From positions 32,001 to 96,000 of IMG/VR virus record IMGVR_UViG_3300035390_000014: a stretch of 64,000 bases of DNA. The stretch is one strand, 5' to 3'. Numbering within the stretch: position 1 is the stretch's first letter; each line of letters starts with the position of its first letter. Shown here piece after piece: positions 1 through 64,000 of the stretch. Source of the DNA: a virus. Its lineage: Duplodnaviria; Caudoviricetes. The position numbers and the translations under genes are program-made. The notes under the pieces are model-generated. The model was not told the DNA's origin, ran no database searches, and saw only the letters and a list, made by a program, of their open reading frames with translations.

Positions 1-814
1 GAACTGCCGGAGTTTGATCAGGAGTATATCCAGTAGCTGTATCAGTTCGAGTCCAATCAAATTTTTCATTGAATTTACCCAAAGACTTTTTAGCAATCTC
101 TAAAACATTAAAGATTGACTGATTATCTAATGGAGCACCAGGGGTGAATGTAAATACATCCTTATCGCCATAAGCAGAAGGAGCTTTAGCCATTCCAACT
201 GTTGTAACAAATCTTTTATTGTTAACAGCAATCTTTTCAAACTCAAGACTTTCTGGAGATGAAGGTTCAAATAATGGAGCTGTGATATCTTTCTTATAAC
301 AATCAGCAAGATATTGAGATACATTATTATATTTCATTCCTTTACCTCTAAGGAATATAAATATTGGAGCACCTGTTTCTGCATGAGGAATTGGTTTTCC
401 AGTTACATCAACATAAATACCTGCCATAATAATTTGCTCTCTACATTGGTTACAAAAAGCATTAGCAGCTCTTTCCGCTGAGTTGGTACCACAAACTCGA
501 TTATTCCAACCATGCCAAGGAGGCTTTGGTTCTTTCTTAAAACTAAAACATGCAACCTTTGATTTACCTGCTTGATCTGTTTCGTTTTTAACAAGAATCT
601 TTTTAACATGGGTTATAACCATATTAGCGGAATCTTGATTATATTCAACCCCTCTAATCTGAAGTTTACCACCTTGCTCTGTAACACCAATATGATTTGG
701 TCTTGAATTACCAGCAATATATAATGAATGGAAAAATTCATCTTCTGGTTTCACTGGTTCTGTACTTTTATATCCTGTGGTTCCAAGGTCCGCATACTCA
801 TTAAAATCTGCCAT
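1..814 (-). CDS. Partial CDS running off the window start; possible phage single-stranded DNA-binding protein
   Basis: Not in the ORF track. Manual translation from ATG at 814 (AGGAG upstream) is open to base 1: MADFNEYADLGTTGYKSTEPVKPEDEFF...VACFSF...RVCGTNSAERAANAFCNQCREQ...IFLRGKG...FVTTVG. The SSB call rests only on the Cys-plus-beta-strand layout. Confidence 0.45.
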   Translation of the reverse strand, partial: MADFNEYADLGTTGYKSTEPVKPEDEFFHSLYIAGNSRPNHIGVTEQGGKLQIRGVEYNQDSANMVITHVKKILVKNETDQAGKSKVACFSFKKEPKPPWHGWNNRVCGTNSAERAANAFCNQCREQIIMAGIYVDVTGKPIPHAETGAPIFIFLRGKGMKYNNVSQYLADCYKKDITAPLFEPSSPESLEFEKIAVNNKRFVTTVGMAKAPSAYGDKDVFTFTPGAPLDNQSIFNVLEIAKKSLGKFNEKFDWTRTDTATGYTPDQTPAV

Positions 815-828
815 TTTTTTCTCCTAAA

Positions 829-1401
829 TTAATTATTTGGTATTAAACAAAAATTTGAAAGATTTCTATCTTCTGGTAATGTAACCAAATTAAATTCTGA
901 ATTAAACCAGCATTTCATATTTTGATCCAATAACTCTGTTGATAAAAACTTCCTTACGTTTTTATAATTTGGCAATGAAACCAAATTAGGGTCCTCAATT
1001 GTAATAGGAATAACTTTTCTAACTTTTTCATCAGTTATCTTCCCTACTATTAATTTAGGATGTGGGCAATATACAATTACTAATCTATTACCAACCATCC
1101 TAAAAATTTCGTTTTTGTAAAAGAAAACATTTGTATCTAAGTCAAATGCTACAGTATCTGCATTTAAAACTCTTTCAATTGAAGTATGCTGCCTGCATAA
1201 CATTCCAACTTTTTCTGAGCATATAGGACAATCCTTATAATCAATTTTATATTTTAATCCATTAATATGAAAATCGTCTTTCGCTGCTTTTGAAAAATAG
1301 CTTAATATTTTCCTTTTGTTTAATAGAAATTTAATTATTGTAATAGGATAAATATCACAATCTAACTTTTCTACAAACTTTTGTGTTGCAATTAATTTCA
1401 T
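829..1401 (-). CDS. Hypothetical protein with CxxC (CPICSEKVGMLCRQH)
   Basis: 190 aa ORF, co-oriented with neighbours, purine-rich RBS-like sequence upstream. Confidence 0.75.
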   Translation of the reverse strand: MKLIATQKFVEKLDCDIYPITIIKFLLNKRKILSYFSKAAKDDFHINGLKYKIDYKDCPICSEKVGMLCRQHTSIERVLNADTVAFDLDTNVFFYKNEIFRMVGNRLVIVYCPHPKLIVGKITDEKVRKVIPITIEDPNLVSLPNYKNVRKFLSTELLDQNMKCWFNSEFNLVTLPEDRNLSNFCLIPNN

Positions 1402-1761
1402 ATTTCAATCCTTTTTTTTAAGCGACAAAAAACGACAAAAAGTTTTAGTGTCCATTTAAAACCCATGCAACTAGTCAATGCCCTAAGAATATAACATATA
1501 AATCATAATACAATAAAGTATTAGATAGATATGAAATAAACTTAAGACATCAACTAATTGCATTAGTTTTTGTAAAAGATTTATTTGACGTTAAGATAAT
1601 AATTAGAATATCAAAGACAAGTCTTTAACGTTTAATAAACTAATTACTAACATTGATAAGAATATTATTAATATAAATGATATTATCTATATTAAATTAT
1701 ATCCGATTTTAGACTTAAATTGCAGATAGGTGACAACTGACCTATTACGATTTAACCAAGT

Positions 1762-1929
1762 TCATTTTTTAATTTTTTCTTCTAATCTTTTTAAATCTGT
1801 ATCATTAATTCTAATGCCGATAAATTTACTAATTTCTAATAATTGCTTTAAATCGGCCACATGAAGATAATTTATAATCTTATTCTTTATCTTCGTCACC
1901 AATTGTTTTAATGAACTTTGATTTGCCAT
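1762..1929 (-). CDS. Small hypothetical protein (55 aa)
   Basis: Manual translation MANQSSLKQLVTKIKNKIINYLHVADLKQLLEISKFIGIRINDTDLKRLEEKIKK; GGAAGGA upstream; below the ORF-track cut-off. Confidence 0.5.
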   Translation of the reverse strand: MANQSSLKQLVTKIKNKIINYLHVADLKQLLEISKFIGIRINDTDLKRLEEKIKK

Positions 1930-2128
1930 AGAGTCAGATCCTTCCTTTCCAAGATGAGCGCATTAATATAATCAATTTACCTCCTTTCCGACACAGGATA
2001 AGAATATAAAGAGTTTGTTAAAATCAGAATATGCTATTAACAAATTATATGTTATCCTTATGTGAGTTAAAATTGTGAGTTAATATTGAGTTTTTTGAGA
2101 GTTTTTTACTACAAACTTATGTGTTGCA

Positions 2129-2149
2129 TTATGTATATTAATATATATA
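2129..2149 (-). promoter_or_regulatory. 21-bp intergenic motif TATATATATTAATATACATAA, copy 1
   Basis: Identical copies at 15965-15985 and 44243-44263, all intergenic and upstream of minus-strand genes. Confidence 0.55.
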
Positions 2150-2170
2150 GTTCTCTGTTTTAAATAATAA

Positions 2171-2431
2171 TTATGATGTAAGCATAACAGGATTTATATA
2201 ATCATTTAAATTGAATAATAGATTACCTTTCTTGAATCCAGTATCAGCCATAGCAACTCTTTGCTTAACATTTTGAGGCATGTGCATATCATCAATGGTT
2301 ACTATAACTCCACCTTGAAATTTAAAAGTTATGCCATCTGGTGTTTCATCTACAGCCATAATTTCTTTTCTGCTAATAGTAAATTCTACTTTACCTCGTT
2401 TAACAGTTACCATATAATCTTGTTCATCCAT
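2171..2431 (-). CDS. Hypothetical protein
   Basis: 86 aa ORF, GAGGGG RBS, start overlaps the upstream stop. Confidence 0.75.
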   Translation of the reverse strand: MDEQDYMVTVKRGKVEFTISRKEIMAVDETPDGITFKFQGGVIVTIDDMHMPQNVKQRVAMADTGFKKGNLLFNLNDYINPVMLTS

Positions 2432-3023
2432 TTAATTTCCCCTCCGCTATTCGTAAATAAATTAACATTTTCTGTTTTTCGGTTGATGTAATAAACCAAT
2501 CCATAAGATCGTCTTTTATATATGTTCTAAGGAATAAAGAAACCATCTCAGATAAATCACGAGACTTAAGTTGATCTTCTATCTCAATTATCACCTGATC
2601 AGAATTTTTTTCACAGAATTTTTTTACATCAACTTTCCTTAAATCTGTTTTTAAATATCTCCAAACATCTCCAAAAAATTCTATATAATCATAATTTAGA
2701 AATTTTATTAAATCATAAACATTATTCATAGCTAATTGATGATCTAAATCTGGAGCTGGCAAAAATTCAAAATTATACACTTCCAATACTTTATTCAAAA
2801 TATTTAAACATAATCTTCTTTGATCAACAATTTCTTGAGCCTTTATATCATTCTTAACCATTGTATATGTTTCTTTGAATGTAGACGTACCAATGGAACT
2901 AACAAGTTCCATTCCGTCATATTCAATGGAAGCTTCATAATTCAATTTATTTTGATTTGGATCATCTTGTTCTGGTAAAGGCAAAGATGATCCAGTTAAG
3001 ATTTCTAAATTATCTACCGCCAT
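2424..3023 (-). CDS. Hypothetical protein (start revised to MAVDNLEIL...)
   Basis: The track start at 3134 lies deep inside the upstream gene; the ATG at 3023 has GGAG upstream and overlaps the end of that gene. Confidence 0.7.
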   Translation of the reverse strand: MAVDNLEILTGSSLPLPEQDDPNQNKLNYEASIEYDGMELVSSIGTSTFKETYTMVKNDIKAQEIVDQRRLCLNILNKVLEVYNFEFLPAPDLDHQLAMNNVYDLIKFLNYDYIEFFGDVWRYLKTDLRKVDVKKFCEKNSDQVIIEIEDQLKSRDLSEMVSLFLRTYIKDDLMDWFITSTEKQKMLIYLRIAEGKLNG

Positions 3024-3648
3024 ATTTATCTGTATCTCCACTATTAGCAGCAGATACATTTTTAGCACTAGTTCTATTAGCACCTGTATTAGCTCTAGTA
3101 TTAGTTCTAGTTCTTTCTCCTTGGTATTTATCATATTTATTTTTTAGTTGTTGACCTTTCTTTTTATAATATTGTCCTGCTACTTTTAGCGCTTTACCAC
3201 CTTCGTCCTTTACATATTTGCCAGATGTTTTTAAACTCTTATTGATATTCTTACCAACGGCATTACCCATAGCAGTTGCTTTTTTGTCAAATGCTTCACC
3301 TTTTTTAGCAATAGTTCTACCAGCTTTTTTAATTTTAGATTTAGTTTGATCCCAACCAACCTTAGCTTGTGACATAGGAGTGTTGTTTTTCTTATCAGCA
3401 GCATGCATAGCATCTAGTGCAGTTCTTCTTCGAGCAGTTGCTGTACTATGTTTTGCAGCTTTATTTTTGTCGTATACTTTTTTACCCTGATAAGCAGCAG
3501 CACCGGCAACACCGGCGGCAGCAGCAGCAGTGCCAGCAATGATTTTACCTTTATGATCTCTCCAAAGTTTTTTTGTTGCATCCCATATTTTACCTTCTTG
3601 TAATTCTTCGTCTTGTACCGATTCCAAATATATATCTACCATTTTCAT
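3010..3648 (-). CDS. Basic, Gly/Ala-helix protein; predicted head-packaged protein
   Basis: N-terminal YLESVQDEELQE/G, then GTAAAAAGVAGAAAY followed by a Lys-rich tail. Confidence 0.7.
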   Translation of the reverse strand: MKMVDIYLESVQDEELQEGKIWDATKKLWRDHKGKIIAGTAAAAAGVAGAAAYQGKKVYDKNKAAKHSTATARRRTALDAMHAADKKNNTPMSQAKVGWDQTKSKIKKAGRTIAKKGEAFDKKATAMGNAVGKNINKSLKTSGKYVKDEGGKALKVAGQYYKKKGQQLKNKYDKYQGERTRTNTRANTGANRTSAKNVSAANSGDTDKYGGR

Positions 3649-3684
3649 AATAAGTAACTCCTTTATTTTAATTAATTATATCAT

Positions 3685-3700
3685 TTATAATATGTTCTAA
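3685..3700 (-). promoter_or_regulatory. Putative phage promoter (AGAACATATTATAA)
   Basis: One of about 10 intergenic copies oriented with the downstream gene. Confidence 0.6.
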
Positions 3701-3707
3701 TTTTTTT

Positions 3708-4034
3708 TTAATAAAAAATCTTTAATACAGCATTTCCTAAATCTGGGATTCTGTCCATACCCTCTGTTTTCATATCTAATTTATATATAGTATTTAATGT
3801 TTCAACTATACCAGTTTCTCTGTCCAGATTAATTATATAAGTTGACCTCATATGATACCCAGGAACCCACCTACCTGTTGGATCATCTACAACTGTTCCT
3901 GTAAACATAACTGGATAAATTTTATTATCTTTCAATTCAGGAAAATGTTCCCAAAATAAATCCATATGTTCTTCTGGTACTTCTATATGATGTAATTGCC
4001 AATTCTCAATTTTTCCGCCATCTTTCTTATCCAT
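3708..4034 (-). CDS. Hypothetical protein
   Basis: 108 aa ORF with AGGAG RBS; GYHMRST...IVETLNTIYKL motif of a small beta-rich phage protein type. Confidence 0.75.
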   Translation of the reverse strand: MDKKDGGKIENWQLHHIEVPEEHMDLFWEHFPELKDNKIYPVMFTGTVVDDPTGRWVPGYHMRSTYIINLDRETGIVETLNTIYKLDMKTEGMDRIPDLGNAVLKIFY

Positions 4035-4085
4035 TGTATTCTCCTATTCTATATATATTACTTACTAAGTTCCACTTTATGATTA

Positions 4086-4346
4086 TTACTTACTTTTATC
4101 TGATACTTGTTTATTTAATTTTGCTTTCCAATATCTTGAAATTGAATCCTGTTTAGTTGGATTTTTCATTCCTTTAGATTTCCAGTATGCAGCTTTTCCT
4201 GTCTCATGTCTTTTTTTAGCAGCTGGATTATTTTTCATTCTTTGCTTCCAATCGCTTACACTTCCAGTTCTTGCTCTTGCTGCTGCTGTTGCTATTGCTG
4301 ATATTCCCTCAACTACTTCTTTTTTTAGCAATAAATAAAATATCAA
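4086..4346 (-). CDS. Small basic protein (TTG start, or frameshifted C-terminus of 4309-4866)
   Basis: EVVE/GISAIATAAARAR... resembles the protease-site pattern. The A7 run at 4320-4326 would fuse it to the upstream ORF if it were A6. Confidence 0.5.
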   Translation of the reverse strand: MIFYLLLKKEVVEGISAIATAAARARTGSVSDWKQRMKNNPAAKKRHETGKAAYWKSKGMKNPTKQDSISRYWKAKLNKQVSDKSK

Positions 4347-4866
4347 ATATATAAAAAATTAAATCAATCATAAGAAATAAAGCCATATAAACAACAAATG
4401 GAGTACCACCTGCTGCTGAAAAAAATGCAGCGATTACAATACTCAATAGCATATTTACCCATAAATTTTTATTTGCTCGGTCCCAATCTATAACAGTTTT
4501 ATTGATCTGTCTAGCAATAGATTTTATTTGCTTTTCATCTTTGGCTGCAATAGCTACAAGAGATTCTAATGGAGCTTTTATTTTAGCAGGCACATTTTTT
4601 AATTCTTTTGCAGCAAATTTTCTCTTTTTTTCATAATTAGGAATATTTTTTTTAGCCGCTTCATCAACTCTTTTAGGATCCATTTTAGGAACATGGGCTG
4701 TAATTTTTTTAAAACTTTCAATATCTTTTACACCTTTTAGTTTAGTAACTAAAGATTTAGCTTTATCACCAATATTTTTTTTAACAAAATCTCCAAATCC
4801 TTCTTGAATTAAATTTAAATCCTCTTGTAAGTAACTTTCCTGTAAATAACTTTGTGTATCAATCAT
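4309..4866 (-). CDS. Predicted head-packaged membrane protein with two C-terminal TM helices
   Basis: MIDTQSYLQESYLQEDLNLIQE/G N-terminus; hydrophobic LWVNMLLSIVIAAFF...VVYMALFLMIDLIFYIF. Confidence 0.7.
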   Translation of the reverse strand: MIDTQSYLQESYLQEDLNLIQEGFGDFVKKNIGDKAKSLVTKLKGVKDIESFKKITAHVPKMDPKRVDEAAKKNIPNYEKKRKFAAKELKNVPAKIKAPLESLVAIAAKDEKQIKSIARQINKTVIDWDRANKNLWVNMLLSIVIAAFFSAAGGTPFVVYMALFLMIDLIFYIFDILFIAKKRSS

Positions 4867-4869
4867 AAT

Positions 4870-7800
4870 TTATCTCCATATCATTAAACTAATAAAATAA
4901 CTATTTAATAAATCTCTTACTGGTGATGCTTTGGGGTTTCTATATTTTGCACTACCTGTTTGTATAATATCTGATAATATTTCATTTTTTGTTTGAATGT
5001 CATCGCTTAGTGGTCCAAAAAATTCAGCAAGCAAATTTGGACAATTATATGATATAAAACTATAAGTATCAAGCTCACCCATTCTTTGTCCACCTTCACG
5101 TTTCTTACCAGCAGTAGGTTGAAATGTTTTGCTAGTCATTGGACCTGTTGATCGAGCATGAAGTTTATCCTTTGCAATATGTTCTAGTTTTAATATATAC
5201 ATGTACCCTATTGGCACTTTACTTTTTGTCTTAGTATTAAATTCTGGTAAAGACAAATTATAGCCTGATTTAAGGCCCAGTGATTTTAAACATGCTATTA
5301 TTTCTTTATAAGCAGGAGCTTTAAAAGGAGGAATTAAAATAGTCATACTACCTGAATCTTTAACTTGTTTCATAAATGTTTTAAATCGAACATCATTCAA
5401 TGCTTTAAATTTATTAATTAAATTTGTACTAAATTCTTTATTTTTTGTCATATCAAGATTTGGTAAAACTTTATGTAATAAAGCAATTACTTTAGGTTTA
5501 TCATTCAATTTAATTATTTGTCTACCTAATTCTTTTGAAATTAAACCGGTATATAATTCATATAGCTGACCAATATTCATACGACCAACTACACCGATAG
5601 GGTTTAAAATAATATCAACTTGATCTCCTGTTGGTGTTCTAGGCATAAGCTCATCCTTTTCGATAAGAGAAACAATACCCTTTGCTCCATGTCTATTGGT
5701 TAATTTATCACCAACTCCTACAGGCAATTCTTGCTCTAATTTAAACCTAATCATTACACCTGGAATAGTATCTCCTTTATGAGAAAACTTTTCATTATCT
5801 TTTAATCCATATCTTGTTCTTGTTCTTTTAGACAATTTATCTAATTCAGGAAATTTTCCTTCCTTTAGATTATTAAATACTTCTATATCAACTATTTTTC
5901 CACCAGGTGATTTTTTAATTAAATGGCCAGATACTATTTCAGTTCCTTCTTCATCTTCATCAAATCCAATTAATTGTTCAATTTCACCAATACTTTTTCT
6001 TAATAAAGGTTCGCCTTTTATAGTATCTTTTCCTAATTCATTTATAAAAACAACTCTATCTTCTTTGCCAATTTCAACTTCCTCTACTATACCATGTAAT
6101 GAATTAAGAACTCCCTCCCTTACAATTCTTTCAGATAATACAATACCATCCTCAAAATTAAATCCTTTGTATGGCATTAATGCAACACACATACTTCTAC
6201 CTAATGCAATCGCACCACCTGAAACACAAGACCCTTCTGCAATAATAGATTTTTCTTTTACAACTGATCCGGCCTTTACTGTAGGTTTAAAAACACTTAA
6301 TGTATCCTTTCCAGATCCAGATCTTAAATGAACAGGAGTTACTGGTATAACTTTATTGCCTCCAGTACTACATTGAATATATATAGCATCATCAGTTACT
6401 TTAGTTACTTTTCCATTACAAGGAGATTTTTTAATAAAGTCATCTGATAAAACACTTGTTAATATAGATTCATATCCTGATTGAATCATTGGTTGTTCTG
6501 GGTTTCTTAATGGAACCGCTTGTCTCATTTGACTACAACCAAACATTACTCTGTTCCCATCATCATTTTCAACAAATGGAATTTGAGCAGCTGTAGTTGA
6601 TAACATCCCAGAGTTCTCACCTTCTTTTTTCTCTTTGGATTGTATAATACCTCTTGCTGATGTTATAAAAGCATCAACAGTTAGCTGTTGTACAATACCA
6701 ACATTTTCACCTTCTGGTGTATCAAGTGTATCAATATTACCAAACATTGAGTCATGAACATTACGACCAGCATTTTGAATAGCTTGTTTATCAGGAATAC
6801 CACCAACGGCTTTACCTACTGGTGACACTCTTGTTTTAGTAGCCATTTCCTCAATAGGATTAGCATATTCCATATCAGCAACAATTTCTGAGTTAATAAA
6901 ATCGCTTAATACTTTGGTTTGAGAGATATCAAATATAGCTTTTTTATTACCAGATAGTACTTGTTCTTTATATTCAGTATGAGCTGCTAAAATTTGTTTT
7001 TGAGCAAGATGAACTATAACCTCAGAGTTTCTTATTCTCTGATTAGATACATCATTTCTTTTTTGTGTAAATCCTTCTACAACTTTAGTTGACATATATT
7101 TCATTATCAAATGTAATTCACTTGGTAATTGTTGATTAATTAATACTTGTTTTGCAACAGGATCAACTATATTTTCTAAATTGGATTGAATTAAGAATGT
7201 TGAATTAATACGGCCAGACATTTTAATAATTAAATTATTAAAATATTCATGAGATAAAAATTCTCCATTAATTTTTAATGAACTAATATCGACATGAATC
7301 AGTGATTGTACAATTTCTTCTTTTAGCTTCGTGTTAATATTTTCAAACAAAATCCATTGTTTATCATCAACTTTAACACTCCATTTGGTCTCTTTATCAG
7401 GTCTTTGGTCTGTTATCTTATACCTAATATCATATAATTGACATGACTCTTTAAAACCAAAACTGAAGCCTAAAAGGACTAATATTGGGACTTTATACGA
7501 TCCAATGTAAGCTTCTAAATATTCTTCCCTCTTAGTTCTTTTACTCCATATATGGAAAGTTGAATAAGAACTTTCAAATTTACTATCGTATAATTTAGGA
7601 AATGTTATTGGACATAAAACTAACTGATTAATAAGACATTTCTTTTTACCATTAATTTTAAAAGTTCCATCATTAGAAACATTAGGAACATCTAATAATA
7701 TTTCATGTTCTCTTTTAAATTTATCAACAACAACTACATGAATAGTACTAATATCAGATGGAGATAGATCGCCCGGTCTAATATGTTTCTTAACAACCTT

Positions 7801-8961
7801 AACACTTTTAAATGTTAATGGAACACCTTTTGTTTCCAAAACTTTAAATGAATTAACAATATCTTTCTTTAAATTTGTTTCAAAGTCAATTTTTCTTTTT
7901 TCAAAAATATGCTCAGGAGATTTATTTCCAACAGCTTTAGCTACATTGGATAATTGGATAACAATGTCTTCTGATGTGGATTCTGTTTTCTTAGGTTCCA
8001 ATAATTCATCTACATATTTTTTATCAATAACTTTCAATCCCATTGTTTTTTTAGAATCTGGAATACTAACTGCAGTTTGACGAGCTTTAATCATATCACC
8101 AGTTGATCTATATAATGCAGAAGCTATTGCTATATCTTTAGCATCATTATTTGTTAATTCATTGTTATGTGTTTTATCCAGTGATTTAGGATTTTTTTCA
8201 AAGAATTTTTGAATAGATTGTTTGAATTTAGATTTATTAGAAGGATCGATATCGCCTTCTATTTTTTTAATAATTATATTAGATGCTGTCTCTACTTTAC
8301 CATCAACTTCTTCTTCACCATCAATAACTTTGATATTTTTAAGATATAGATTAACTTTATTAAATTTTACATCTCTGTTTTTTATTAGTAGTCTATAACG
8401 GGAAGATGAATCACTAATAGTATTCATTATCAAATGATCATAATATAAATTATTTTTTTTAATTTCTAATATAAATGGGAACATTTTTCTATCAATATAT
8501 TTTGGAACATTTTTAGTTGCATCAACCGAGTATATAAATACTTTTTCATAACTATTTGGAAATGAACTAAAAATTTTATCAACTATATTTTTTAAAAGAA
8601 ACCCACCTCTTGCTCTATAGTTTTTCATTTTATATGATTCTTCCATTGATTGTAAAAACGGACTAAGATCATATATCAAATTCTGTCCTTGAGGTATTGC
8701 TTGAATCGAACTTGAGGCAACCAATCCATGAGCCTTATAAGTATTTTTAATTTCCGGAGTCATAGAACTAAATGGTATTTTAGTTTTTGGGATAATAACC
8801 TTTTTTGCATCAACTCGTAATAAATTCAATTTTGAATAATCATCTACAAATGTCGAATTTTCACTAAAGTAAACAATCAAAAAAGGATTCTTCTGAATTT
8901 GCGGAAATCTAATACCATTAACCACATGAGTAAATGGTTTCAGTGCTTTAAATTGAATCAT
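4870..8961 (-). CDS. rpoB: DNA-directed RNA polymerase beta subunit (single chain) with an N-terminal extension of about 300 aa
   Basis: Motifs GTFKING, DTPEGENVGI, DDGNRVMFGCSQMRQAVPL, GFNFEDGI, VGDKLTNRHGAKG, NPIGVVGRMNIGQ, GYMYILKL, GGQRMGELD. Confidence 0.97.
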   Translation of the reverse strand: MIQFKALKPFTHVVNGIRFPQIQKNPFLIVYFSENSTFVDDYSKLNLLRVDAKKVIIPKTKIPFSSMTPEIKNTYKAHGLVASSSIQAIPQGQNLIYDLSPFLQSMEESYKMKNYRARGGFLLKNIVDKIFSSFPNSYEKVFIYSVDATKNVPKYIDRKMFPFILEIKKNNLYYDHLIMNTISDSSSRYRLLIKNRDVKFNKVNLYLKNIKVIDGEEEVDGKVETASNIIIKKIEGDIDPSNKSKFKQSIQKFFEKNPKSLDKTHNNELTNNDAKDIAIASALYRSTGDMIKARQTAVSIPDSKKTMGLKVIDKKYVDELLEPKKTESTSEDIVIQLSNVAKAVGNKSPEHIFEKRKIDFETNLKKDIVNSFKVLETKGVPLTFKSVKVVKKHIRPGDLSPSDISTIHVVVVDKFKREHEILLDVPNVSNDGTFKINGKKKCLINQLVLCPITFPKLYDSKFESSYSTFHIWSKRTKREEYLEAYIGSYKVPILVLLGFSFGFKESCQLYDIRYKITDQRPDKETKWSVKVDDKQWILFENINTKLKEEIVQSLIHVDISSLKINGEFLSHEYFNNLIIKMSGRINSTFLIQSNLENIVDPVAKQVLINQQLPSELHLIMKYMSTKVVEGFTQKRNDVSNQRIRNSEVIVHLAQKQILAAHTEYKEQVLSGNKKAIFDISQTKVLSDFINSEIVADMEYANPIEEMATKTRVSPVGKAVGGIPDKQAIQNAGRNVHDSMFGNIDTLDTPEGENVGIVQQLTVDAFITSARGIIQSKEKKEGENSGMLSTTAAQIPFVENDDGNRVMFGCSQMRQAVPLRNPEQPMIQSGYESILTSVLSDDFIKKSPCNGKVTKVTDDAIYIQCSTGGNKVIPVTPVHLRSGSGKDTLSVFKPTVKAGSVVKEKSIIAEGSCVSGGAIALGRSMCVALMPYKGFNFEDGIVLSERIVREGVLNSLHGIVEEVEIGKEDRVVFINELGKDTIKGEPLLRKSIGEIEQLIGFDEDEEGTEIVSGHLIKKSPGGKIVDIEVFNNLKEGKFPELDKLSKRTRTRYGLKDNEKFSHKGDTIPGVMIRFKLEQELPVGVGDKLTNRHGAKGIVSLIEKDELMPRTPTGDQVDIILNPIGVVGRMNIGQLYELYTGLISKELGRQIIKLNDKPKVIALLHKVLPNLDMTKNKEFSTNLINKFKALNDVRFKTFMKQVKDSGSMTILIPPFKAPAYKEIIACLKSLGLKSGYNLSLPEFNTKTKSKVPIGYMYILKLEHIAKDKLHARSTGPMTSKTFQPTAGKKREGGQRMGELDTYSFISYNCPNLLAEFFGPLSDDIQTKNEILSDIIQTGSAKYRNPKASPVRDLLNSYFISLMIWR

Positions 8962-9304
8962 CTTTATCCTCGTAGTTGTCTAATTTTACTAAATCATTTT
9001 CTATTAATAATGTCCCTAAATCTGATCCATCTGATAGAGTGACATAAGCTTCATATCTACTATATACAGCTGATTTAACAGATGTTAAAGTAACTTCTTT
9101 ATTTAACAATAATGGTGTAACAAAATCTGTAGCTCTTTTACCATGTTCTCTTTCTGATTCTGTTTTTGGTCTCCATGTTTCAGGAGTATCAACATCTTTT
9201 AATCTGAATCTTTGTTTAGTTGTAATAGTAAATCCAAGATCGACAGTAGCATCAAAAGTATCACCATCAACAATATTAGTTACATATGCTTTATAATTAT
9301 ACAT
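8948..9304 (-). CDS. Thermonuclease (SNase-like)
   Basis: IVDGDTFDATVDLGF, RFRLKDVDTPET and YSRYEAYV match the staphylococcal nuclease layout. Confidence 0.88.
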   Translation of the reverse strand: MYNYKAYVTNIVDGDTFDATVDLGFTITTKQRFRLKDVDTPETWRPKTESEREHGKRATDFVTPLLLNKEVTLTSVKSAVYSRYEAYVTLSDGSDLGTLLIENDLVKLDNYEDKDDSI

Positions 9305-9999
9305 TATTCACCTTCCTTCATTCTTCCTGGAGTTCCTAAGAATGTCCACATAAAAGATATTGTACTAAGAACTAATAATACTCCAGCTACTAATAAAAAA
9401 CCGCCAGTCATACCAAGAGCAACAACACTACCCCCAAACAATGCCCCTATTAAATATGTCATAAAACCTCCTATAAAAGATAATACTCCATATACAGTAA
9501 AATTTAAAGAAGAAGAATAAGGACCTTTTGTAGTAGATGTTATTGATTTTTCTATATCTTTTAGAACTTGCTCAGAAACTTGTTTAAAAGGTTGCTTTTT
9601 AATTTTAGAATTAATCATCATTACAATCAATATTGGTATTATAGCACCAGACATTGTCAAAACACTAGCCTGACCTAATGCTGCAAAAGCTCTTGAAATA
9701 TTAACGGATGCCTTCTTAACTGCTTTCAAATCAATATCCATGTCATTAGCTAATTTATATACTTTGCTATTTAATTCTTTTTCAGGTTTAACAAAGTTTT
9801 TATGTCTGCCAACAAAAGTTTCCATTTGTTTATCATTTTTAATAGAGCTAATTTTTTTTAACATATCTTTTAATTTATTAGCAGGCATGGTAGATTCATT
9901 TAATATATTATCAACACTATAATTATTATATATTTCTAACAACTCACTATATATATCATTATTAAATAAAGCGTTTAATTCATAATTGTAATTATTCAT
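9304..9999 (-). CDS. Predicted head-packaged membrane protein
   Basis: ILNE/S site; hydrophobic helices at the middle and C-terminus; architecture like 4309-4866. Confidence 0.65.
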   Translation of the reverse strand: MNNYNYELNALFNNDIYSELLEIYNNYSVDNILNESTMPANKLKDMLKKISSIKNDKQMETFVGRHKNFVKPEKELNSKVYKLANDMDIDLKAVKKASVNISRAFAALGQASVLTMSGAIIPILIVMMINSKIKKQPFKQVSEQVLKDIEKSITSTTKGPYSSSLNFTVYGVLSFIGGFMTYLIGALFGGSVVALGMTGGFLLVAGVLLVLSTISFMWTFLGTPGRMKEGE

Positions 10000-10020
10000 A
10001 CTACCACCCTCTTATATTAT

Positions 10021-10740
10021 TTAATTATTTTTATATCCTTTAGCACCAAGTCTTGAGGAACTTCTACGTTTATCATCAACTAGGCTTCCAGTCATAACCT
10101 TTTCAATGATACTCTGTTCACCTCTTTCTTCAGTTATAAGACCTGTTTTAATAGCATCATTGATATTTTCAAATGCTAATCCATTTACAAAACCCTCTGA
10201 GAAAATAACCTTTTTTAGATTAACTAATATTGGGTCCCAAGTTGATCCTAATCTAGCAGATATCTGAATGTTCTTTTTATCCCTTAATACTTGGGAACAC
10301 ATAATTTCCAAATGAACTGAATCCATATCTGATAGTTTTCCATAAACTGCGAATAATTTTCTATATAGATGCCCTGCATCTTTTAATATTTCTCTACCAC
10401 CAATCAATCTTTCAACATATGAAATTTGTACGGCTGATTCTCCAGCCTCAGTTGATACTTCTAATATTGGCGAATTGGCTTCAAATTTTAATTTAACATA
10501 ATCTTTTTCAATATTTTCTCTTTCATATACAAATAATTCAAGAGCATAATCTAATGTTATATCAAATATTTTGTCGCCATATTCAGCTTTAGCTAATAAT
10601 GATTTAACCCAAATTCTCTTACCTTCTTCTTTTTCTAAGAAATTTGTTTTATCATAATTACTCATATCAATAGATAATATCATCGCTTGAGTGGTGATTA
10701 ATTGTTGTTCATGTTGTTTTAAAAATTGAGTTATTTTCAT
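10021..10740 (-). CDS. rpoC: RNA polymerase beta' subunit, C-terminal fragment
   Basis: VHLEIMCSQVLR (cf. KHIEVIVRQML), FVNGLAFEN (cf. FISAASFQE), IIEKVMTGSLV (cf. LKENVIVGRLI). Confidence 0.88.
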   Translation of the reverse strand: MKITQFLKQHEQQLITTQAMILSIDMSNYDKTNFLEKEEGKRIWVKSLLAKAEYGDKIFDITLDYALELFVYERENIEKDYVKLKFEANSPILEVSTEAGESAVQISYVERLIGGREILKDAGHLYRKLFAVYGKLSDMDSVHLEIMCSQVLRDKKNIQISARLGSTWDPILVNLKKVIFSEGFVNGLAFENINDAIKTGLITEERGEQSIIEKVMTGSLVDDKRRSSSRLGAKGYKNN

Positions 10741-10743
10741 AAT

Positions 10744-11130
10744 TTACGCCCGTTGCATTTGTTTTTGTAAACGTTCTTTCTTTTGATCCAATATCTTCTT
10801 TTTATTCGCATCTTGTTTCATTTGATTTGCTTTAGCATTCATAGCATTCTTTTTAGATGGGTCTTGCTCCATTGAGGCAGCAGCTTTAGCTTTTTTATGT
10901 TTACGATATAAATAATATGCTCCCAAGGCTGCAACTTGAGCTCCAGGAACTACTGCCATTGCGCCACCAGCTGCTGTGGCAATACCATGGCCGGCTGCTG
11001 CTCCAGCAACTTGAACTGCGGCATATTTACCAGTTCTGCCCAACTTAGTCTCTTTATCATCTTGACCTGTTTTATCCATCAAGCCTTCACGTAAACAATA
11101 GAAGGTATATTCCTCAGATAAAGTTATCAT
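10744..11130 (-). CDS. Gly/Ala-helix plus basic-tail protein; predicted head-packaged
   Basis: CLRE/G site; AALGAYYLYRKHKK...EQDPSKK motif shared with 13765-14355 and 16597-17016. Confidence 0.7.
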   Translation of the reverse strand: MITLSEEYTFYCLREGLMDKTGQDDKETKLGRTGKYAAVQVAGAAAGHGIATAAGGAMAVVPGAQVAALGAYYLYRKHKKAKAAASMEQDPSKKNAMNAKANQMKQDANKKKILDQKKERLQKQMQRA

Positions 11131-11135
11131 AATAT

Positions 11136-11408
11136 TTAACCCTTACAAGTTTTAGAGCATTTAGTTCCATACCCACTTTTATAACTTTTGAATTTTAATA
11201 TTTTACCGCATTTACATATTGGTCTATCACTTAATCCTTTAGATACATTATATGATCTTTCAGTTATAGTAGCAGACTTTGGTAAATAATCTGTATACTC
11301 ATATAATGCATTATAGATTCTTGGGTTATCTTTTTTTAATTTTTTAGTACTTGGTGCTTTTTCTCCATATGTATCTTGAATATAAATTGAAACTATTTGT
11401 TTATTCAT
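11136..11408 (-). CDS. Small protein with C-terminal Cys cluster (CKCG...CSKTC)
   Basis: 90 aa ORF; the Cys pattern resembles DNA-binding modules attached to phage homing endonucleases. Confidence 0.65.
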   Translation of the reverse strand: MNKQIVSIYIQDTYGEKAPSTKKLKKDNPRIYNALYEYTDYLPKSATITERSYNVSKGLSDRPICKCGKILKFKSYKSGYGTKCSKTCKG

Positions 11409-11422
11409 AATAATTACCCCTT

Positions 11423-13765
11423 TTATTTTTCTAATCCAGACATTGGATCATTGTTAATTATATCTGCTAACATATCTCTTTTTATCAATGAAACAGCTCC
11501 ACCTGTATGGAATGTTTTCATGATAAGCTGTGTGCCTCTCTCTCCAATAATTTGAGCAGCAAGAATTCCAACATACGGGGTGTTATGTCTTTCTAATAAT
11601 TTACCATAACAAGTATGACAAATCTTTTGAGATTTACAGTATATAGGAGTTCTCAAACTTACAATATCTCCTAGTTTAAATTTGCCTTCATCAAATAACA
11701 TTAGCTTACCTTGTTTGATTACATAACGTCCTTTAAATCTTCCCATTAACATTTTATCTAACTTTACATCTAATGTTCTAGTTGTTCCGCAGTCTTTAGT
11801 AACCCTATCTAACTCAACTGTATTTAAAAGATATGCTAATTTACGAGACATATAGCCAGTATCAGCCGTATTGATAACCCTATCAATAATACCTTTACGT
11901 GCCCCTTGAGATGCGTCAAAGAATTCTCTATTAGACAAACCGTCTGCGAATGACCCTGATATAGGGTCTAAAACATTACCATCAGGATCAGCTATAACAC
12001 CCTTTGCAACCAATATCTGCATTGGTTGACCCCATCCTTTTGTTGATCCAGAATTAGCAAGATCACCAAACCCTGTATTATCTAAATGTTTTTCTAATAT
12101 TGTTTGAGCTTCTTCTAATAAAGTTTGAGCTTCTTCTGGGTTAGCGGTTTTTAATTTTTCTTTAATTTTTATAACAGAATCAGGTAATGCAAAATCATCT
12201 AAATTCATTGAAGGAGCCATAATTGTAGCCCATTTAAAACCAACATCTTTTAATTTATCAACAACTTGCTTTATTACTTCTCCACCGTGCTTTTCATAAG
12301 TTAATTCAATTCTAGCACCAATAGTTTTTTTAGTTGCTTGAGCTTCCATGAAACCAAGATCAGTAGGGAAACAACTATTAACAATTGCTTTACCCATTGT
12401 TGTGTTTACACCTCTATATTTAACAGCTATATATGGTTCTTTAGCATTAACTAAATCTTCATTTGATACTGCTAATGGAGAACCTGTGGCAGTTCTATCT
12501 TTTGTAATTGTGTATAAACCAGCCCAAATCTCTTTTGAAAGACCAAAAATAAATTCATTTGATGATGTACCACTTGTTAATTTCATCATTCTAGTTCTTG
12601 CTTCTTCCTGAGCTTCATTTGTTAGTGGATGATATATAGCCATTGTATCACCATCAAAATCGGCATTATGAACACCAACCTGAGTGGTTGACATAAGCAT
12701 TGTATCGCCTCTATGTAATACAGGGTTGTATGCTAAATAACTTTGAGTATGAAGAACTGGATCTCTTTTTACAACAACAATTCTACCCTTCATTGAAATT
12801 TCAGTTTGTTCAAAGAATAATTCATATAATTCTTCTGGCACTTTATCGCCTTCTTTAATACCTTTCATTACTCTTTTAACTGCTTCAACTGATAAATCCA
12901 TCCCGGTAAATTCTTTTACCCCATTTGATAAAACTTCTTTGTCAACTCTACCTGAATATAATAAACGGTGCATAATAAAAGGTTCAAATAAACCAATAGC
13001 TAATCTTAAAGGAACCCCACATTCATTTATAAGTAAATTAGGATCTGGTGTAATAACAGCACGCCCGGAAAAGTCAATACGCTTTCCAAGCATCTGTTCT
13101 CTAATAATTCCATGTTTTTTACCAATTTTAGATCTAATATAATTATCATGATCCATTACTGATTGGTGCATAGCATAATTTAATAAATCATATAATGGAC
13201 CTGAACCAGATGATCTTAGTTGTGATGCTCTTCTCATTAAAGCAAGATAAACATCATTTAAAGCATCTATCATCCAATTACCATCTTCCCCTTGTACAGC
13301 TGGTCTTAACTCAGGTGGTATAACAGGGATTTTATCAATAAAAATTGTATCATTTTTTGTTTCTCTTATAACAAATTTTATTAGTTTATCTCTTAATTCA
13401 GTCTCACCTCTCCATTTAATAGAGGGAAATAATTTAATAAACTCTTTTATACCAGTAACACCACCAGTTTCAACTATTTCTAACCTACCATCTTTATCTA
13501 ATATAAAAGATTCCTCAGTTGATATAAATTTTTCAATTTTTCTATCCAACTGAAGTAATACTCTATATACTGATGGATGAATAGCAAACCCATGTAATTC
13601 AATATATGAAAATAAAATTCTTCTATCTTTCGAACCATCTGGTCCAAATATTTCTTCGCTATATAAACCTTCCTCATGAAAATGACCAGTCTTAGTGGTA
13701 GTAATCATAGAGGTCACAGGTTTCAAATTCTGACTGAAATTAGATGGATTGAGTAATTTTAACAT
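11423..13765 (-). CDS. rpoC: RNA polymerase beta' subunit, N-terminal/catalytic fragment
   Basis: GLYSEEIFGP, IPVIPPELRP, LGKRIDFSGRAVI, catalytic NADFDGD, bridge helix GARKGIIDRVINTADTGYMSRKL, trigger loop GERGTQLIMKTFHTGG. Confidence 0.97.
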   Translation of the reverse strand: MLKLLNPSNFSQNLKPVTSMITTTKTGHFHEEGLYSEEIFGPDGSKDRRILFSYIELHGFAIHPSVYRVLLQLDRKIEKFISTEESFILDKDGRLEIVETGGVTGIKEFIKLFPSIKWRGETELRDKLIKFVIRETKNDTIFIDKIPVIPPELRPAVQGEDGNWMIDALNDVYLALMRRASQLRSSGSGPLYDLLNYAMHQSVMDHDNYIRSKIGKKHGIIREQMLGKRIDFSGRAVITPDPNLLINECGVPLRLAIGLFEPFIMHRLLYSGRVDKEVLSNGVKEFTGMDLSVEAVKRVMKGIKEGDKVPEELYELFFEQTEISMKGRIVVVKRDPVLHTQSYLAYNPVLHRGDTMLMSTTQVGVHNADFDGDTMAIYHPLTNEAQEEARTRMMKLTSGTSSNEFIFGLSKEIWAGLYTITKDRTATGSPLAVSNEDLVNAKEPYIAVKYRGVNTTMGKAIVNSCFPTDLGFMEAQATKKTIGARIELTYEKHGGEVIKQVVDKLKDVGFKWATIMAPSMNLDDFALPDSVIKIKEKLKTANPEEAQTLLEEAQTILEKHLDNTGFGDLANSGSTKGWGQPMQILVAKGVIADPDGNVLDPISGSFADGLSNREFFDASQGARKGIIDRVINTADTGYMSRKLAYLLNTVELDRVTKDCGTTRTLDVKLDKMLMGRFKGRYVIKQGKLMLFDEGKFKLGDIVSLRTPIYCKSQKICHTCYGKLLERHNTPYVGILAAQIIGERGTQLIMKTFHTGGAVSLIKRDMLADIINNDPMSGLEK

Positions 13766-14355
13766 TATTTCTTAGCCTTAGCTTTTTCTATTTTTTGTTT
13801 TTGTTTAATCATTTTTTGTTTTAAAATTTCTTTCTGTTCAGGATCTTTTTCAGAACTATATTTTTTCTTTAAACCTTTATATGTAAAATATAATGCCAAA
13901 AGAACAGCAGATGCACCAACGGCATATCCTTCTTTTACCAATGTCGGCGGTTTCATTTTCTTATTAAATGTCTTAGTTGATTTAGTTTTTAACGCCGCCT
14001 GACTTACAGTATTAGGAATTGCTTTATTATATTTATTTAATAATTTTGTAAGTTTAATAACTACTCCTGGTAAATGTCCATCAGGTTGTTTTTCAGCCAT
14101 TCTCTTTGCAAGTTTTAATGAAAATTCAATCATCTTAGCATCTTTATAACCATATCTATTACAAATTGGAAACAAAGTATGTTCAGATCCCTGACCCAAT
14201 TTTAAATAACAACCAGGATTTTTTTCAGCATCAGATTTTACAAATTCTGGAGATAATCTTTTTAAATCATCATGATAAGTTATTGGTGATATTAGTTTAT
14301 AGGCTGTTCTTAATAACTCAGATAAATTTTGAAATTCTTCATTTAAATTTTCCAT
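13765..14355 (-). CDS. Hypothetical protein with C-terminal TM plus basic module
   Basis: LVKE/GYAVGASAVLLALYFTYKGLKKK...EKDPEQK. Confidence 0.7.
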   Translation of the reverse strand: MENLNEEFQNLSELLRTAYKLISPITYHDDLKRLSPEFVKSDAEKNPGCYLKLGQGSEHTLFPICNRYGYKDAKMIEFSLKLAKRMAEKQPDGHLPGVVIKLTKLLNKYNKAIPNTVSQAALKTKSTKTFNKKMKPPTLVKEGYAVGASAVLLALYFTYKGLKKKYSSEKDPEQKEILKQKMIKQKQKIEKAKAKK

Positions 14356-14377
14356 ATATAAAACTCCCTTTTAGTCT

Positions 14378-14393
14378 TTATTATTTGTTCTAA
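14378..14393 (-). promoter_or_regulatory. Putative phage promoter (AGAACAAATAATAA) heading the RNAP operon
   Basis: Motif copy immediately downstream of a terminator and about 25 bp upstream of the ATG at 14355. Confidence 0.6.
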
Positions 14394-14414
14394 AAAAAGA
14401 GTAATAAAACCGAC

Positions 14415-14454
14415 AAAAAAAAGAGCATCCCAAATTAATGGAATGCTCTTTTTT
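14415..14454 (-). terminator. Rho-independent terminator
   Basis: Minus strand GAGCAUUCCA-UUAAUU-UGGGAUGCUC (10 bp including one G-U) followed by U8. Confidence 0.85.
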
Positions 14455-14465
14455 ATTTACTTTAT

Positions 14466-15914
14466 TTAAAAGTCTAAATCGACCAATTTTGATAATTCTA
14501 TAATTTTATCATCCAATTGTCCAGAAAAGTATAATGTATAAAACTTAACCATATTACTTTCTATTTTGGAAAGAGGGATGCCTCCGTAAGGTTTACCATC
14601 AAAGATATTAAAGAAATTAACTCTTGAGGTTCGTCCAACAAAATAACTCATAATTTTATAAGGTAATATTTTGGTTTGAAAACCAAAGAAGTTATTAGTC
14701 TTGTCCTGAACATTAATAAAACCTGCTTCATTATTAACATTCTTTATTTTATAAGTAGTGGCAACTGCTGGAGAACTAGTAGGATAAAAATTCAACATTG
14801 AAAACATATCTGAATATTCATTGTGAAAAACTTGTTGTAATAGTTTTTGCAAATAAACAGACATGACTATTGAATGTTCCGGAGATAAGGTTTTGAAGTG
14901 AAAGTAAGGAATATTAGTGATTTTTGATAATAGTGGAAATACCAAACAATCGCTTAAAGGTGATATATATTCTATATCCTGAACTCTTTGTTGAAACTCA
15001 GCTAAATTTTTATCAGCAGCATCATTATTATCAACAGCCATTGGAGTTGTTTTATCAATTTCTTTATAGATATATTCATAGGCAATACCCTTCAATCTTC
15101 CAAGAGTATCATTATAACTATATGTTTTAAGATTATCAACATTCAATCCATGAATATCTTCAGTTGATACTGAATCATCATAAACTATTGTTTTCTTATA
15201 TACTGATCTAAGGAACCATTTAACTGATTCCTCAACAACTCCAACAAAGTAAGTAATTGGATTTTTATCCTCTTCACAGAGAATAAGAATTGAGTTCATA
15301 ATGAAATTGAATATTTCAACTGTATGAACATCAATTGATTTACATTGGATCATCTTGATATATTCCCACATATATCTATCAGTGAGGTTATATCTAAATG
15401 TTTTAGTTTTAACAATGTTGAATATTTTAAAAACAACATCTGTATTCATTATTTCTTCAACAAGCATATTATAAATTTTCTTATGGACTTGATTTGATAT
15501 CACAATGTCTTGTCTAATTGAGATCAATGAATATAGTTTCAAATAACCAGAAACCACCAAAATCTTTCTTATTTCAGCAGGTTCAAATAAAATTGTCCCT
15601 TTCTTAACTTTAGATCTATCAACAAATTTAGAATAATCCATATTTTGAATATCAAAATATTTATCAATGTATTCTTTTAAAATGTTGATGTTATTAGTTA
15701 TGTAATTTAAATCATCTTTGTCTTTATACTCTTCAATAAATTTAAAAAACCATTCTGAAAATTCATCACCACTTGCTTCATTTACACTTTTAATAAAATC
15801 AGTAACAATATGAAATTTGTTAGTGACTGAGGAAGATTTCAAATTAAGTTCAATAGTTTTTTCACCCAAAGACATTGACCACTTCTTCTGTTCTAATTTT
15901 TCAAACTCAAGCAT
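14466..15914 (-). CDS. Hypothetical protein; candidate sigma-like promoter-specificity subunit
   Basis: 482 aa helical protein next to the RNAP operon. NPITYFVGVVEESVKWFLR loosely resembles sigma region 2.3-2.4. The CDS is certain; the function is speculative. Confidence 0.4.
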   Translation of the reverse strand: MLEFEKLEQKKWSMSLGEKTIELNLKSSSVTNKFHIVTDFIKSVNEASGDEFSEWFFKFIEEYKDKDDLNYITNNINILKEYIDKYFDIQNMDYSKFVDRSKVKKGTILFEPAEIRKILVVSGYLKLYSLISIRQDIVISNQVHKKIYNMLVEEIMNTDVVFKIFNIVKTKTFRYNLTDRYMWEYIKMIQCKSIDVHTVEIFNFIMNSILILCEEDKNPITYFVGVVEESVKWFLRSVYKKTIVYDDSVSTEDIHGLNVDNLKTYSYNDTLGRLKGIAYEYIYKEIDKTTPMAVDNNDAADKNLAEFQQRVQDIEYISPLSDCLVFPLLSKITNIPYFHFKTLSPEHSIVMSVYLQKLLQQVFHNEYSDMFSMLNFYPTSSPAVATTYKIKNVNNEAGFINVQDKTNNFFGFQTKILPYKIMSYFVGRTSRVNFFNIFDGKPYGGIPLSKIESNMVKFYTLYFSGQLDDKIIELSKLVDLDF

Positions 15915-15964
15915 TTAAACTCCTTTTTTTGTTATAAAAATTAAACAAACTATTCTATGTTATG

Positions 15965-15985
15965 TTATGTATATTAATATATATA
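15965..15985 (-). promoter_or_regulatory. 21-bp intergenic motif, copy 2
   Basis: Identical to 2129-2149 and 44243-44263; 50 bp upstream of the ATG at 15914. Confidence 0.55.
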
Positions 15986-16075
15986 ACATAGTGGTTTAAT
16001 TTATAATACATATAACATACTTATACGTAAATATATATATTTAACAAAAAATACTATATTGGAAACATACTTAAA

Positions 16076-16591
16076 TTATTTTATTACAAATCTTCTTACC
16101 ATTGAAATTACAACTTCTTTATCAATAAAGTCCCCAGGACAAGTTAATTCTTCATCAGATGATACTTCATTATGAAATTTAATTCGACTTGGATCTAATT
16201 TAAACATTTTCAACATAGGGTTTAATAACCTAAAAGCCAGTACTTCATACATACGTTTTTGTGGAACCTTAAAATCATAGTTACCTAATAAGGCAACATG
16301 AATAGCTCTGTTATTTATATTAGCATCAATATCATCCCATTCACACAAATAAACAAAAGGTCTACAAACAAAAGGATAATATTCTTCATCTATTTTTTCA
16401 ATTACATAATGATAATTAACATCTGAATGCTTCATTTCAAGTACACCCTTTGATAAACCTTGTACTTGAAACTTAGCATTATCTATCTTAGACGCTGGAT
16501 TTTTATATAATTCAGAGGTATGATGCAATATAATCCATTTAACTTTACCTCTTCTGATTTTCATCAAACTTGGTTTTAATGGGATTTTCAT
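16076..16591 (-). CDS. N-acetylmuramoyl-L-alanine amidase (amidase_2 type)
   Basis: IILHHT, NYHYVI, AIHVALLGNY, FHNEV, TCPG (His/His/Cys zinc ligands). Confidence 0.85.
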   Translation of the reverse strand: MKIPLKPSLMKIRRGKVKWIILHHTSELYKNPASKIDNAKFQVQGLSKGVLEMKHSDVNYHYVIEKIDEEYYPFVCRPFVYLCEWDDIDANINNRAIHVALLGNYDFKVPQKRMYEVLAFRLLNPMLKMFKLDPSRIKFHNEVSSDEELTCPGDFIDKEVVISMVRRFVIK

Positions 16592-16596
16592 ATTTT

Positions 16597-17016
16597 TTAA
16601 GCCTTTTTAGCTTTTAATTTTTGAGATCTATTTTTAGCTGAAGCAGCTTTCTTTCTAAATAATTCTTTCTCTTCTGGTGTATCAGCTTCTTTCTCTTTAT
16701 TTTTCCATTTTTTATAAAGTTTATAAGCTAAATAGGCAGCGCCAGCTAAACCAGCAGCGCCAGCAGCGCCAGCTGCCTGACCAACATGTTTACCCATTGC
16801 ACCAGATCTATTAATTTTTTTATTTGTAGAATCTACGTCATTATTCCAAGTCTTGATACGATCTTTAGACCCTAACATTTTTCCAACTGTTTTTCCTATT
16901 TCTTTATTTTTTCTTTTTATAGCCCATTCTTTACCACGTTCTTCGTTTGGTTTATATAAATCTTTTAATCCAAATTTAGCTTCATCTATCATATATTGCT
17001 CAGTTAAAGTTAACAT
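16597..17016 (-). CDS. Gly/Ala-helix plus basic-tail protein; predicted head-packaged
   Basis: YMIDE/A site; GAAGAAGLAGAAYLAYKLYKKWK...EADTPEEK. Confidence 0.7.
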   Translation of the reverse strand: MLTLTEQYMIDEAKFGLKDLYKPNEERGKEWAIKRKNKEIGKTVGKMLGSKDRIKTWNNDVDSTNKKINRSGAMGKHVGQAAGAAGAAGLAGAAYLAYKLYKKWKNKEKEADTPEEKELFRKKAASAKNRSQKLKAKKA

Positions 17017-17031
17017 ATTTGGTACTCCTTA

Positions 17032-18414
17032 TTATGCGAAATATCCTGGTTCATTTGTTTGTATTATTGGTGGATTTATAACTGATTCTAAAACGGTTGC
17101 TAATCCTTCTGAGGATTCTTCTATAGCTACATCAGCTTCTGCTAATTGAGTCTCCACTGTTTCAGAAAGAGAAGTTATATTTTCTTTAATATCATTAGGT
17201 ACATTTGATTCATCTAATAATGTGGCCACATCAAATGTACCATCGTCAGTAAGATACATATTTTTCAATGTAGCATTAACATATTTAATACTATCATCTA
17301 AATATTCTATATATGGGTCTTGGGAATCTTGAGCTAATGGTTTAGCTTCTTCATATGCAACTGCAAAAGCTGGAGTTTCTAACATAACTGGAATATCAGG
17401 ATAACCTGGAACATTTTCAATTCCTGGAAATTCATCAGTTTTAACAATAGGTAAAAGATCTTCAACTAATATCCCAGTACTAAGAGATGTTTTAATTTTA
17501 GTTAATGCACTAGAAAATGTTGAGTCTTTAACCATGTCAGTTATATATGGGTATCCAGGAATATCAGAAACATCTGCAAACTCTGGAAATTCAAATATCT
17601 CAAAACTAGTAACATCTGGTAATTTTTTTGTTGTTAAATCTTCAAATTTATCATAAATTTTTTTAAAATCTTCATCAGCAGTCATTGCTGATAAGTCTGG
17701 ATATCCAGCAAGATCTTTTAAAGATTCATAACCTGCTACAGTTGGGAAAGAAGAACTATTAAGGTCCGGGATACTTGGTACATCAAAATTTCTACCGCAA
17801 ATAGCTTCTATACAATTAAACAAACCATCAAAATTAGATAACAAATCTGCAATTCCAAGACTTTTTAAAATAGAATTAATTTCATTAATTAAAAAAGCTA
17901 TCGGTCCTTCTATTAAAGCTGATAATCCATCTAAAATACCATTCAATGCCTTACCTAATAAATCAGTTATAACATTTATAAAATCACTAACTAATTCTTC
18001 TATACTCATTAAACCATCAAGTAAATTACTTTTTAACAAACCACAATTTTGTAATATATTATCAATATCACTTGTATCAGGCACTGGAGGTATAGAACTT
18101 GACATTGTATCTTCAATTAAATTTGTGGCATCATCAATTTCATTAATTGGAGTAGCTGCCTCATTTTCTAAATTGCCCAATCCTGATTTTAATAAACCAA
18201 GAGGACCATTAACAGCAGCTTCGGCTCCTGATAATCCAGTAGAAATTTTATCAAGTTGATTGGTAAAATCTGTGCATACACTATTTGTCATTCCAGATAC
18301 TCCAGGTATGCCCAGCGCACCTAATCCATCTGACGATGGAAATTTTTCATTTATTGTGGCTCCAGTGGTTATAATGCTACTAATAGGAGTTGTTTCTAAT
18401 AATATATTAGTCAT
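17032..18414 (-). CDS. Acidic protein with three internal GYP repeats; probable baseplate/tail component
   Basis: Translationally coupled to the gp5-like gene; repeats LAGYPDL, IPGYPYI, VPGYPDI about 50 aa apart. Confidence 0.55.
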   Translation of the reverse strand: MTNILLETTPISSIITTGATINEKFPSSDGLGALGIPGVSGMTNSVCTDFTNQLDKISTGLSGAEAAVNGPLGLLKSGLGNLENEAATPINEIDDATNLIEDTMSSSIPPVPDTSDIDNILQNCGLLKSNLLDGLMSIEELVSDFINVITDLLGKALNGILDGLSALIEGPIAFLINEINSILKSLGIADLLSNFDGLFNCIEAICGRNFDVPSIPDLNSSSFPTVAGYESLKDLAGYPDLSAMTADEDFKKIYDKFEDLTTKKLPDVTSFEIFEFPEFADVSDIPGYPYITDMVKDSTFSSALTKIKTSLSTGILVEDLLPIVKTDEFPGIENVPGYPDIPVMLETPAFAVAYEEAKPLAQDSQDPYIEYLDDSIKYVNATLKNMYLTDDGTFDVATLLDESNVPNDIKENITSLSETVETQLAEADVAIEESSEGLATVLESVINPPIIQTNEPGYFA

Positions 18415-19298
18415 TATGTATCCCTCTTACCTGCAGGCACTGTTGGGTTTGCTTTTTCTACTGATGATGATGATCCTGTATTATCATTAATAACACCAGC
18501 ATCTCTCGCTATTATAGACCCAGCTTTAGTATGATGGCCTACACCTGCACCATCAATTATTGAAAGACCCGCTTTTCTATTATTTGATAAAACTGCTTCA
18601 GTATTAATATTTTGACCTTTAATATGAATATCTTTTTTAACATTTAAACTAAATTTTCCACCGCAATTAATATTTATATCATTTTTAAAATCAATTTGAA
18701 GGTTTTGTTGATCAATATCAATATGAATATAATCACCTTTATAGGTTCTTATTAAGATTTTTTCTCTTTTTTCTCTTTCATCTAATAATATAGTAGTTTG
18801 ATTATCATCAATCTTAGTTACAGATGTTACATCGCCAGAAGGAGGTTCTTTAATTAATCTTTTTTTCCCTGTTATTTCAACTCGAGCATCATCTGGATCA
18901 TCAGACATCATAATTGTTCGACCTTGATGACTTTTTAATATAACCCATTTATCTTCTGGGTTTGATCCTGTTTTACATTCTGGCAATACTGTAGTATTTT
19001 CTAAATCACATGATCCAAAATAATAAGGATTACTGGGATTACCTGCTTCAAAAAATACAAAAACCCAACTACCTTTTTTAGGAATAAATGATGACCCCAT
19101 ATAATGATGTTCTTCATCACCTTCCATATTTCTTCCACCAACTGGATTATTCGCCGGACTTGCTAACAATCCTCTGGTCGGTTCAACTTCTGGCATTATT
19201 TGAGGAATCCATACTGTTATACGACCATAGAATTTAGGGTCTCTATTCCCTACAACTAATGCTCTATAAAATCCATAAAGTTCATTTGATATATCCAT
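18414..19298 (-). CDS. Baseplate central spike (T4 gp5/VgrG-like OB fold plus beta-helix)
   Basis: YRALVVGNRDPKFYGRITVWIP, FIPKKGSWVFVFFEAGNPSNPYYFG, repetitive beta-strand C-terminus; no lysozyme domain. Confidence 0.88.
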   Translation of the reverse strand: MDISNELYGFYRALVVGNRDPKFYGRITVWIPQIMPEVEPTRGLLASPANNPVGGRNMEGDEEHHYMGSSFIPKKGSWVFVFFEAGNPSNPYYFGSCDLENTTVLPECKTGSNPEDKWVILKSHQGRTIMMSDDPDDARVEITGKKRLIKEPPSGDVTSVTKIDDNQTTILLDEREKREKILIRTYKGDYIHIDIDQQNLQIDFKNDININCGGKFSLNVKKDIHIKGQNINTEAVLSNNRKAGLSIIDGAGVGHHTKAGSIIARDAGVINDNTGSSSSVEKANPTVPAGKRDT

Positions 19299-19306
19299 GA
19301 CTATCC

Positions 19307-20197
19307 TTATTTAAAAATTCTTTTTGATATTTGCAAGATAGTAGCAAATTCAGTTTCATTATATCTATAATAAAACGCAGGAGATAGAGTTGGAGTTATA
19401 CCTGGAACATCACTGGTTGTTAATACTGCTATAAATCTAACACAATCTTCAACAGCAGGAATAAAATGTATAGTTAACATTCTTAATATTTTTGAAACAA
19501 AGTTATATTTACCAACACCAGGAAAAACTTTTAATTTATCTAAAGCTTTTATAAAATCATTTACATTACTAAAATCAAATGATCTTAATAAATCTATATC
19601 AGCTTTGTAATTATAAGCAGTTGCTATTGATGCATTTTGAAATAATCTATCACCTTTTATATTAAAAAATGCAGCATAAACATAACAAGAAATCATAAAT
19701 TTTAATTTTGGAATTTGAGTTGAATAAATACCAATTAACCCATATTCTTTGCCAAAGATTCTAATAAAAACAGATAATAAATAAGCAGTTATATGACCTG
19801 CAAATCTATCAGGAATAGCTTGTTTTGTTACCAATTCTTTTAAACATATACCATATACTAAACAACCATATAAATCTCTTGATGTTGGATTCATAGTTGA
19901 AATTTCTTTAGTGTTAAAAGAACTTAAATTTATAATAACTTGTTTAGTAGGTTTATTATAAGTAACTGGTAATGGATAATTAGGCATATAAACTATTTCA
20001 ATTTCATTTTTACCAGAATTTAAAAGTTGATAAACTTTAGTTTTTGTATAATGGTTAACCCTCTTTTCCAGTAAACTTAAAATTGAATGTAATGTTTCTA
20101 TTCCATCATCAACTATAAATGCTTGCAAACTAGATGAGGAAACATTAAGAATATTTGGTATATCTTTTAATAGAGTGAATTTATCTATAATTACCAA
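19307..20197 (-). CDS. Hypothetical protein
   Basis: 296 aa ORF within the baseplate operon. Confidence 0.8.
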   Translation of the reverse strand: MVIIDKFTLLKDIPNILNVSSSSLQAFIVDDGIETLHSILSLLEKRVNHYTKTKVYQLLNSGKNEIEIVYMPNYPLPVTYNKPTKQVIINLSSFNTKEISTMNPTSRDLYGCLVYGICLKELVTKQAIPDRFAGHITAYLLSVFIRIFGKEYGLIGIYSTQIPKLKFMISCYVYAAFFNIKGDRLFQNASIATAYNYKADIDLLRSFDFSNVNDFIKALDKLKVFPGVGKYNFVSKILRMLTIHFIPAVEDCVRFIAVLTTSDVPGITPTLSPAFYYRYNETEFATILQISKRIFK

Positions 20198-20580
20198 TTT
20201 ACTGCCTCCAAGTCATCTGGTGAAAGTTCAGGAAATTTATCAATTAATATATCTGAAATATAAGACATTTTTGGAATTATTATTTCATTTAAATTAAATT
20301 GCTCAACACAAAAAACTCCATTCACATACATTAATAATGGAGCCAATACAACTGTTCCATATTCATCAAATGATAAATAATCAGGTCTCATATTATATTT
20401 TAATTCAAATTTCTTTTTAGTAGAATTTGCTGTAAGAAAAAATAAATGTTTTTCCAACATCCAAAATAATGGAGACGGAAACGTCACACTCCCTTTAACA
20501 TTTTTATATGAAGTACCCATATAATCTAAACTAGTTGGCATTAGTTTATTTTTGCTAGCTTCCTGATCTATAGTAAACAT
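20191..20580 (-). CDS. Baseplate wedge protein, gp53/LysM-like
   Basis: KYNMRPDYLSFDEYGTVVLAPLLMYVN matches the RPxxLxxxxYG...LLxxN pattern. Confidence 0.7.
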   Translation of the reverse strand: MFTIDQEASKNKLMPTSLDYMGTSYKNVKGSVTFPSPLFWMLEKHLFFLTANSTKKKFELKYNMRPDYLSFDEYGTVVLAPLLMYVNGVFCVEQFNLNEIIIPKMSYISDILIDKFPELSPDDLEAVNW

Positions 20581-20584
20581 TTAT

Positions 20585-21229
20585 TTATCCCTCGTTAATT
20601 GCTTGATCATTATGACCAGGATAATCATCTCTCGTCCACCCACAATTAGATTCAGTTACTGATAGTCTTTGCATGATAACATCTAAATCTTCATCATCCA
20701 TAGATTTTGAGTATTCGTCGAGAAATGCTTTGTAGTTTCCTTTGATTACACTAACTGGAACTCCTAAAAAACCATTATGAAATTTTTCATGAATAGATTT
20801 AATTAATGTAACATATCCAACTTTATTTTGAAAATGATACTTTATTGCTTCTAATGAAACATCAAATGTAGAAAACTCTTTTTCTTCATCCATCATTTTA
20901 TTTGCGATAGATTTAACTAAAACAAATAAACTCGGAATATGATGATGTACCTCTATTGTACATTGATCCATTCTTTCATTGGTAATCATACAAGTCTGGA
21001 CCCCTAACACATCAATTATATAGTTTCTCCATTGTTTATATTCAATACTACTTCTAATATTTCTTTCACAATTTCTTATAAATTTTACATACTCCGCTTC
21101 ATTCTCAAAACTTCCAATTCGTAGAGGTAGTCTAAATGGGTATTGGTCACTATATAATTCTAAACCTTCTACCTCAGCATCAATTTCAATATTATCTGTC
21201 TCTAGTTTATTTAAATCAATCCCCGTCAT
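20585..21229 (-). CDS. His-Me finger (HNH-like) protein
   Basis: CMIT...TIEVHHH...TLIKSIHEKFHNG. Confidence 0.55.
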   Translation of the reverse strand: MTGIDLNKLETDNIEIDAEVEGLELYSDQYPFRLPLRIGSFENEAEYVKFIRNCERNIRSSIEYKQWRNYIIDVLGVQTCMITNERMDQCTIEVHHHIPSLFVLVKSIANKMMDEEKEFSTFDVSLEAIKYHFQNKVGYVTLIKSIHEKFHNGFLGVPVSVIKGNYKAFLDEYSKSMDDEDLDVIMQRLSVTESNCGWTRDDYPGHNDQAINEG

Positions 21230-23072
21230 CTCCTTTACCTCCTTCCATTGCTTTAGCCATAATATTCAGAGCAAGAAAAATTGATCCAACAATTACAATA
21301 ACTGGCCAAGCAGAATAAATAGCACCACCAACAACTGGAGCGGCTTGTGCTAGAAAATATAAAACAATTGTAACCCCACCACCCATAAAGAATAAACCAA
21401 GTATTGCAAATATAAATGCAACTTTTAAGTCATTAGCAAAAGCATCATTATCTTCTTCTAATGTTTTAGTTTTTGATCTAGTATCCATTACAACTTTTTT
21501 CAAGTCATTTTTAAAATTATAATTTTTATTTTTATTCATTGTAGCCATACTTGCTAATAACCCAGACCCAATTTTTAAAATAGAATCATCTAGTTGAGGT
21601 AATGAATTTTTGAATACTCTAAACGCTAAATCATAATTCTTTTTATATTGTTTATCTACTACTTTTGCTTTATCAATAGCTTTATTTAAATCAATTCTTT
21701 TATTAGATGGATTAAATTTTTTAACAATCATGCTTGCTTTTTTATAATCTTTTCTTTTAAATGCACTAGTGATACTTTTGAAATCTGAAATCATTGTTTT
21801 AGGATTTTCTTTTAATTTATTAAGAATATCTGGTAAAACACTTTCATTTAAAGCTGATTCAGAGATTAAAATATCCTGAGAATATTTATCTAATTTTTGA
21901 CGTGCTAAGCTATCTGTAATCATTGATTCTTTTCTCCTTGTCATTCTAAATAAAGGTCCTGCTGATTTTCTTACATCTTCAATATCTTGATATACTTGAG
22001 ATTGGGATCTTGCATCAGAATATAGAAAACCATAGTTTACCATAGAACACATACCTCTATAGTCCTTCATACAAAAATGAACTACTTTATTAATATCATC
22101 CGCTATAATAAACGAAGTCCAACCAAGTGAAAATAACTTTTTAACACCAGAAGCACTATGAGTGAAATCTTCTTCCAAATCCATTTTATTTAATAATACA
22201 AACATATTATTTTTAAATGCTGTGTTCTGTAGTATTATATCATTTTTCCAATTTTTACTAACTGTACCCTTTTCTAAATCTTTATCAACAAATCCAGTCC
22301 ATGAAAACATAAGACCAATTGTTCTCTTCCAAGTTGAATTAGCTAATCTGTGCATAAAACGTAATACTTTTCTTGCTTGAACATGAACATTTTTACTCAG
22401 TTTACTTCTATATCTATCAATGGTCATTAATTTAACTAAGGATTGTTCATTATCAATAACAAAAGGTATAACCTTAACACCTATTGCTTTAGTATTGCCT
22501 TGTTGATCTGTTACAGTATTCCAAGTAGGAGATGTATTTATAGAATCAGCATCCAGTCTACCAATACTAGGCGGCTCATTTACAACCTGACCTTTTTTGG
22601 CATCATACTCACCTTTAGTTTTTTGAACAGCATCCTTATATGGATCTCTCTTTTCTGGTCTGGGTGGAGCTGGAGATCTTGTTTTTCTATATCCAGTTTC
22701 CATACCAGTTGCATCATAATCAGTAGTACTTGTGGTATTCATTACTTGTGTTTGATTTTTAGATTTTGGAGCTTCTGTAAGAAATTCATCATCAGAATAC
22801 CAATTTTCCAATGACCAATCTTCAGCAATATAATCATCTATGCTTTCACCAGGGTCTAAGTTTTCTAACCTTAGTTGCATTTTATTACCAATATTTTTCA
22901 TTGAAATATATACAGAATCTTTTAAATTCTGATTTTTAATATTTTGATTAGCTGCTTCTATTACATTATCTATATCATTAATATATACATATTTTTCAAG
23001 AGCTTTACATACACCAGGCAAAATATTTGGATTAACTGTTTTTGATACTATTAATGGATATGTAACGATCAT
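21216..23072 (-). CDS. Large predicted virion protein with internal protease-like sites and C-terminal TM helices
   Basis: FLTE/A and ALNE/S; the C-terminal ~200 aa are similar in layout to 4309-4866 and 9304-9999. Confidence 0.6.
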   Translation of the reverse strand: MIVTYPLIVSKTVNPNILPGVCKALEKYVYINDIDNVIEAANQNIKNQNLKDSVYISMKNIGNKMQLRLENLDPGESIDDYIAEDWSLENWYSDDEFLTEAPKSKNQTQVMNTTSTTDYDATGMETGYRKTRSPAPPRPEKRDPYKDAVQKTKGEYDAKKGQVVNEPPSIGRLDADSINTSPTWNTVTDQQGNTKAIGVKVIPFVIDNEQSLVKLMTIDRYRSKLSKNVHVQARKVLRFMHRLANSTWKRTIGLMFSWTGFVDKDLEKGTVSKNWKNDIILQNTAFKNNMFVLLNKMDLEEDFTHSASGVKKLFSLGWTSFIIADDINKVVHFCMKDYRGMCSMVNYGFLYSDARSQSQVYQDIEDVRKSAGPLFRMTRRKESMITDSLARQKLDKYSQDILISESALNESVLPDILNKLKENPKTMISDFKSITSAFKRKDYKKASMIVKKFNPSNKRIDLNKAIDKAKVVDKQYKKNYDLAFRVFKNSLPQLDDSILKIGSGLLASMATMNKNKNYNFKNDLKKVVMDTRSKTKTLEEDNDAFANDLKVAFIFAILGLFFMGGGVTIVLYFLAQAAPVVGGAIYSAWPVIVIVGSIFLALNIMAKAMEGGKGDDGD

Positions 23073-23086
23073 ATTTTCATCCTTTA

Positions 23087-23989
23087 TTACAATAGAAATA
23101 CAGATTTAACATCTTTTTCTTTTGGATCTTTTTTAGCTGAATCTTTTTTGCAATATTTTTTATATTGGCACCAATGACATTGCTCTTTATCTGAATTTAT
23201 AGTATCTGGTACAATATCATTTTTTAAACAATCAATCAACATTGGTCCATAACTTAAATATTTTATAGCTGTTTTATCATCTAAAGGTAAATCAAATGGT
23301 ATAATTCTTTTTAAATTTCTAATTATATAAACTATGGTTATTGTATCAATTTTATAATTATATTCAGAATTTAAAAGATAGGCATATATTAACCCTTGTA
23401 AATAATGAGCTAAAAGATATTCACCTTTAAATTTAGAATCATCTATAGTTTTATATTCAATTAAAAAATTATCTCTTATGCCATCAACACGACCTTTAAC
23501 TTTATATTTTTCAGAAATAAGAGTTTTTTCAACTTCAGTGTGGTCGTACAATTCCTGAATTAAATCATGAACTGTATTACCAACTTTATTTATCATATAT
23601 AAATAAGAAAAATTATATTCTTTAGATATATCAATTTCATATTTTTTTCTTACATAATAAGTTTTTCTTAAACAATTAAATAATTCGGTAACAGAAATGT
23701 ACGGTCTGTTATAACTTTGCATCTTTTTATGGTTGTCTATCAATTTTGCTCTCATAAGAGACTCAAAATTGTTTACAACAAACCCCCTTGAAGTCTGTAT
23801 CGGTTTGTTATTAAATTTAACATCCGAATAAACACCTTCAAGGGAGTCTTTTATTAGTTGCTTTGTATTTACAGAAGCCTTTTCTTTTTCAATTTTGATA
23901 TTACTACTTTTTTTAATTGAAGAAGTTTTATCTGTTTCATCGTCAAGATATTTTAATAAAGTTTCATATTGATTACTTTGTAAGCTCAT
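23087..23989 (-). CDS. Cas4-like/RecB-family PD-(D/E)xK exonuclease
   Basis: ISVTELFNCLRK, GNTVH, KGRVDG...IEYKT, QGLIY, CHWCQYKKYC (four-Cys Fe-S layout). Confidence 0.88.
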   Translation of the reverse strand: MSLQSNQYETLLKYLDDETDKTSSIKKSSNIKIEKEKASVNTKQLIKDSLEGVYSDVKFNNKPIQTSRGFVVNNFESLMRAKLIDNHKKMQSYNRPYISVTELFNCLRKTYYVRKKYEIDISKEYNFSYLYMINKVGNTVHDLIQELYDHTEVEKTLISEKYKVKGRVDGIRDNFLIEYKTIDDSKFKGEYLLAHYLQGLIYAYLLNSEYNYKIDTITIVYIIRNLKRIIPFDLPLDDKTAIKYLSYGPMLIDCLKNDIVPDTINSDKEQCHWCQYKKYCKKDSAKKDPKEKDVKSVFLL

Positions 23990-24536
23990 GAGCCTCTAAA
24001 ATAAATAAAGCTGATTCAACCAAATTATCACGAAGAACCTTATAAGCATCTTCAATAATTTGACCATCCCACTCATTTAATTTTTCAGTTTGTGTTGATT
24101 CCCCTAACGCTCGTCCAACAAGAAGATTATCTACTGCTAAACCAAAAGCTTTCTTTCTAATAGCTTCTCTTACTTCATCTTGAATGTTTAGATCTGCATT
24201 TTCTTCAAGAGCTTCTTTTAGAGATGCCTTTACAGCATTACGACCTTGATCAGTTTCAACAAGTGCCTGAGCATTAGATCTAGCAATTTTAGCTGATTCT
24301 CTTGCTTGAAATCTAAGATCGTTTGTATTTATTTTATCCATGGTGGCAACAGGATTATGATCAATGATACCATACATTTCAATCATCAGTGACATAAAGG
24401 CACCTTTAACTGTCATATAATCTTCTGCTAATGCCTCGCAACATGCTTTCATTTTTTGGACTGGTTTTCCAAAGAAAACATTATCAAGTGCATAAAAATT
24501 TTCAAGAACTCTTATTTTACTTTCTTTTTGTAACAT
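23973..24536 (-). CDS. Hypothetical helical protein
   Basis: 187 aa ORF with AGGAGGAG RBS. Confidence 0.8.
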   Translation of the reverse strand: MLQKESKIRVLENFYALDNVFFGKPVQKMKACCEALAEDYMTVKGAFMSLMIEMYGIIDHNPVATMDKINTNDLRFQARESAKIARSNAQALVETDQGRNAVKASLKEALEENADLNIQDEVREAIRKKAFGLAVDNLLVGRALGESTQTEKLNEWDGQIIEDAYKVLRDNLVESALFILEAHELTK

Positions 24537-24552
24537 ATTAAACTCCTCCTTA

Positions 24553-24840
24553 TTATAGATCTAGAAAACTAGAATCTTCATCCTCAATAATCTCAAGTAC
24601 AACTCGTCTTGTATCTTTTGGAAATTGAGTATTTTTTATTGCTAAAGTTAAGACTTTCAACGACTCAATGGTTCTACCTTTTTTTCCAATAATCTTTCCT
24701 AAATCTTCTTGATCACTTTTAATTTGTACAATAACAGATTTTGTAGAAACAGTTGTAGTAATCTTCACGTTTTCTGGATTGTCAACTATTTTTTTAATTG
24801 TAGATTCAACATAATCTTGTAGAATTTCAGACATATTCAT
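24553..24840 (-). CDS. khpA: KH-domain RNA-binding protein, KhpA-like
   Basis: IVDNPENVKI...EDLGKIIGKKGRTIESL (GxxG loop); size matches KhpA/UPF0109. Confidence 0.85.
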   Translation of the reverse strand: MNMSEILQDYVESTIKKIVDNPENVKITTTVSTKSVIVQIKSDQEDLGKIIGKKGRTIESLKVLTLAIKNTQFPKDTRRVVLEIIEDEDSSFLDL

Positions 24841-24884
24841 AATTTTTCCCCTTTTTAAAATAACATAAATAATATAGCATTCAT

Positions 24885-24900
24885 TTTAAATTTGTTCTAA
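24885..24900 (-). promoter_or_regulatory. Putative phage promoter (AGAACAAATTTAAA)
   Basis: Motif copy 45 bp upstream of khpA. Confidence 0.5.
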
Positions 24901-24930
24901 AAATATACTACCTTCAGAAGCTAACTTACA

Positions 24931-26166
24931 TTATGATACAGGTTCTACTAAAGTAGGGTCAATTATTTCAGTTTGTATACATTCTTTAACTGCTATATCA
25001 AATTTTTCTTTGAAAATGGGATCTTCTTTACATAGGGTTTCTAAATCTTTTGTTCGGAATTTTTTTTCTGGATATGATACTAGATAATTCCACGCGCCAC
25101 TTGTTAATCTTTTATGTTTTACCAAAAAATGGAAGTTAGTTCTAATATTATTAAATCCACGAACAAAGTCTCCAATCAATTCAACAGTCATGTTAGGAGG
25201 CATCAATTTATTCTTAACAGATGTTACACTAACAAGAATACCATCAAATCCATATTTAGCAGGATCTAACACACCTTTAGCTTTCATTTCAAGTAATACA
25301 AAAGCATTAAACTTTAATGACTGTCCGCCAGGTAATGATTTACCAGCACTAAGGAATCTCAATTCTTTAGCAGGAGCAAATTGACCCATTGCTAACTGTT
25401 CTCTCATTTGGTTAACAGCTAAGAAAGCAATGTTATATTTTGAACATTTAGCAATATATTTTGGAATTAAGAATGATAAAAGTCTTGCTTTAAAACCAAT
25501 AGCTTGGTTTAAATCCTCAACTTCTCTTTCTCTTTGAGATGAGGTATTAGCAATTGAGTCCCAACATAATATTGAAGGAATATCTGTAATACCTTTTTTC
25601 TCTTTGAATAAACACATCACTTCTAAATGTTTAAATACTTTTTCAACAGTGATATCTGTATACGGATTAATTTTGGGTTTATTAACTCCTAAGTTAGCCA
25701 ATCTTTGACTAGTAGTAGCTTCCTCAGAATCAAGAAAGGAAGTTAAACAACCTTTATGTTCTCTTTGAGCTGCACCCATAGTTTGAATTGTAAGCATTGA
25801 TTTACCAGATCCTGGATTACCAACAACAATTGACAACGCTCCAACGGGAAACCCACCACCTAACATAGCATCTAAAACATCAATCCCAGTTGATACAGTC
25901 ATTTTCTTTCCAACTTCAGCTTTCATTTCACCTTTAACTTCAATGAAATCATTGAACTCAGCATATAGATCAGCTAACTCATTAGCATCTTCTAGTTTTT
26001 TCTTATCAACTTTTGTTAAAATAATATCACTAGCATCAACTTTAATACTACTCAATGCCTCAGACATTTTAGCTGAATCTTCTGCCTTTAATTTTTCATC
26101 AGCTTCTATCGCTTCCTCAGAAATTATTACTTCCTCTGTATCTTCACTCTTCTTTTTATCAACCAT
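24931..26166 (-). CDS. RecA/UvsX-family recombinase
   Basis: Walker A GNPGSGKS, FLDSEEA, WDSIA, VNQMRE, PGGQSLKF, VKNK. Confidence 0.92.
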   Translation of the reverse strand: MVDKKKSEDTEEVIISEEAIEADEKLKAEDSAKMSEALSSIKVDASDIILTKVDKKKLEDANELADLYAEFNDFIEVKGEMKAEVGKKMTVSTGIDVLDAMLGGGFPVGALSIVVGNPGSGKSMLTIQTMGAAQREHKGCLTSFLDSEEATTSQRLANLGVNKPKINPYTDITVEKVFKHLEVMCLFKEKKGITDIPSILCWDSIANTSSQREREVEDLNQAIGFKARLLSFLIPKYIAKCSKYNIAFLAVNQMREQLAMGQFAPAKELRFLSAGKSLPGGQSLKFNAFVLLEMKAKGVLDPAKYGFDGILVSVTSVKNKLMPPNMTVELIGDFVRGFNNIRTNFHFLVKHKRLTSGAWNYLVSYPEKKFRTKDLETLCKEDPIFKEKFDIAVKECIQTEIIDPTLVEPVS

Positions 26167-26620
26167 TAAGAACTTCCTCCATTAATAATTCTGGGTTTGG
26201 ACCAGATTTTAATTTAGCTTTTTTCTTTGTGAGTTTATCTTTTTTAGATTCAAAATTTTCAATTTTTGAGGCAAGTTTTCGTACATCAATTAATTCATTT
26301 AAATCACCTTTACCAGTGACTTTTCTTCTAATATCAATTTCGTCTTTAGTAGTTTTAAGTAGCTCTTTTCTAATATCTAATAAAACATTAAACATAGCAA
26401 CTGCTGTTTTAATTTTATCCTCAAAAAATTTAGCATATCTAGCATTTAATTTTTCAGGAAATAATTTATCAATATCATTTTTAAGTATTTCTACATCCTC
26501 AACCATTTGTAATAATGCTTGTCTTTGTGTAGCAAAATCCTCTAACAAATTTTGAATTATTAATTCACCGTCAGAATTATCAGATTTAATTGATGTTATA
26601 TCATTCATTGCTTTTGCCAT
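26159..26620 (-). CDS. Hypothetical coiled-coil protein
   Basis: 153 aa ORF overlapping the RecA start. Confidence 0.75.
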   Translation of the reverse strand: MAKAMNDITSIKSDNSDGELIIQNLLEDFATQRQALLQMVEDVEILKNDIDKLFPEKLNARYAKFFEDKIKTAVAMFNVLLDIRKELLKTTKDEIDIRRKVTGKGDLNELIDVRKLASKIENFESKKDKLTKKKAKLKSGPNPELLMEEVLNG

Positions 26621-26622
26621 AG

Positions 26623-26823
26623 TTACTCCATGATAATTTTCATTTGACCTGTTTGATCAAGTTTATTTCTTTGTTGACCATTTTCAACAAAGACTCCATT
26701 TGTTACATAGTCACATTTAAATGAGACTAATCTATCTTGATCTGATCCAGCACATTCATTGAATGTATTATATGGACATGATGTACTATGTGGACATACC
26801 TGATTTGCTTCTAGTAATAACAT
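26623..26823 (-). CDS. Small Cys-rich hypothetical protein
   Basis: CPHSTSCPY...EC...KC; AGGAG RBS. Confidence 0.7.
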   Translation of the reverse strand: MLLLEANQVCPHSTSCPYNTFNECAGSDQDRLVSFKCDYVTNGVFVENGQQRNKLDQTGQMKIIME

Positions 26824-26835
26824 ATTTTTACTCCT

Positions 26836-28563
26836 TTATAAATCACATGTTCCGCTAACACATGCAACATCTAACATTTCTAAATCATGTTTAGCAGAAC
26901 CGGTTTTAAGATAATTAATTGCTTGATTTTTAGTTATCTTATTTAAAGGTTGTTCTCCCCTACACCCATCTTTATATACTGTAACTCCTTTTAAGTCATG
27001 TACATATTCAAGTAAGAGTCTACTTAAATCCTCTGATGTTGATTCTTTTGGAAGGTTAATTGTCTTTGATACAGATGCATCAACATACTTTTGAACAGTA
27101 CATTGAATATTAAAATGATCTTCTGGTTTAAGATCAAATGAATCTACAAACCATTCTGGTATTTCTTCGTTATTAGTAAGCATTTTTTCATACATTGGGT
27201 GAACATAAATTCTATTACCAACTCGATCTCTTCTTTCATATGCTTTAGCAAATAAAGGTTCACTTGAACTTGTATATGGGGTAAGAAGACTAATTGTACC
27301 TGTTGGTGCAATAGCTTGTATTGTACAATTTCTTATGCCATACTTCTTAATATCGAGTCTCATTGAGGCAGGGAGTTTCCTTATAAATGATGCCTTACCA
27401 TATAGAATCGGGTCAAAAGCAGGGAATGCACCCTTCTCAGCCGCTAATTCAATAGACGCCTCATAACATTTATTTCTAATAAATTGCATCAATCGTTCAA
27501 GTTCCATTATAGATTTTTCACTACCATAACGAACTTTTTTAGCAAATAAATATTCAGCTACACCAAGAACGCCAATGCCAATTCGTCTTGATTTATTAGC
27601 ATTAACCTCAATTTGTTTAAGTACATATTTATTACATTGAATTACATTATCAAGAAATCTTACAGCCAGTTTAATTGTTTGCTCTAATTTAACCCAGTTG
27701 GTATTAACAGAGCCAGTAATAAAATTAGGTAATACAAGGGATCCGAGATCACATACACCATAAGGTCCAAGAGTAGTTTCTCCACAAGGGTTAGTACCCA
27801 ATACTGGTTCAAAATAATAAGAATTATTTTTTGAAAAGTTTGTCCAATTGATAAGTCCGGGTTCTGCCGATGTCATCATATTTTCAACAATTTTATCCCA
27901 CACAACTTTAGCTTTAACTGTACCATATTTCTTTTGGTTAAATTTAAATGTCCAATCATCATTAGATTCAACTGCTTCTAAAAATTCATCATTAACATTT
28001 ACTGAAATATTAAAATGTGATAATCTTCCATGTACTAATTTAGCATCAATAAAGTCCATTACTTCTGGATGGCTAACGTCCACGTGTGCTATAGCAGCAG
28101 CTCTTCTTGCTCCACCACTTTCTATAGTATTAGCAACTCCATCAGCAGCTTCAACAAAACTAACTAGTCCAGATGAAATCCCACCTTTACCTAAAATTAC
28201 ATCACCTCTTGGTCTAAGTGATGAAAAATTACAACCAACTCCACCACCTTCTGACCAAAGAATAAGAGAATCTTTCATAAATTGCCCAATTTCTTCAATG
28301 CTATCACCTATTGGCAAATGGTAACAGTTAAATAAAGATCCTCTAGTTCTTGCAGCATTTCTTAGGATTCTACCACCTGGGAGAAAATCCATTGTTCCTA
28401 TCATCTCATGAAATGCATCTTTATATTTTGTTCTATTTGCCGTTTCTGGCGTAGCCATTGTATCAGCAACTCTTAGAGCACATGCATCCCAATCTTCACC
28501 TTTCATTAAATATCTACTAGTTGCTACTTCAAGTGCATTTCCAGTTAATTTAACTGATTTCAT
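26836..28563 (-). CDS. nrdJ: Class II (adenosylcobalamin-dependent) ribonucleotide reductase
   Basis: FLPGGRIL, LFNCY, GGGVGCNFS, TNPCGE, APTGTIS, SKTINLP, KGVTVYKDG; C-terminal CVSGTC and no C-terminal Tyr pair. Confidence 0.9.
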   Translation of the reverse strand: MKSVKLTGNALEVATSRYLMKGEDWDACALRVADTMATPETANRTKYKDAFHEMIGTMDFLPGGRILRNAARTRGSLFNCYHLPIGDSIEEIGQFMKDSLILWSEGGGVGCNFSSLRPRGDVILGKGGISSGLVSFVEAADGVANTIESGGARRAAAIAHVDVSHPEVMDFIDAKLVHGRLSHFNISVNVNDEFLEAVESNDDWTFKFNQKKYGTVKAKVVWDKIVENMMTSAEPGLINWTNFSKNNSYYFEPVLGTNPCGETTLGPYGVCDLGSLVLPNFITGSVNTNWVKLEQTIKLAVRFLDNVIQCNKYVLKQIEVNANKSRRIGIGVLGVAEYLFAKKVRYGSEKSIMELERLMQFIRNKCYEASIELAAEKGAFPAFDPILYGKASFIRKLPASMRLDIKKYGIRNCTIQAIAPTGTISLLTPYTSSSEPLFAKAYERRDRVGNRIYVHPMYEKMLTNNEEIPEWFVDSFDLKPEDHFNIQCTVQKYVDASVSKTINLPKESTSEDLSRLLLEYVHDLKGVTVYKDGCRGEQPLNKITKNQAINYLKTGSAKHDLEMLDVACVSGTCDL

Positions 28564-28608
28564 AAATGTTCCTCTCTATTTTAATTTTTGTATTTGTATC
28601 AGTTTTAG

Positions 28609-28624
28609 TATTAATTTGTTCTTA
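28609..28624 (-). promoter_or_regulatory. Putative phage promoter (AGAACAAATTAATA)
   Basis: Motif copy 45 bp upstream of nrdJ. Confidence 0.55.
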
Positions 28625-28721
28625 TTTTTTTAAATTGTTTCTAAAAACATGGAGTTTGATTCTAAAATTGGAAAAAAAATAGAAACAAACCCAGAGTGAG
28701 AATGTTTCTATTTTTCTATAC

Positions 28722-29219
28722 TTATAGTTTTTTTAGAATTTTATTAAATTTGGCAATTTGTCTTTGGTAGAATGTTTCTTCTTTAGGAGTAATTCTTAAT
28801 GGGGATGTTATATTTACTTTTGATTTAAATAAGATATAATTTTGCTGTTTAAATTTTTCATCACTTATATTACCAAGTGAAATTAAATGATATAACCCAT
28901 TAACTTTTCTCCCTTGCATAACTATAATAATATGAGATGATGTAAATTTATTTAATTGAGCTATACCTTGATCAAATAATTCTATATTACCACCACCATA
29001 TTCACCAGCAGGAATATCTCCTTTGAATAATGCTTCTTTTTCTGAATGAATATGTGTTTTAATTGCTAGTACTTTTTGATTTGGAACTAAAGGAACTGTT
29101 TTTGGAACAGCAAAAGAGTGCCAATGATCGCTTTTATTAGGATCTTCGAACCGAAGGTCTTGATGAAATCCGGCACGACGCGCCTTGTGATTATGAATTA
29201 CAAATCTTACTTTTTTCAT
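28722..29219 (-). CDS. Stand-alone LigD-type 3'-phosphoesterase (PE) domain
   Basis: RFVIHNHKARRAGFHQDLRFE, SFAVPK, LAIKTHIH, IPAGEYGGG. Confidence 0.88.
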   Translation of the reverse strand: MKKVRFVIHNHKARRAGFHQDLRFEDPNKSDHWHSFAVPKTVPLVPNQKVLAIKTHIHSEKEALFKGDIPAGEYGGGNIELFDQGIAQLNKFTSSHIIIVMQGRKVNGLYHLISLGNISDEKFKQQNYILFKSKVNITSPLRITPKEETFYQRQIAKFNKILKKL

Positions 29220-29221
29220 AT

Positions 29222-29761
29222 TTACCTCACAGCGTTTTTAACTCTAAATGCTAAAGTATTCCACCATTTTTCCCAACCTGGTTGTCCATACCATGATTTA
29301 GAAGCCACAATAAATCTAGGTCTTCCTTGTTGTCCTATTTTATAATCACATTTAGTAACACCATGATTTAAAGAATTTTTAATTTTATCCAAATATTTTG
29401 TATCACTATCTTTATTTGGCATAACTCTAAATACTATAAAAGAAACCCAATCCTTATCATGACCTTCACAAGATGCTCGCATTTCAATTTCTTTAATAGA
29501 ACTTAGATCATTTAACCATTTATTTTCTATGTGGATATCTATACTTAAACCTTTCCAGGATTTATGTTCAATATTTCCTGGGTATTGTCCTCTCATACCA
29601 GTAGGAGCTTTTTTTCCATAAACCATTTCATAAGCTGCCACAGGAGAAGGCACTCTGTCAGACCCACCTCTTTGACCCATACCTCTACCTTGACCACTAC
29701 CAGATCTATATAAGTCTGGAAATTCATTTAAATGAGTTAAATATTTATTTATCAATGTCAT
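29222..29761 (-). CDS. Hypothetical protein with SCEGH motif; predicted head-packaged
   Basis: MTLINKYLTHLNE N-terminus; IEMRASCEGH. Confidence 0.65.
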   Translation of the reverse strand: MTLINKYLTHLNEFPDLYRSGSGQGRGMGQRGGSDRVPSPVAAYEMVYGKKAPTGMRGQYPGNIEHKSWKGLSIDIHIENKWLNDLSSIKEIEMRASCEGHDKDWVSFIVFRVMPNKDSDTKYLDKIKNSLNHGVTKCDYKIGQQGRPRFIVASKSWYGQPGWEKWWNTLAFRVKNAVR

Positions 29762-29763
29762 GT

Positions 29764-30036
29764 TTAATCCTCAACCCCGGCGTCTTTTTCCATTTTTGCC
29801 AATCTAGTGTAATAGTCAGAAATTTCAGCTAAATGATCTTTCGCAATACGCTCTGCTATTTTAGGATTATTAGTATGCTCTTTTTCAACTTCTATACCCA
29901 TTTTTAATTGTTCTGAATCATAAGAACCATTGAAATTAGTGGATTTGCCTGGGCCTAAAAATTTTTCAATTTCATCTGGTATACCATTAGATTCATGTAA
30001 GTGATTTAAATAGGTTTTTATTTTTTTATTTAACAT
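29764..30036 (-). CDS. DUF5661-like protein
   Basis: QLKMGIEVEKEHT...IAKDHLAE...YYTRL; N-terminal TYLNHLHE/S. Confidence 0.8.
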   Translation of the reverse strand: MLNKKIKTYLNHLHESNGIPDEIEKFLGPGKSTNFNGSYDSEQLKMGIEVEKEHTNNPKIAERIAKDHLAEISDYYTRLAKMEKDAGVED

Positions 30037-30038
30037 AA

Positions 30039-30587
30039 CTAACCTCTTTTAATATTATTTTTATAATCCTCCAATGCTAACATAGCAAGACAATATGCAT
30101 CACAAATATTATCATCCTTAAAATCAATACCATATTTACATTTTGCTACACGCATCATCAAAGCTTTATCAGCATGTCCATCAGTTGTGTGCCATTTTTT
30201 TAATTGAGTTGGTGGTATTACTGCATAATAGGTATCTGATTTTATAAGTTTATTTAAAATTAAATACAATAAACCACATCTTTCAAATAACGTTGGACTA
30301 TTTGAACTATAAGCTAATCCTTCTATATATACGGATTGTAATCTAGCAACTTCATCTATATATCCTAATTGATCAAAAATATCAGATACTCTTTGTTCTC
30401 CACTCATATAACATTCTTTATCAGTTGAAATTAAATGCTCGTATTCAATTTCAGCTTTGTCATTAATTATAACAACCGCATTTCCTTTTAATGATGGATC
30501 AATACCAACAAAATGTTTTTCTAGGTTGTGCCAATCTTCGCCTTTTTCCATCTCTTCAAACATTTTACTTATATTAGCTTTACTCAT
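30039..30587 (-). CDS. RuvC-like Holliday junction resolvase
   Basis: VGIDPS, VYIEG, PPTQLKK, DNICDAYCLA. Confidence 0.85.
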   Translation of the reverse strand: MSKANISKMFEEMEKGEDWHNLEKHFVGIDPSLKGNAVVIINDKAEIEYEHLISTDKECYMSGEQRVSDIFDQLGYIDEVARLQSVYIEGLAYSSNSPTLFERCGLLYLILNKLIKSDTYYAVIPPTQLKKWHTTDGHADKALMMRVAKCKYGIDFKDDNICDAYCLAMLALEDYKNNIKRG

Positions 30588-30856
30588 ATTATCATAATCC
30601 CAGGGTTATTAATTAATTCGATTAATACATCACCATGACATGCCTTAGGTTTACACCAACAACCAAGTACCTTACCTTTTAACTTTGGCAATGACTCCAT
30701 TATTTCTTTATTTTTTAAAGCATATATTCTATATTTCGCAATAACTTCTGATCTAGATCCATCTTTCCCTATAATAAATGGATTGCCCCATATTGTTCCA
30801 TGGCCAATATAAATATCATAATTAGATTTTTCGCAATGAACTATTTTAGTAGTCAT
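30584..30856 (-). CDS. DUF4326-like protein
   Basis: YDIYIGHGTIWGNPF...LKGKVLGCWCKPKACHGDVL. Confidence 0.85.
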   Translation of the reverse strand: MTTKIVHCEKSNYDIYIGHGTIWGNPFIIGKDGSRSEVIAKYRIYALKNKEIMESLPKLKGKVLGCWCKPKACHGDVLIELINNPGIMII

Positions 30857-31053
30857 TATTTATTTCTATTTCTACCCCCAGGAAATCCTGGACTTTGATT
30901 TTGACCATCACCACGTTTATTTCCTTGGTTGCCCCATTTACCCAATCCACCACCACTACCATCTTTTCTTCTTTCTCTTCTTGGTGTTGGAGTTCCTTGA
31001 CCATCTGTTTTGGGTCCATTGCCGTCAGGACCAGTTCCATCTTTATAAGGCAT
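30856..31053 (-). CDS. Gly-rich small protein, DUF5320-like
   Basis: MPYKDGTGPDGNGP...GGGLG N-terminal pattern; AGGAG RBS. Confidence 0.55.
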   Translation of the reverse strand: MPYKDGTGPDGNGPKTDGQGTPTPRRERRKDGSGGGLGKWGNQGNKRGDGQNQSPGFPGGRNRNK

Positions 31054-31072
31054 AATAATCTCCTTTATATTA

Positions 31073-31294
31073 TTATAGTGACCATTCTGGATTTCTTGTT
31101 ATTGAAGCATTTGACCACATATTAGATTCTTCTATTTTTGTAATTGCATTAGATTTTTCTTTACTATCAGGACATAATTCATTTACTAGTTCACAATACT
31201 CTTTAGCCATATTTCTTAATCTTTCATATTTTATAAGATCATGTGGCATTGGTTTATGATATGTAAAATTATTTTCAATTTCTGTCTTTTTCAT
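31073..31294 (-). CDS. Acb2/Tad1-like hairpin protein (candidate cyclic-nucleotide sponge)
   Basis: NNFTYHKP...LCPDSKEKSNAITKIEESNMWSNASI; start revised to MKKTEIE with GGAG RBS. Confidence 0.72.
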   Translation of the reverse strand: MKKTEIENNFTYHKPMPHDLIKYERLRNMAKEYCELVNELCPDSKEKSNAITKIEESNMWSNASITRNPEWSL

Positions 31295-31601
31295 TAGGTT
31301 CTCCTTGTTCATAAAAATATGGATTATTATCTTCATCATATTCTTCTTCTGACCAATACAATTTATCACAATGTGGACATATTGGATTTAAAACCCCATG
31401 TTGTACAGTTCCACACCTTGGACAAGCAATCTCTCCAACTGGAACTTTATATTTTAATGCTGGATCTCTTGGCCAATCTTGATCTTTTAATTCTTTATCA
31501 TGAGCTTTAGCACATTCTTCACAACAAAATAATTGAAATATAGTATCTTTATCATTTTTCCATACATAATATTCTTTTTGACAATATAAGCATATAGCCA
31601 T
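31275..31601 (-). CDS. Cys-rich zinc-binding hypothetical protein
   Basis: CLYC, CCEEC, CPRC, CPHC. Confidence 0.7.
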   Translation of the reverse strand: MAICLYCQKEYYVWKNDKDTIFQLFCCEECAKAHDKELKDQDWPRDPALKYKVPVGEIACPRCGTVQHGVLNPICPHCDKLYWSEEEYDEDNNPYFYEQGEPNEKDRN

Positions 31602-31765
31602 TAGTATTCCTTTAATTGATTTCTAATATATTTTTTAGCTTCTTGTCTTGCTTTTTTCTTTCCGCAAGTACCCATATCTTCCCACCAATTTTTTAAACCA
31701 TGTAAAAGTTTATATGGATGATTTCTATAATTATATCTTATTTTTTTATTTCCATATGGTTGCAT
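31601..31765 (-). CDS. Small basic hypothetical protein
   Basis: MQPYGNKK...KKKARQEAKK; the start at 31765 avoids overlap with the neck gene. Confidence 0.6.
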   Translation of the reverse strand: MQPYGNKKIRYNYRNHPYKLLHGLKNWWEDMGTCGKKKARQEAKKYIRNQLKEY

Positions 31766-31769
31766 AATA

Positions 31770-32483
31770 TTATCCAAAATCAATTGAAACGTTTGGTAAG
31801 TATAATCTTTCACATTTTTCAATACATTGTTCTTTTAACTCTTTACCTTCATCACCAACTTCTTCATTTAAAGGAATTTCTCCAAATGGTGTTCTGATTT
31901 GTCCACCATATTTTTTTCTTATTCTACCAATTTGAATCATGATATCAGCTAATGCAAATTTACAAAATAAAATTTGATGTTCATTTGGAATATCTCTTAG
32001 ATCTTCTGGTTGCATTCTTTCATACTCTATAGTACAATTCCCACTAGTTGGAGCTGGAGATATTCTAACTATGTTAGGAGTTCTAAATTCAAAAGTTTTA
32101 TCCCAATTTGAAAACATTTTTAATTGTCCAGCCATTTCTGTAGCTAAAGCCCAATCTCTAATTTCAAAATGAGACATTGGCCCCATTATCGGTGCTCCAT
32201 TTATTAATTCATCCCCACCATCAAAATAAATATCAATAACATTTAAAATTTCAATATTATCAGGATCTTTAATATAAAATTCATTTTGAATATTAGGAAC
32301 TTTGTAATTACAATTTGAAAAACATAATGGAACTTTATTAACAGATGGTACATACTCAGAAAATTCTCTAAGCGTATAAGTTACAAATCGTTGAATTATT
32401 TGTTTATCATCTAGTTCTACGTGAACATGTGGAAAACCTAAATGATCTTTTATATATCCAAGAACTCTTGAATGATTTAGCAT
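31770..32483 (-). CDS. Neck protein, T4 gp13-like
   Basis: YIKDHLGFPHVHVELDDKQI and ALADIMIQIGRIRKKYGG...IPLN...EGKE. Confidence 0.78.
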   Translation of the reverse strand: MLNHSRVLGYIKDHLGFPHVHVELDDKQIIQRFVTYTLREFSEYVPSVNKVPLCFSNCNYKVPNIQNEFYIKDPDNIEILNVIDIYFDGGDELINGAPIMGPMSHFEIRDWALATEMAGQLKMFSNWDKTFEFRTPNIVRISPAPTSGNCTIEYERMQPEDLRDIPNEHQILFCKFALADIMIQIGRIRKKYGGQIRTPFGEIPLNEEVGDEGKELKEQCIEKCERLYLPNVSIDFG

Positions 32484-32494
32484 AACATTCTCCT

Positions 32495-33637
32495 TTATGT
32501 ATATACTATATCGAGGTCTTCTCCTAAAATTTCAACGTTGTTTTTCTCAAGTGCTGATCTCATTGCTTCTAATGAAACAGATTCGTTTTTCTCCATTATT
32601 CCTTCAAATCTCTTTTTTCTTCCTAACATTTCAGTTGTGTCTGGGTCGTCAAAAACTCTCGATAATATTTCAAAAGATACTAGTTTGAGATTGTTAGAAA
32701 TCAACTTTTCATTACGTTCTGCATCCAGTATCTTATTTATATGTTTGTTCTTATAATCAACCGATGTATCAAAGATTGGTCTGTTCTTTAAAACATTTTC
32801 ATTTAATTCGTCCATAGTACCAACCATTTTCTTTAACATTGGAAAAATCTTTAAAAATGTAACACCTCCAATTCCCTTAATTCCAAATACATCATCTCCT
32901 GGATCACCCATTATAGCAATAGCTAATGGTTGATATTCATCATCACCAATCCAAGGTTTTTTAGTTTGTTTTGTCATCCCTTCACCAGGTTTAACAATTG
33001 ATTTACCTTGTGAAGTTTTAACAAAATTAAATGAATGTTCACTTAAATTTTGAGACATATCGTGATCATTTGAATAGGTAATATTACCAACATTTGAATC
33101 TGTAGTTATGTCATCAGTTGAATCTACATAATTTCTTGTCATTAGATAATATGGAACAAAATCAGCTTCAAGATTTAATAATCTAATTACTTTAACATCC
33201 GGCATTTTGTTAAAAGCTTTTTCAATAAATCCCAAATTTTGTCTTAATACTTCAAAAAATAATTCTCTATCAACTGCGTCTAAACCATATAAATCATCAA
33301 TACGTCTTGAGATTTTATATTTTTTACTAATATTATTATGATAATATGATTTACCGCTTTCAAAAAATACATAGAAATTTATTTTAATATTTCTTTTTGC
33401 TGCATATGTTTTATGAAATGATATAAAAGATAACAATGAAGTGAATATAGATGTGTCATGTCTATTAGCCATTTTTGTTGATTCAATTAAATTAACAATA
33501 GCATGTTCCATATAAACGGATTGTAAACAATTTTTTAAATCCACATAAATATTCAATGTATTATAATTTTTATATGATACTATTTCATCGAGAATCGAAT
33601 ATGTTGGGTAGTATGAAAGCAGCGAGGCGACTGACAT
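32495..33637 (-). CDS. 5'-3' exonuclease / phage RNase H (FEN family)
   Basis: YVDLKN, KYKISR, LEADF, SNDHD, H3TH motif MGDPGDDVFGIKGIG. Confidence 0.9.
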   Translation of the reverse strand: MSVASLLSYYPTYSILDEIVSYKNYNTLNIYVDLKNCLQSVYMEHAIVNLIESTKMANRHDTSIFTSLLSFISFHKTYAAKRNIKINFYVFFESGKSYYHNNISKKYKISRRIDDLYGLDAVDRELFFEVLRQNLGFIEKAFNKMPDVKVIRLLNLEADFVPYYLMTRNYVDSTDDITTDSNVGNITYSNDHDMSQNLSEHSFNFVKTSQGKSIVKPGEGMTKQTKKPWIGDDEYQPLAIAIMGDPGDDVFGIKGIGGVTFLKIFPMLKKMVGTMDELNENVLKNRPIFDTSVDYKNKHINKILDAERNEKLISNNLKLVSFEILSRVFDDPDTTEMLGRKKRFEGIMEKNESVSLEAMRSALEKNNVEILGEDLDIVYT

Positions 33638-33638
33638 T

Positions 33639-34694
33639 TTATATCTCCTTTAATAATTCATTTAATCTAATAGAAGAATTTTTACTTTTACTTCTATTTT
33701 CACAATCTTTTAAAATTTCTAAATTTTTCCAATGCCCAATTATTTTATGGTCAATATTATTTTTAAATCCATCATATATAGAATATTTATGATCTAAATC
33801 ATAGCCAAATTCACGACCTCTTAACTCAAAATTTTTAATTTTATGACCATATTTTTGGATAGAATTGTATGTTGATTTATAAACCAAATTTATATAATTA
33901 TTATATTCATTAGATATATTTGGGTCAGAATGTAAATTAAATAATTCACATTCTTGTTTGCATTCGTCACAACAATAAAAATATGATGTATTATTATTTA
34001 ATCCTGTAATACGTTGTTCAATTTCTCTTTTTTCTGGAGTAAACCAACCACCTTGTTCTTTTGAATTAGAACAATTGTTATTTTTACAATGAACTTGTAT
34101 TTCTTTTTCACCCGGTTTGTCAGGATTATATCTCATTTCTTCAACTTTAGTTAATATTGGGTGTTTTCTTTTTAATTTTTCTATAGTTCTTTTTTTAGAG
34201 TTAATTCTATGATTTCTTTTTTCATCTGATTCATTATCAAAATATTTTTTAGAACCAAGTTTAGCTTTTTTAATTCTTAAATTGCGTTCTTCAATGGTTT
34301 CATTTTTAAATCTTTTTAATGAAGCTTTAGAGCAGTTTTTTCTTTTAATATAATTTTTTTTCATTAAAGGTATTATTTTTTCTCTAAATTTATTATCAGA
34401 CCACATTTTAATTGAATTGATTCTTTGTTTTTCTAAAAATTCTGGAGTATTACATGTTTCTTTTAATTTTTTAATTCTCTGATTTTTTTGTTCTTCAGTT
34501 TCATTAGCTAATTGTCTTAACGTATTTTTTCTAGCTTTTTCTTTAAATTCTTTTGTGTTATGAGTTTCTTTTGATTTAATACTAGTTTCTTTTCTTTTAA
34601 TTGGACATTGTTGCCAAAATTCACAACATGTATATTTACCACTTTTATTTTTAAATTTTCCTTCTTGCCCACAACCATATATACATAATTCCAT
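33639..34694 (-). mobile_element. Free-standing HNH homing endonuclease
   Basis: N-terminal CxYGCG zinc motif, basic repeats, Cys cluster, C-terminal DLDHKYS...NLEIL...ENRSK. Confidence 0.75.
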
Positions 34695-34709
34695 ATCATA
34701 TTTCCTTTT

Positions 34710-34725
34710 TTATAATATGTTCTAA
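34710..34725 (-). promoter_or_regulatory. Putative phage promoter (AGAACATATTATAA)
   Basis: Identical to the 16-mer at 3685-3700. Confidence 0.6.
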
Positions 34726-34753
34726 ATATAAGTAAGTATTGGTGTAGGATGCA

Positions 34754-35086
34754 TTATTCTTCTCCAAACATATTTATTTCAACTTCTGCAGTTACTGTAT
34801 CGCCAACATTTACATATTGACCAGCATTAAAATTCTTTTTTCTTCTTATATCCATCTCTGGCACACACCATTCAAGATATTGAAGATCACAATCTTTTTG
34901 AACTGAAGCTTCAATTTCACAACTAATACCTTTAGCATTTATTGGAAACATTGATTCTCCTATAAGTTGACCACATATAAAAATTTGGAGATTAGTTTCA
35001 TGAACTTTATCATTTAATATAAACCAATCTCTAAAATCTTCATATTTTCTTTTTATATCAAATTCGCACTTTATAACATTTAACAT
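34754..35086 (-). CDS. Hypothetical protein
   Basis: 110 aa ORF with GAGGTG RBS. Confidence 0.75.
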   Translation of the reverse strand: MLNVIKCEFDIKRKYEDFRDWFILNDKVHETNLQIFICGQLIGESMFPINAKGISCEIEASVQKDCDLQYLEWCVPEMDIRRKKNFNAGQYVNVGDTVTAEVEINMFGEE

Positions 35087-35098
35087 AATTCACCTCAA

Positions 35099-35132
35099 TA
35101 TTAAGGGGGATAAATTAATACCCCCCTTAATA
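35099..35132 (-). terminator. Intergenic hairpin, probable terminator
   Basis: TATTAAGGGGG/CCCCCTTAATA 11-bp inverted repeat directly after the clamp gene; U-tract weak. Confidence 0.55.
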
Positions 35133-35138
35133 ATATAG

Positions 35139-35891
35139 TTATTCCTCTATCAAACTGCTTCTACCATAGATAGAAATATCAATATCACCAATAGCAGTTT
35201 TAAAAGTATTTGAGCAAATCTGTTCTTGATAATTATACATTTTCAATTCAATTTTTCCATCATGGTCAATAATAAATGGAGTATTAGTCAAACTACTAGT
35301 ACATTCCATTGGACGTTCTAGAGTAATAGCAGATAGAATTTTAGCACTTTGATCATGCCCCTGAGTTTCCATAGTAATAGAAGCTACTTCATTCTCAAAT
35401 GAAATTTGTGTTGAATTTACATTGAAACTCTGAGCAATAATCCTCATTCTGTCTGAGATATTTAGCTCTATATCAGTTGCTAGAATTACATCTTCTTCAT
35501 TCAATGTAAAAATATGCTCAAGTTCCTCGGATGTAATAAACCTATTATCCATGTATTCAAGCTCTGGGCCTTGAAATTTAATAGAAGAATATTCATCTGA
35601 AAAAGTAAAATTTCCATCATCATCTACAACAATATCAATGGTTTGACTCTGAGTCGAACTTTGACTCAAGAAGATTTTTAACAAATCTAATTTTTGTTTT
35701 AGGTTAACCAATGGTACATCAAGTGTATCAATAATTGGAGTCATATCAATTTCAAATACATTGGCATTATCATTAGTTCTCTGTCTCAGGATTCCACCAT
35801 GAATGTCTGCATCATTGCAAACATCTTTTAAAATTGACAAACATCTCAAGAATTGTTCATAATTCTCCATACTCATATTCACTTGTTCCAT
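35139..35891 (-). CDS. Sliding clamp, T4 gp45-like
   Basis: FEIDMTPIIDTLDVPLVNLKQKLDLL and DDGNFTFSDEYSSIKF align by eye with the gp45 N-terminal domain; 250 aa; near primase and clamp loader. Confidence 0.72.
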   Translation of the reverse strand: MEQVNMSMENYEQFLRCLSILKDVCNDADIHGGILRQRTNDNANVFEIDMTPIIDTLDVPLVNLKQKLDLLKIFLSQSSTQSQTIDIVVDDDGNFTFSDEYSSIKFQGPELEYMDNRFITSEELEHIFTLNEEDVILATDIELNISDRMRIIAQSFNVNSTQISFENEVASITMETQGHDQSAKILSAITLERPMECTSSLTNTPFIIDHDGKIELKMYNYQEQICSNTFKTAIGDIDISIYGRSSLIEE

Positions 35892-35904
35892 GTTTCTTTT
35901 CTCC

Positions 35905-36291
35905 TTAGTTACCGTTATTTAATTTTTTAACAATTGTTACATAAATAAATTTATCATCTTTTATTTCTTTAGATTTTATATAATCCAAAGTAATAAATAC
36001 ACTTTCACCTAATTCAACTATATCCATAACTTTATCTGCTATAAATTTTGTACTCGATTCTTCACCATTCGGTATCGAAAATATAATTAATATAGAATCG
36101 GTTTTTTCATGGGTATAATTAAACATACATGTATTTAACCCTAAAAACTTATACAATTTTTCTTGGGCAGTTGCCTTACAAAATAAACCAAAATAATCTA
36201 AATTTTTTAGATTGCCTGAATATTGTATATCAACATTTTCAATGGTTGCTTCAAATGCTTCTCTAAATTTTTGCTCTAGTTTTTTATTCAT
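35905..36291 (-). CDS. Hypothetical protein
   Basis: 128 aa ORF in the replication operon. Confidence 0.75.
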   Translation of the reverse strand: MNKKLEQKFREAFEATIENVDIQYSGNLKNLDYFGLFCKATAQEKLYKFLGLNTCMFNYTHEKTDSILIIFSIPNGEESSTKFIADKVMDIVELGESVFITLDYIKSKEIKDDKFIYVTIVKKLNNGN

Positions 36292-36302
36292 ATTTCCCTC
36301 TT

Positions 36303-37292
36303 TTAGCTTAAAATATTTGTACAGCTTATATTAATTGGAGTATCATTAAAATCTTTACCTGTTTTGTTATAATAAACATGTAAGGATTTAATTATGTGTT
36401 TATTATATTTCATAATTTTTTCATAGTAACTTATCGGTATTTCTCTATCTGAAAGAATATGTATTGTAGGTCTAAATATTAATTCATTGAAAATAACGCT
36501 TTTAATAGCTGCTACATATGAAGTTGATAATGCTGCTATATAAGCTCTTACTTTATTTTTTATACCTAATACATCATATATATGTTCCGCATATATATCA
36601 AATATTCCCTCTGCCATTATTATATGATTTGAATCTCTTCTATTTCCAAATAATTTATAATAGTCTAAAAGCTGGGAAGGTTGTAAATCTAATTTATAAT
36701 ATCTAAAATTTGATGTTCCATCTATATTTCTCAATGACACGCATGAATTATTTTCAGTTAAAAATCCAACAAAATTTGTATGCAAATAATCTTTAAATCT
36801 TATAACTTTTTCTGGTAATTGAATATTATTAATTTTTAATAATTCATTTACATCAAATACTAAACCTGGTACTGTTGATAGAGGTATATTAGCAAATTTA
36901 AATCTTTGTTTGATATATAAGGCTTTTAATTTAAAATAATCCTCTCTTAAGTCTGGTAAGGTTATATCTTTTGGTTTATAAATATTTTTTTCAAATTTTA
37001 CTTTTTCTACTTTAAAATGTTTAACTTGCTCCTGATTAACATATTTTATAGAAGTATCATTACCTTCTATTTTTTCTGTTAATTTTCTTATTAAACCACT
37101 TTGATTACACCCACCTCTAAAACAATGAAATATTGGATCATGTAGAGATATCCATAAATGACTTTTACTACTTGACATAGTTTTATCACACCAAGGACAA
37201 GGAACAATAATATTTTTAGGATTCATTTTAACTGGACCTAAATTTTGCTCCAAATAATCTATAAATCCATCATTATATATTCCTACTGTCAT
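36303..37292 (-). CDS. DNA primase (zinc finger plus TOPRIM)
   Basis: CPWC...HCFRGGC; IIMAEGIFD; ILSDRE. Confidence 0.88.
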   Translation of the reverse strand: MTVGIYNDGFIDYLEQNLGPVKMNPKNIIVPCPWCDKTMSSSKSHLWISLHDPIFHCFRGGCNQSGLIRKLTEKIEGNDTSIKYVNQEQVKHFKVEKVKFEKNIYKPKDITLPDLREDYFKLKALYIKQRFKFANIPLSTVPGLVFDVNELLKINNIQLPEKVIRFKDYLHTNFVGFLTENNSCVSLRNIDGTSNFRYYKLDLQPSQLLDYYKLFGNRRDSNHIIMAEGIFDIYAEHIYDVLGIKNKVRAYIAALSTSYVAAIKSVIFNELIFRPTIHILSDREIPISYYEKIMKYNKHIIKSLHVYYNKTGKDFNDTPINISCTNILS

Positions 37293-37528
37293 TTAATTAT
37301 CCTTTTTTTAAATGTATAACCATACATTACAAATGAGTGATTTCAACCAATACAATCAATTATATATTCAGAAAATGCCTGTCTAACATTGAATTTATTA
37401 TTTGTTCCACAATCAGGACAAATATTCTTAATTAAATGTTCAGTAGTTCCAAGACGAGATCTAGCATAAACTTTATCACATATCTCAGAACATATTGGTT
37501 TAACCAAACATTCTCTACATGGATACAT
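37289..37528 (-). CDS. Zinc-ribbon protein with in-frame TGA (37343-37345) at a CxxC position; candidate selenoprotein (79 aa)
   Basis: ...CPDCG...IIDCIG[TGA]NHSFVMYGYTFKKRIIK*; the read-through frame ends in an ATGA overlap with the primase start. Confidence 0.7.
37307..37333 (-). promoter_or_regulatory. Candidate bacterial-type SECIS element
   Basis: AAUGUAU-GGUU-AUACAUU perfect 7-bp stem; loop begins 21 nt after the UGA; extendable below a bulged U. Confidence 0.6.
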
Positions 37529-37800
37529 TAGCTTTCAATATAACCTTCTGCTAGTTTAGTACATCTAACAATCATCCATTTAAAGAAAGTTTCTGAATCT
37601 TTAATATCTTTCATTTTAATTTGAGAATACATAATATCTTTCATTGGTCTAAAAAAAAGATCAAAATTTAATGTTTCCCCTGATGGAGATTCTACTTTTT
37701 TCATTGGACAACCACCTGCTACTGGAGGATGTGAAAAACCACATTCTGGACATATTCCTTGACTCATACCCATTCCACTATTACCTTGTTCATTACCCAT
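37528..37800 (-). CDS. Small hypothetical protein with CPECG
   Basis: 90 aa ORF with AGGAG RBS. Confidence 0.75.
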   Translation of the reverse strand: MGNEQGNSGMGMSQGICPECGFSHPPVAGGCPMKKVESPSGETLNFDLFFRPMKDIMYSQIKMKDIKDSETFFKWMIVRCTKLAEGYIES

Positions 37801-37844
37801 TTTTAGCTCCTATATGTTTTAATTCTATTTAACAAATTTATCAG

Positions 37845-38171
37845 TCAACCACCTGATCTCATATATTGAATCCAATCTAAAACTCCAGTACCATTACAAG
37901 TAGTACATACTTTTTCATACCCTCCACCTCCACCACATTTTGGACATAACTTCATAGTTACTGTTTCTTCCCATTCTAAATAACCAATACCTTTGCATTT
38001 ATCACAAAATGAATGTCCATCCCATGATGAATCACCAAGACTATTATGATGAACATTTTTAAGTCCAGTACCACTACATTCATCACATAAACGTAGTCCT
38101 TTATGGAAATGTGTTTTTATAACTTCTCTTTTTCTATTCGACTTTAATTGCTCGCTCGGGGATAGGTACAT
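37845..38171 (-). CDS. DnaJ-type zinc-finger protein
   Basis: Four CxxCxGxG repeats; no J-domain. Confidence 0.75.
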   Translation of the reverse strand: MYLSPSEQLKSNRKREVIKTHFHKGLRLCDECSGTGLKNVHHNSLGDSSWDGHSFCDKCKGIGYLEWEETVTMKLCPKCGGGGGYEKVCTTCNGTGVLDWIQYMRSGG

Positions 38172-38311
38172 TTTTAATTGCCTCCACAGAATCTTTTAGA
38201 ATCTGATTAAATCCGACTTCCATCAATAATCTTGCTTCTTCTGATTCTAAATCCATTGTTACTATTGCTGAACCATCTGGTTGTTCTATTATATCTATAA
38301 TTTTCATTTTA

Positions 38312-39295
38312 TCACCTCTTTAAATTTGCAAAATATTGAGTTGCGGATTGAATCATCTCAAATATCATAGATGATACATGCATTGACGGAACTAAACATG
38401 TGAGATGATCTCTTGATGCTTTATTAATTATAATTTTGGCAGGAACAGGAATTGATTTATGTTTAAATAAAGCTTCATATATATTTCCATATTCTAAATC
38501 AGGTTTATCAAGTAAAGTAATAACATTACCCATCTCTTTATTAATTTTTGCTGGAGTCCCTGCTTTAATATAATTCATTATTTCTACAATAGAACCAATT
38601 AAAGCTTTTTCAGTTGTTAAAGCAATATCTTTATTAATAAGTAATTTACCAGTGTTAGTATTACGTTGCAGTGTATTAACAATCTTTCTAACATCTGGAT
38701 ATAAATTTTCAACTACAAATCTAATATCTTCATCTGTATATTCAATATTTTCTTCTTTTAAGATTTTAGAAGCATATGCTTCAACATAGTCCATAGGTAT
38801 CTGTTTGAAAACAAACGGTGTGAACCGACTCTGGACGGGGTCTGGGACCTTACTTAAGTAGTTACAGGTTCCAATAAATCTTCCATATCGTGTTTGATAT
38901 TTTTCAATAACTCCACGTAAAGACTTGAACGAATCCAGTGTAAGGTTATCAATTTCGTCAATAAAAACGATTTTATAGCGATCATCTCCAGCGGGTGGAA
39001 CTTTCAAAAAGGGTTCTATTACCTCTTGGACAAAATTTATTGATCTTGCTTCTCTTGAAGAACCATTTGCTTCTAAAAGATTTGATTTTGGCGTATTAAG
39101 AACCCCTTGTGGAGAGCATATGATCCTAGCCAGAGTTGTTTTGCCCCCACCAGCCGGGCCAGAAAGTAGCATATTAGGAATGTCTCCTTTTCCAACAAAC
39201 ATCTCAATTTCGTCTTTATAGTTCTGAGGGAGTACCATATCACCAACCGTCTTTGGGCGCCAGCGCTCAACCCATAAATTACTCTCAATTTTCAT
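38312..39295 (-). CDS. Clamp loader AAA+ subunit (RFC/gp44-like)
   Basis: WVERWRPKT, GPAGGGKTT, IVFIDEID, VQSRF. Confidence 0.93.
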   Translation of the reverse strand: MKIESNLWVERWRPKTVGDMVLPQNYKDEIEMFVGKGDIPNMLLSGPAGGGKTTLARIICSPQGVLNTPKSNLLEANGSSREARSINFVQEVIEPFLKVPPAGDDRYKIVFIDEIDNLTLDSFKSLRGVIEKYQTRYGRFIGTCNYLSKVPDPVQSRFTPFVFKQIPMDYVEAYASKILKEENIEYTDEDIRFVVENLYPDVRKIVNTLQRNTNTGKLLINKDIALTTEKALIGSIVEIMNYIKAGTPAKINKEMGNVITLLDKPDLEYGNIYEALFKHKSIPVPAKIIINKASRDHLTCLVPSMHVSSMIFEMIQSATQYFANLKR

Positions 39296-39330
39296 TCTTT
39301 ATTCTCCATTCTCTAATTAACTTTTATCCT

Positions 39331-39346
39331 TTATAATATGTTCCTA
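39331..39346 (-). promoter_or_regulatory. Putative phage promoter (GGAACATATTATAA)
   Basis: Motif copy 35 bp upstream of the clamp loader. Confidence 0.6.
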
Positions 39347-39362
39347 CTTGTCAAAATAGTTT

Positions 39363-40369
39363 CTAATTACAAATTTTATTTGCTAAATTTCCTGTGGAAC
39401 ATTCTGTTCCGGTTTCATGTCCATATTTGTAGTGACATTTTTCACAACAAGCAATACCAAAATCAGGATCTAAAACAAAACCAGGTTCTAATTTTTGTGG
39501 GCGAGAATGATGTGCATTTGTTGCAGGTTCTCCACAATATTCACATAAATAATTAGCTCGTTTTAATACAGTTGTTCTCCAAGTTTGATATTCTTCATAT
39601 GTATATAATTTATCAATGTTTTTATTAGGATCACTTTTTAAATGAAATAGAGGACATTCTATTTTACATCCTTCTGAACAATATAAATAACACCCACCAT
39701 TCCCTTTTTCAATTTGTCTTATTCTTTCGTAAAATTGAATTCCAGTTGGTGTAAACCAACCATTTTTTTCTTTTGAATTTTGACATAAATGATTTTTACA
39801 ATGAACTTGTATTATCTTTTCATTTTCTTTACCTGGTTTATATCTCATCTTTTCAACTTTAGAAAATGTTGGATATCGTTCTTTAATTTGATTTATTGTT
39901 ATTTTTTGTGATATTCTATTTTTCTCTAAAACTTCTTTAGAATAAATATTAGTCTTTCCCTTATTCCATGGTATATTTCCAATTAAAGATTTAGATATTT
40001 TTTTCTTGTTTTATTTGTATGAGTTTTTTTATAAAAAGGATTTTTATCTCCAACCATTAATCCTTTGTGAGATATACTTAATTTTTTCCTATGTTCTTCG
40101 GAAAATATTTTACCTTTACTAGATTCTGACATCTTTTTTCTAACTTCATAAGAAAGAGTTTTTCCTTTCATTACAGAAGGTCTTCCTTTCCCAGATTCAC
40201 TCATTTTCTTCTTAGTTTCTTTGGAATGTTTATATCCTATAGATCCAGTTGCTTTTATCTTTGAATTTAGCCGACAAACTGGACATTTAGAATAATGAGA
40301 TGAACAACACCACCTACCATTCTTGAATTGATATTTTGCTTCTTTACCACAACCATATTCACATATCAT
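39363..40369 (-). mobile_element. HNH homing endonuclease with NUMOD3-like repeats, interrupted by a 1-nt frameshift near 39995-40001
   Basis: One extra A in the A7 run joins track ORFs 39983-40369 and 39363-39848 (…TRKKISKSLIGNIPWNKG…); paralogue of 33639-34694. Confidence 0.75.
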
Positions 40370-40372
40370 AAT

Positions 40373-40864
40373 TTAGACCACCAACTTCCTATTAATTTTA
40401 AATAATAAAAAAATCAAATTTTTCTTTTTCAGAATTATTAACATTATTATTATTATTATTATTACCATTTATTTCAGTATAATTTTTAATATAATTATTA
40501 ATAGTATTATTATTAACTATAGATGATGCTAAATCAGTATCAGAATTTATCATAGGAAAAATTGGTTCTTTTTGAAGTGTTTCAGATATATTTCTTAGTT
40601 TGTTAAATTTTAATAATTCTTCATGAAACCCAGGATATAATTTTTTAGCAGCTTCCTTTAAACCAGGATATGCTTCTTCATCGCTAATTTCTCCATTTTT
40701 ATATTTTTTTAATACAACACATCTATCAAATATTTTTTAATTTCTTTTTTATCACGTTTAAGTTCATAATTATCTAATAAAAAACCTTCAAGTGAATAAT
40801 TATCAGTTTCTTCTAAATATTTTTCTACACATTTTATTGCTTCTATATCTAATATTCTAGCCAT
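40373..40864 (-). pseudogene. Hypothetical gene with a 1-nt frameshift in the A6 run at 40733-40738 (error or pseudogene)
   Basis: MARILDIEAIKCVEKYLEE...KKEIKK then IFDRCVVLKKYKNGEISDEEAYPG...; one added A gives a single open frame; AGGAAG RBS. Confidence 0.6.
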
Positions 40865-40887
40865 AATTATACTTCCTTTAAGTTATT

Positions 40888-40903
40888 TTATAATATGTTA
40901 CTT
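40888..40903 (-). promoter_or_regulatory. Putative phage promoter (GTAACATATTATAA)
   Basis: Variant copy just downstream of a terminator. Confidence 0.5.
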
Positions 40904-40921
40904 ATTTACAAAAAAAATTAC

Positions 40922-40963
40922 AAAAAAAATGTAACCCCATACCAATTCAGGGGTTACATTTTT
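40922..40963 (-). terminator. Rho-independent terminator
   Basis: AATGTAACCCC/GGGGTTACATT 11-bp stem with a T-run on the minus strand. Confidence 0.85.
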
Positions 40964-40964
40964 A

Positions 40965-41036
40965 TTGAGTCTACCTAAGGTTGATCATTCCTTATCCCAA
41001 CCACGCGTCTTTAGACGATTCACCACCTCGACTCAA
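40965..41036 (-). ncRNA. Unassigned structured element (three-stem junction)
   Basis: TTGAGTC/GACTCAA closing stem enclosing CGTC-TAAA-GACG and GGTTG...CAACC hairpins; GC-rich against the background; strand assumed from context. Confidence 0.35.
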
Positions 41037-41041
41037 ATTTG

Positions 41042-41236
41042 TTACTTGAGCATCAACAATCTCCGATGCCGTTCAATCCCCTTCATCTTAAACATTGGAT
41101 CATGACTCTGTGCCCAGGCATCAAGAACTGCTTTATCAGTTGAACCAATTTTCAACATACCAAATCCACGAGCTTTTTTAGCGGATTGCCTTTTTTGGTT
41201 CGGGGTTCCTTCAACAAATTTTACACCGTCTCTCAT
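41042..41236 (-). CDS. Small basic hypothetical protein
   Basis: 64 aa ORF coupled to the upstream gene. Confidence 0.65.
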   Translation of the reverse strand: MRDGVKFVEGTPNQKRQSAKKARGFGMLKIGSTDKAVLDAWAQSHDPMFKMKGIERHRRLLMLK

Positions 41237-41619
41237 TACTTCATCTCCTTTTTAATGATTTGAATTTCAACTATCATTTCTCTCGGGTAAACATTAACAC
41301 CTTTCAATGATCTAAAAATAAATGATGCATCATTAGAACATTGAAACCATTCTAAATAATCTTCAAATGCTAAAAAACCATTATAATCTTTAGTGTCAGG
41401 TTCGACTGTTGTTATTGTAGAAGTTGTTCCTCCTATAAATGTTGTAATACATTCCCAATGATATTTCTTGGTCTTCTTTTTAATAGGTTTAACTGGCGGC
41501 ATCTTCATTGGTTTAACCGGTGGTAATATCGGTTTTGGTCTATCTGGCATTTCAATATACTTACTTAATTTACCAGTTCTAAAAAATTCAACCCAACTTG
41601 TCCTCACTTTCTTTTTCAT
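41236..41619 (-). CDS. Hypothetical protein with Pro/Lys linker
   Basis: Start revised to MKKKVRTSW (TAATG overlap, GAGG RBS). Confidence 0.7.
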   Translation of the reverse strand: MKKKVRTSWVEFFRTGKLSKYIEMPDRPKPILPPVKPMKMPPVKPIKKKTKKYHWECITTFIGGTTSTITTVEPDTKDYNGFLAFEDYLEWFQCSNDASFIFRSLKGVNVYPREMIVEIQIIKKEMK

Positions 41620-41963
41620 TATATACCTCTCACCCCAAACAAATAATTCCAGGTTAAAAACAAACAACTAAAATGAATTGCCTGATCCCAACCAATCACA
41701 ACAAAGAACCAATGAACTTCTTTCTTTTCCCACAAATAATGAGTAAGTTTGGATGATATAAAATCTACTATAAAATGTGCTCCAATTGTTATCATAGCAA
41801 ATTCTATTCCAAAGTAAAGAAATGGAATTCCATAAACACAACAATGTAACCCTAACCAAAATAAATTATTATGTTTAGATTTAGACATTTTATTTGATTG
41901 CAAAACAAAATCACCAAGAAAATGTAACCACAAAATTAAAAATATAACATTCAAAATAATCAT
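41619..41963 (-). CDS. DUF3307-like membrane protein
   Basis: HFLGDFVLQ, LHCCVY, HFIVD, DQAIH. Confidence 0.85.
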   Translation of the reverse strand: MIILNVIFLILWLHFLGDFVLQSNKMSKSKHNNLFWLGLHCCVYGIPFLYFGIEFAMITIGAHFIVDFISSKLTHYLWEKKEVHWFFVVIGWDQAIHFSCLFLTWNYLFGVRGI

Positions 41964-42136
41964 ATAAATCCTCTAACACATAAATATGGAATTCCAAAAG
42001 CAAAAAACATTGATAAAGCTAAAGCAATCCCAATTAGAATCCAAGCAATTTTCCATTTATCTTTATTCATAAAATATACAGATATAAATACCAATCCAAT
42101 AATAAAATAAGATATACAAAGAGTAATACCCATACG

Positions 42137-43369
42137 CTATCCCCAGTAATTATAAATTATAAATAATTTTTCCTTCGCTCTAGTCGCTGCAGTATATAAC
42201 CATCTTGCATAATCTTGATCTGATTGATATCGGTTTCGTTGTTCAAATAAAACAACTTTATCCCATTCAGATCCTTGACTTTTATGTACAGTTGTAGCAT
42301 AACCAAAATCAAACATATCAATGTCTTTTTGATCATACCGTTTCATGTCTTTAGAGAATGTTCTCTTAAAATCAATTTCCATCTCGTCATTGTAATTATC
42401 TTTACCAAAAGCACTTCTAATTGCAAGACTTGAATGTAAATTGTCTTCATAATCATCCATCTTCATTGTCAAATCATATAACTTTTTACTTGCTGGATAA
42501 ATCCAAACTAAGGTTCCCAACTGACCATTTTTAATCCCAGAATCATGATTATTCTTCAAACATATAACTCTTTCATCTGGGTAAGGATTAGGTAATGTAT
42601 ATCCCAATTTATCTCGAGTTTTCATATTTAAATCACACCGAGTTTTATTGAACCCACATAATTGAATAATATCTTTACCCTCTTCTGACCAATTAATTTT
42701 ATCATAGAGAGTTTTAGTTTGAGGTTTGCCCCAATCCAATTTAAAAACAGATCCATCATAAATACCAGGTCTTATATAACCATAACGTCTGATATCTATT
42801 GTCAATTGAATTATTTTACTATCAAGAGCTTGTCTATGAATTTCATGTAATTGTAGATCAGCATCTTTTAACAAATCAAATTTAGGACCAACTGGAGGTA
42901 ACTGACCATGATCACCACAAACAATAATTGGGATTCCATACCGATTTAAATCATCCCATAATTCTTTTGATACCATGCTTCCTTCATCAACAATAATCAA
43001 ATCAACATCTAATTCATCTTTCAGTGCCCACCCGGATAAAATCTTTTTACCATTTTTTCTTTTATATACCGGAGTATACAACAATCCATGTATAGTTCCA
43101 ATGTAATCATAATCTTTAGCAGAATGATTCTTTTCAAGTTTAGTAGCTAATACATGAGCTGCTTTACCAGCAAAGGCACAGAAGGCAATTTTATGGGCAC
43201 CACGTTTTCCTAAATCATGATTAAAACGAATTTTCAATGCAATCTCTGTCATGACTGTTGTCTTTCCAGTTCCAGCATATCCAACTATTCGTAATACATT
43301 TGTTTTCTTTAATCTGTACCACTCAAGTGTTTCGTTTAAAACCATTAACTGCTCTTCTGTTAATTCCAT
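42137..43369 (-). CDS. SF1B (RecD/Dda-like) DNA helicase
   Basis: GYAGTGKT, IVDEGSMV, GDHGQLPPV, GYATTVHKSQGSEW, YTAATRA. Confidence 0.93.
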   Translation of the reverse strand: MELTEEQLMVLNETLEWYRLKKTNVLRIVGYAGTGKTTVMTEIALKIRFNHDLGKRGAHKIAFCAFAGKAAHVLATKLEKNHSAKDYDYIGTIHGLLYTPVYKRKNGKKILSGWALKDELDVDLIIVDEGSMVSKELWDDLNRYGIPIIVCGDHGQLPPVGPKFDLLKDADLQLHEIHRQALDSKIIQLTIDIRRYGYIRPGIYDGSVFKLDWGKPQTKTLYDKINWSEEGKDIIQLCGFNKTRCDLNMKTRDKLGYTLPNPYPDERVICLKNNHDSGIKNGQLGTLVWIYPASKKLYDLTMKMDDYEDNLHSSLAIRSAFGKDNYNDEMEIDFKRTFSKDMKRYDQKDIDMFDFGYATTVHKSQGSEWDKVVLFEQRNRYQSDQDYARWLYTAATRAKEKLFIIYNYWG

Positions 43370-43371
43370 TA

Positions 43372-43986
43372 TTACCCCTCGTTAATAATTTTAATATCTT
43401 TAAAAACTTCAATGTTTGAATGTGAGATTTTAAATAGAGTATATTTACCAAGATATTTATAAACAGCTTTATGATAATCTGGATCTCCACCCACATAATA
43501 CTTTAAAGCTAATGTTATATCTCCATTAGACTTTTTTAATTTCGATTTTAATATTGCTATTCCCTTCTCAATATTATATGAAATATCAAAAGCTCTCTCA
43601 GGTAAAATTTCAACTCCATCTTCTAGTAATATTTGCATCAACCCTTTAGCACCAGCCTTGGATTTAGAATAAATATTCCACATAGATTCTATTTCTATGA
43701 TACCAACAATAATATCATCTGCTATATGATTTAATCTACATTGAGTTATTATTTCATAAGCAATTTTATCAGCAACTTCTGTTGGTGTAGATGTTTTTCG
43801 AGTTTTAATATATTTACTCAATAACTCTATCTCTCTATCAATCTTAATTTCTTTAACAATTTTTTCTTCAATTATTACTGTTTGAGTATTGTCAATTGAA
43901 GCATTTGTCAAATTATAAAATGCAAGTGATGCCATTATAATAATAAATGAAAACGCTCCAATCCAACCTAATTTACCCTTAAACAT
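43372..43986 (-). CDS. Lytic transglycosylase (SLT) with N-terminal membrane anchor
   Basis: IEIESMWN...SKAGAKGLMQI...NIEKG...ALKYY; hydrophobic N-terminus. Confidence 0.88.
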   Translation of the reverse strand: MFKGKLGWIGAFSFIIIMASLAFYNLTNASIDNTQTVIIEEKIVKEIKIDREIELLSKYIKTRKTSTPTEVADKIAYEIITQCRLNHIADDIIVGIIEIESMWNIYSKSKAGAKGLMQILLEDGVEILPERAFDISYNIEKGIAILKSKLKKSNGDITLALKYYVGGDPDYHKAVYKYLGKYTLFKISHSNIEVFKDIKIINEG

Positions 43987-43995
43987 TATAATCTC

Positions 43996-44175
43996 CTATT
44001 TAAAAATTAAAAAAGCTATTTTTAGAATTCCTATCACCCATGGAATAAATAATAAAAATATGAATCCTACAAAACATGAAAATAATAATCCAACCAATTT
44101 TAATTGGTCTATTCCATTTGAAGATGTATCAATTTTATTTTCTAATCCAAACCATTTTAAAACTTTTTCAATCAT
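43996..44175 (-). CDS. Small membrane protein (59 aa)
   Basis: Manual translation MIEKVLKWFGLENK...LVGLLFSCFVGFIFLLFIPWVIGILKIAFLIFK; AGGAG RBS. Confidence 0.65.
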   Translation of the reverse strand: MIEKVLKWFGLENKIDTSSNGIDQLKLVGLLFSCFVGFIFLLFIPWVIGILKIAFLIFK

Positions 44176-44190
44176 ATTAAATTCTCCTTT

Positions 44191-44206
44191 TTTAATATGT
44201 TCTATT
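44191..44206 (-). promoter_or_regulatory. Putative phage promoter (AGAACATATTAAA)
   Basis: Motif copy at the head of the minus-strand arm. Confidence 0.55.
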
Positions 44207-44242
44207 AGTACAGATTAATTTCTTATACAAATACTGGTTCTA

Positions 44243-44263
44243 TTATGTATATTAATATATATA
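44243..44263 (-). promoter_or_regulatory. 21-bp intergenic motif, copy 3
   Basis: Lies in the divergent intergenic region between the two gene arms. Confidence 0.55.
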
Positions 44264-44364
44264 GAAACTAACTTAATACTATGGGAACATTTCTTTTTTT
44301 ATTGTAACATAATTAAAAGTATTAAAAGAGTAGATTTATAGAGAATTTAGTAAAGGAGAATTGA

Positions 44365-45387
44365 ATGCAATTATTGAGTGAGAGGGGATTTAATAGGCAT
44401 ATATATCCTATAATCCCATATCGTGGAAGAGATTTAAGTAAAGAATATTATGTTAAAAAAGATCCGCAAGGAAAAATTATATTTATGGCAACTAAAGATT
44501 CCAGGTGGAATCTAAGATGTTATAAATTTATGGATTATTTATCTACATTAATTAGAAAACAATTTGATGATTGGATGGTTCAATCAAATCCTGGGTTGGG
44601 ATTAGTAACAGATTATAGAGACCCAAGGTTATCCCAATTTAGTTTATATACAAGACCTGATAATATGTATTATATATTAAAAGGAATGAAAAGTATAGGA
44701 GGAAGAGATTGGGATACATTTAATCCATATAATAAGAATATAAGAATTAATTATAAAGAAGTTGCAAAAGCTTTAAAGTGGGAAAAGAAACATGTTAAAA
44801 CTATAGTTGAAATGATTTCTAATTATAAATTTAGAACTAAATATGAATTTAAAACTGTTGATGTTGATCTTAAAACAACTCCAACCTTTAAAGCAAATTA
44901 TAATAATTTAGAATATAAAACTTTTGAAAGTATATTTAATGCTGAAATTGGTGTTACTAATAAATATAAAGATGGTGATGATCTTAGATTTTTAGATAGA
45001 GGTATAGATGATATAGATATTAATTTTCGCACAGGATTTGGAGTTTGTTTTATCCATAATATTTTTACCGGTGGTTATCAATTAATTAATGAAGATGAAC
45101 CATTATATAATTTATCTGAAAGTACTCAAATTATATATAGAGATAGATTTTTTACATTTAATAAAATGAAACATATTTATTTGAATGATGAATGGATATG
45201 TAATAAACTAGGAATAACTACCAATAATGTTACAGCTAAAAAAAATATAATTAAAAAAATTATAGATGAATTATCCAATATTGAAAAGATTAATTTTGAT
45301 AGGATATGTAATAATGGAAGTTATCAATTTTCTATTGGGAAGAAAAAGAAATCTAATGTAATTCCACTAAGACAATCAAAAGTTTAA
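44365..45387 (+). CDS. Putative replication initiator (Rep-like, two winged-helix domains)
   Basis: INYKEVAKALKW and YNLSESTQIIY...WICNKLGITT...IKKIIDEL HTH-like segments; iteron array begins at its stop codon. Confidence 0.62.
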   Translation: MQLLSERGFNRHIYPIIPYRGRDLSKEYYVKKDPQGKIIFMATKDSRWNLRCYKFMDYLSTLIRKQFDDWMVQSNPGLGLVTDYRDPRLSQFSLYTRPDNMYYILKGMKSIGGRDWDTFNPYNKNIRINYKEVAKALKWEKKHVKTIVEMISNYKFRTKYEFKTVDVDLKTTPTFKANYNNLEYKTFESIFNAEIGVTNKYKDGDDLRFLDRGIDDIDINFRTGFGVCFIHNIFTGGYQLINEDEPLYNLSESTQIIYRDRFFTFNKMKHIYLNDEWICNKLGITTNNVTAKKNIIKKIIDELSNIEKINFDRICNNGSYQFSIGKKKKSNVIPLRQSKV

Positions 45388-45509
45388 CGATATTGTAAAA
45401 AAAACTCATTTTTTTACTTTTACAATATCGTTAAAGAGTTTTTACAATATCGTTAAAGAATCTTACAATATCGTTAAATAAAATAGGCGATTTTTACAAT
45501 ATCGTTAAA
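45383..45509. repeat. Iteron-like array (TTTTACAATATCGTTAAA): four direct copies and one inverted copy; candidate replication origin
   Basis: Inverted copy 45383-45400; direct 16-bp cores at 45420, 45442, 45463, 45494 (spacing 22, 21, 31 bp); AT-rich tract follows. Confidence 0.85.
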
Positions 45510-45747
45510 TTACTATTTGAATATTAATAATGATTAGAATAGGTTATAAGGTGCTTTTTACCATTAAACCTTAAGTTAAAAACTTATAAAAGGAACTAGT
45601 TATCTATAACATTAAATTAAGAATAAAATCAATATTTAAACTACTAATGGAATGTATTTTTACTATGTACACAGACACCCCACTCTACTTACGCCTTGGG
45701 GCGACATAGAGTTCTATTCAACCGTCCTATGTCATTTAATTAAAATC

Positions 45748-45763
45748 AGGTAACATATTAAAG
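45748..45763 (+). promoter_or_regulatory. Putative phage promoter variant (GTAACATATTAAA)
   Basis: Same variant as at 40888, about 50 bp upstream of the ATG at 45811. Confidence 0.45.
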
Positions 45764-45810
45764 AGTAAGTAGAGTTTGTAGAATAACTAATAAGAAAGGA
45801 AATTTCAAAA

Positions 45811-47853
45811 ATGAATTATGAAGATTTAAAGTGGATTAACCAGTCATTGTATTCATACAAAGACAAACAGTTTGACTCGAATGGATACTTAGATATTTCA
45901 ATAAACCTTAACACAGAAGATGACATAAACTTCAGTCAACCTAAACTAGTTTTTAATCTAGATAACTTAGGACAGAGAAGAAATGTTAGATTATCATATT
46001 CAAATGTATTAGATTTATTAATGTCTTTTAATGTAGCAATGAAAAATAAAACAGAAGTATATGCAAATCCTCAACAAGGTGACATAACAAAAAGATATAA
46101 TAAAAATAAAGATTTTACCTTTGAATTTAGAGCTTTAAATTCACAACCTTTAGTGGTAATGAAAATTAAACATAATGATTCAGATGAAGGTAAAATAATT
46201 TTTCCATTAGAACCTGAGTTTATTACTATAGGTAAACTACTAAGAATATTTGAGATAGAATATTCAAATTTTGCAATAAATTTGCCTAATAGATATCTTA
46301 CTAGTCTTAGTGCCAATAGACAATTAGAAATGGTTAATTTACTTAGGGCATTACCTAGTCAATTAGTTCCTATTCAAAATGAACAATACCCAGATAGAAG
46401 AGAAGAGATAGAACCATCAATCAATTCAGCTAGCTCCACAGATATAAAATATACAGGTACGCGCTGTGCTAAGTGTGGAGAAGATCAGTTTGATACTCCA
46501 AGTGGGATAACTTGCAAGAATGGTCATGGTGGAGCAGATAGTATAGATGATGCTGCACAAGCAAATGAGTTTGAACAATTTGCTTTAGAAGAGGAGCCAA
46601 AAGTTCGTATTCCTGAGTTAGAAAGTGATGCTTTAGAACCAAGAGAAGCTATATCACAAGAGTATAAGAGTCCGTTTATTGAGCGTACATTGAAGAATAA
46701 TATCCTTAATCTACAAGAGATGTTATACGCGTTATTTACGAACCCTAACCCTTTAAGAACCATTATGGACACGATCAATGAGGGTCAAGGTTATACATTT
46801 TTACCTGGTGTAACTGAAAAAGATTTGAAGTCTATATTGTATATTTCTAATTTATATTTTAAGATGAATTTTCATAGTTATATTAAAAATCAAACTGGAT
46901 TCCCAAGTGCTATCCCTGTTGTTAAATATTTTGGTAATGATGAAGATAGAGATACGATTGAATTGAGTTATGACTTAATGATGATTAGTGCATATCTAAA
47001 ATTGTATAGAAATAGAATGGAATCTATTAACTCTGATCCTTACACTAATGGAGCATTAACACATTTCTCTTTTAGATGTTTTCTTGATGTATCAACATAT
47101 AGTTATTTAAATGGTAAAAATCCAGAAGCTATTAAAAATATAGTAGTATCAAGATTTAAATATTTTAGAGAAACTGGTTTCTTTGATAATTTTGATAAAA
47201 ATTTAGTTGGTGAAAATCAAAAACCAATCTATGAAAATGAAATTGGTGAGTTTGTTGATAAGGTATTTGATAATGTAGTTGAATCAGAAGATATTAACAT
47301 TAGACACTTTAATGCTTATGATGCAACGTCTGTGAAATTACCTCCTGATAATAATTTTAATTTAGAACAAATTACAAATGAAATAGTTAAATATGAGATA
47401 AAAAGTTTGTTTGGTCAAAGAATAGAAGATTTGTCAAATGATGAAGAAATTATTCTTTTATTTAATAAAAAGACTAGAAAAAAAATAAAACCAACTGACC
47501 ATAGACCAGAAAAAAGAAAAGTTGAAACTCATGTTTTAAGATATGTCAAATTGAAAGCTAATGAATTATCAGAAGCTAATAGACAACCTTTTATTGATTA
47601 TGTTGAAGTAATGGAAGGAGAATATAACTTTTTTAATGATCAATTTAAAATGGAAGAATTACCTGAAGTTATATTGCAAACAATTTATACATGGAATAGT
47701 TATATTCTTGAACATATGAAATATACAGATTTTGTATTAAAAGTTGAAGAATGTATAACCAAAGATTTAATTATTTCAAAGATTAAAGAATTATCTGATG
47801 AACCAGTTGAAGATGTTGGTTGGGTTGATGCACTAAGCGAAATAGAATTATAA
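45811..47853 (+). CDS. Large hypothetical protein with an internal small Cys/His motif
   Basis: 680 aa; CAKCGEDQFDTPSGITCKNGH insert; acidic C-terminus. Confidence 0.85.
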   Translation: MNYEDLKWINQSLYSYKDKQFDSNGYLDISINLNTEDDINFSQPKLVFNLDNLGQRRNVRLSYSNVLDLLMSFNVAMKNKTEVYANPQQGDITKRYNKNKDFTFEFRALNSQPLVVMKIKHNDSDEGKIIFPLEPEFITIGKLLRIFEIEYSNFAINLPNRYLTSLSANRQLEMVNLLRALPSQLVPIQNEQYPDRREEIEPSINSASSTDIKYTGTRCAKCGEDQFDTPSGITCKNGHGGADSIDDAAQANEFEQFALEEEPKVRIPELESDALEPREAISQEYKSPFIERTLKNNILNLQEMLYALFTNPNPLRTIMDTINEGQGYTFLPGVTEKDLKSILYISNLYFKMNFHSYIKNQTGFPSAIPVVKYFGNDEDRDTIELSYDLMMISAYLKLYRNRMESINSDPYTNGALTHFSFRCFLDVSTYSYLNGKNPEAIKNIVVSRFKYFRETGFFDNFDKNLVGENQKPIYENEIGEFVDKVFDNVVESEDINIRHFNAYDATSVKLPPDNNFNLEQITNEIVKYEIKSLFGQRIEDLSNDEEIILLFNKKTRKKIKPTDHRPEKRKVETHVLRYVKLKANELSEANRQPFIDYVEVMEGEYNFFNDQFKMEELPEVILQTIYTWNSYILEHMKYTDFVLKVEECITKDLIISKIKELSDEPVEDVGWVDALSEIEL

Positions 47854-47870
47854 AAGAAAGGAAAATTAAA

Positions 47871-48494
47871 ATGTCATTATCACTTGGAAAATTGTTCGAC
47901 AGAAACTATACTATGAGAATTCCATTTCTAGATGGATACTACAACATTGGAACATTTTTTAATAAAAGATCAACAAGTCTCTTATTCAGTGTTGAACCTG
48001 AGTTTGTTAATAGTAATACCAAACATGGTATCAAAATTAATATGTTTAAGAATTTAAAATCATCTAAATTTACTGAAACATTTTTAAATCTTCATAATTT
48101 TAGAAAGAATACTTTAGATATTATGAATCAATTCGAGAATATTAAAGATGATTATTCATATGAAATTGGATTTATTTTAAATGAAACATTGAAACTATCT
48201 AAGGTTGAAATAAATGGAAAATATCTATATGATGTTTTAAATTTATATGGATTTACAATGACCTCATATGATAGTGAGTTTGTTTTCATTATTGCTGAAA
48301 GACAAAATATACTTAAAAAACTTGGAAAGAAAATGGTTCGTACTACTGGAATCCAAATAAGTACTAGTAATGCTTTGGGTCTTTTAGATGAATTTCATAA
48401 AGAATCCAGGGAGTGTGGTAGAGAAGGGTTACAACCAAAACTAATAATTCCATCTGATGAAAAGGAAATAATCTCATTAGATGATATAGATTAA
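47871..48494 (+). CDS. Hypothetical protein
   Basis: 207 aa ORF with AAGGA RBS. Confidence 0.8.
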   Translation: MSLSLGKLFDRNYTMRIPFLDGYYNIGTFFNKRSTSLLFSVEPEFVNSNTKHGIKINMFKNLKSSKFTETFLNLHNFRKNTLDIMNQFENIKDDYSYEIGFILNETLKLSKVEINGKYLYDVLNLYGFTMTSYDSEFVFIIAERQNILKKLGKKMVRTTGIQISTSNALGLLDEFHKESRECGREGLQPKLIIPSDEKEIISLDDID

Positions 48495-48509
48495 ATCGGG
48501 GATAAATAT

Positions 48510-49994
48510 ATGACTACTGGAAATGATAAGTTTCATTATCAATTTATACATAATGTATTTGGATGTTTTATTGAAAATACATTAGACTATTTCGCTGATT
48601 ATCTTTATCCAAGATTCCAACATAAAGTCGTTGGTACATATGATAAAGCAGTAGAATATATAACTAAAAAAGATGAACTTGGGAGAGAGGGCGACAAACC
48701 TAATCTCCCTGCATTAATCTTAAACCCAACTGGTGATTTTAATTTAGATGATCCTAATTCTCTTGCACATCAATTTTGGAGATTTCCTCATTTAGCGCCA
48801 GGTCAAGCTGCTGGTTTATTTGACCCAATATATAAAGATAATAATATAGAAATTTCTGTAGCTTTTACTCGATTAAAAGGTGAGATCGAATTATTAGCTC
48901 TATTACCATCATTTTATGAATACTTTGATTTAAAAATATATTTTATTCAAATGTTTGGTGGTGAAGGTAGATATATAGAACCAATGTATTTTAATGATTT
49001 TTTAATTTTACCACCAGAGTTAGTTAATTACCAATATACAAATGATGCTACTGGAGATTCTTATAAACTTGATTGGTCAAATAATGCATATGATTTCTTA
49101 GTTAAAACAACTAATAAAAATGAATTAGTTATTCCTGGTAAAGTAAAACCAAGATATGTATTAAGAGGAATGTCGGATGGTTCTACAAGATATGGTGGGG
49201 CAGATGATTTAGCTAGTTGGAGATTAAGTACAATTGTTGAATATGAAATTGAAATTCCTTCATTTATAATTCTTCAATCTAATGGTGTTATAGAAAATGT
49301 TGATTTCAATATAAACTACGGATCTGTTTATTCTACTAATTCAGAATATAATATACCGAAAGTTCCAGAGTTTCAAGAAGTTATAGAGGCTCATTTAGAT
49401 TCTGGTTTACAAGAAAATAAAAATACTATTGTAAATCCAAACATGAATCCAAGTATTGAAGGTGACCTAACTCCACCTTCTAATGATATGGAGGATGCTA
49501 ATATTCCTCCGGAACCAGCAACACCTAATTTCCAAGAAACTCCACCAACTGGCGGGATCTGTTCTGGAGAAAAAATTATCCGTAGTTTAGAATTTAAAAA
49601 TAGATATTTTCATAAAGTAACTCAAGCTCAATCAGATTCTACTTCAGATATTTTAATTACTTTACCTGAAAAAATATATGACACAACATTATTAAAAGTT
49701 CAATCTAAACATGGTCTAATGGAATATGGAGATCATTATATTATAGAAAATGCTGGAAAAGATTTAAAAATATTAGTTGAAAATGTATTTTTAGATGCTG
49801 GTGATATGCTTGAATTATTTGTATATGATGTTCCATTTAAAGCTTCATCCCAAATATTTATTCTTGGAGCAGCATCTACAATTTCAACAACTGATGAAAC
49901 TCCATTTAGATCTTCAATGATTGTTGAGTGGGCACTTACTGGTACTTCTAAATGTGTTGCTGCAGAACAAAAACCTAATATAACAATAGGATGA
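48510..49994 (+). CDS. Hypothetical protein, possibly tail completion/structural
   Basis: 494 aa, beta-rich, with a Pro-rich linker; function tentative. Confidence 0.5.
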   Translation: MTTGNDKFHYQFIHNVFGCFIENTLDYFADYLYPRFQHKVVGTYDKAVEYITKKDELGREGDKPNLPALILNPTGDFNLDDPNSLAHQFWRFPHLAPGQAAGLFDPIYKDNNIEISVAFTRLKGEIELLALLPSFYEYFDLKIYFIQMFGGEGRYIEPMYFNDFLILPPELVNYQYTNDATGDSYKLDWSNNAYDFLVKTTNKNELVIPGKVKPRYVLRGMSDGSTRYGGADDLASWRLSTIVEYEIEIPSFIILQSNGVIENVDFNINYGSVYSTNSEYNIPKVPEFQEVIEAHLDSGLQENKNTIVNPNMNPSIEGDLTPPSNDMEDANIPPEPATPNFQETPPTGGICSGEKIIRSLEFKNRYFHKVTQAQSDSTSDILITLPEKIYDTTLLKVQSKHGLMEYGDHYIIENAGKDLKILVENVFLDAGDMLELFVYDVPFKASSQIFILGAASTISTTDETPFRSSMIVEWALTGTSKCVAAEQKPNITIG

Positions 49995-49998
49995 TATT

Positions 49999-50286
49999 AT
50001 GACTGAGAATAAAGAATTTATACATTTTTGCGATAATCCAAATTGTCCGAATCATAAATTAGAAATGAACTATGAAAGACATTATCATGTTAATATAGAT
50101 GAAGGTGCAACTGGTGGTATATGTGGTATATTAAAAACTCATTTATATTTTTATAAAAAAACGATTCCGGTAAATGCTACATTCATGTCAAGAGGTGTAT
50201 CTCATACAGTAATTACAAATGAGTTTAACTTATGTGATATTTGTAAATCAGCAATAGATTTATATAAGGAAAAGATGGATGAATAA
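49999..50286 (+). CDS. Small Cys/His-rich hypothetical protein
   Basis: CDNPNC...CDIC. Confidence 0.7.
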   Translation: MTENKEFIHFCDNPNCPNHKLEMNYERHYHVNIDEGATGGICGILKTHLYFYKKTIPVNATFMSRGVSHTVITNEFNLCDICKSAIDLYKEKMDE

Positions 50287-51094
50287 TTCAAAATTATTAG
50301 AACAAATATATAATACTGATAAAGTTGAAAAGAAAGTAAATGTTTCTGGTGGTATTATTTTTAAAGAACAAGATGATGAAAAACCAGCGCTACTTCTTAT
50401 TCAAAGAGCTAAAGATGACCATTGGCCAAACTTCTTTGAGTTTCCTCGTGGAAAATGTGATGATGGTCCCAATGAAGGATTGATATCTTGTTTAAAAAGA
50501 GAAATAAAAGAAGAGACTGGTTTGGATATTATTCCGTTGAAATTTATTGATAAATTCTCATATACTGCAGATGAAGGAAAAAGACTTTCTACACAACATA
50601 ATTATTTATGTAAAATGAAAGATCCAGATCAAAAAATAAAACTTTCAAAAGAACATCAAGGGTTTCAATGGATTACAACACCTGGTGAAGCCGAAATGAT
50701 TGTACTCCCTGAAATGAAAAGAGCTATAATAAAAGCATTTGAAATGATTGATCCTGATACTCAAATAGTTAATTATCCAGAAAATGATTTTACCCCAAAC
50801 GGGACAATTGAGGAAAATATTATGAACCTTCAAGAAAAAATAAAACATTCAGAATACTTAGTTGATAAATATATAAATGAAGCTGGTGGCGCTGAACTTG
50901 TTAATGCAGGAGCATATGCGGCATCTTCTGCAGCAGCAGTTTCAGGTGAATTGCGTAGAGGTTACGACTGGGTTCAACAAAAAATTAAAGAAAGAAATAG
51001 AAAAAGAATGATAGCTAAACAAGAAAAAGAAAAAATGAAGAAAGAGAAAGAGAGACTAGCTATGAAAAATAAAAATAGAGGCAATATAGCTTAA
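50279..51094 (+). CDS. Nudix hydrolase fused to an Ala-rich/basic tail
   Basis: LLIQRA, FPRG...E...KREIKEETGL Nudix box; tail LVDKYINE/AGG... Confidence 0.88.
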   Translation: MNNSKLLEQIYNTDKVEKKVNVSGGIIFKEQDDEKPALLLIQRAKDDHWPNFFEFPRGKCDDGPNEGLISCLKREIKEETGLDIIPLKFIDKFSYTADEGKRLSTQHNYLCKMKDPDQKIKLSKEHQGFQWITTPGEAEMIVLPEMKRAIIKAFEMIDPDTQIVNYPENDFTPNGTIEENIMNLQEKIKHSEYLVDKYINEAGGAELVNAGAYAASSAAAVSGELRRGYDWVQQKIKERNRKRMIAKQEKEKMKKEKERLAMKNKNRGNIA

Positions 51095-51116
51095 ACATAT
51101 ATAGGAGTATAATGTT

Positions 51117-52052
51117 ATGGACAAAATACAAAAAGCACAAGATTTAGCTGATATGTTATTAGATGAAATGGAAATTAAACAGGTTGGTGGTGATAAAGGT
51201 GCATTAAAAGATGAACCAGAATCTATTAAAAAATCTGAAGATGATTTAGAAGATTATGTAGAGATGAAAGAATCTGATGAACTTTTAGAAGATGAAGTGG
51301 TTGAAGAAGGTTTATTTAAAAATAAAAATAATCCTGCTCGAAAAAATTCTTTTAATGATTTATATAAAAAAGGTATGAAGAGATTAAAAGATGGTCCTCC
51401 TAAAAAGAAAGTAAAAGAAGAGGCTCAAATTTCGAGTATGGTTGATAATCTAGCAACATATTTGGGCGAAGCTTCTTTAGGTGCTAAAATACAACGTGGT
51501 ATAGCAAGAAATGATAAGAATTATGAAGAGGGAAACGATATGGATCCCACTGCTAAAGCTAATGCTAAAAAACGAAAAGAAGAAAAAACAGTAAAAGAAG
51601 GTATTTTACCATATAAAAAAGTATCAAGAGATATAGAACAGATTAAAGATCATGAATTAGGTAGAAGAGGTTTTGAGAATTCTTATGGTGGTAATACAAA
51701 ATCAAAATGGGGTCCACAAAATAAAAAACGAGAATACATGACTAAAAAAATGAATGATTATAAAAAAAAGATGATTGATAAACCTATGGATTCTTTTAAA
51801 AAGAAACATAATATAAAAGAAGCTGATCAAGTAGCTACTGCTCAACAAAAAAATACTCTTTTTGATAAACTTGAAAGAGTGGTTAAAGATTCTGGTAAAT
51901 TGAAACCTACTATCACTACCGAACCTACCACAGAAGGATCTTTAAAAAATATTCAAGATTGGGGTAAAAAGATAATGATGGGAAAGAGAAAGAAAGGTTT
52001 AAAAATTACTCAAAAAAGAGATAAGGCATTAAAGGATACAGCAGAGGGTTAA
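51117..52052 (+). CDS. Predicted head-internal/core protein with multiple protease-like sites
   Basis: VEE/G, YLGE/A, VKE/G, IKE/A, TTE/G separating basic segments. Confidence 0.6.
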   Translation: MDKIQKAQDLADMLLDEMEIKQVGGDKGALKDEPESIKKSEDDLEDYVEMKESDELLEDEVVEEGLFKNKNNPARKNSFNDLYKKGMKRLKDGPPKKKVKEEAQISSMVDNLATYLGEASLGAKIQRGIARNDKNYEEGNDMDPTAKANAKKRKEEKTVKEGILPYKKVSRDIEQIKDHELGRRGFENSYGGNTKSKWGPQNKKREYMTKKMNDYKKKMIDKPMDSFKKKHNIKEADQVATAQQKNTLFDKLERVVKDSGKLKPTITTEPTTEGSLKNIQDWGKKIMMGKRKKGLKITQKRDKALKDTAEG

Positions 52053-52076
52053 TTAATAATTTAATGAGGTGAATCC

Positions 52077-53321
52077 GTGAAAGAGTTTAACTTTGAAAAG
52101 CAGAAAATTAATAGCAAACACGTTTCAGATTTGGATTTAAAAAAACTAGGTTTGTCTGTTGAATTTACTAAACCAGTAGATTCAATAGACGAACTTAGAA
52201 ATAATAAATTTAATATTGTTATATGTGAATGTGTTTCTAATGCGCCATTTACTCAAAATAAATTTAAAAAACAAATTTTAAAGAAGAAACAAAAATATGT
52301 TATGAGTAGTAATATCTATCAACAACTTTGGTATGATATTTATAGAAAGAAAAAAATTCTAAAACCTGCTGGTCCAAAATTTAATAATTTATATAGACCT
52401 TATATTGGACAAAACCTTGATAATAAAACTCTTCTTGTTTCTCGTACCGGTGGTATAGGAGACCTTCTGTTCATTCAACCCAATCTAATATATCTAAAAG
52501 AAAAATACCCAACCTGTAAAATAAAATTTGCCTGTGGTCCGCAATATCAAGATATGGTTAAGTATTGGGATTGTGTTGATGTTCTTTTAGATTTACCTCA
52601 TACACTTAATCATTTTTTACAAGCAGATTACCATGCTTATTTTGAAGGTGTTGTAGAAAGATGTAACGAATCTCATTCAGTAAATGTTTATAATCTATTT
52701 AGTAGATGGTTAGGACTTGATCTACCAGATGATAAACTTATACCAATACAACATCCAGATAATTTAAAAATGGCTATTTGCGATAGATTTCTAAGTGATC
52801 ATAATATTGAAAAAAATAGAATGTTATTATTTCAAATGAGAGCATCGTCTCCTATTAGAACTCCACGCCCTGGTATTTGGAAAGATTTAATGTTAAAGTT
52901 AGTTGATAAAGGATATCAAATTGTTATAACTGACGATCCTTTATTTTCAAAAAACATTGAATTATTTAGAAGTCTTGTTAAATCAGATCAAGTATTTAAC
53001 TTCTCAACTTTTTCACAATCTCTTGATTTTACAATTGCTATGGCCGCATTATCTAAATGTTGTGTATCAACCGATTCATCATTAATACATATAGCGGCTA
53101 GTTTAGGAGTACCAGCTTTTGGTATATACGGACCATTTCCTGGTGAAATTAGATTGACCACATATAACAAAGTAGATTGGATCAACGCTAAAAGTGAATG
53201 CACCCCTTGTTTTCAACATGGTTCAAATCCTTGTAAAAACTCCATTAATGGACATTCAAAATGTTATGATAATATAGACCTAGATGAATGTGTAACTAAA
53301 ATAGAGAGGTTAATATCATGA
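52077..53321 (+). CDS. GT9-like glycosyltransferase (heptosyltransferase fold)
   Basis: SRTGGIGDLLF...LKEKYP; STDSSLIHIAASLGVPAFGIYGP. Confidence 0.85.
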   Translation: MKEFNFEKQKINSKHVSDLDLKKLGLSVEFTKPVDSIDELRNNKFNIVICECVSNAPFTQNKFKKQILKKKQKYVMSSNIYQQLWYDIYRKKKILKPAGPKFNNLYRPYIGQNLDNKTLLVSRTGGIGDLLFIQPNLIYLKEKYPTCKIKFACGPQYQDMVKYWDCVDVLLDLPHTLNHFLQADYHAYFEGVVERCNESHSVNVYNLFSRWLGLDLPDDKLIPIQHPDNLKMAICDRFLSDHNIEKNRMLLFQMRASSPIRTPRPGIWKDLMLKLVDKGYQIVITDDPLFSKNIELFRSLVKSDQVFNFSTFSQSLDFTIAMAALSKCCVSTDSSLIHIAASLGVPAFGIYGPFPGEIRLTTYNKVDWINAKSECTPCFQHGSNPCKNSINGHSKCYDNIDLDECVTKIERLIS

Positions 53322-53503
53322 GAAGAAGTGTTTACGAATTAACACCAAAAGAATTTAAAGAACATGTTAAAAATTCTTTAGCGTGTGAAGGTTATACCAA
53401 TAAAAATGAAATGTTAGTAAGAGCTGTTGAAATAATTGAAGAAAAATCCAGACTTATTGAGGTATTAATAAATGATAAAAATAGCAATAACTGTAAGAAA
53501 TAG
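53318..53503 (+). CDS. Small hypothetical protein
   Basis: 61 aa, ATGA-coupled. Confidence 0.6.
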   Translation: MRRSVYELTPKEFKEHVKNSLACEGYTNKNEMLVRAVEIIEEKSRLIEVLINDKNSNNCKK

Positions 53504-54332
53504 ATTAGGTATAACCAAAAAATGTATAGAAGCTCTATTACGACATTCAACTATACCACATCAAATTTATATATATGATAATTTAACAGATTATAAACTA
53601 GAAAATCATTTTGCTTTCTATCATGAATTATTAAAAAAGAAATTAATCCATCAAGTAACATTTAATACAAATGAGTCTTGTTATGGTGCATTTTCTAAAG
53701 CTATATCATTAAATCAATTTGGGTTAAATCATGAGAATGATCCTGAAAAAGATAAATGCGAAATGTTAGTTACTCTTGATAATGATGTAATTGTAATGCC
53801 TGGATGGGATAAAATTTTAAGAGATTCATTTATACATATAAACCAATATAAAATTAAAAATATTTATGTTATAGGACAATATTTAGGTGGTGCTATAAAA
53901 TATGGACAATGGTTAGATAAAGATATAGCTGGTTATAAAGCTTATCATGGAAAATTAGGTGGTAGTTGTTTATGGGCTTCTAAAACTGATTTTTATGATA
54001 AAGTTGGTTTTTTGGATCCAAAACCTTTAGTTGGTTTTAATAAAAAACATGATCAACATTATTGGACCCAAATGGAAACAATAACAAATGGTGGTCCATA
54101 TATTTTAGGATTAGATGCTCCTTTATTTTTATATGGTGGACATATTGCAGGTAGTGTTTGTAATGTAATTGGATTTGGTAATAATGATGCTAAATTAAAG
54201 AAAATTCAATATAGAGAAAACGATGAAAAAATTAAATCTAAATCATTTTCAGAATTTTATGAAATACTTTATAAAGAATATGAACAAACCTTAAAAGATA
54301 AAGTAATTAAAAAAATGAGAGGTGGTATATGA
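53472..54332 (+). CDS. GT2-like glycosyltransferase
   Basis: IAITVRNRLGITKKCIEAL...IYIYDN; TLDND (DxD). Confidence 0.8.
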   Translation: MIKIAITVRNRLGITKKCIEALLRHSTIPHQIYIYDNLTDYKLENHFAFYHELLKKKLIHQVTFNTNESCYGAFSKAISLNQFGLNHENDPEKDKCEMLVTLDNDVIVMPGWDKILRDSFIHINQYKIKNIYVIGQYLGGAIKYGQWLDKDIAGYKAYHGKLGGSCLWASKTDFYDKVGFLDPKPLVGFNKKHDQHYWTQMETITNGGPYILGLDAPLFLYGGHIAGSVCNVIGFGNNDAKLKKIQYRENDEKIKSKSFSEFYEILYKEYEQTLKDKVIKKMRGGI

Positions 54333-54919
54333 GTGCTATGATTAATTTTTTATTGGAAGCTAATTTATCACCGGATGATAAAAAACTTCAAAGAGTTCTT
54401 ATGATGATGGCTGATACTTTTGACAAGGAGCCATTAAATAGAGATCTTAAAAGAGTTACAAATGACCAATTAAGAAAGGTTTATAAAGAAAATAATCTTA
54501 AAAAAGTAAATCATTTAGATTTAGTTGATAAACTACATATTGATAAAAATAAAGCATTGATAATAGGTAGTAGTGTATTAGTTGTTTGCGATGTTGTTAA
54601 AGAAAATGATGATATTGATTTAGTTGTTACTCAACCAGTTTTTAATAAAGCAGCTAAAAATATAAATACAATAAAAACATATAAACGAGAATATAATAAA
54701 GTATTTTATCAAACACCACATCAAGAATTAGAATTAGCAGTAAATTTTCAAATTTTAAATACTACAACTGAAAAACTTATAGACCGAGCTGTTAATATTA
54801 AAGGTTATAATTTTATGAGTTTGAGAGATACTTATAGAATGTATAGGATATTAGATAGACCTAAAGATGTTGAAAAACTTAGAAAACTTAAGAAGATATT
54901 TTCACAAGGACATTTGTAA
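54329..54919 (+). CDS. Nucleotidyltransferase (Pol beta superfamily)
   Basis: IIGSSVL...NDDIDLVV (GS plus DxD) and C-terminal RPKD; N-terminal NFLLE/A. Confidence 0.7.
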   Translation: MSAMINFLLEANLSPDDKKLQRVLMMMADTFDKEPLNRDLKRVTNDQLRKVYKENNLKKVNHLDLVDKLHIDKNKALIIGSSVLVVCDVVKENDDIDLVVTQPVFNKAAKNINTIKTYKREYNKVFYQTPHQELELAVNFQILNTTTEKLIDRAVNIKGYNFMSLRDTYRMYRILDRPKDVEKLRKLKKIFSQGHL

Positions 54920-54934
54920 TAAAAAGGGTGAATA

Positions 54935-55828
54935 ATGAAAGAAGATGCTATACTTACGTTTCATGTTGGTGAATTTGGTTGGGAACTCCTTCGCTTCTGT
55001 CCACATGTATTATGGAATTATAGAATAAAATATAAAAGAAAAGTCAAACTAATAGTTTGTAGTAGACAAGAAAGATATGATTTATATGGAAAAGATGTAG
55101 ACGTCTTTCATCCATTTACATTGGATGAGCCTGGTATGAAACAAGATTGTTTTAAATTAACTGGTTTTAGAGATCAAGATTACTATGATTATTTAAATAC
55201 AATAGTTCAATTATATTCTAAAAAATATAATATAATTGATAAAATATATCCAAGCATTGAAAATAGAAAATATACTCAAAGAACTCAATTACCTATGAAT
55301 CAAATGGATTATAATTTTAATGTAAGAGAAAGTAATAAAGATATATACAAGTTTATGTATAAAAATGATAAACCTTCAATTGTTATAGCTCCGAGATATA
55401 GAGAAGGTGTTAAGAGAAATTGGCCACATTGGAAAGAATTTTATGATTTAATAGAACCATATAAAAAATATTTTAATTTTATAATATGTGGCAAAGAACC
55501 TGATGTAATATTGGATGATAGATATTATAAAGCAACATATGCTAATCCAGATTGGGATCATGAAGAAGAGTGGAGTTTAGTTGGGGTTATAATAGAAATA
55601 ATAAAAAATTCTGTTTTGACGATTGGTTCACAATCAGGAATTCCTAACCTTTCAAATCTTTTAGGAACTCCTACCTTACAGTGGGGACATGAAAGACATG
55701 AACATTCTAAAACTTATAATGTCAAAAATACGGAAACTATTTATATTGATGATCCTCTATATAACATTGATCCACATAAAATTATCAAAGAAATGACTAA
55801 ATTTTTAAAAGGAAAAGGACTAGTATGA
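54935..55828 (+). CDS. GT-B/GT9-like glycosyltransferase
   Basis: GEFGWEL; IVIAPR...RNWPHW; IGSQSGIPNLSNLLGTPT. Confidence 0.65.
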   Translation: MKEDAILTFHVGEFGWELLRFCPHVLWNYRIKYKRKVKLIVCSRQERYDLYGKDVDVFHPFTLDEPGMKQDCFKLTGFRDQDYYDYLNTIVQLYSKKYNIIDKIYPSIENRKYTQRTQLPMNQMDYNFNVRESNKDIYKFMYKNDKPSIVIAPRYREGVKRNWPHWKEFYDLIEPYKKYFNFIICGKEPDVILDDRYYKATYANPDWDHEEEWSLVGVIIEIIKNSVLTIGSQSGIPNLSNLLGTPTLQWGHERHEHSKTYNVKNTETIYIDDPLYNIDPHKIIKEMTKFLKGKGLV

Positions 55829-56271
55829 GAATTTTTATAGATATGGATAATACCATATGTAATTATATGAAAAAAAGAGAACAAGTGATACAAGCGTTAC
55901 CATCTATTAAATATCCTCAATCATTACCTAAATTTTTTGAAGATATGGAACCAATGAATGATGCTATAGAAGTAGTTAATTGGTTAAGAAAAATTCATGA
56001 TGTATATATTTTATCAGCTCCATCTGGAAAGAATGTACTTTCTTATACAGAGAAAAGAGTTTGGGTTGAAAAATATTTTGATTATGATTTAGCAGAGAGA
56101 TTAATATTATCTAATTATAAAGATTTTTTGAAAGGTGATGTTTTAATTGATGATCACAAAGACGGAAAGGGTCAGGATAGGTTTGAAGGTGAGCTTATTT
56201 TATACGGCGGATTAAAGTACCCAACATGGATGAAAATTAAACAAAAATTTGAAAAAGGGGTAACAAAATGA
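55825..56271 (+). CDS. 5'(3')-deoxyribonucleotidase (HAD)
   Basis: IFIDMDNT, ILSAP, EKRVWVEKY, LIDD. Confidence 0.9.
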   Translation: MRIFIDMDNTICNYMKKREQVIQALPSIKYPQSLPKFFEDMEPMNDAIEVVNWLRKIHDVYILSAPSGKNVLSYTEKRVWVEKYFDYDLAERLILSNYKDFLKGDVLIDDHKDGKGQDRFEGELILYGGLKYPTWMKIKQKFEKGVTK

Positions 56272-56480
56272 GCAACAACCAATTTTTAAAAGATTACGGG
56301 CAAAGAGTTGAAGATATGAATTATACATTGCAAGAATGTATCATGTCAGGTTTTACTGATGGTAAATTAAATTTAGAAGAAGTTATGGAACTCTTTAGAG
56401 GGACTATTGCTGAGATTAAACAACTACAAGAAAAAGTAAATGCTTTATCAGAAGCTTTGAGGAATAATAATGAAAAATAA
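56268..56480 (+). CDS. Small hypothetical protein
   Basis: 70 aa, ATGA-coupled. Confidence 0.7.
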   Translation: MSNNQFLKDYGQRVEDMNYTLQECIMSGFTDGKLNLEEVMELFRGTIAEIKQLQEKVNALSEALRNNNEK

Positions 56481-56883
56481 AAGTTTGACATTAAAAGTTA
56501 AATCTGAAGATGTTGAAATTATTAGAGAAGAAGACAGTGTTACAATCCATATAAAAAATGATGTTGCTTTAAATATAATTATGGATGGTGGTGGGATGAT
56601 TCATTCAAAAGATGATTTTTTTATTGCAGCAGAAGGTGAGTTAGGTTTAATGTCCTTTGGCAAACCCTTAACTATTGATTCAGTTGATAGTGTAATCCAT
56701 CAAAATTATAGAGAATCAAAATTGTTAAAAGACTTACCTGAATCAATTGAATTTAGAAAAAGATGTGACGAAGAAAATCAAAAATGTATCACATTTGCAG
56801 TTGATCAAGAAGGATTTAATAGACTATTAAAAGACAGAGTTACTATACTAGAACAACAAATGAGTAAACTTTTAGGAGAATAA
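56470..56883 (+). CDS. Hypothetical protein
   Basis: 137 aa ORF. Confidence 0.7.
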   Translation: MKNKSLTLKVKSEDVEIIREEDSVTIHIKNDVALNIIMDGGGMIHSKDDFFIAAEGELGLMSFGKPLTIDSVDSVIHQNYRESKLLKDLPESIEFRKRCDEENQKCITFAVDQEGFNRLLKDRVTILEQQMSKLLGE

Positions 56884-56887
56884 TATA

Positions 56888-57175
56888 ATGCCAGGAGTAG
56901 CAAGAAAAGATGATGTTTGTACTGGGCATGGGTGTTATCCATCAAGACCAAATACTAGTTGGTCATCTGACACTTTTGTAAATGGGCGAAATGTTCACAG
57001 AAAAGGCGACTCTTGGGCTGCACATTGTTGAGGTATTCCATGCCATGGAGGTTCCCTGGCTAGCGGCTCAAGCACACATTTTACAAATGGTAAACAAACC
57101 GGAAGATGTGGTGATCCTGTTAGTTGTGGTTCCTCCGTTGCCTCATGCTCTGGAAATACAATAGTAGGTGGATAA
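56888..57175 (+). CDS. PAAR spike-tip protein (gp5.4-like) with in-frame TGA (57029-57031); candidate selenoprotein (95 aa)
   Basis: Missed by the ORF track. MPGVARKDDVCTGHGCYPSRP...FVNGRNVHRKGDSWAAHC[TGA]GIPCHGGSLASGSSTHFTNGKQTGRCGDPVSCGSSVASCSGNTIVGG; AGGAG RBS; TAA abuts the next ATG. Confidence 0.88.
57042..57060 (+). promoter_or_regulatory. Candidate bacterial-type SECIS element
   Basis: GCCA-U-GGA-GGU-UCC-C-UGGC; the GGU loop occupies nt 19-21 after the UGA. Confidence 0.6.
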
Positions 57176-58201
57176 ATGGATATCATATTTAATTGTTTGG
57201 ATAGTGGATTAGGTAATAATGGTGGATCAAGGACAATTGTTCGATCAGCTAACACTTTATATAAAATGGGTCATAATGTTTGTATATTAAATCCAGAACC
57301 AAAACGTGTAAGAATGGGAGAATATATATCTTCATCTTATACATGGGACAAAATAGAAGTTCCAGTTTTACATAATATTAATGATGTTAATGTTAATGAT
57401 GTTATTATAGCGACGGCATTTTCTACTGTTAAATCTACAATGGAAGCTCCAGAAAAATTTGGAAAAAAAGTTCATTGGATAAGAGGTTGGGAAACATGGT
57501 CTCACTCTGAAAATTGGATTAAAGAAAATGTTTTGAATCAACCAACATTAAAAATAGTTAATTCTATTTGTATGAAAGATAAATTAAAAGAACATGGTGT
57601 AGACTCTCATATTATTAGACCTGGTTATGATTTCCATGAATTTTATCCTTTAAACGTAAGACAAAATAATAAAGTATTAACTATTGGTTGTTTATATTCA
57701 AAAGGAACTAAACGAGAATCTAAAAGAGTTGATTGGATTTTTAGAGCTGTTAAAGAAATTAAAAAAAAGATGAAAGTACGTTTAATCATGTATGGTTCAG
57801 AAGGTAAACCATCTGTAAATGATCCATTTGATGTATTTAGACCATCTCCATCCAAACAAGCAAAAAATAATATATATAATCATTGTGATATTTGGTTAGC
57901 TCCTACATGCAATGATTCTTTACATATGCCCCCTGCTGAAGCAATGCAAGCAGAATGTTGTGTAGTTGGTACTGATGCTCCAATGAATGGAATGAAAGAT
58001 TATTTAATTAATGCAGAAACTGGAATTGAATCATTTAATACATATGAATCATTTAGAGATTGTATTATTTATTGTTTATTAGTTGGTGAAGAAACAAGAA
58101 TTAAATTTGGAAAAGCAGGTAGAAAAAAGATATTATCCTTAGGTACACGTGAATATAATATGAACATATTAATAAACTATATAGAGGATAATATGTCATG
58201 A
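57176..58201 (+). CDS. GT4-like glycosyltransferase
   Basis: GGSRTIVRSANTL...GHNV; PPAEAMQAECCVVGTD. Confidence 0.85.
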   Translation: MDIIFNCLDSGLGNNGGSRTIVRSANTLYKMGHNVCILNPEPKRVRMGEYISSSYTWDKIEVPVLHNINDVNVNDVIIATAFSTVKSTMEAPEKFGKKVHWIRGWETWSHSENWIKENVLNQPTLKIVNSICMKDKLKEHGVDSHIIRPGYDFHEFYPLNVRQNNKVLTIGCLYSKGTKRESKRVDWIFRAVKEIKKKMKVRLIMYGSEGKPSVNDPFDVFRPSPSKQAKNNIYNHCDIWLAPTCNDSLHMPPAEAMQAECCVVGTDAPMNGMKDYLINAETGIESFNTYESFRDCIIYCLLVGEETRIKFGKAGRKKILSLGTREYNMNILINYIEDNMS

Positions 58202-58902
58202 TTAATAAAAACCTATTAATAGAAAAAACATTTGCATGGGATGAAACCATTGAAAACCCAAAGGGTGAAGAATTGGTTATTCTTTGTCATGGATGGAAAA
58301 GCGGTGCAGCTAAATTAAAAGAATTAGCATTATTTTTCAGAAGATATAGATATGCTGTATATAGATTAAATCTTTCAACTACATTTGGTGCCGTTTCTAC
58401 AATAATGAAACAATCTAAAAACCAATTAGAAAAAATAGATTTTGGCTCTGAATATAAAAAAGTATATTTAGTGGGTCATTCTTTTGGAGGAATTATATCT
58501 AAAATTTTATTAAATACCTATATGTTTCCTAATTGTGATAGATTTGTTACTATAGGAACTCCTTGGGATAGTACTCCAACTGCAAGAAAAATTGAAGCTA
58601 ATATAAAATTTGGGGATGACCCGGCTCTTCTTGGTAATGGTTTAAAATTATTAAAAATAGCTAAAGCTTCTAAAATGAAAAATACTAAAATAAGAGTTGG
58701 ATTAATAGGCGGAAATAAACCTTATAATGAAAAACAAGATATTGGTGAAGACTTTGATGGAACAGTTCCAACTGCTTCTGCATTGGCATTAACCGAAAAA
58801 GTTTCTGATAGAAAAACATTTCATTTAAATCATACTGAATTGGTTAATGATACTGCAGTTGCTAATTCTGTGCTTAAATTTTTTAAATCAGGAAAATTTT
58901 AA
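58198..58902 (+). CDS. Alpha/beta hydrolase (lipase/esterase-like)
   Basis: LCHGW, GHSFGG nucleophile elbow, DGTVP, HTEL. Confidence 0.88.
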   Translation: MINKNLLIEKTFAWDETIENPKGEELVILCHGWKSGAAKLKELALFFRRYRYAVYRLNLSTTFGAVSTIMKQSKNQLEKIDFGSEYKKVYLVGHSFGGIISKILLNTYMFPNCDRFVTIGTPWDSTPTARKIEANIKFGDDPALLGNGLKLLKIAKASKMKNTKIRVGLIGGNKPYNEKQDIGEDFDGTVPTASALALTEKVSDRKTFHLNHTELVNDTAVANSVLKFFKSGKF

Positions 58903-58910
58903 AAAGGTTA

Positions 58911-60503
58911 ATGATGGTAAAAAAAATATCTTTTATAAAACTTATTAGATTATGGGGTATTATTTTTATAAGTTCACTTGTTGGTATTATTATTAGTATT
59001 GACATTATTATTACCTATAATGATTTTAATATTCGTATGGATACATTACGTACAAATTATATTAAACAACAAAAAAAAGATGTTAAACGTGAAGTTAATC
59101 GAGTTGTTGAGATGATTAGTTGTGAAAGAATGCAAGATAAAAATGATGAACATACAAAAAGAAGATGGTTAGAAAGAATTAATTATATACGTTTCGGAAA
59201 AAATGATAATGGATATTTATTCGCAGGATCGTGGGATGGAATTAGTCTTGCCCATGGAGATATACCCGAACTAATTGGTAAAGATATTTTAGATTTTACT
59301 GACAGTAAAGGCAATAAAACATCACAACTACTAATAGCTACTTCAAAAATTGAAGGTGGAGGATTTGTTCCTTTTTGGTGGATAAAACCAGATACAGGAA
59401 TAGAAAGTTCTAAGATTACATATGTTGAAGGAATACCAGACTGGGAAATGCTTATTGCTGCAGGAATTTATGATGATGATATAGAGCATGATATAACAAT
59501 TTTACATAATACATTAAATGAACAAATGATATCAAAAATTGGTGTTTTAATTATATTTATTATAATTACATTTTGTGTATTTATATTTCTATTTAATTTT
59601 TTAAGTGGTAAACTAAAAAAAGATTTTAATTTATTTATTTCATTTTTTAAAAATGCAGCTTTATCTGATAAAAAAATTGATAATAAATTTATTAACTATA
59701 TAGAGCTTGAACAAGTATCAGAATATATAAATCAGATGATACAAGATAAATCAGATGTTCAACAAACTATATCAGACGAAAGATTGAAAACTGAAAGACG
59801 TTTAGAACAATCAAGAAAAATGGAATCAATTGGAACATTAACGTCTGGTATTGCTCATGATTTTAATAATATTCTTTTTATAATAAAAGGTAATATTGAA
59901 TTATTGATGATGACTGATAAAAATGAAAAGTTTGATATAATAATAAAAGCTAGTAATCGAGCTATAAAATTAATTGAACAAATTACATCATTTAGTAGAC
60001 ATGATGATGTAGAATTAAAAGATGTTAATATAAAACCAATAATAGTAGAAAGTATTAATTTAAGCAAATCATCAATTTCAGAAAATACAAGCATTATAAG
60101 TGATATAAAAGATGGAAATTATATAGTTAAAACTGATGAAATAAAAATTGGACAAGTGGTTTTGAATTTAATAACAAATGCCTGTCATGCTGTTGAAGAT
60201 ATTGAAGGTAAAATTTTAATTAGTTTGAAAAATATAAATATTCATAATGGTGATTTAATTAAGAAAAATTTACCAAAAGGAGACTACGCTCAATTAAAAA
60301 TTACTGATAATGGGTGTGGGATTGATCCCGAAAATTTAGATAAAATATTTGATCCTTACTTTACTACAAAAGATATATCTAAAGGTACTGGATTAGGATT
60401 ATCTATTGTATATGGAATTATTAAAGAATCTAAAGGTTTTATTAATGTACAAAGTGAATTGAATATTGGAACTACTTTTGATATTTTTATCCCACTTGTT
60501 TAA
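58911..60503 (+). CDS. Membrane sensor histidine kinase with single Cache domain, no receiver domain
   Basis: Two TM helices around NGYLF...DG...HG...LIGK...D..G...WIKP; H-box GIAHDFNNIL; N-box QVVLNLITNA; DNGCGI; FTTK; GTGLGL. Confidence 0.93.
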   Translation: MMVKKISFIKLIRLWGIIFISSLVGIIISIDIIITYNDFNIRMDTLRTNYIKQQKKDVKREVNRVVEMISCERMQDKNDEHTKRRWLERINYIRFGKNDNGYLFAGSWDGISLAHGDIPELIGKDILDFTDSKGNKTSQLLIATSKIEGGGFVPFWWIKPDTGIESSKITYVEGIPDWEMLIAAGIYDDDIEHDITILHNTLNEQMISKIGVLIIFIIITFCVFIFLFNFLSGKLKKDFNLFISFFKNAALSDKKIDNKFINYIELEQVSEYINQMIQDKSDVQQTISDERLKTERRLEQSRKMESIGTLTSGIAHDFNNILFIIKGNIELLMMTDKNEKFDIIIKASNRAIKLIEQITSFSRHDDVELKDVNIKPIIVESINLSKSSISENTSIISDIKDGNYIVKTDEIKIGQVVLNLITNACHAVEDIEGKILISLKNINIHNGDLIKKNLPKGDYAQLKITDNGCGIDPENLDKIFDPYFTTKDISKGTGLGLSIVYGIIKESKGFINVQSELNIGTTFDIFIPLV

Positions 60504-60523
60504 AAATAAATAGGAAAATTCTA

Positions 60524-61084
60524 ATGATAAACAAATACCTACAATACATTCAAGAGTCTGTAAAACCAGATGTACTATATCATGCTGCTTCTGAATTAAC
60601 TAAAACTATTATTCCAAGAAAAAGTAAAATTGGGCATACAGGTAAAATGAAAAAACATTCTTATGTTAATAAGAGTTGGGAGAAAAAAGCTGTATTTTCT
60701 GCTACTACCAAATTAATGTGTTATCCATTTGGTTTAGAAAGAATCAATATGATGTGGCCAGGTAATCATACAGAGGAAGAAGTTAATAGTTGGACTAAAG
60801 CATGTTATCTTTCTACAGGTAAAAATAATATACTAAAAGTTTATTACTGGAATTATACTCCAATAAAACCATTTTATCTTTATTATGTTGATCCAAAAGA
60901 TTTTAAGTTAATAAATGATTCACCTGGTGCTGCAGTGGAACAATGGTATTGTACAAAAGAAGTAATCCCTTTAAAAATAGAAAAAATCTACCCTAATCAA
61001 ATAAAGAAAAGTTGGGAGCGAATTGGTGATAAGGATTGGGAGATTAAAAAACAGAAATATAAAACAAAAGGTTTTTTTAAATGA
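60524..61084 (+). CDS. Predicted head-packaged protein; possible ADP-ribosyltransferase-like fold
   Basis: MINKYLQYIQE/S; LYHAA...AVFSAT...YLYYVDP...QWYCTKEV layout resembles Arr-type ART folds. Confidence 0.45.
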   Translation: MINKYLQYIQESVKPDVLYHAASELTKTIIPRKSKIGHTGKMKKHSYVNKSWEKKAVFSATTKLMCYPFGLERINMMWPGNHTEEEVNSWTKACYLSTGKNNILKVYYWNYTPIKPFYLYYVDPKDFKLINDSPGAAVEQWYCTKEVIPLKIEKIYPNQIKKSWERIGDKDWEIKKQKYKTKGFFK

Positions 61085-61545
61085 TTGATAAATATCTAGA
61101 TCATATTCAAGAAGGATATCTAATTAATGAAAGAACTATTTCAATTGATTTAGATAAATTTGAGAGTGGGGAATCTAATAAACTTTTAGTTGTTGGGTTA
61201 TCCGGTGGTGGTAAATCTACATTATCAAAGTATCTATCTAAAAAATATAATTGCTATCATAATGAATTAGATGACTGTTGTAAAAGTGCTTTAACTCCAG
61301 AAGAATACCAAGACTTTATTATGCTTAATTCAAGAACAGCAAATAATAAAACAATTAGAATATATAAATCTAAGAAGAGAAAAGGAAAACATCAAGATAT
61401 GTCTACAGTAACTGACTTGATTAAACGAGGGTTGATATTAAACTTTAAAAATTTACAGAAAGACGTAAACACATTCAAGAAACTTAGAAAGAAACATGGT
61501 GGTAATATTCAAACATTTGACGTACCTATGTTAAAGGGAGTTTGA
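61081..61545 (+). CDS. P-loop kinase-like protein (short); predicted head-packaged
   Basis: MIDKYLDHIQE/G; LLVVGLSGGGKST. Confidence 0.65.
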   Translation: MIDKYLDHIQEGYLINERTISIDLDKFESGESNKLLVVGLSGGGKSTLSKYLSKKYNCYHNELDDCCKSALTPEEYQDFIMLNSRTANNKTIRIYKSKKRKGKHQDMSTVTDLIKRGLILNFKNLQKDVNTFKKLRKKHGGNIQTFDVPMLKGV

Positions 61546-61549
61546 TATT

Positions 61550-62122
61550 ATGAAACTATACAAACATGAAAATTATAAAGATTATATAAAATGTCAAGAG
61601 GATAAAAATAAAAGAAAAATAACTCTTGTTTGGATTAAACCTCATGAAATAAAATTGATTGCAAATAAAATAAAAAAATATATTCCAAATGCTTCTTTTG
61701 GAATTTGTCATGGTGTTAGAAATGGTTGGGAAGTTAAACAATTAAGAAGTTTATTAAATATTGATGTAATAGGTACAGATATCGCTACATCTGCAACTAA
61801 TTTTGATTATACAATTCAATGGGATTTTCATAATATAAAAAATGAATGGGAAAATAATATAGATTTTATATATAGTAATTCTTTTGATCATTCATATGAT
61901 CCTGAAATGTGTTTGGATAGATGGATGAAATGTATAAAAAAAAGAAAAGGTGTTTGTTTTATTCATTGGATGTCTACTAATGCTGATAAAATAGATTCTG
62001 CTGATTGCTTTGCTGCTACATTAGAAGAATATAGAAAAATGATTAATAAAAAATATCAGGTGGTTGAAGAATTTGGAAATAATGGTAGAATTGTTTTTGT
62101 AATAAAACATAAAGGAAAATAA
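61550..62122 (+). CDS. Class I SAM-dependent methyltransferase-like protein
   Basis: ICHGVRNG, VIGTDI, DFH...DFIYSNSFDHSYDPEMCL. Confidence 0.75.
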   Translation: MKLYKHENYKDYIKCQEDKNKRKITLVWIKPHEIKLIANKIKKYIPNASFGICHGVRNGWEVKQLRSLLNIDVIGTDIATSATNFDYTIQWDFHNIKNEWENNIDFIYSNSFDHSYDPEMCLDRWMKCIKKRKGVCFIHWMSTNADKIDSADCFAATLEEYRKMINKKYQVVEEFGNNGRIVFVIKHKGK

Positions 62123-62131
62123 TCTTTTAAT

Positions 62132-62147
62132 GAGGAACATATTAAAT
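62132..62147 (+). promoter_or_regulatory. Putative phage promoter (GGAACATATTAAA)
   Basis: Plus-strand copy upstream of a plus-strand gene, confirming directionality. Confidence 0.55.
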
Positions 62148-62206
62148 AAATGGACCTTCACTATTTATGGTAGACTTGAAGCTGGATAAAAGATAAGGAG
62201 AACTAC

Positions 62207-62458
62207 ATGTACACAATGCGCGCTGCTGATCCTGATATAAATAGATTTACAGAGTTACCAAACAAAGAAGAAGCGAAAATGATTATTCTGGAACAATTTA
62301 ATATTAATCAAACAGAATTATTATTTTGGTTGGATAACAATACAAAAGTAAAACACGTATTAAAAGAAGATGATTACTATTATATATTTTTTAAAAGTGA
62401 AACTGAATATACAAAACTAAGTGAATATTTAGAAGCCAAAGTTTTTATAGCTGCATAA
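62207..62458 (+). CDS. Hypothetical protein
   Basis: 83 aa ORF with AAGGAG RBS. Confidence 0.75.
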   Translation: MYTMRAADPDINRFTELPNKEEAKMIILEQFNINQTELLFWLDNNTKVKHVLKEDDYYYIFFKSETEYTKLSEYLEAKVFIAA

Positions 62459-62551
62459 GATAGATATAAAAAGTAAGCAGATAGATTTTCTGGAATCGTA
62501 TCCATTTATTAATATATATAATAATAAATTTTAAAATGAAAAAGGTAAATT

Positions 62552-63232
62552 ATGTCTGCACCTAAAAATCCTGATACAATAATTATAAAAAATGAGGCTT
62601 ATCCGCAAGGATTAACTCAGGGACAGGTTTGGAAATATTATCAAGACCATAAAGGTTTTATTTTAAATAATGTAAAAAATAGAGATTTAATGTTTGCTGT
62701 TATGGTTGATCTCAATAAATCAATTATGAAAAGACATTTATCAAAACCAAATGGTATACAATTAAATAATAGTAACTATGACATAGTTTTGTCAGGAAGA
62801 ACTGTAACTATATATCCATCAATGAAAGCATATGAAGATTTTTGTGTTATTGATATAGATAGTGATAATTGGCAAAAAGCTATAGAAGTTACAACCTATA
62901 TTTATAATATTATGAAAGAAGCTAATTTTGTAATGAATTTAAAAATTCTATATACAGGGAAGACTTCTTTTCATATTCATTGTTATCTACGAAATAAATA
63001 TCCTATTAATAAACTCAAGATGATCATTTTAGATCATATCCAAAGAAATCAAAATTCTACATTTACAATTCAACATAAAAGAACATCTACGAAACCTAAT
63101 ATAGATTTATCGCCAATGAAATATAAAGGAACCTATATAGCGGAAGGATCTTTGTCTATATGGGGATTAAAATGTATAACAGTGAACATAAATGATTTAA
63201 GGAATTTTAAACAATGGAAAGCAACAATATGA
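62552..63232 (+). CDS. Stand-alone LigD-type primase-polymerase (AEP) domain
   Basis: LTQGQVWKYY, VIDID, YTGKTSFHIH, IDLSP..YKG. Confidence 0.78.
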   Translation: MSAPKNPDTIIIKNEAYPQGLTQGQVWKYYQDHKGFILNNVKNRDLMFAVMVDLNKSIMKRHLSKPNGIQLNNSNYDIVLSGRTVTIYPSMKAYEDFCVIDIDSDNWQKAIEVTTYIYNIMKEANFVMNLKILYTGKTSFHIHCYLRNKYPINKLKMIILDHIQRNQNSTFTIQHKRTSTKPNIDLSPMKYKGTYIAEGSLSIWGLKCITVNINDLRNFKQWKATI

Positions 63233-64000
63233 AAATGTGGTTATTTAGATCAAATTTGCGATCATTAGAAAGTTATCATTCAATAAAAGATATAGAAACC
63301 TTTAAAGAAGAATGTCATGATTTTTACATATTACAATTAATATGGTTTCTTGAAAATGATTATATTGATGAAGCAATTGTGTGGAGACTAAGACCAAAAG
63401 ATGAACATAAAACCATAAAGAATATTCATTGGAAAGTTAATGATAAATGGTTCAGTCAAGTTTGGGTTGACGACTTTTCAGAAGCTATAGAACAAAATAC
63501 CTTATCAACAGACATCTCACTTTTCAGAGGTGGTTTCCCAGAATATGATAAATTAACACATCATAGAAATAAAAGAAAACTAGGTATTAGATTATATCTT
63601 GGAGCTGGACAAAGAGTATACCCTAAATATGGAGGTCAGTATGACAAATTTTTATTTGAAGAAGAAGTTACCTTTGGGAAAAATACGGTGCCTTTCTATA
63701 AAACTGCGTCGCCTAATATTTTTCATTCAATTCCATCAGCGGAAGATCCTTTATATGACATTTGTTATATCTCCAATTTTAGCCAATTAAGTTATAAAGG
63801 TCAAGAGAAATTTATACAACAGGTAGGAAATTCAAAATATTTACAATCACTTCGCATAGTTCATATTGGAAATAAACCAGAAATTGGAATTTCATTATGT
63901 CTTCAATATAATGTAGATAATATAATATTTAAAGGTTGGGTAGATAGAAATGAATCCAATCGTATAATCAATTTATGTAAATTTGGTTTAGTATATTCAA
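63229..64000 (+). CDS. Partial GT-B glycosyltransferase-like CDS running off the window end
   Basis: Manual translation open from the ATGA overlap at 63229 to the end: MKMWLFRS...YDICYISNF...KGQEKF...IIFKGWVDR. Confidence 0.6.
   Translation, partial: MKMWLFRSNLRSLESYHSIKDIETFKEECHDFYILQLIWFLENDYIDEAIVWRLRPKDEHKTIKNIHWKVNDKWFSQVWVDDFSEAIEQNTLSTDISLFRGGFPEYDKLTHHRNKRKLGIRLYLGAGQRVYPKYGGQYDKFLFEEEVTFGKNTVPFYKTASPNIFHSIPSAEDPLYDICYISNFSQLSYKGQEKFIQQVGNSKYLQSLRIVHIGNKPEIGISLCLQYNVDNIIFKGWVDRNESNRIINLCKFGLVYS

Follow-up and report, generated by a model that had tools for sequence, protein, structure and literature searches.

A probable selenocysteine codon at the fourth cysteine position of a phage zinc-ribbon gene, followed by a SECIS-like hairpin

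A small zinc-ribbon gene of the uncultured sediment phage examined here is interrupted by an in-frame UGA at codon 62. Since this UGA lies at a nearly invariant cysteine position and is followed by a hairpin resembling a bacterial SECIS element, the gene is probably a phage-encoded selenoprotein gene. The reading favoured by the sequence comparisons, with a probability of roughly 0.6, is that the UGA would be recoded as selenocysteine (Sec) in a host SelB-dependent manner to give a product of 79 residues. A preliminary description of this DNA had called the gene an independent second selenoprotein. The comparative evidence favours Sec and to that extent agrees with the description, but the insertion of Sec itself stays a matter of probability, the phage record having neither selC nor selB.

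The window, that is the whole stretch of DNA that was analysed, is 64,000 nucleotides long and corresponds to bases 32001-96000 of a 202,719-bp IMG/VR record with a G+C content of 30%, which is classed as linear and was estimated by CheckV to be 65% complete. When read with translation table 11, the zinc-ribbon open reading frame (ORF) occupies 37528..37343 on the minus strand and encodes 61 amino acids ending ...IIDCIG before the TGA. A clamp-loader gene and several small cysteine-rich genes lie upstream. The 61 residues include an N-terminal group of cysteines (C4, C7, C13 and C17), a CPDC motif and the third cysteine of the ribbon, C59. The in-frame TGA at 37345-37343 (minus strand), the proposed Sec codon, aligns with the fourth cysteine of the ribbon in the protein family and is also a TGA in a second lineage, represented by contig L001. 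Reading through it adds a tail of 17 codons, NHSFVMYGYTFKKRIIK (37292..37342, minus strand), which can be made in no other way and which carries the His, Phe and Met residues conserved in the family. The extended frame of 79 codons then terminates at a TGA (37291-37289) overlapping the ATG of the next gene (37292-37290), so that the two genes share an ATGA at 37289..37292 on the minus strand. The same overlap is found in L001, in the contig L002 and in relatives, and 36 of the 68 TGA-ending ORFs of this phage end in this way. Re-reading of the coordinates and frame confirmed what the preliminary description had given for the stop of ORF 37343-37528, the in-frame read-through CIG[U]NHSF and the ATGA junction with the next gene. 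A search of public sequencing runs found the stretch in sediment metagenomes, with no RNA runs among those holding it. The Logan assembly of run X1, which is possibly the source sample, reproduced the stretch with 0 differences at a depth of 9; contigs from runs X2 and X3 did not cover the TGA site.

Two relatives of the zinc-ribbon protein were found by a word-indexed search. One, P0004, is 47% identical, reads C-Q-N-C-K-H-V-F-F-M across the TGA site and is encoded by a gene ending in an ATGA on the same downstream gene. The contig of P0004 (L002) has in addition a tandem paralogue, P0005, ending C-N-N-C-N-H-S-F-T-M. When 1.84 billion representatives were searched with a profile, the family grew to 138 members. 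The column corresponding to the TGA contained Cys in 128 of the 137 aligned members, a gap in seven, 'W' in one and Leu in one, and the Cys at this column was nearly invariant in a 56-sequence alignment (A3). The UGA thus occupies the place of the ribbon's fourth Cys, as had been claimed. The preliminary description had also named two observations that would speak against recoding, namely homologues all ending at this position or lacking the fourth Cys. Neither was found: the homologues run about 17 residues beyond the TGA column and none of them ends there.

The family combines an N-terminal CxxC-x5-C-x3-C cluster with a C-terminal CPDC...CxxC-x-H-x-F unit. Its profile matched the C-terminal zinc ribbon of RPA12, a subunit of RNA polymerase I, with E = 5e-6, followed by the ribbons of RPC10, RPB9 and eL43. 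Pfam, PHROGs and NCBIfam contained no family for the protein, and neither a blastn search of a phage collection nor a search of IMG/VR gave relatives of the zinc-ribbon gene or of the next gene. An AlphaFold2 model of the 79-residue protein had a mean pLDDT of 81.8, rising to about 90 over residues 20-79. Two of its four beta strands (65-69 and 72-77, pLDDT about 90) come from the tail. A Foldseek search of the PDB with this model gave no significant match, the weak top matches being zinc ribbons. As modelled, the protein is a classical zinc ribbon with two CxxC-type knuckles (CPDC and C-I-G-U) and a beta-hairpin architecture, and a product of 61 residues would lose one nearly invariant ligand and half of the sheet. 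Like the ribbons of RPA12, RPB9, the C-terminal domain of TFIIS and eL43 (L37Ae), the phage protein has a pair of CxxC knuckles about 18 residues apart, with flanking beta hairpins. It differs from them in the additional N-terminal CxxC-x5-C-x3-C cluster of its family, in the lack of a significant structural match and in having its fourth ligand encoded by a UGA.

The hairpin following the UGA (37311..37328, minus strand) has a perfect stem of 7 bp, AAUGUAU paired with AUACAUU (arms 37328-37322 and 37317-37311), and a GGUU loop (37321-37318) which begins 21 nt past the UGA. Stem, loop and spacing are present as the preliminary description had them; the bulged U that it placed below the stem is replaced in the predicted fold by a 2x2 internal loop followed by three more pairs. 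The consensus for bacterial SECIS (bSECIS) elements (PMC13188914) sets the apical loop at 3-9 nt, the upper stem at 4-16 bp and the distance from UGA to loop at 16-37 nt. It further asks for a G within the first two nucleotides of the loop, most often G then G/U, and for a minimum free energy (MFE) no higher than -7.5 kcal/mol. The GGUU loop, the 7-bp stem and the 21-nt spacing all fall within this geometry. The energy threshold of -7.5 kcal/mol was only just reached when 60 nt from the UGA were folded (-7.6 kcal/mol for the window sequence and -7.5 kcal/mol for L001), and it was passed only with the lower stem included. Over 45 nt the MFE was -5.7 kcal/mol, with z = -1.24 against shuffled sequences and other folds lower in magnitude. 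The hairpin is AU-rich and weak. Of all genomic TGA triplets (8838), 5.3% passed the full bSECIS consensus, and 2.5% did so when G[G/U] was also demanded.

Eight Desulfobacterales selD genes (L110-L117), each with one in-frame TGA, were taken as a reference set of SECIS elements. These elements had regular stems of 6-8 bp, loops of 3-6 nt beginning GG and spacings of 17-21 nt. A stricter descriptor was then written, asking for at least 6 regular pairs, a loop of 3-6 nt with GG at position 1 or 2 and a spacing of 16-22 nt; it matched seven of the eight selD elements, the zinc-ribbon site and a site in a nuclease-like gene of the same phage. As the descriptor was written after the data had been seen, its frequencies are guides rather than P values: of the 8838 genomic TGA triplets it fitted 23 (0.26%), only the zinc-ribbon and nuclease sites among these 23 having long open frames on both sides, and among the 68 TGA-ending ORFs it fitted that of the zinc ribbon only (1/68). 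Within the protein family the strict hairpin was present in both of the TGA homologues and in none of the five TGT homologues, a small sample, while imperfect proto-hairpins were seen in two of the TGT homologues. The phage element resembles the selD elements in the order of UGA, regular stem and short loop starting with GG, and in the spacing. It is unlike them in composition and stability, since the selD elements are GC-rich with a 60-nt MFE of -10 to -21 kcal/mol compared with -7.6 kcal/mol for the phage, and most carry a GGA or GGC loop, a single one having GGUC, where the phage has GGUU. Even at a permissive E-value, Rfam matched no SECIS model to the UGA sites, which says little because its coverage of short bacterial SECIS hairpins is poor.

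The lone 'W' in the TGA column of the family belongs to the protein P0003, encoded on L001, a contig of 697 bp from a different sample. The L001 DNA gives the recorded P0003 protein only if TGA is translated as W, as its gene caller had done. The L001 gene and the window gene are 82% identical in DNA, and L001 has kept the TGA at the same codon and the open 17-codon tail ending in ATGA. A 21-nt segment containing the hairpin is identical in the two. Hairpin identity alone is weak evidence because the pair also shares an identical block of 42 nt elsewhere. A Nei-Gojobori comparison of the window with L001 gave dN 0.21 and dS 0.35 for the gene body (dN/dS 0.6), dN 0.05 and dS 0.44 for the next gene and, from only six substitutions (three synonymous and three non-synonymous, hence of low power), dN 0.075 and dS 0.44 for the tail (dN/dS about 0.17). 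The tail thus evolves in the manner of a coding sequence, and with stronger conservation than the rest of the gene. A nonsense allele would be expected to lose constraint past the stop and to have a stop that is not shared by lineages. The comparison, though low in power, suggests that neither is so here. The window and L001 are the only two TGA-bearing sequences known from the zinc-ribbon family.

The preliminary description had spoken of two Cys-position UGAs with GGU-loop hairpins, and the one that it had counted as the first is real. It lies at codon 48 (57029-57031) of a gene for a PAAR spike tip (56888-57175, plus strand) and is followed by a GGU-loop hairpin. In Pfam, PAAR_motif is matched above the cut-off (E = 1.2e-9) over residues 24-86 and hence across the TGA, which means that the domain is incomplete without read-through. 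Among 119 homologues the TGA column held Cys in 86 and 'W' in three, and two of these three (L016 and L028) have a TGA in the DNA. In L016 the hairpin has one stem change, at which pairing is kept as G-U. The PAAR hairpin is nevertheless weaker evidence than the other two because the conserved peptide CHGG[SA]LA partly imposes it, and a GC-rich Cys-bearing PAAR homologue can form it too. The third site is outside the window, at 151924 in a nuclease-like (homing-endonuclease-like) gene at genome positions 151846-152694. Alignment of paralogues showed the TGA position to be Cys in all five paralogous N-terminal modules (CC-x6-C-P), and the hairpin after the TGA has a perfect 8-bp stem and an AGGUC loop. 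The claim of more than one site thus held, with two further Cys-position UGAs followed by GGU-loop hairpins in the genome.

A genome-wide scan of ORF layout showed no gene split by TGA other than the zinc-ribbon, PAAR and nuclease genes. All three interrupting TGAs are at Cys columns and none is at a Trp or Gly column. TGA ends 68 of the 307 ORFs (22%). Given that no other gene is split by TGA and that TGA is otherwise a normal stop, the three sites suggest site-specific recoding rather than a change of genetic code. Scans of codons and hexamers for in-frame TGAs were too noisy on windows of 12-20 codons and missed known positives. A same-frame junction at genome position 162702, considered as a further candidate, was rejected: the stop there is an ordinary one, and the frame after it belongs to a DnaB-like helicase gene that starts at TTG and has a GGAGG Shine-Dalgarno sequence.

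The 203-kb record encodes 26 tRNAs and a tmRNA, and one of the tRNAs has the anticodon CUA (amber suppressor). The preliminary description had proposed looking for selC, selB and selD. The record-wide search found no selB, selD or selA, no tRNA(Sec)/selC and no other tRNA with a UCA anticodon in the 203 kb, which represent 65% of the genome. The host can be approached through a Cache-type histidine kinase gene at 58911-60503, whose nearest bacterial relatives are almost all from Desulfobacterales and Desulfobulbales, with 40-47% identity over the catalytic half; the protein-atlas taxa for this kinase were mixed. This one gene makes Desulfobacterales the likely host clade. Full-length SelB together with a selD gene containing one in-frame TGA was found in 5/5 Desulfobacterales/Desulfobulbales genomes and in 2/14 control genomes. 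A Sec-proficient host is therefore plausible, all five genomes of the clade nearest to the kinase carrying SelB and a Sec-type selD. The preliminary description would have given up Sec if the predicted host had no Sec machinery; the clade predicted here does have SelB, with the proviso that the host is a prediction.

The TGA at codon 62 may instead be a true stop in a truncated or decaying variant, in which one base change has converted a Cys codon to TGA and only the 61-residue fragment is made. Conservation of the tail would then have another cause, such as mRNA structure or ribosome binding for the gene that follows, and the hairpin would be a coincidence or have another role. We regard this as unlikely. 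It would suit an accessory gene, and the zinc-ribbon gene is indeed dispensable, since a relative about 90% identical, found in a microbial mat (run X4), lacks the whole gene. It would also suit the fast evolution of the gene body, at a dN/dS of 0.6, but conservation is stronger in the tail than in the body, and TGA, reading frame and hairpin have all persisted at a dS of about 0.35-0.44. The Shine-Dalgarno sequence of the next gene does fall in the final 15 nt of the tail. Truncation would nevertheless remove the nearly invariant ligand and two of the four strands. The hairpin is thermodynamically unremarkable and two TGT homologues have their imperfect proto-hairpins, but it is the sole SECIS-like hairpin among the 68 TGA-ending ORFs, and the same combination recurs in two more genes, including one whose PAAR domain needs the read-through. 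That only two TGA sequences are available, with tail statistics drawn from six substitutions, is a point on the side of the true stop.

Read-through with a residue other than Sec is also rather improbable in our judgement. It might come about by delivery of Cys by SelB on a tRNA(Cys) with a UCA anticodon, by an opal suppressor from the third of the genome that the record lacks, or by near-cognate tRNA(Trp) or tRNA(Cys) assisted by the hairpin. SelB is said to deliver Cys with such a non-canonical tRNA(Cys) in the 'ReC' system of some anaerobes, and plain Cys would serve at the three UGA sites, all of which are structural metal-ligand Cys positions. An amber suppressor among the 26 tRNAs implies that this phage does interfere with decoding, but a UCA anticodon is absent from the 203 kb of a record that is, admittedly, only 65% complete. 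A Hirsh-type UGA-suppressor tRNA(Trp) has a U11-A24 pair, whereas the tRNA(Trp) of the phage has C11-G24. A general suppressor would have to coexist with 68 ORFs using TGA as their stop and would leave SECIS-like hairpins at a fixed spacing after three sites unexplained. An error in sequencing or assembly, or a code in which TGA is sense (table 4 or 25), is highly improbable. The translation of L001 by its gene caller with TGA = W would accord with a changed code, but termination of 68 of the 307 ORFs by TGA, in 36 cases as an ATGA overlap, would not, and neither would the restriction of in-frame TGAs to three, all in Cys columns, or the lack of a UCA tRNA among those found. An error is countered by the identical TGA in the independent X1 assembly (depth 9, X1 being possibly the source sample) and in L001 from another sample. 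Genome-wide reassignment of TAG or TGA in phages with a suppressor tRNA resembles the present case in having stop codons within genes and in the presence of a suppressor tRNA, here for UAG. It differs in that only three sites are involved here, all in Cys columns and all with a downstream hairpin.

If selenocysteine is accepted, UGA codon 62 would be recoded instead of being used as a stop and the 7-bp GGUU hairpin would act as a bacterial-type SECIS. Host SelB with Sec-tRNA(Sec) would presumably bind the hairpin and bring selenocysteine to the UGA. Sec, if it is indeed the residue inserted, would replace the fourth metal ligand, after which the last two beta strands would be made and translation would terminate at the TGA overlapping the ATG of the next gene. 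Ribosomes that did not recode would release the 61-residue fragment. The phage would give the cis signal only, with selA, selB, selC and selD coming from the host. Recoding of this kind would explain every one of the observations.

Such a gene would be like bacterial genes with a SECIS in the ORF, of which E. coli fdhF is the prototype, in having a UGA at the Cys of its homologues, kept in an orthologue, and a small GG(U)-loop hairpin directly downstream within the coding region. It would be unlike them in being a phage gene on a record without a trans factor, in having an AU-rich hairpin of borderline energy with no bulged U, and in placing the UGA at a structural zinc ligand rather than at a redox-active Cys. 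The phage loop is 3 nt further from the UGA than that of fdhF. Among the selenoproteins known so far, it is unusual for Sec to serve as a structural ligand of zinc.

Selenocysteine recoding is known from cells and from a few animal viruses. A full-text search of the literature found no report of a natural bacteriophage selenoprotein, and a 2026 review of prokaryotic selenoproteomes makes no mention of phages or viruses (PMC13188914). Were the selenocysteine reading true, phages of selenium-using anaerobes would be able to use the host SelB pathway by means of a cis hairpin alone, and structural zinc-ligand positions would be able to hold Sec. Standard gene callers would systematically truncate or split such phage genes, as they do here in giving 61 amino acids for 79 and in missing the PAAR gene. 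The UGAs would also serve as a marker of host range, because only Sec-proficient hosts would make the full-length products, and the zinc-ribbon site would be a compact natural SECIS for testing. We would further suggest, tentatively and at somewhat less than even odds, that three or more genes of the phage, among them the zinc-ribbon, PAAR-tip and homing-endonuclease-like genes, make up a small selenoproteome with Sec at structural metal-binding Cys positions, using host SelB and phage SECIS elements. In that event the output of genes of the replication module and of the virion would be tied to the selenium status of a Sec-proficient host.

The 329-residue product of the gene downstream of the zinc ribbon (36303..37292, minus strand) had been named a primase in the preliminary description. 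This name found no backing, as there was no significant match in Pfam, PHROGs, NCBIfam or the PDB. The further suggestion in that description, that read-through could couple translation of this gene to Sec availability, gained no support here: the gene has a Shine-Dalgarno sequence of its own, AGGA, 7 nt 5' of the ATG, and in the Cys-bearing homologues the ATGA overlap is already present as the ancestral arrangement. The protein itself shows a CxxC...H...CxxC motif at the N-terminus, together with EGxxD.

The zinc-ribbon gene, in which TGA is found at the position of the fourth Cys and probably encodes selenocysteine, is missing in its entirety (window 37285-37534) from a ∼90% identical relative in a microbial-mat metagenome, run X4. 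The stop codon of the upstream gene in this relative directly abuts the ATG of the next gene. Tandem zinc-ribbon paralogues of 80 and 100 aa are present on the contig of a related phage (L002:1127-1668), between the same flanking genes as in the window, and the fourth Cys of both is encoded by TGT. The gene downstream of the zinc-ribbon gene, window 36303-37292 on the minus strand, was called a primase and contains zinc-finger and EGxxD motifs. Searches of Pfam, NCBIfam and PDB sequences gave no significant match to this gene, and its only match among the PHROGs was a weak one to a family of unknown function.

An in-frame TGA at a Cys column was also observed in two further genes. The PAAR spike-tip gene (window 56888-57175, plus strand) is split by a TGA at 57029-57031, a stop codon that falls within the span of the Pfam PAAR domain and occupies a column where 86 of 119 homologues have Cys. 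At least two further lineages from metagenomes (homologues L016 and L028) retain this TGA. A GGU-loop hairpin lies 3' of it, though this hairpin is partly dictated by the conserved peptide CHGG[SA]LA. The other gene is homing-endonuclease-like (positions 151846-152694 of the whole phage record, G000:C1, plus strand; locus L015). Its TGA, at 151924, replaces the last Cys of an N-terminal CxYGCG...CC-x6-C module, and a perfect 8-bp hairpin with the loop AGGUC begins 10 nt 3' of the UGA. The position is Cys in five paralogues from the same genome. The N-terminal CxYGCG...CC-x6-CP module is common to six paralogous genes (window 33639-34694 and 39983-40369; genome 110755, 115978 and 124032), which are probably homing endonucleases and are dispersed through the replication and tRNA regions.

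The sole host clue used in this analysis was a phage-encoded Cache/HAMP histidine kinase (window 58911-60503, plus strand). Its catalytic half shares 40-47% identity with Desulfobacterales and Desulfobulbales kinases.

The phage record has a cluster of 26 tRNAs and a tmRNA at 106-148 kb. This includes an amber suppressor tRNA with anticodon CUA, labelled 'Pyl' by ARAGORN (G000:C1:147668-147743; L019:1669-1741). Despite this tRNA, 39 of 307 ORFs still terminate in TAG, and no genes clearly split by TAG were seen in the phage record. ARAGORN made no tRNA call for a tRNA-like element at G000:C1:148408-148483 (L019:2409-2484), which scores 26.7 bits, just below the tRNA gathering score. The D arm of this element is truncated, its variable region is long, and its anticodon is apparently ACG. 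An Rfam match to YrlA (Y RNA-like) is also located in the tRNA cluster (G000:C1:137646-137761; L020:347-462), with E = 3e-5 and 35.8 bits, under the gathering score of 69.

Follow-up and report, generated by a model that had tools for sequence, protein, structure and literature searches.

An in-frame UGA at a cysteine position of a phage PAAR spike-tip gene: a candidate selenocysteine codon with a SECIS-like hairpin

Background

PAAR tips are small structural proteins of the phage virion. The gene for one such tip, in a sediment jumbo phage, contains a single in-frame UGA followed directly by a hairpin that resembles a bacterial SECIS element. The question raised by this locus is whether the UGA is a defect or a codon, and if it is a codon, which residue it specifies. 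The first-pass annotation of this DNA proposed that the host reads the UGA as selenocysteine (Sec) in a virion tip. Comparative sequence data support this: UGA alternates with Cys codons, the hairpin covaries, and the reading frame is conserved and under selection.

Natural selenoproteins are known from cellular organisms and from a small number of eukaryotic viruses, with redox enzymes making up nearly all of them. This is also true of almost all known bacterial selenoproteins, in contrast to the PAAR tip, which is a structural protein of the virion. No report of a selenoprotein that is a PAAR protein, a phage PAAR protein or any component of a phage virion was found in the literature. Predicted tRNA-Sec genes have been noted in huge phages, with nothing further that bears on the present case (PMC10747093).

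The PAAR spike-tip gene

The window is the whole stretch of DNA analysed, 64,000 nt in length, and corresponds to bases 32001-96000 of a 202,719-bp IMG/VR record. The PAAR spike-tip gene lies at 56888..57175 on the + strand and has 95 codons plus TAA, with one UGA read through. It starts with the ATG at 56888, with the Shine-Dalgarno sequence AGGAG 8 nt 5' of the start, and stops with the TAA at 57173-57175, which adjoins the ATG of the next gene at 57176. The single in-frame TGA, the candidate selenocysteine codon, is codon 48 (57029..57031, + strand) and has the context WAAHC*GIPCHGG. The number of codons, the TGA and its context, the TAA next to an ATG and the sequence of the hairpin described below agree with the first-pass annotation.

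The read-through product matches PF05488 (PAAR_motif) with E = 1.2e-9 and 38.7 bits, against a gathering cut-off of 27; in a whole-genome profile scan, PAAR_motif scores 40.8 bits. The AF2 model of the product has a pLDDT of 96.7 and a pTM of 0.86. A Foldseek comparison of this model with 9vyi, 9f4b, 4ku0, 4jiw and 4jiv gives TM values of 0.86-0.91 and rmsd values of 1.2-2.0. As modelled, the read-through product has the conical beta fold of solved PAAR tips. It resembles T4 gp5.4 (4KU0), phage P1 UpfC (9VYI), the Klebsiella phage KP1 tip (9F4B), V. cholerae VCA0105 (4JIV) and E. coli c1882 (4JIW) in size (~95 residues), in fold, and in the positions of a His/His/His/Cys set.

In the window's protein this set is made up of His14 (56927..56929), His46 (57023-57025), His53 (57044-57046) and Cys80 (57125-57127), all on the + strand. 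The four columns are invariant (n=61 sequences) and align with the His/His/His/Cys of 9vyi, 4jiv and 9f4b. We take these residues to be putative Zn ligands, a role known from the PAAR structure literature and assigned here by sequence alignment. Residue 48 is in the apex loop, between two of the putative ligand histidines. The first-pass annotation described metal-binding Cys and His residues around this loop; residue 48 is not one of the four invariant positions, and the alignment gives no support to it as a metal ligand. By its distribution among homologues, it belongs to an accessory Cys pair (16-48) that is specific to the subfamily. The solved PAAR tips have no Cys at positions 16, 47, 48 or 52. 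The window's subfamily differs from them in adding two co-varying Cys pairs near the apex, and in the possible use of UGA as the codon at one position of a pair.

Conservation of the UGA

The first-pass annotation had asked for the TGA to be confirmed in raw reads. Logan contigs of two sediment metagenomes contain the PAAR locus; no RNA runs do. One of these metagenomes comes from a different study, and its 168-nt contig covers 56978-57145 with zero differences, so that the TGA is present in an independent sediment sample. The other metagenome may be the source sample.

Homologues were collected with a search pattern built from residues upstream of codon 48 only; the RNA downstream of the UGA is therefore unbiased by the search. 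Among viral and metagenomic contigs this pattern recovers ~31 distinct full-length PAAR genes with TGA at codon 48, and in all of them the frame is intact to a normal stop. Seven of the ~31 have a second TGA 4 or 5 codons later, on the next conserved Cys (residue 52). Alternation of TGA with Cys codons, which the first pass had suggested looking for, is found at column 48, and also at columns 16 and 52. Of 119 full-length homologous proteins, 86 have Cys at column 48, 27 have Asn or Asp, and three are entered with 'W'. Two of the three 'W' entries match their own DNA only if TGA is read as W; the third has no DNA with which to compare it. Judged against the DNA, the two 'W' proteins with TGA are UGA forms for which gene calling had applied code 4. 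There is no verified TGG at column 48 among the 119 proteins.

In the family tree, the window's gene falls within a clade of 15 members, all of which are UGA forms (SH-aLRT 97). Across the tree the UGA state needs ~8 changes, at least 3 of which are forced by strongly supported branches. The UGA-PAAR homologues are 50-80% identical and are found in differing genomic contexts. For the clade that includes the window, pN/pS is 0.38 before the UGA and 0.46 after it, with the reservation that synonymous sites are near saturation. By this measure the 3' half of the gene is under purifying selection. UGA/Cys alternation, and a UGA kept in orthologues while the ORF is under selection, are both criteria for selenoproteins, and both are seen in this family.

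The SECIS-like hairpin

The upper hairpin, GCCA-U-GGA-[GGU]-UCC-C-UGGC, lies at 57042..57060 (+ strand); its unpaired U is nt 57046, and GGU at 57050-57052 forms the loop. Counted from the UGA, the hairpin occupies +11 to +29, the unpaired U is +15 and the loop is +19-21. An in-ORF stem-loop just 3' of the UGA with a G in its apical loop, as expected of a bacterial selenoprotein gene, is thus present. The first-pass annotation stated that the critical GGU of the E. coli fdhF SECIS is also at +19-21. Reading E. coli K-12 fdhF directly bears this out: the hairpin runs from +12 to +28, with a U unpaired at +14/15 and GGUC as the loop at +19-22. The two genes share a UGA at a position where homologues have Cys, an in-ORF hairpin starting at +11-12, a 5' unpaired U, and GGU at +19-21 in the apical loop. 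They differ in that the window's hairpin has a loop of 3 nt rather than 4, and a 1x1 mismatch opposite the unpaired U rather than a bulge.

Unguided RNAalifold gives the same hairpin, and 77/77 cells pair. The innermost pair, 21:25, covaries (U-A 5, A-U 3, C-G 3), with one switch between two sister sequences; these are compensatory changes of the kind that the first pass had asked for. The covariation score is reached by no shuffle, and the signal is lost when the register is slid. The third base of the loop varies among relatives with the hairpin, being GGU or GGA. The arms of the hairpin use codons that are rare in this AT-rich phage: TGC makes up 11% of Cys codons, TCC 4% of Ser codons and CTG 2% of Leu codons.

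The first-pass annotation cautioned that GGA GGT TCC also encodes a conserved Gly-Gly-Ser, and the peptide sequence does force 4/7 of the hairpin pairs; the signal rests on three free positions. This caveat is answered by genes that encode the same peptide. Where the encoded peptide is xxxCHGG[S/T/A]LA, formation of the 7-bp hairpin is determined by three codon positions that are free to vary. The hairpin is present in 11/11 UGA forms and 0/6 Cys forms with this peptide (p = 8e-5). This specificity, and TGA at one codon in ~31 distinct homologues from independent assemblies, go well past what chance would produce. The best local hairpin within 60 nt has a median of -10.1 kcal/mol in 33 UGA forms versus -7.4 kcal/mol in 87 matched Cys forms (p = 0.0016). 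The MFE of the whole region separates TGA from Cys forms modestly only (p ~0.01-0.02); the best-hairpin and peptide-matched tests are sharper.

There are two classes of loop position among UGA forms. In class 1, which includes the window, the loop is at +19-21; in class 2 it is at ~+29-33. The second class differs from bacterial fdhF-type SECIS elements in that its hairpin is ~12 nt further downstream. A weak lower helix is possible in the predicted MFE structure (RNAfold), pairing CUCA at 57067..57070 (+ strand) with UGAG at 57029-57032. Its register varies; in several relatives the UGA region pairs, in differing registers, with a GGN-UCN-UCA stretch further 3'. A scan of 56700-57400 against Rfam with E up to 10 gave no SECIS family and only chance matches to snoRNA and miRNA families, which is a weak negative for a hairpin of 19 nt.

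Cysteine pairs and alternative UGA sites

The Cys codons near the apex behave as two pairs. Cys16 (56933..56935) is the putative partner of residue 48, on the basis of co-occurrence, and Cys47 (57026..57028) co-varies with Cys52 (57041..57043), all on the + strand. Cys52 is encoded by TGC, the G and C of which are also in the 5' arm of the hairpin; this codon is UGA in ~8 relatives. Counts for Cys at 16 versus Cys or UGA at 48 are 86/0/3/30 and those for Cys at 47 versus Cys at 52 are 83/3/0/33, but the raw counts and large Fisher p-values overstate the evidence and are not to be taken at face value. Independent contrasts are 2/2 and 3/3 concordant for the two pairs and well supported, and are underpowered. 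Cross-combinations of members of the two pairs show no positive linkage.

Independent support for the pairing comes from approximately 10 further homologues with UGA at codon 16 and Cys at 48, some of them without the 47/52 pair. Each of these forms has a hairpin of its own, located at +12 to +27, in which the loop is, for example, GGUU or GGUC; compensating changes are seen in the stems (GCCUUC/GAAGGC versus UCCCUC/GAGGGA). In two forms, codons 16 and 52 are both UGA. UGA is confined to three Cys columns (16, 48 and 52) of the two co-varying pairs. Among 128 distinct sequences, where C is Cys and U is UGA, the states of pair 16-48 are CC 89, CU 39 and UU 0, and those of pair 47-52 are CC 100, CU 8 and UU 0. 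With no UU in either pair, there would be one Sec per pair, which fits a selenylsulfide link or a redox couple. In one lineage codon 16 is a true TGG and the hairpin is missing; Trp is thus tolerated there. The simplest explanation of this TGG is an escape mutation from TGA by a single transition.

A selenylsulfide link may join residue 48 to Cys16 at the apex of the cone, close to the putative Zn site, or the two may act as a redox pair, with Cys47-Cys52 as a second pair; the odds of this are a little short of even. Known Sec-Cys pairs include the C-terminal Cys-Sec of thioredoxin reductase and CxxU motifs. The likeness to such redox pairs lies in the combination of one Sec with one Cys, and in the lack of any pair with two UGAs. 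The spacing is different: the PAAR partners are 32 residues apart (16, 48) or 5 residues apart (47, 52), and they are located in a beta-cone by a Zn site. Unlike the known pairs, the PAAR pairs have no evident catalytic role, and it is their co-variation that suggests bonding.

Other genes with UGA at Cys positions

Two unrelated genes of the same phage also have a UGA where homologues have Cys. The first encodes a small double-CxxC protein and lies within the window at 37292..37528 on the - strand, with the TGA at 37343-37345. Its hairpin, AAUGUAU-[GGUU]-AUACAUU, is at 37311-37328 (- strand), with the loop GGUU at +22-25. A homologue that is 70% identical shares the UGA and the hairpin; one that is 47% identical has TGT and no hairpin. 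The second is a homing-endonuclease-like gene outside the window, at 151840-152694 of the record, in which UGA replaces a Cys that is kept in nearly all of ~50 homologues. An 8-bp stem lies 3' of this UGA and has the loop AGGUC at +19-23. These two and the PAAR gene are the only genes in the record with an in-frame TGA, and in each it is at a Cys column.

Phage genome and decoding machinery

The record is rated 65% complete and has a G+C content of 28.6%. It is from a sediment jumbo phage, and contains split multisubunit RNA-polymerase genes along with genes for a UvsX-like recombinase, a ribonucleotide reductase and a Dda-like helicase. Outside the window, the record has 26 tRNAs and a tmRNA; the tRNAs include tRNA-Trp(CCA) and one with a CUA anticodon (an amber suppressor, not an opal suppressor).

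Sec machinery was searched for with RF01852, TIGR00475, TIGR00474 and TIGR00476. The record and two complete genomes of phages with a TGA-PAAR gene (356 kb and 195 kb) contain no UCA-anticodon tRNA, no tRNA-Sec above threshold, and no SelA, SelB or SelD. The complete 195 kb phage has no tRNA genes at all. In this respect the window's gene differs from the bacterial systems with a Sec-UGA and a SECIS: it is carried by a phage without any Sec machinery.

In relatives the PAAR gene comes after the spike gene gpV, as part of a P2-like baseplate module. In the window's phage its neighbours are glycosyltransferase genes, and the only gpV-like match is a weak OB match at ~18414-19298 (- strand, 17.8 bits).

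A scan of named genomes with the pattern gave 66 matches, only one of which is a true TGA-PAAR gene. It is in a Desulfobacter MAG, in the P2-like tail module of a prophage, directly after gpV and before GpU/gp25/J/I. The same MAG encodes SelB (347 bits) and tRNA-Sec (73.6 bits); it also has two SelD genes, both of which contain a TGA in frame. Hairpin spacing is not matched within this MAG: the SECIS loop of SelD is at +22-24 versus +31-33 for the PAAR loop. It should be noted that host inference for the UGA-PAAR family rests on this single case.

Decoding of the UGA

It is almost certain that the UGA is decoded, through a programmed mechanism that depends on the hairpin. Reading of codon 48 as selenocysteine, in a host-dependent manner and via host SelB, is probable; we put this at roughly 0.8, and we infer both the identity of the residue and the use of the host Sec pathway from sequence comparison. 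The SECIS-like hairpin within the ORF, 11-29 nt 3' of the UGA, would recruit host SelB and tRNA-Sec. Sec would be placed at residue 48, and translation would continue past the UGA to give a full PAAR tip. Only one copy of PAAR is needed per virion, so slow and inefficient Sec insertion would be affordable.

A broader proposal is more tentative, and we regard it as possible and rather less than probable. PAAR tips may be a widespread and as yet undescribed family of phage-particle selenoproteins. Sec would have no catalytic role in this family; a single selenylsulfide would staple each Cys pair at the apex that pierces the membrane. The jumbo phage would use host Sec decoding in at least three genes, and its infectivity would depend on host selenium and SelB. 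The first-pass annotation also raised the possibility that tail assembly might respond to host selenium status. In anaerobic hosts, whose cytoplasm is reducing, a selenylsulfide cross-link could arise and last under conditions in which a disulfide would not.

The alternative that survives best, itself unlikely, is programmed read-through of the UGA without selenium. A near-cognate tRNA (tRNA-Trp, for example) or another standard tRNA would decode the UGA, and the hairpin would slow the ribosome or hinder the release factor. UGA is the leakiest stop codon in bacteria. The phage encodes a tRNA-Trp(CCA), the real TGG at codon 16 in one lineage points the same way, and low efficiency would be enough for one PAAR per virion. 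Against this reading, the complete 195 kb phage has the UGA and no tRNA genes. The pattern of sites also argues against this reading: TGA alternates at column 48 with Cys codons and not with TGG, it occurs only at three Cys columns of two co-varying pairs, and in the two unrelated genes it is again exactly on a conserved Cys. The geometry of the hairpin, furthermore, matches that of a SECIS that binds SelB.

Every UGA site is a Cys column, which would also be expected if the Sec machinery of the host, or a variant of it, read the UGA and delivered Cys or another residue. The product would then be an ordinary Cys protein gated by SelB. Such a variant could employ a tRNA-Sec-like tRNA that carries Cys; Sec-system variants of this sort are known from some bacteria. 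This reading has a low probability. It needs a host system that is rarer than standard Sec, there is no such tRNA in the phage records, and the Desulfobacter host has standard tRNA-Sec, SelB and UGA-containing SelD genes.

Considered in isolation, the window contains one stop codon in a small gene, with a hairpin of which 4/7 pairs follow from the peptide. It could be a nonsense-mutated PAAR pseudogene, or encode a truncated product of 47 residues, the hairpin being a coincidence of Gly-Gly-Ser-Leu-Ala codons. The comparative data make a broken gene very improbable: ~40 divergent genes keep UGA at the Cys column with the frame intact to a normal stop, the downstream half is under purifying selection, and the hairpin is absent from Cys forms with the same peptide. 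H53 and C80, two of the four invariant ligand positions, lie downstream of the UGA, and a 47-residue product therefore cannot fold as a PAAR cone. The genes are not copies of one dead element either, which is excluded by their 50-80% identity and differing genomic contexts. An intact second PAAR gene, which the first-pass annotation had named as a sign of a pseudogene, is absent from the 202.7 kb record by both profile and protein searches.

Equally improbable is a different genetic code, similar to code 4 with TGA as a sense codon, or an opal suppressor. Gene callers translated several homologues under code 4, and the phage has the CUA-anticodon tRNA, although this is an amber suppressor. Recoding across the genome was rejected. 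TGA terminates 49/231 long ORFs of the record (21%), and long ORFs under the standard code cover 87-91% (87% in the record); in-frame TGA is found in three genes only, always at Cys columns, there is no UCA-anticodon tRNA, and the 195 kb phage lacks tRNAs altogether. Phages with recoded stop codons read TAG as Gln (code 15) or TGA as Trp (code 4) (PMC9523058). The UGA-PAAR phages have in common with them the need to read a stop codon in a phage gene as sense, and gene callers mishandle both. They differ in that recoding here is at single sites, at Cys columns with local hairpins, while TGA continues to terminate genes and an opal suppressor tRNA is absent. The least probable explanation is that TGT or TGC was misread as TGA in sequencing or assembly; this is refuted by the identical base in the assembly from the second study and by TGA at the same codon in dozens of independent assemblies.

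Significance

If codon 48 is indeed read as selenocysteine, selenium biology would extend to phage virions, through a structural protein whose gene occurs in dozens of uncultured phages and prophages, and phages would exploit a host recoding pathway that they do not encode themselves. Phage infectivity would be tied to the selenium status of the host and to SelB. Alternation of UGA between members of a Cys pair would be a natural experiment on the use of Sec over Cys outside catalysis. The fdhF-like hairpin suggests that the window's gene is directly testable in E. coli. There is also a consequence for annotation. UGA-PAAR genes are split or mistranslated by gene callers, and the public protein collection contains products with 'W' (code 4) or truncated products; phage selenoproteins would thus be systematically hidden.

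Additional genes with in-frame UGA codons

The window contains a second gene with an in-frame UGA codon. This small, zinc-ribbon-like gene with a double CxxC motif (37292-37528, minus strand) lies immediately upstream of a 329-aa ORF (36303-37292). The UGA (37343-37345) occupies the position of the last Cys, and 3' of it lies a perfectly paired 7-bp hairpin whose loop is GGUU (37311-37328). Both the UGA and the hairpin are also present in a 70%-identical homologue; a 47%-identical homologue lacks the hairpin and has TGT in place of the UGA. As publicly annotated, the gene is 61 aa long and ends at the UGA.

Outside the window, the phage record (G000) carries a homing-endonuclease-like gene (G000:C1:151840-152694, equivalent to L378:1041-1895) with TGA at codon 29. 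This codon lies within an N-terminal Cys motif and is Cys in nearly all of about 50 homologues. An 8-bp hairpin with the loop AGGUC is found 3' of the UGA, placing GGU at +20-22. The publicly annotated version of this gene (232 aa) begins downstream of the UGA.

In-frame TGA codons are also found in a host genome. The Desulfobacter MAG G004 has two SelD genes, L412 and L413, each with one. In L413 (G004:C11:12125-13054) the TGA context is TCG-U-AAK, and the SECIS hairpin, GUCCCCAG-[GUG]-CUGG-C-GGAC, starts at +14.

PAAR variants and gene neighbourhood

One PAAR lineage (L410:1501-1791 and L411:748-1038) has a true TGG (Trp) at codon 16, which is Cys or UGA in relatives; it retains Cys48, lacks a local hairpin and is located in a P2-like baseplate module. 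The UGA-form PAAR genes on metagenome contigs L112 (from 3286 onward) and L141 (from 3446 onward) have a C-terminal extension of about 250 residues past the PAAR domain. Motifs in this extension resembled cell-wall peptidase motifs, and each gene may join a selenocysteine-containing PAAR to a putative lytic domain.

The PAAR gene of the window is outside any baseplate module. It is flanked by a 5'-nucleotidase-like gene (55825-56271) and, on the other side, by a group-1 glycosyltransferase gene (57176-58201, plus strand), the ATG of which directly follows the stop codon of the PAAR gene. The phage also encodes a 530-aa Cache-domain sensor histidine kinase (58911-60503, plus strand; dCache/sCache, HisKA and HATPase_c domains), located two genes downstream of PAAR.

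tRNA and RNA polymerase genes

Outside the window, at G000:C1:106367-147743, 26 tRNA genes are clustered together with a tmRNA gene (tag ADNFADDYALAIAA). Several of the tRNAs are of unusual length (Lys, 92 nt; Met, 89 nt; His, 87 nt). One tRNA has a CUA anticodon and, judging by this anticodon, would be an amber suppressor; TAG is nevertheless the stop codon of 29 of the 231 long ORFs. Two large ORFs on the minus strand of the window (4870-8961 and 11423-13765) have PHROG matches resembling the beta/beta' subunits of phage multisubunit RNA polymerase, as in phiKZ-like jumbo phages.
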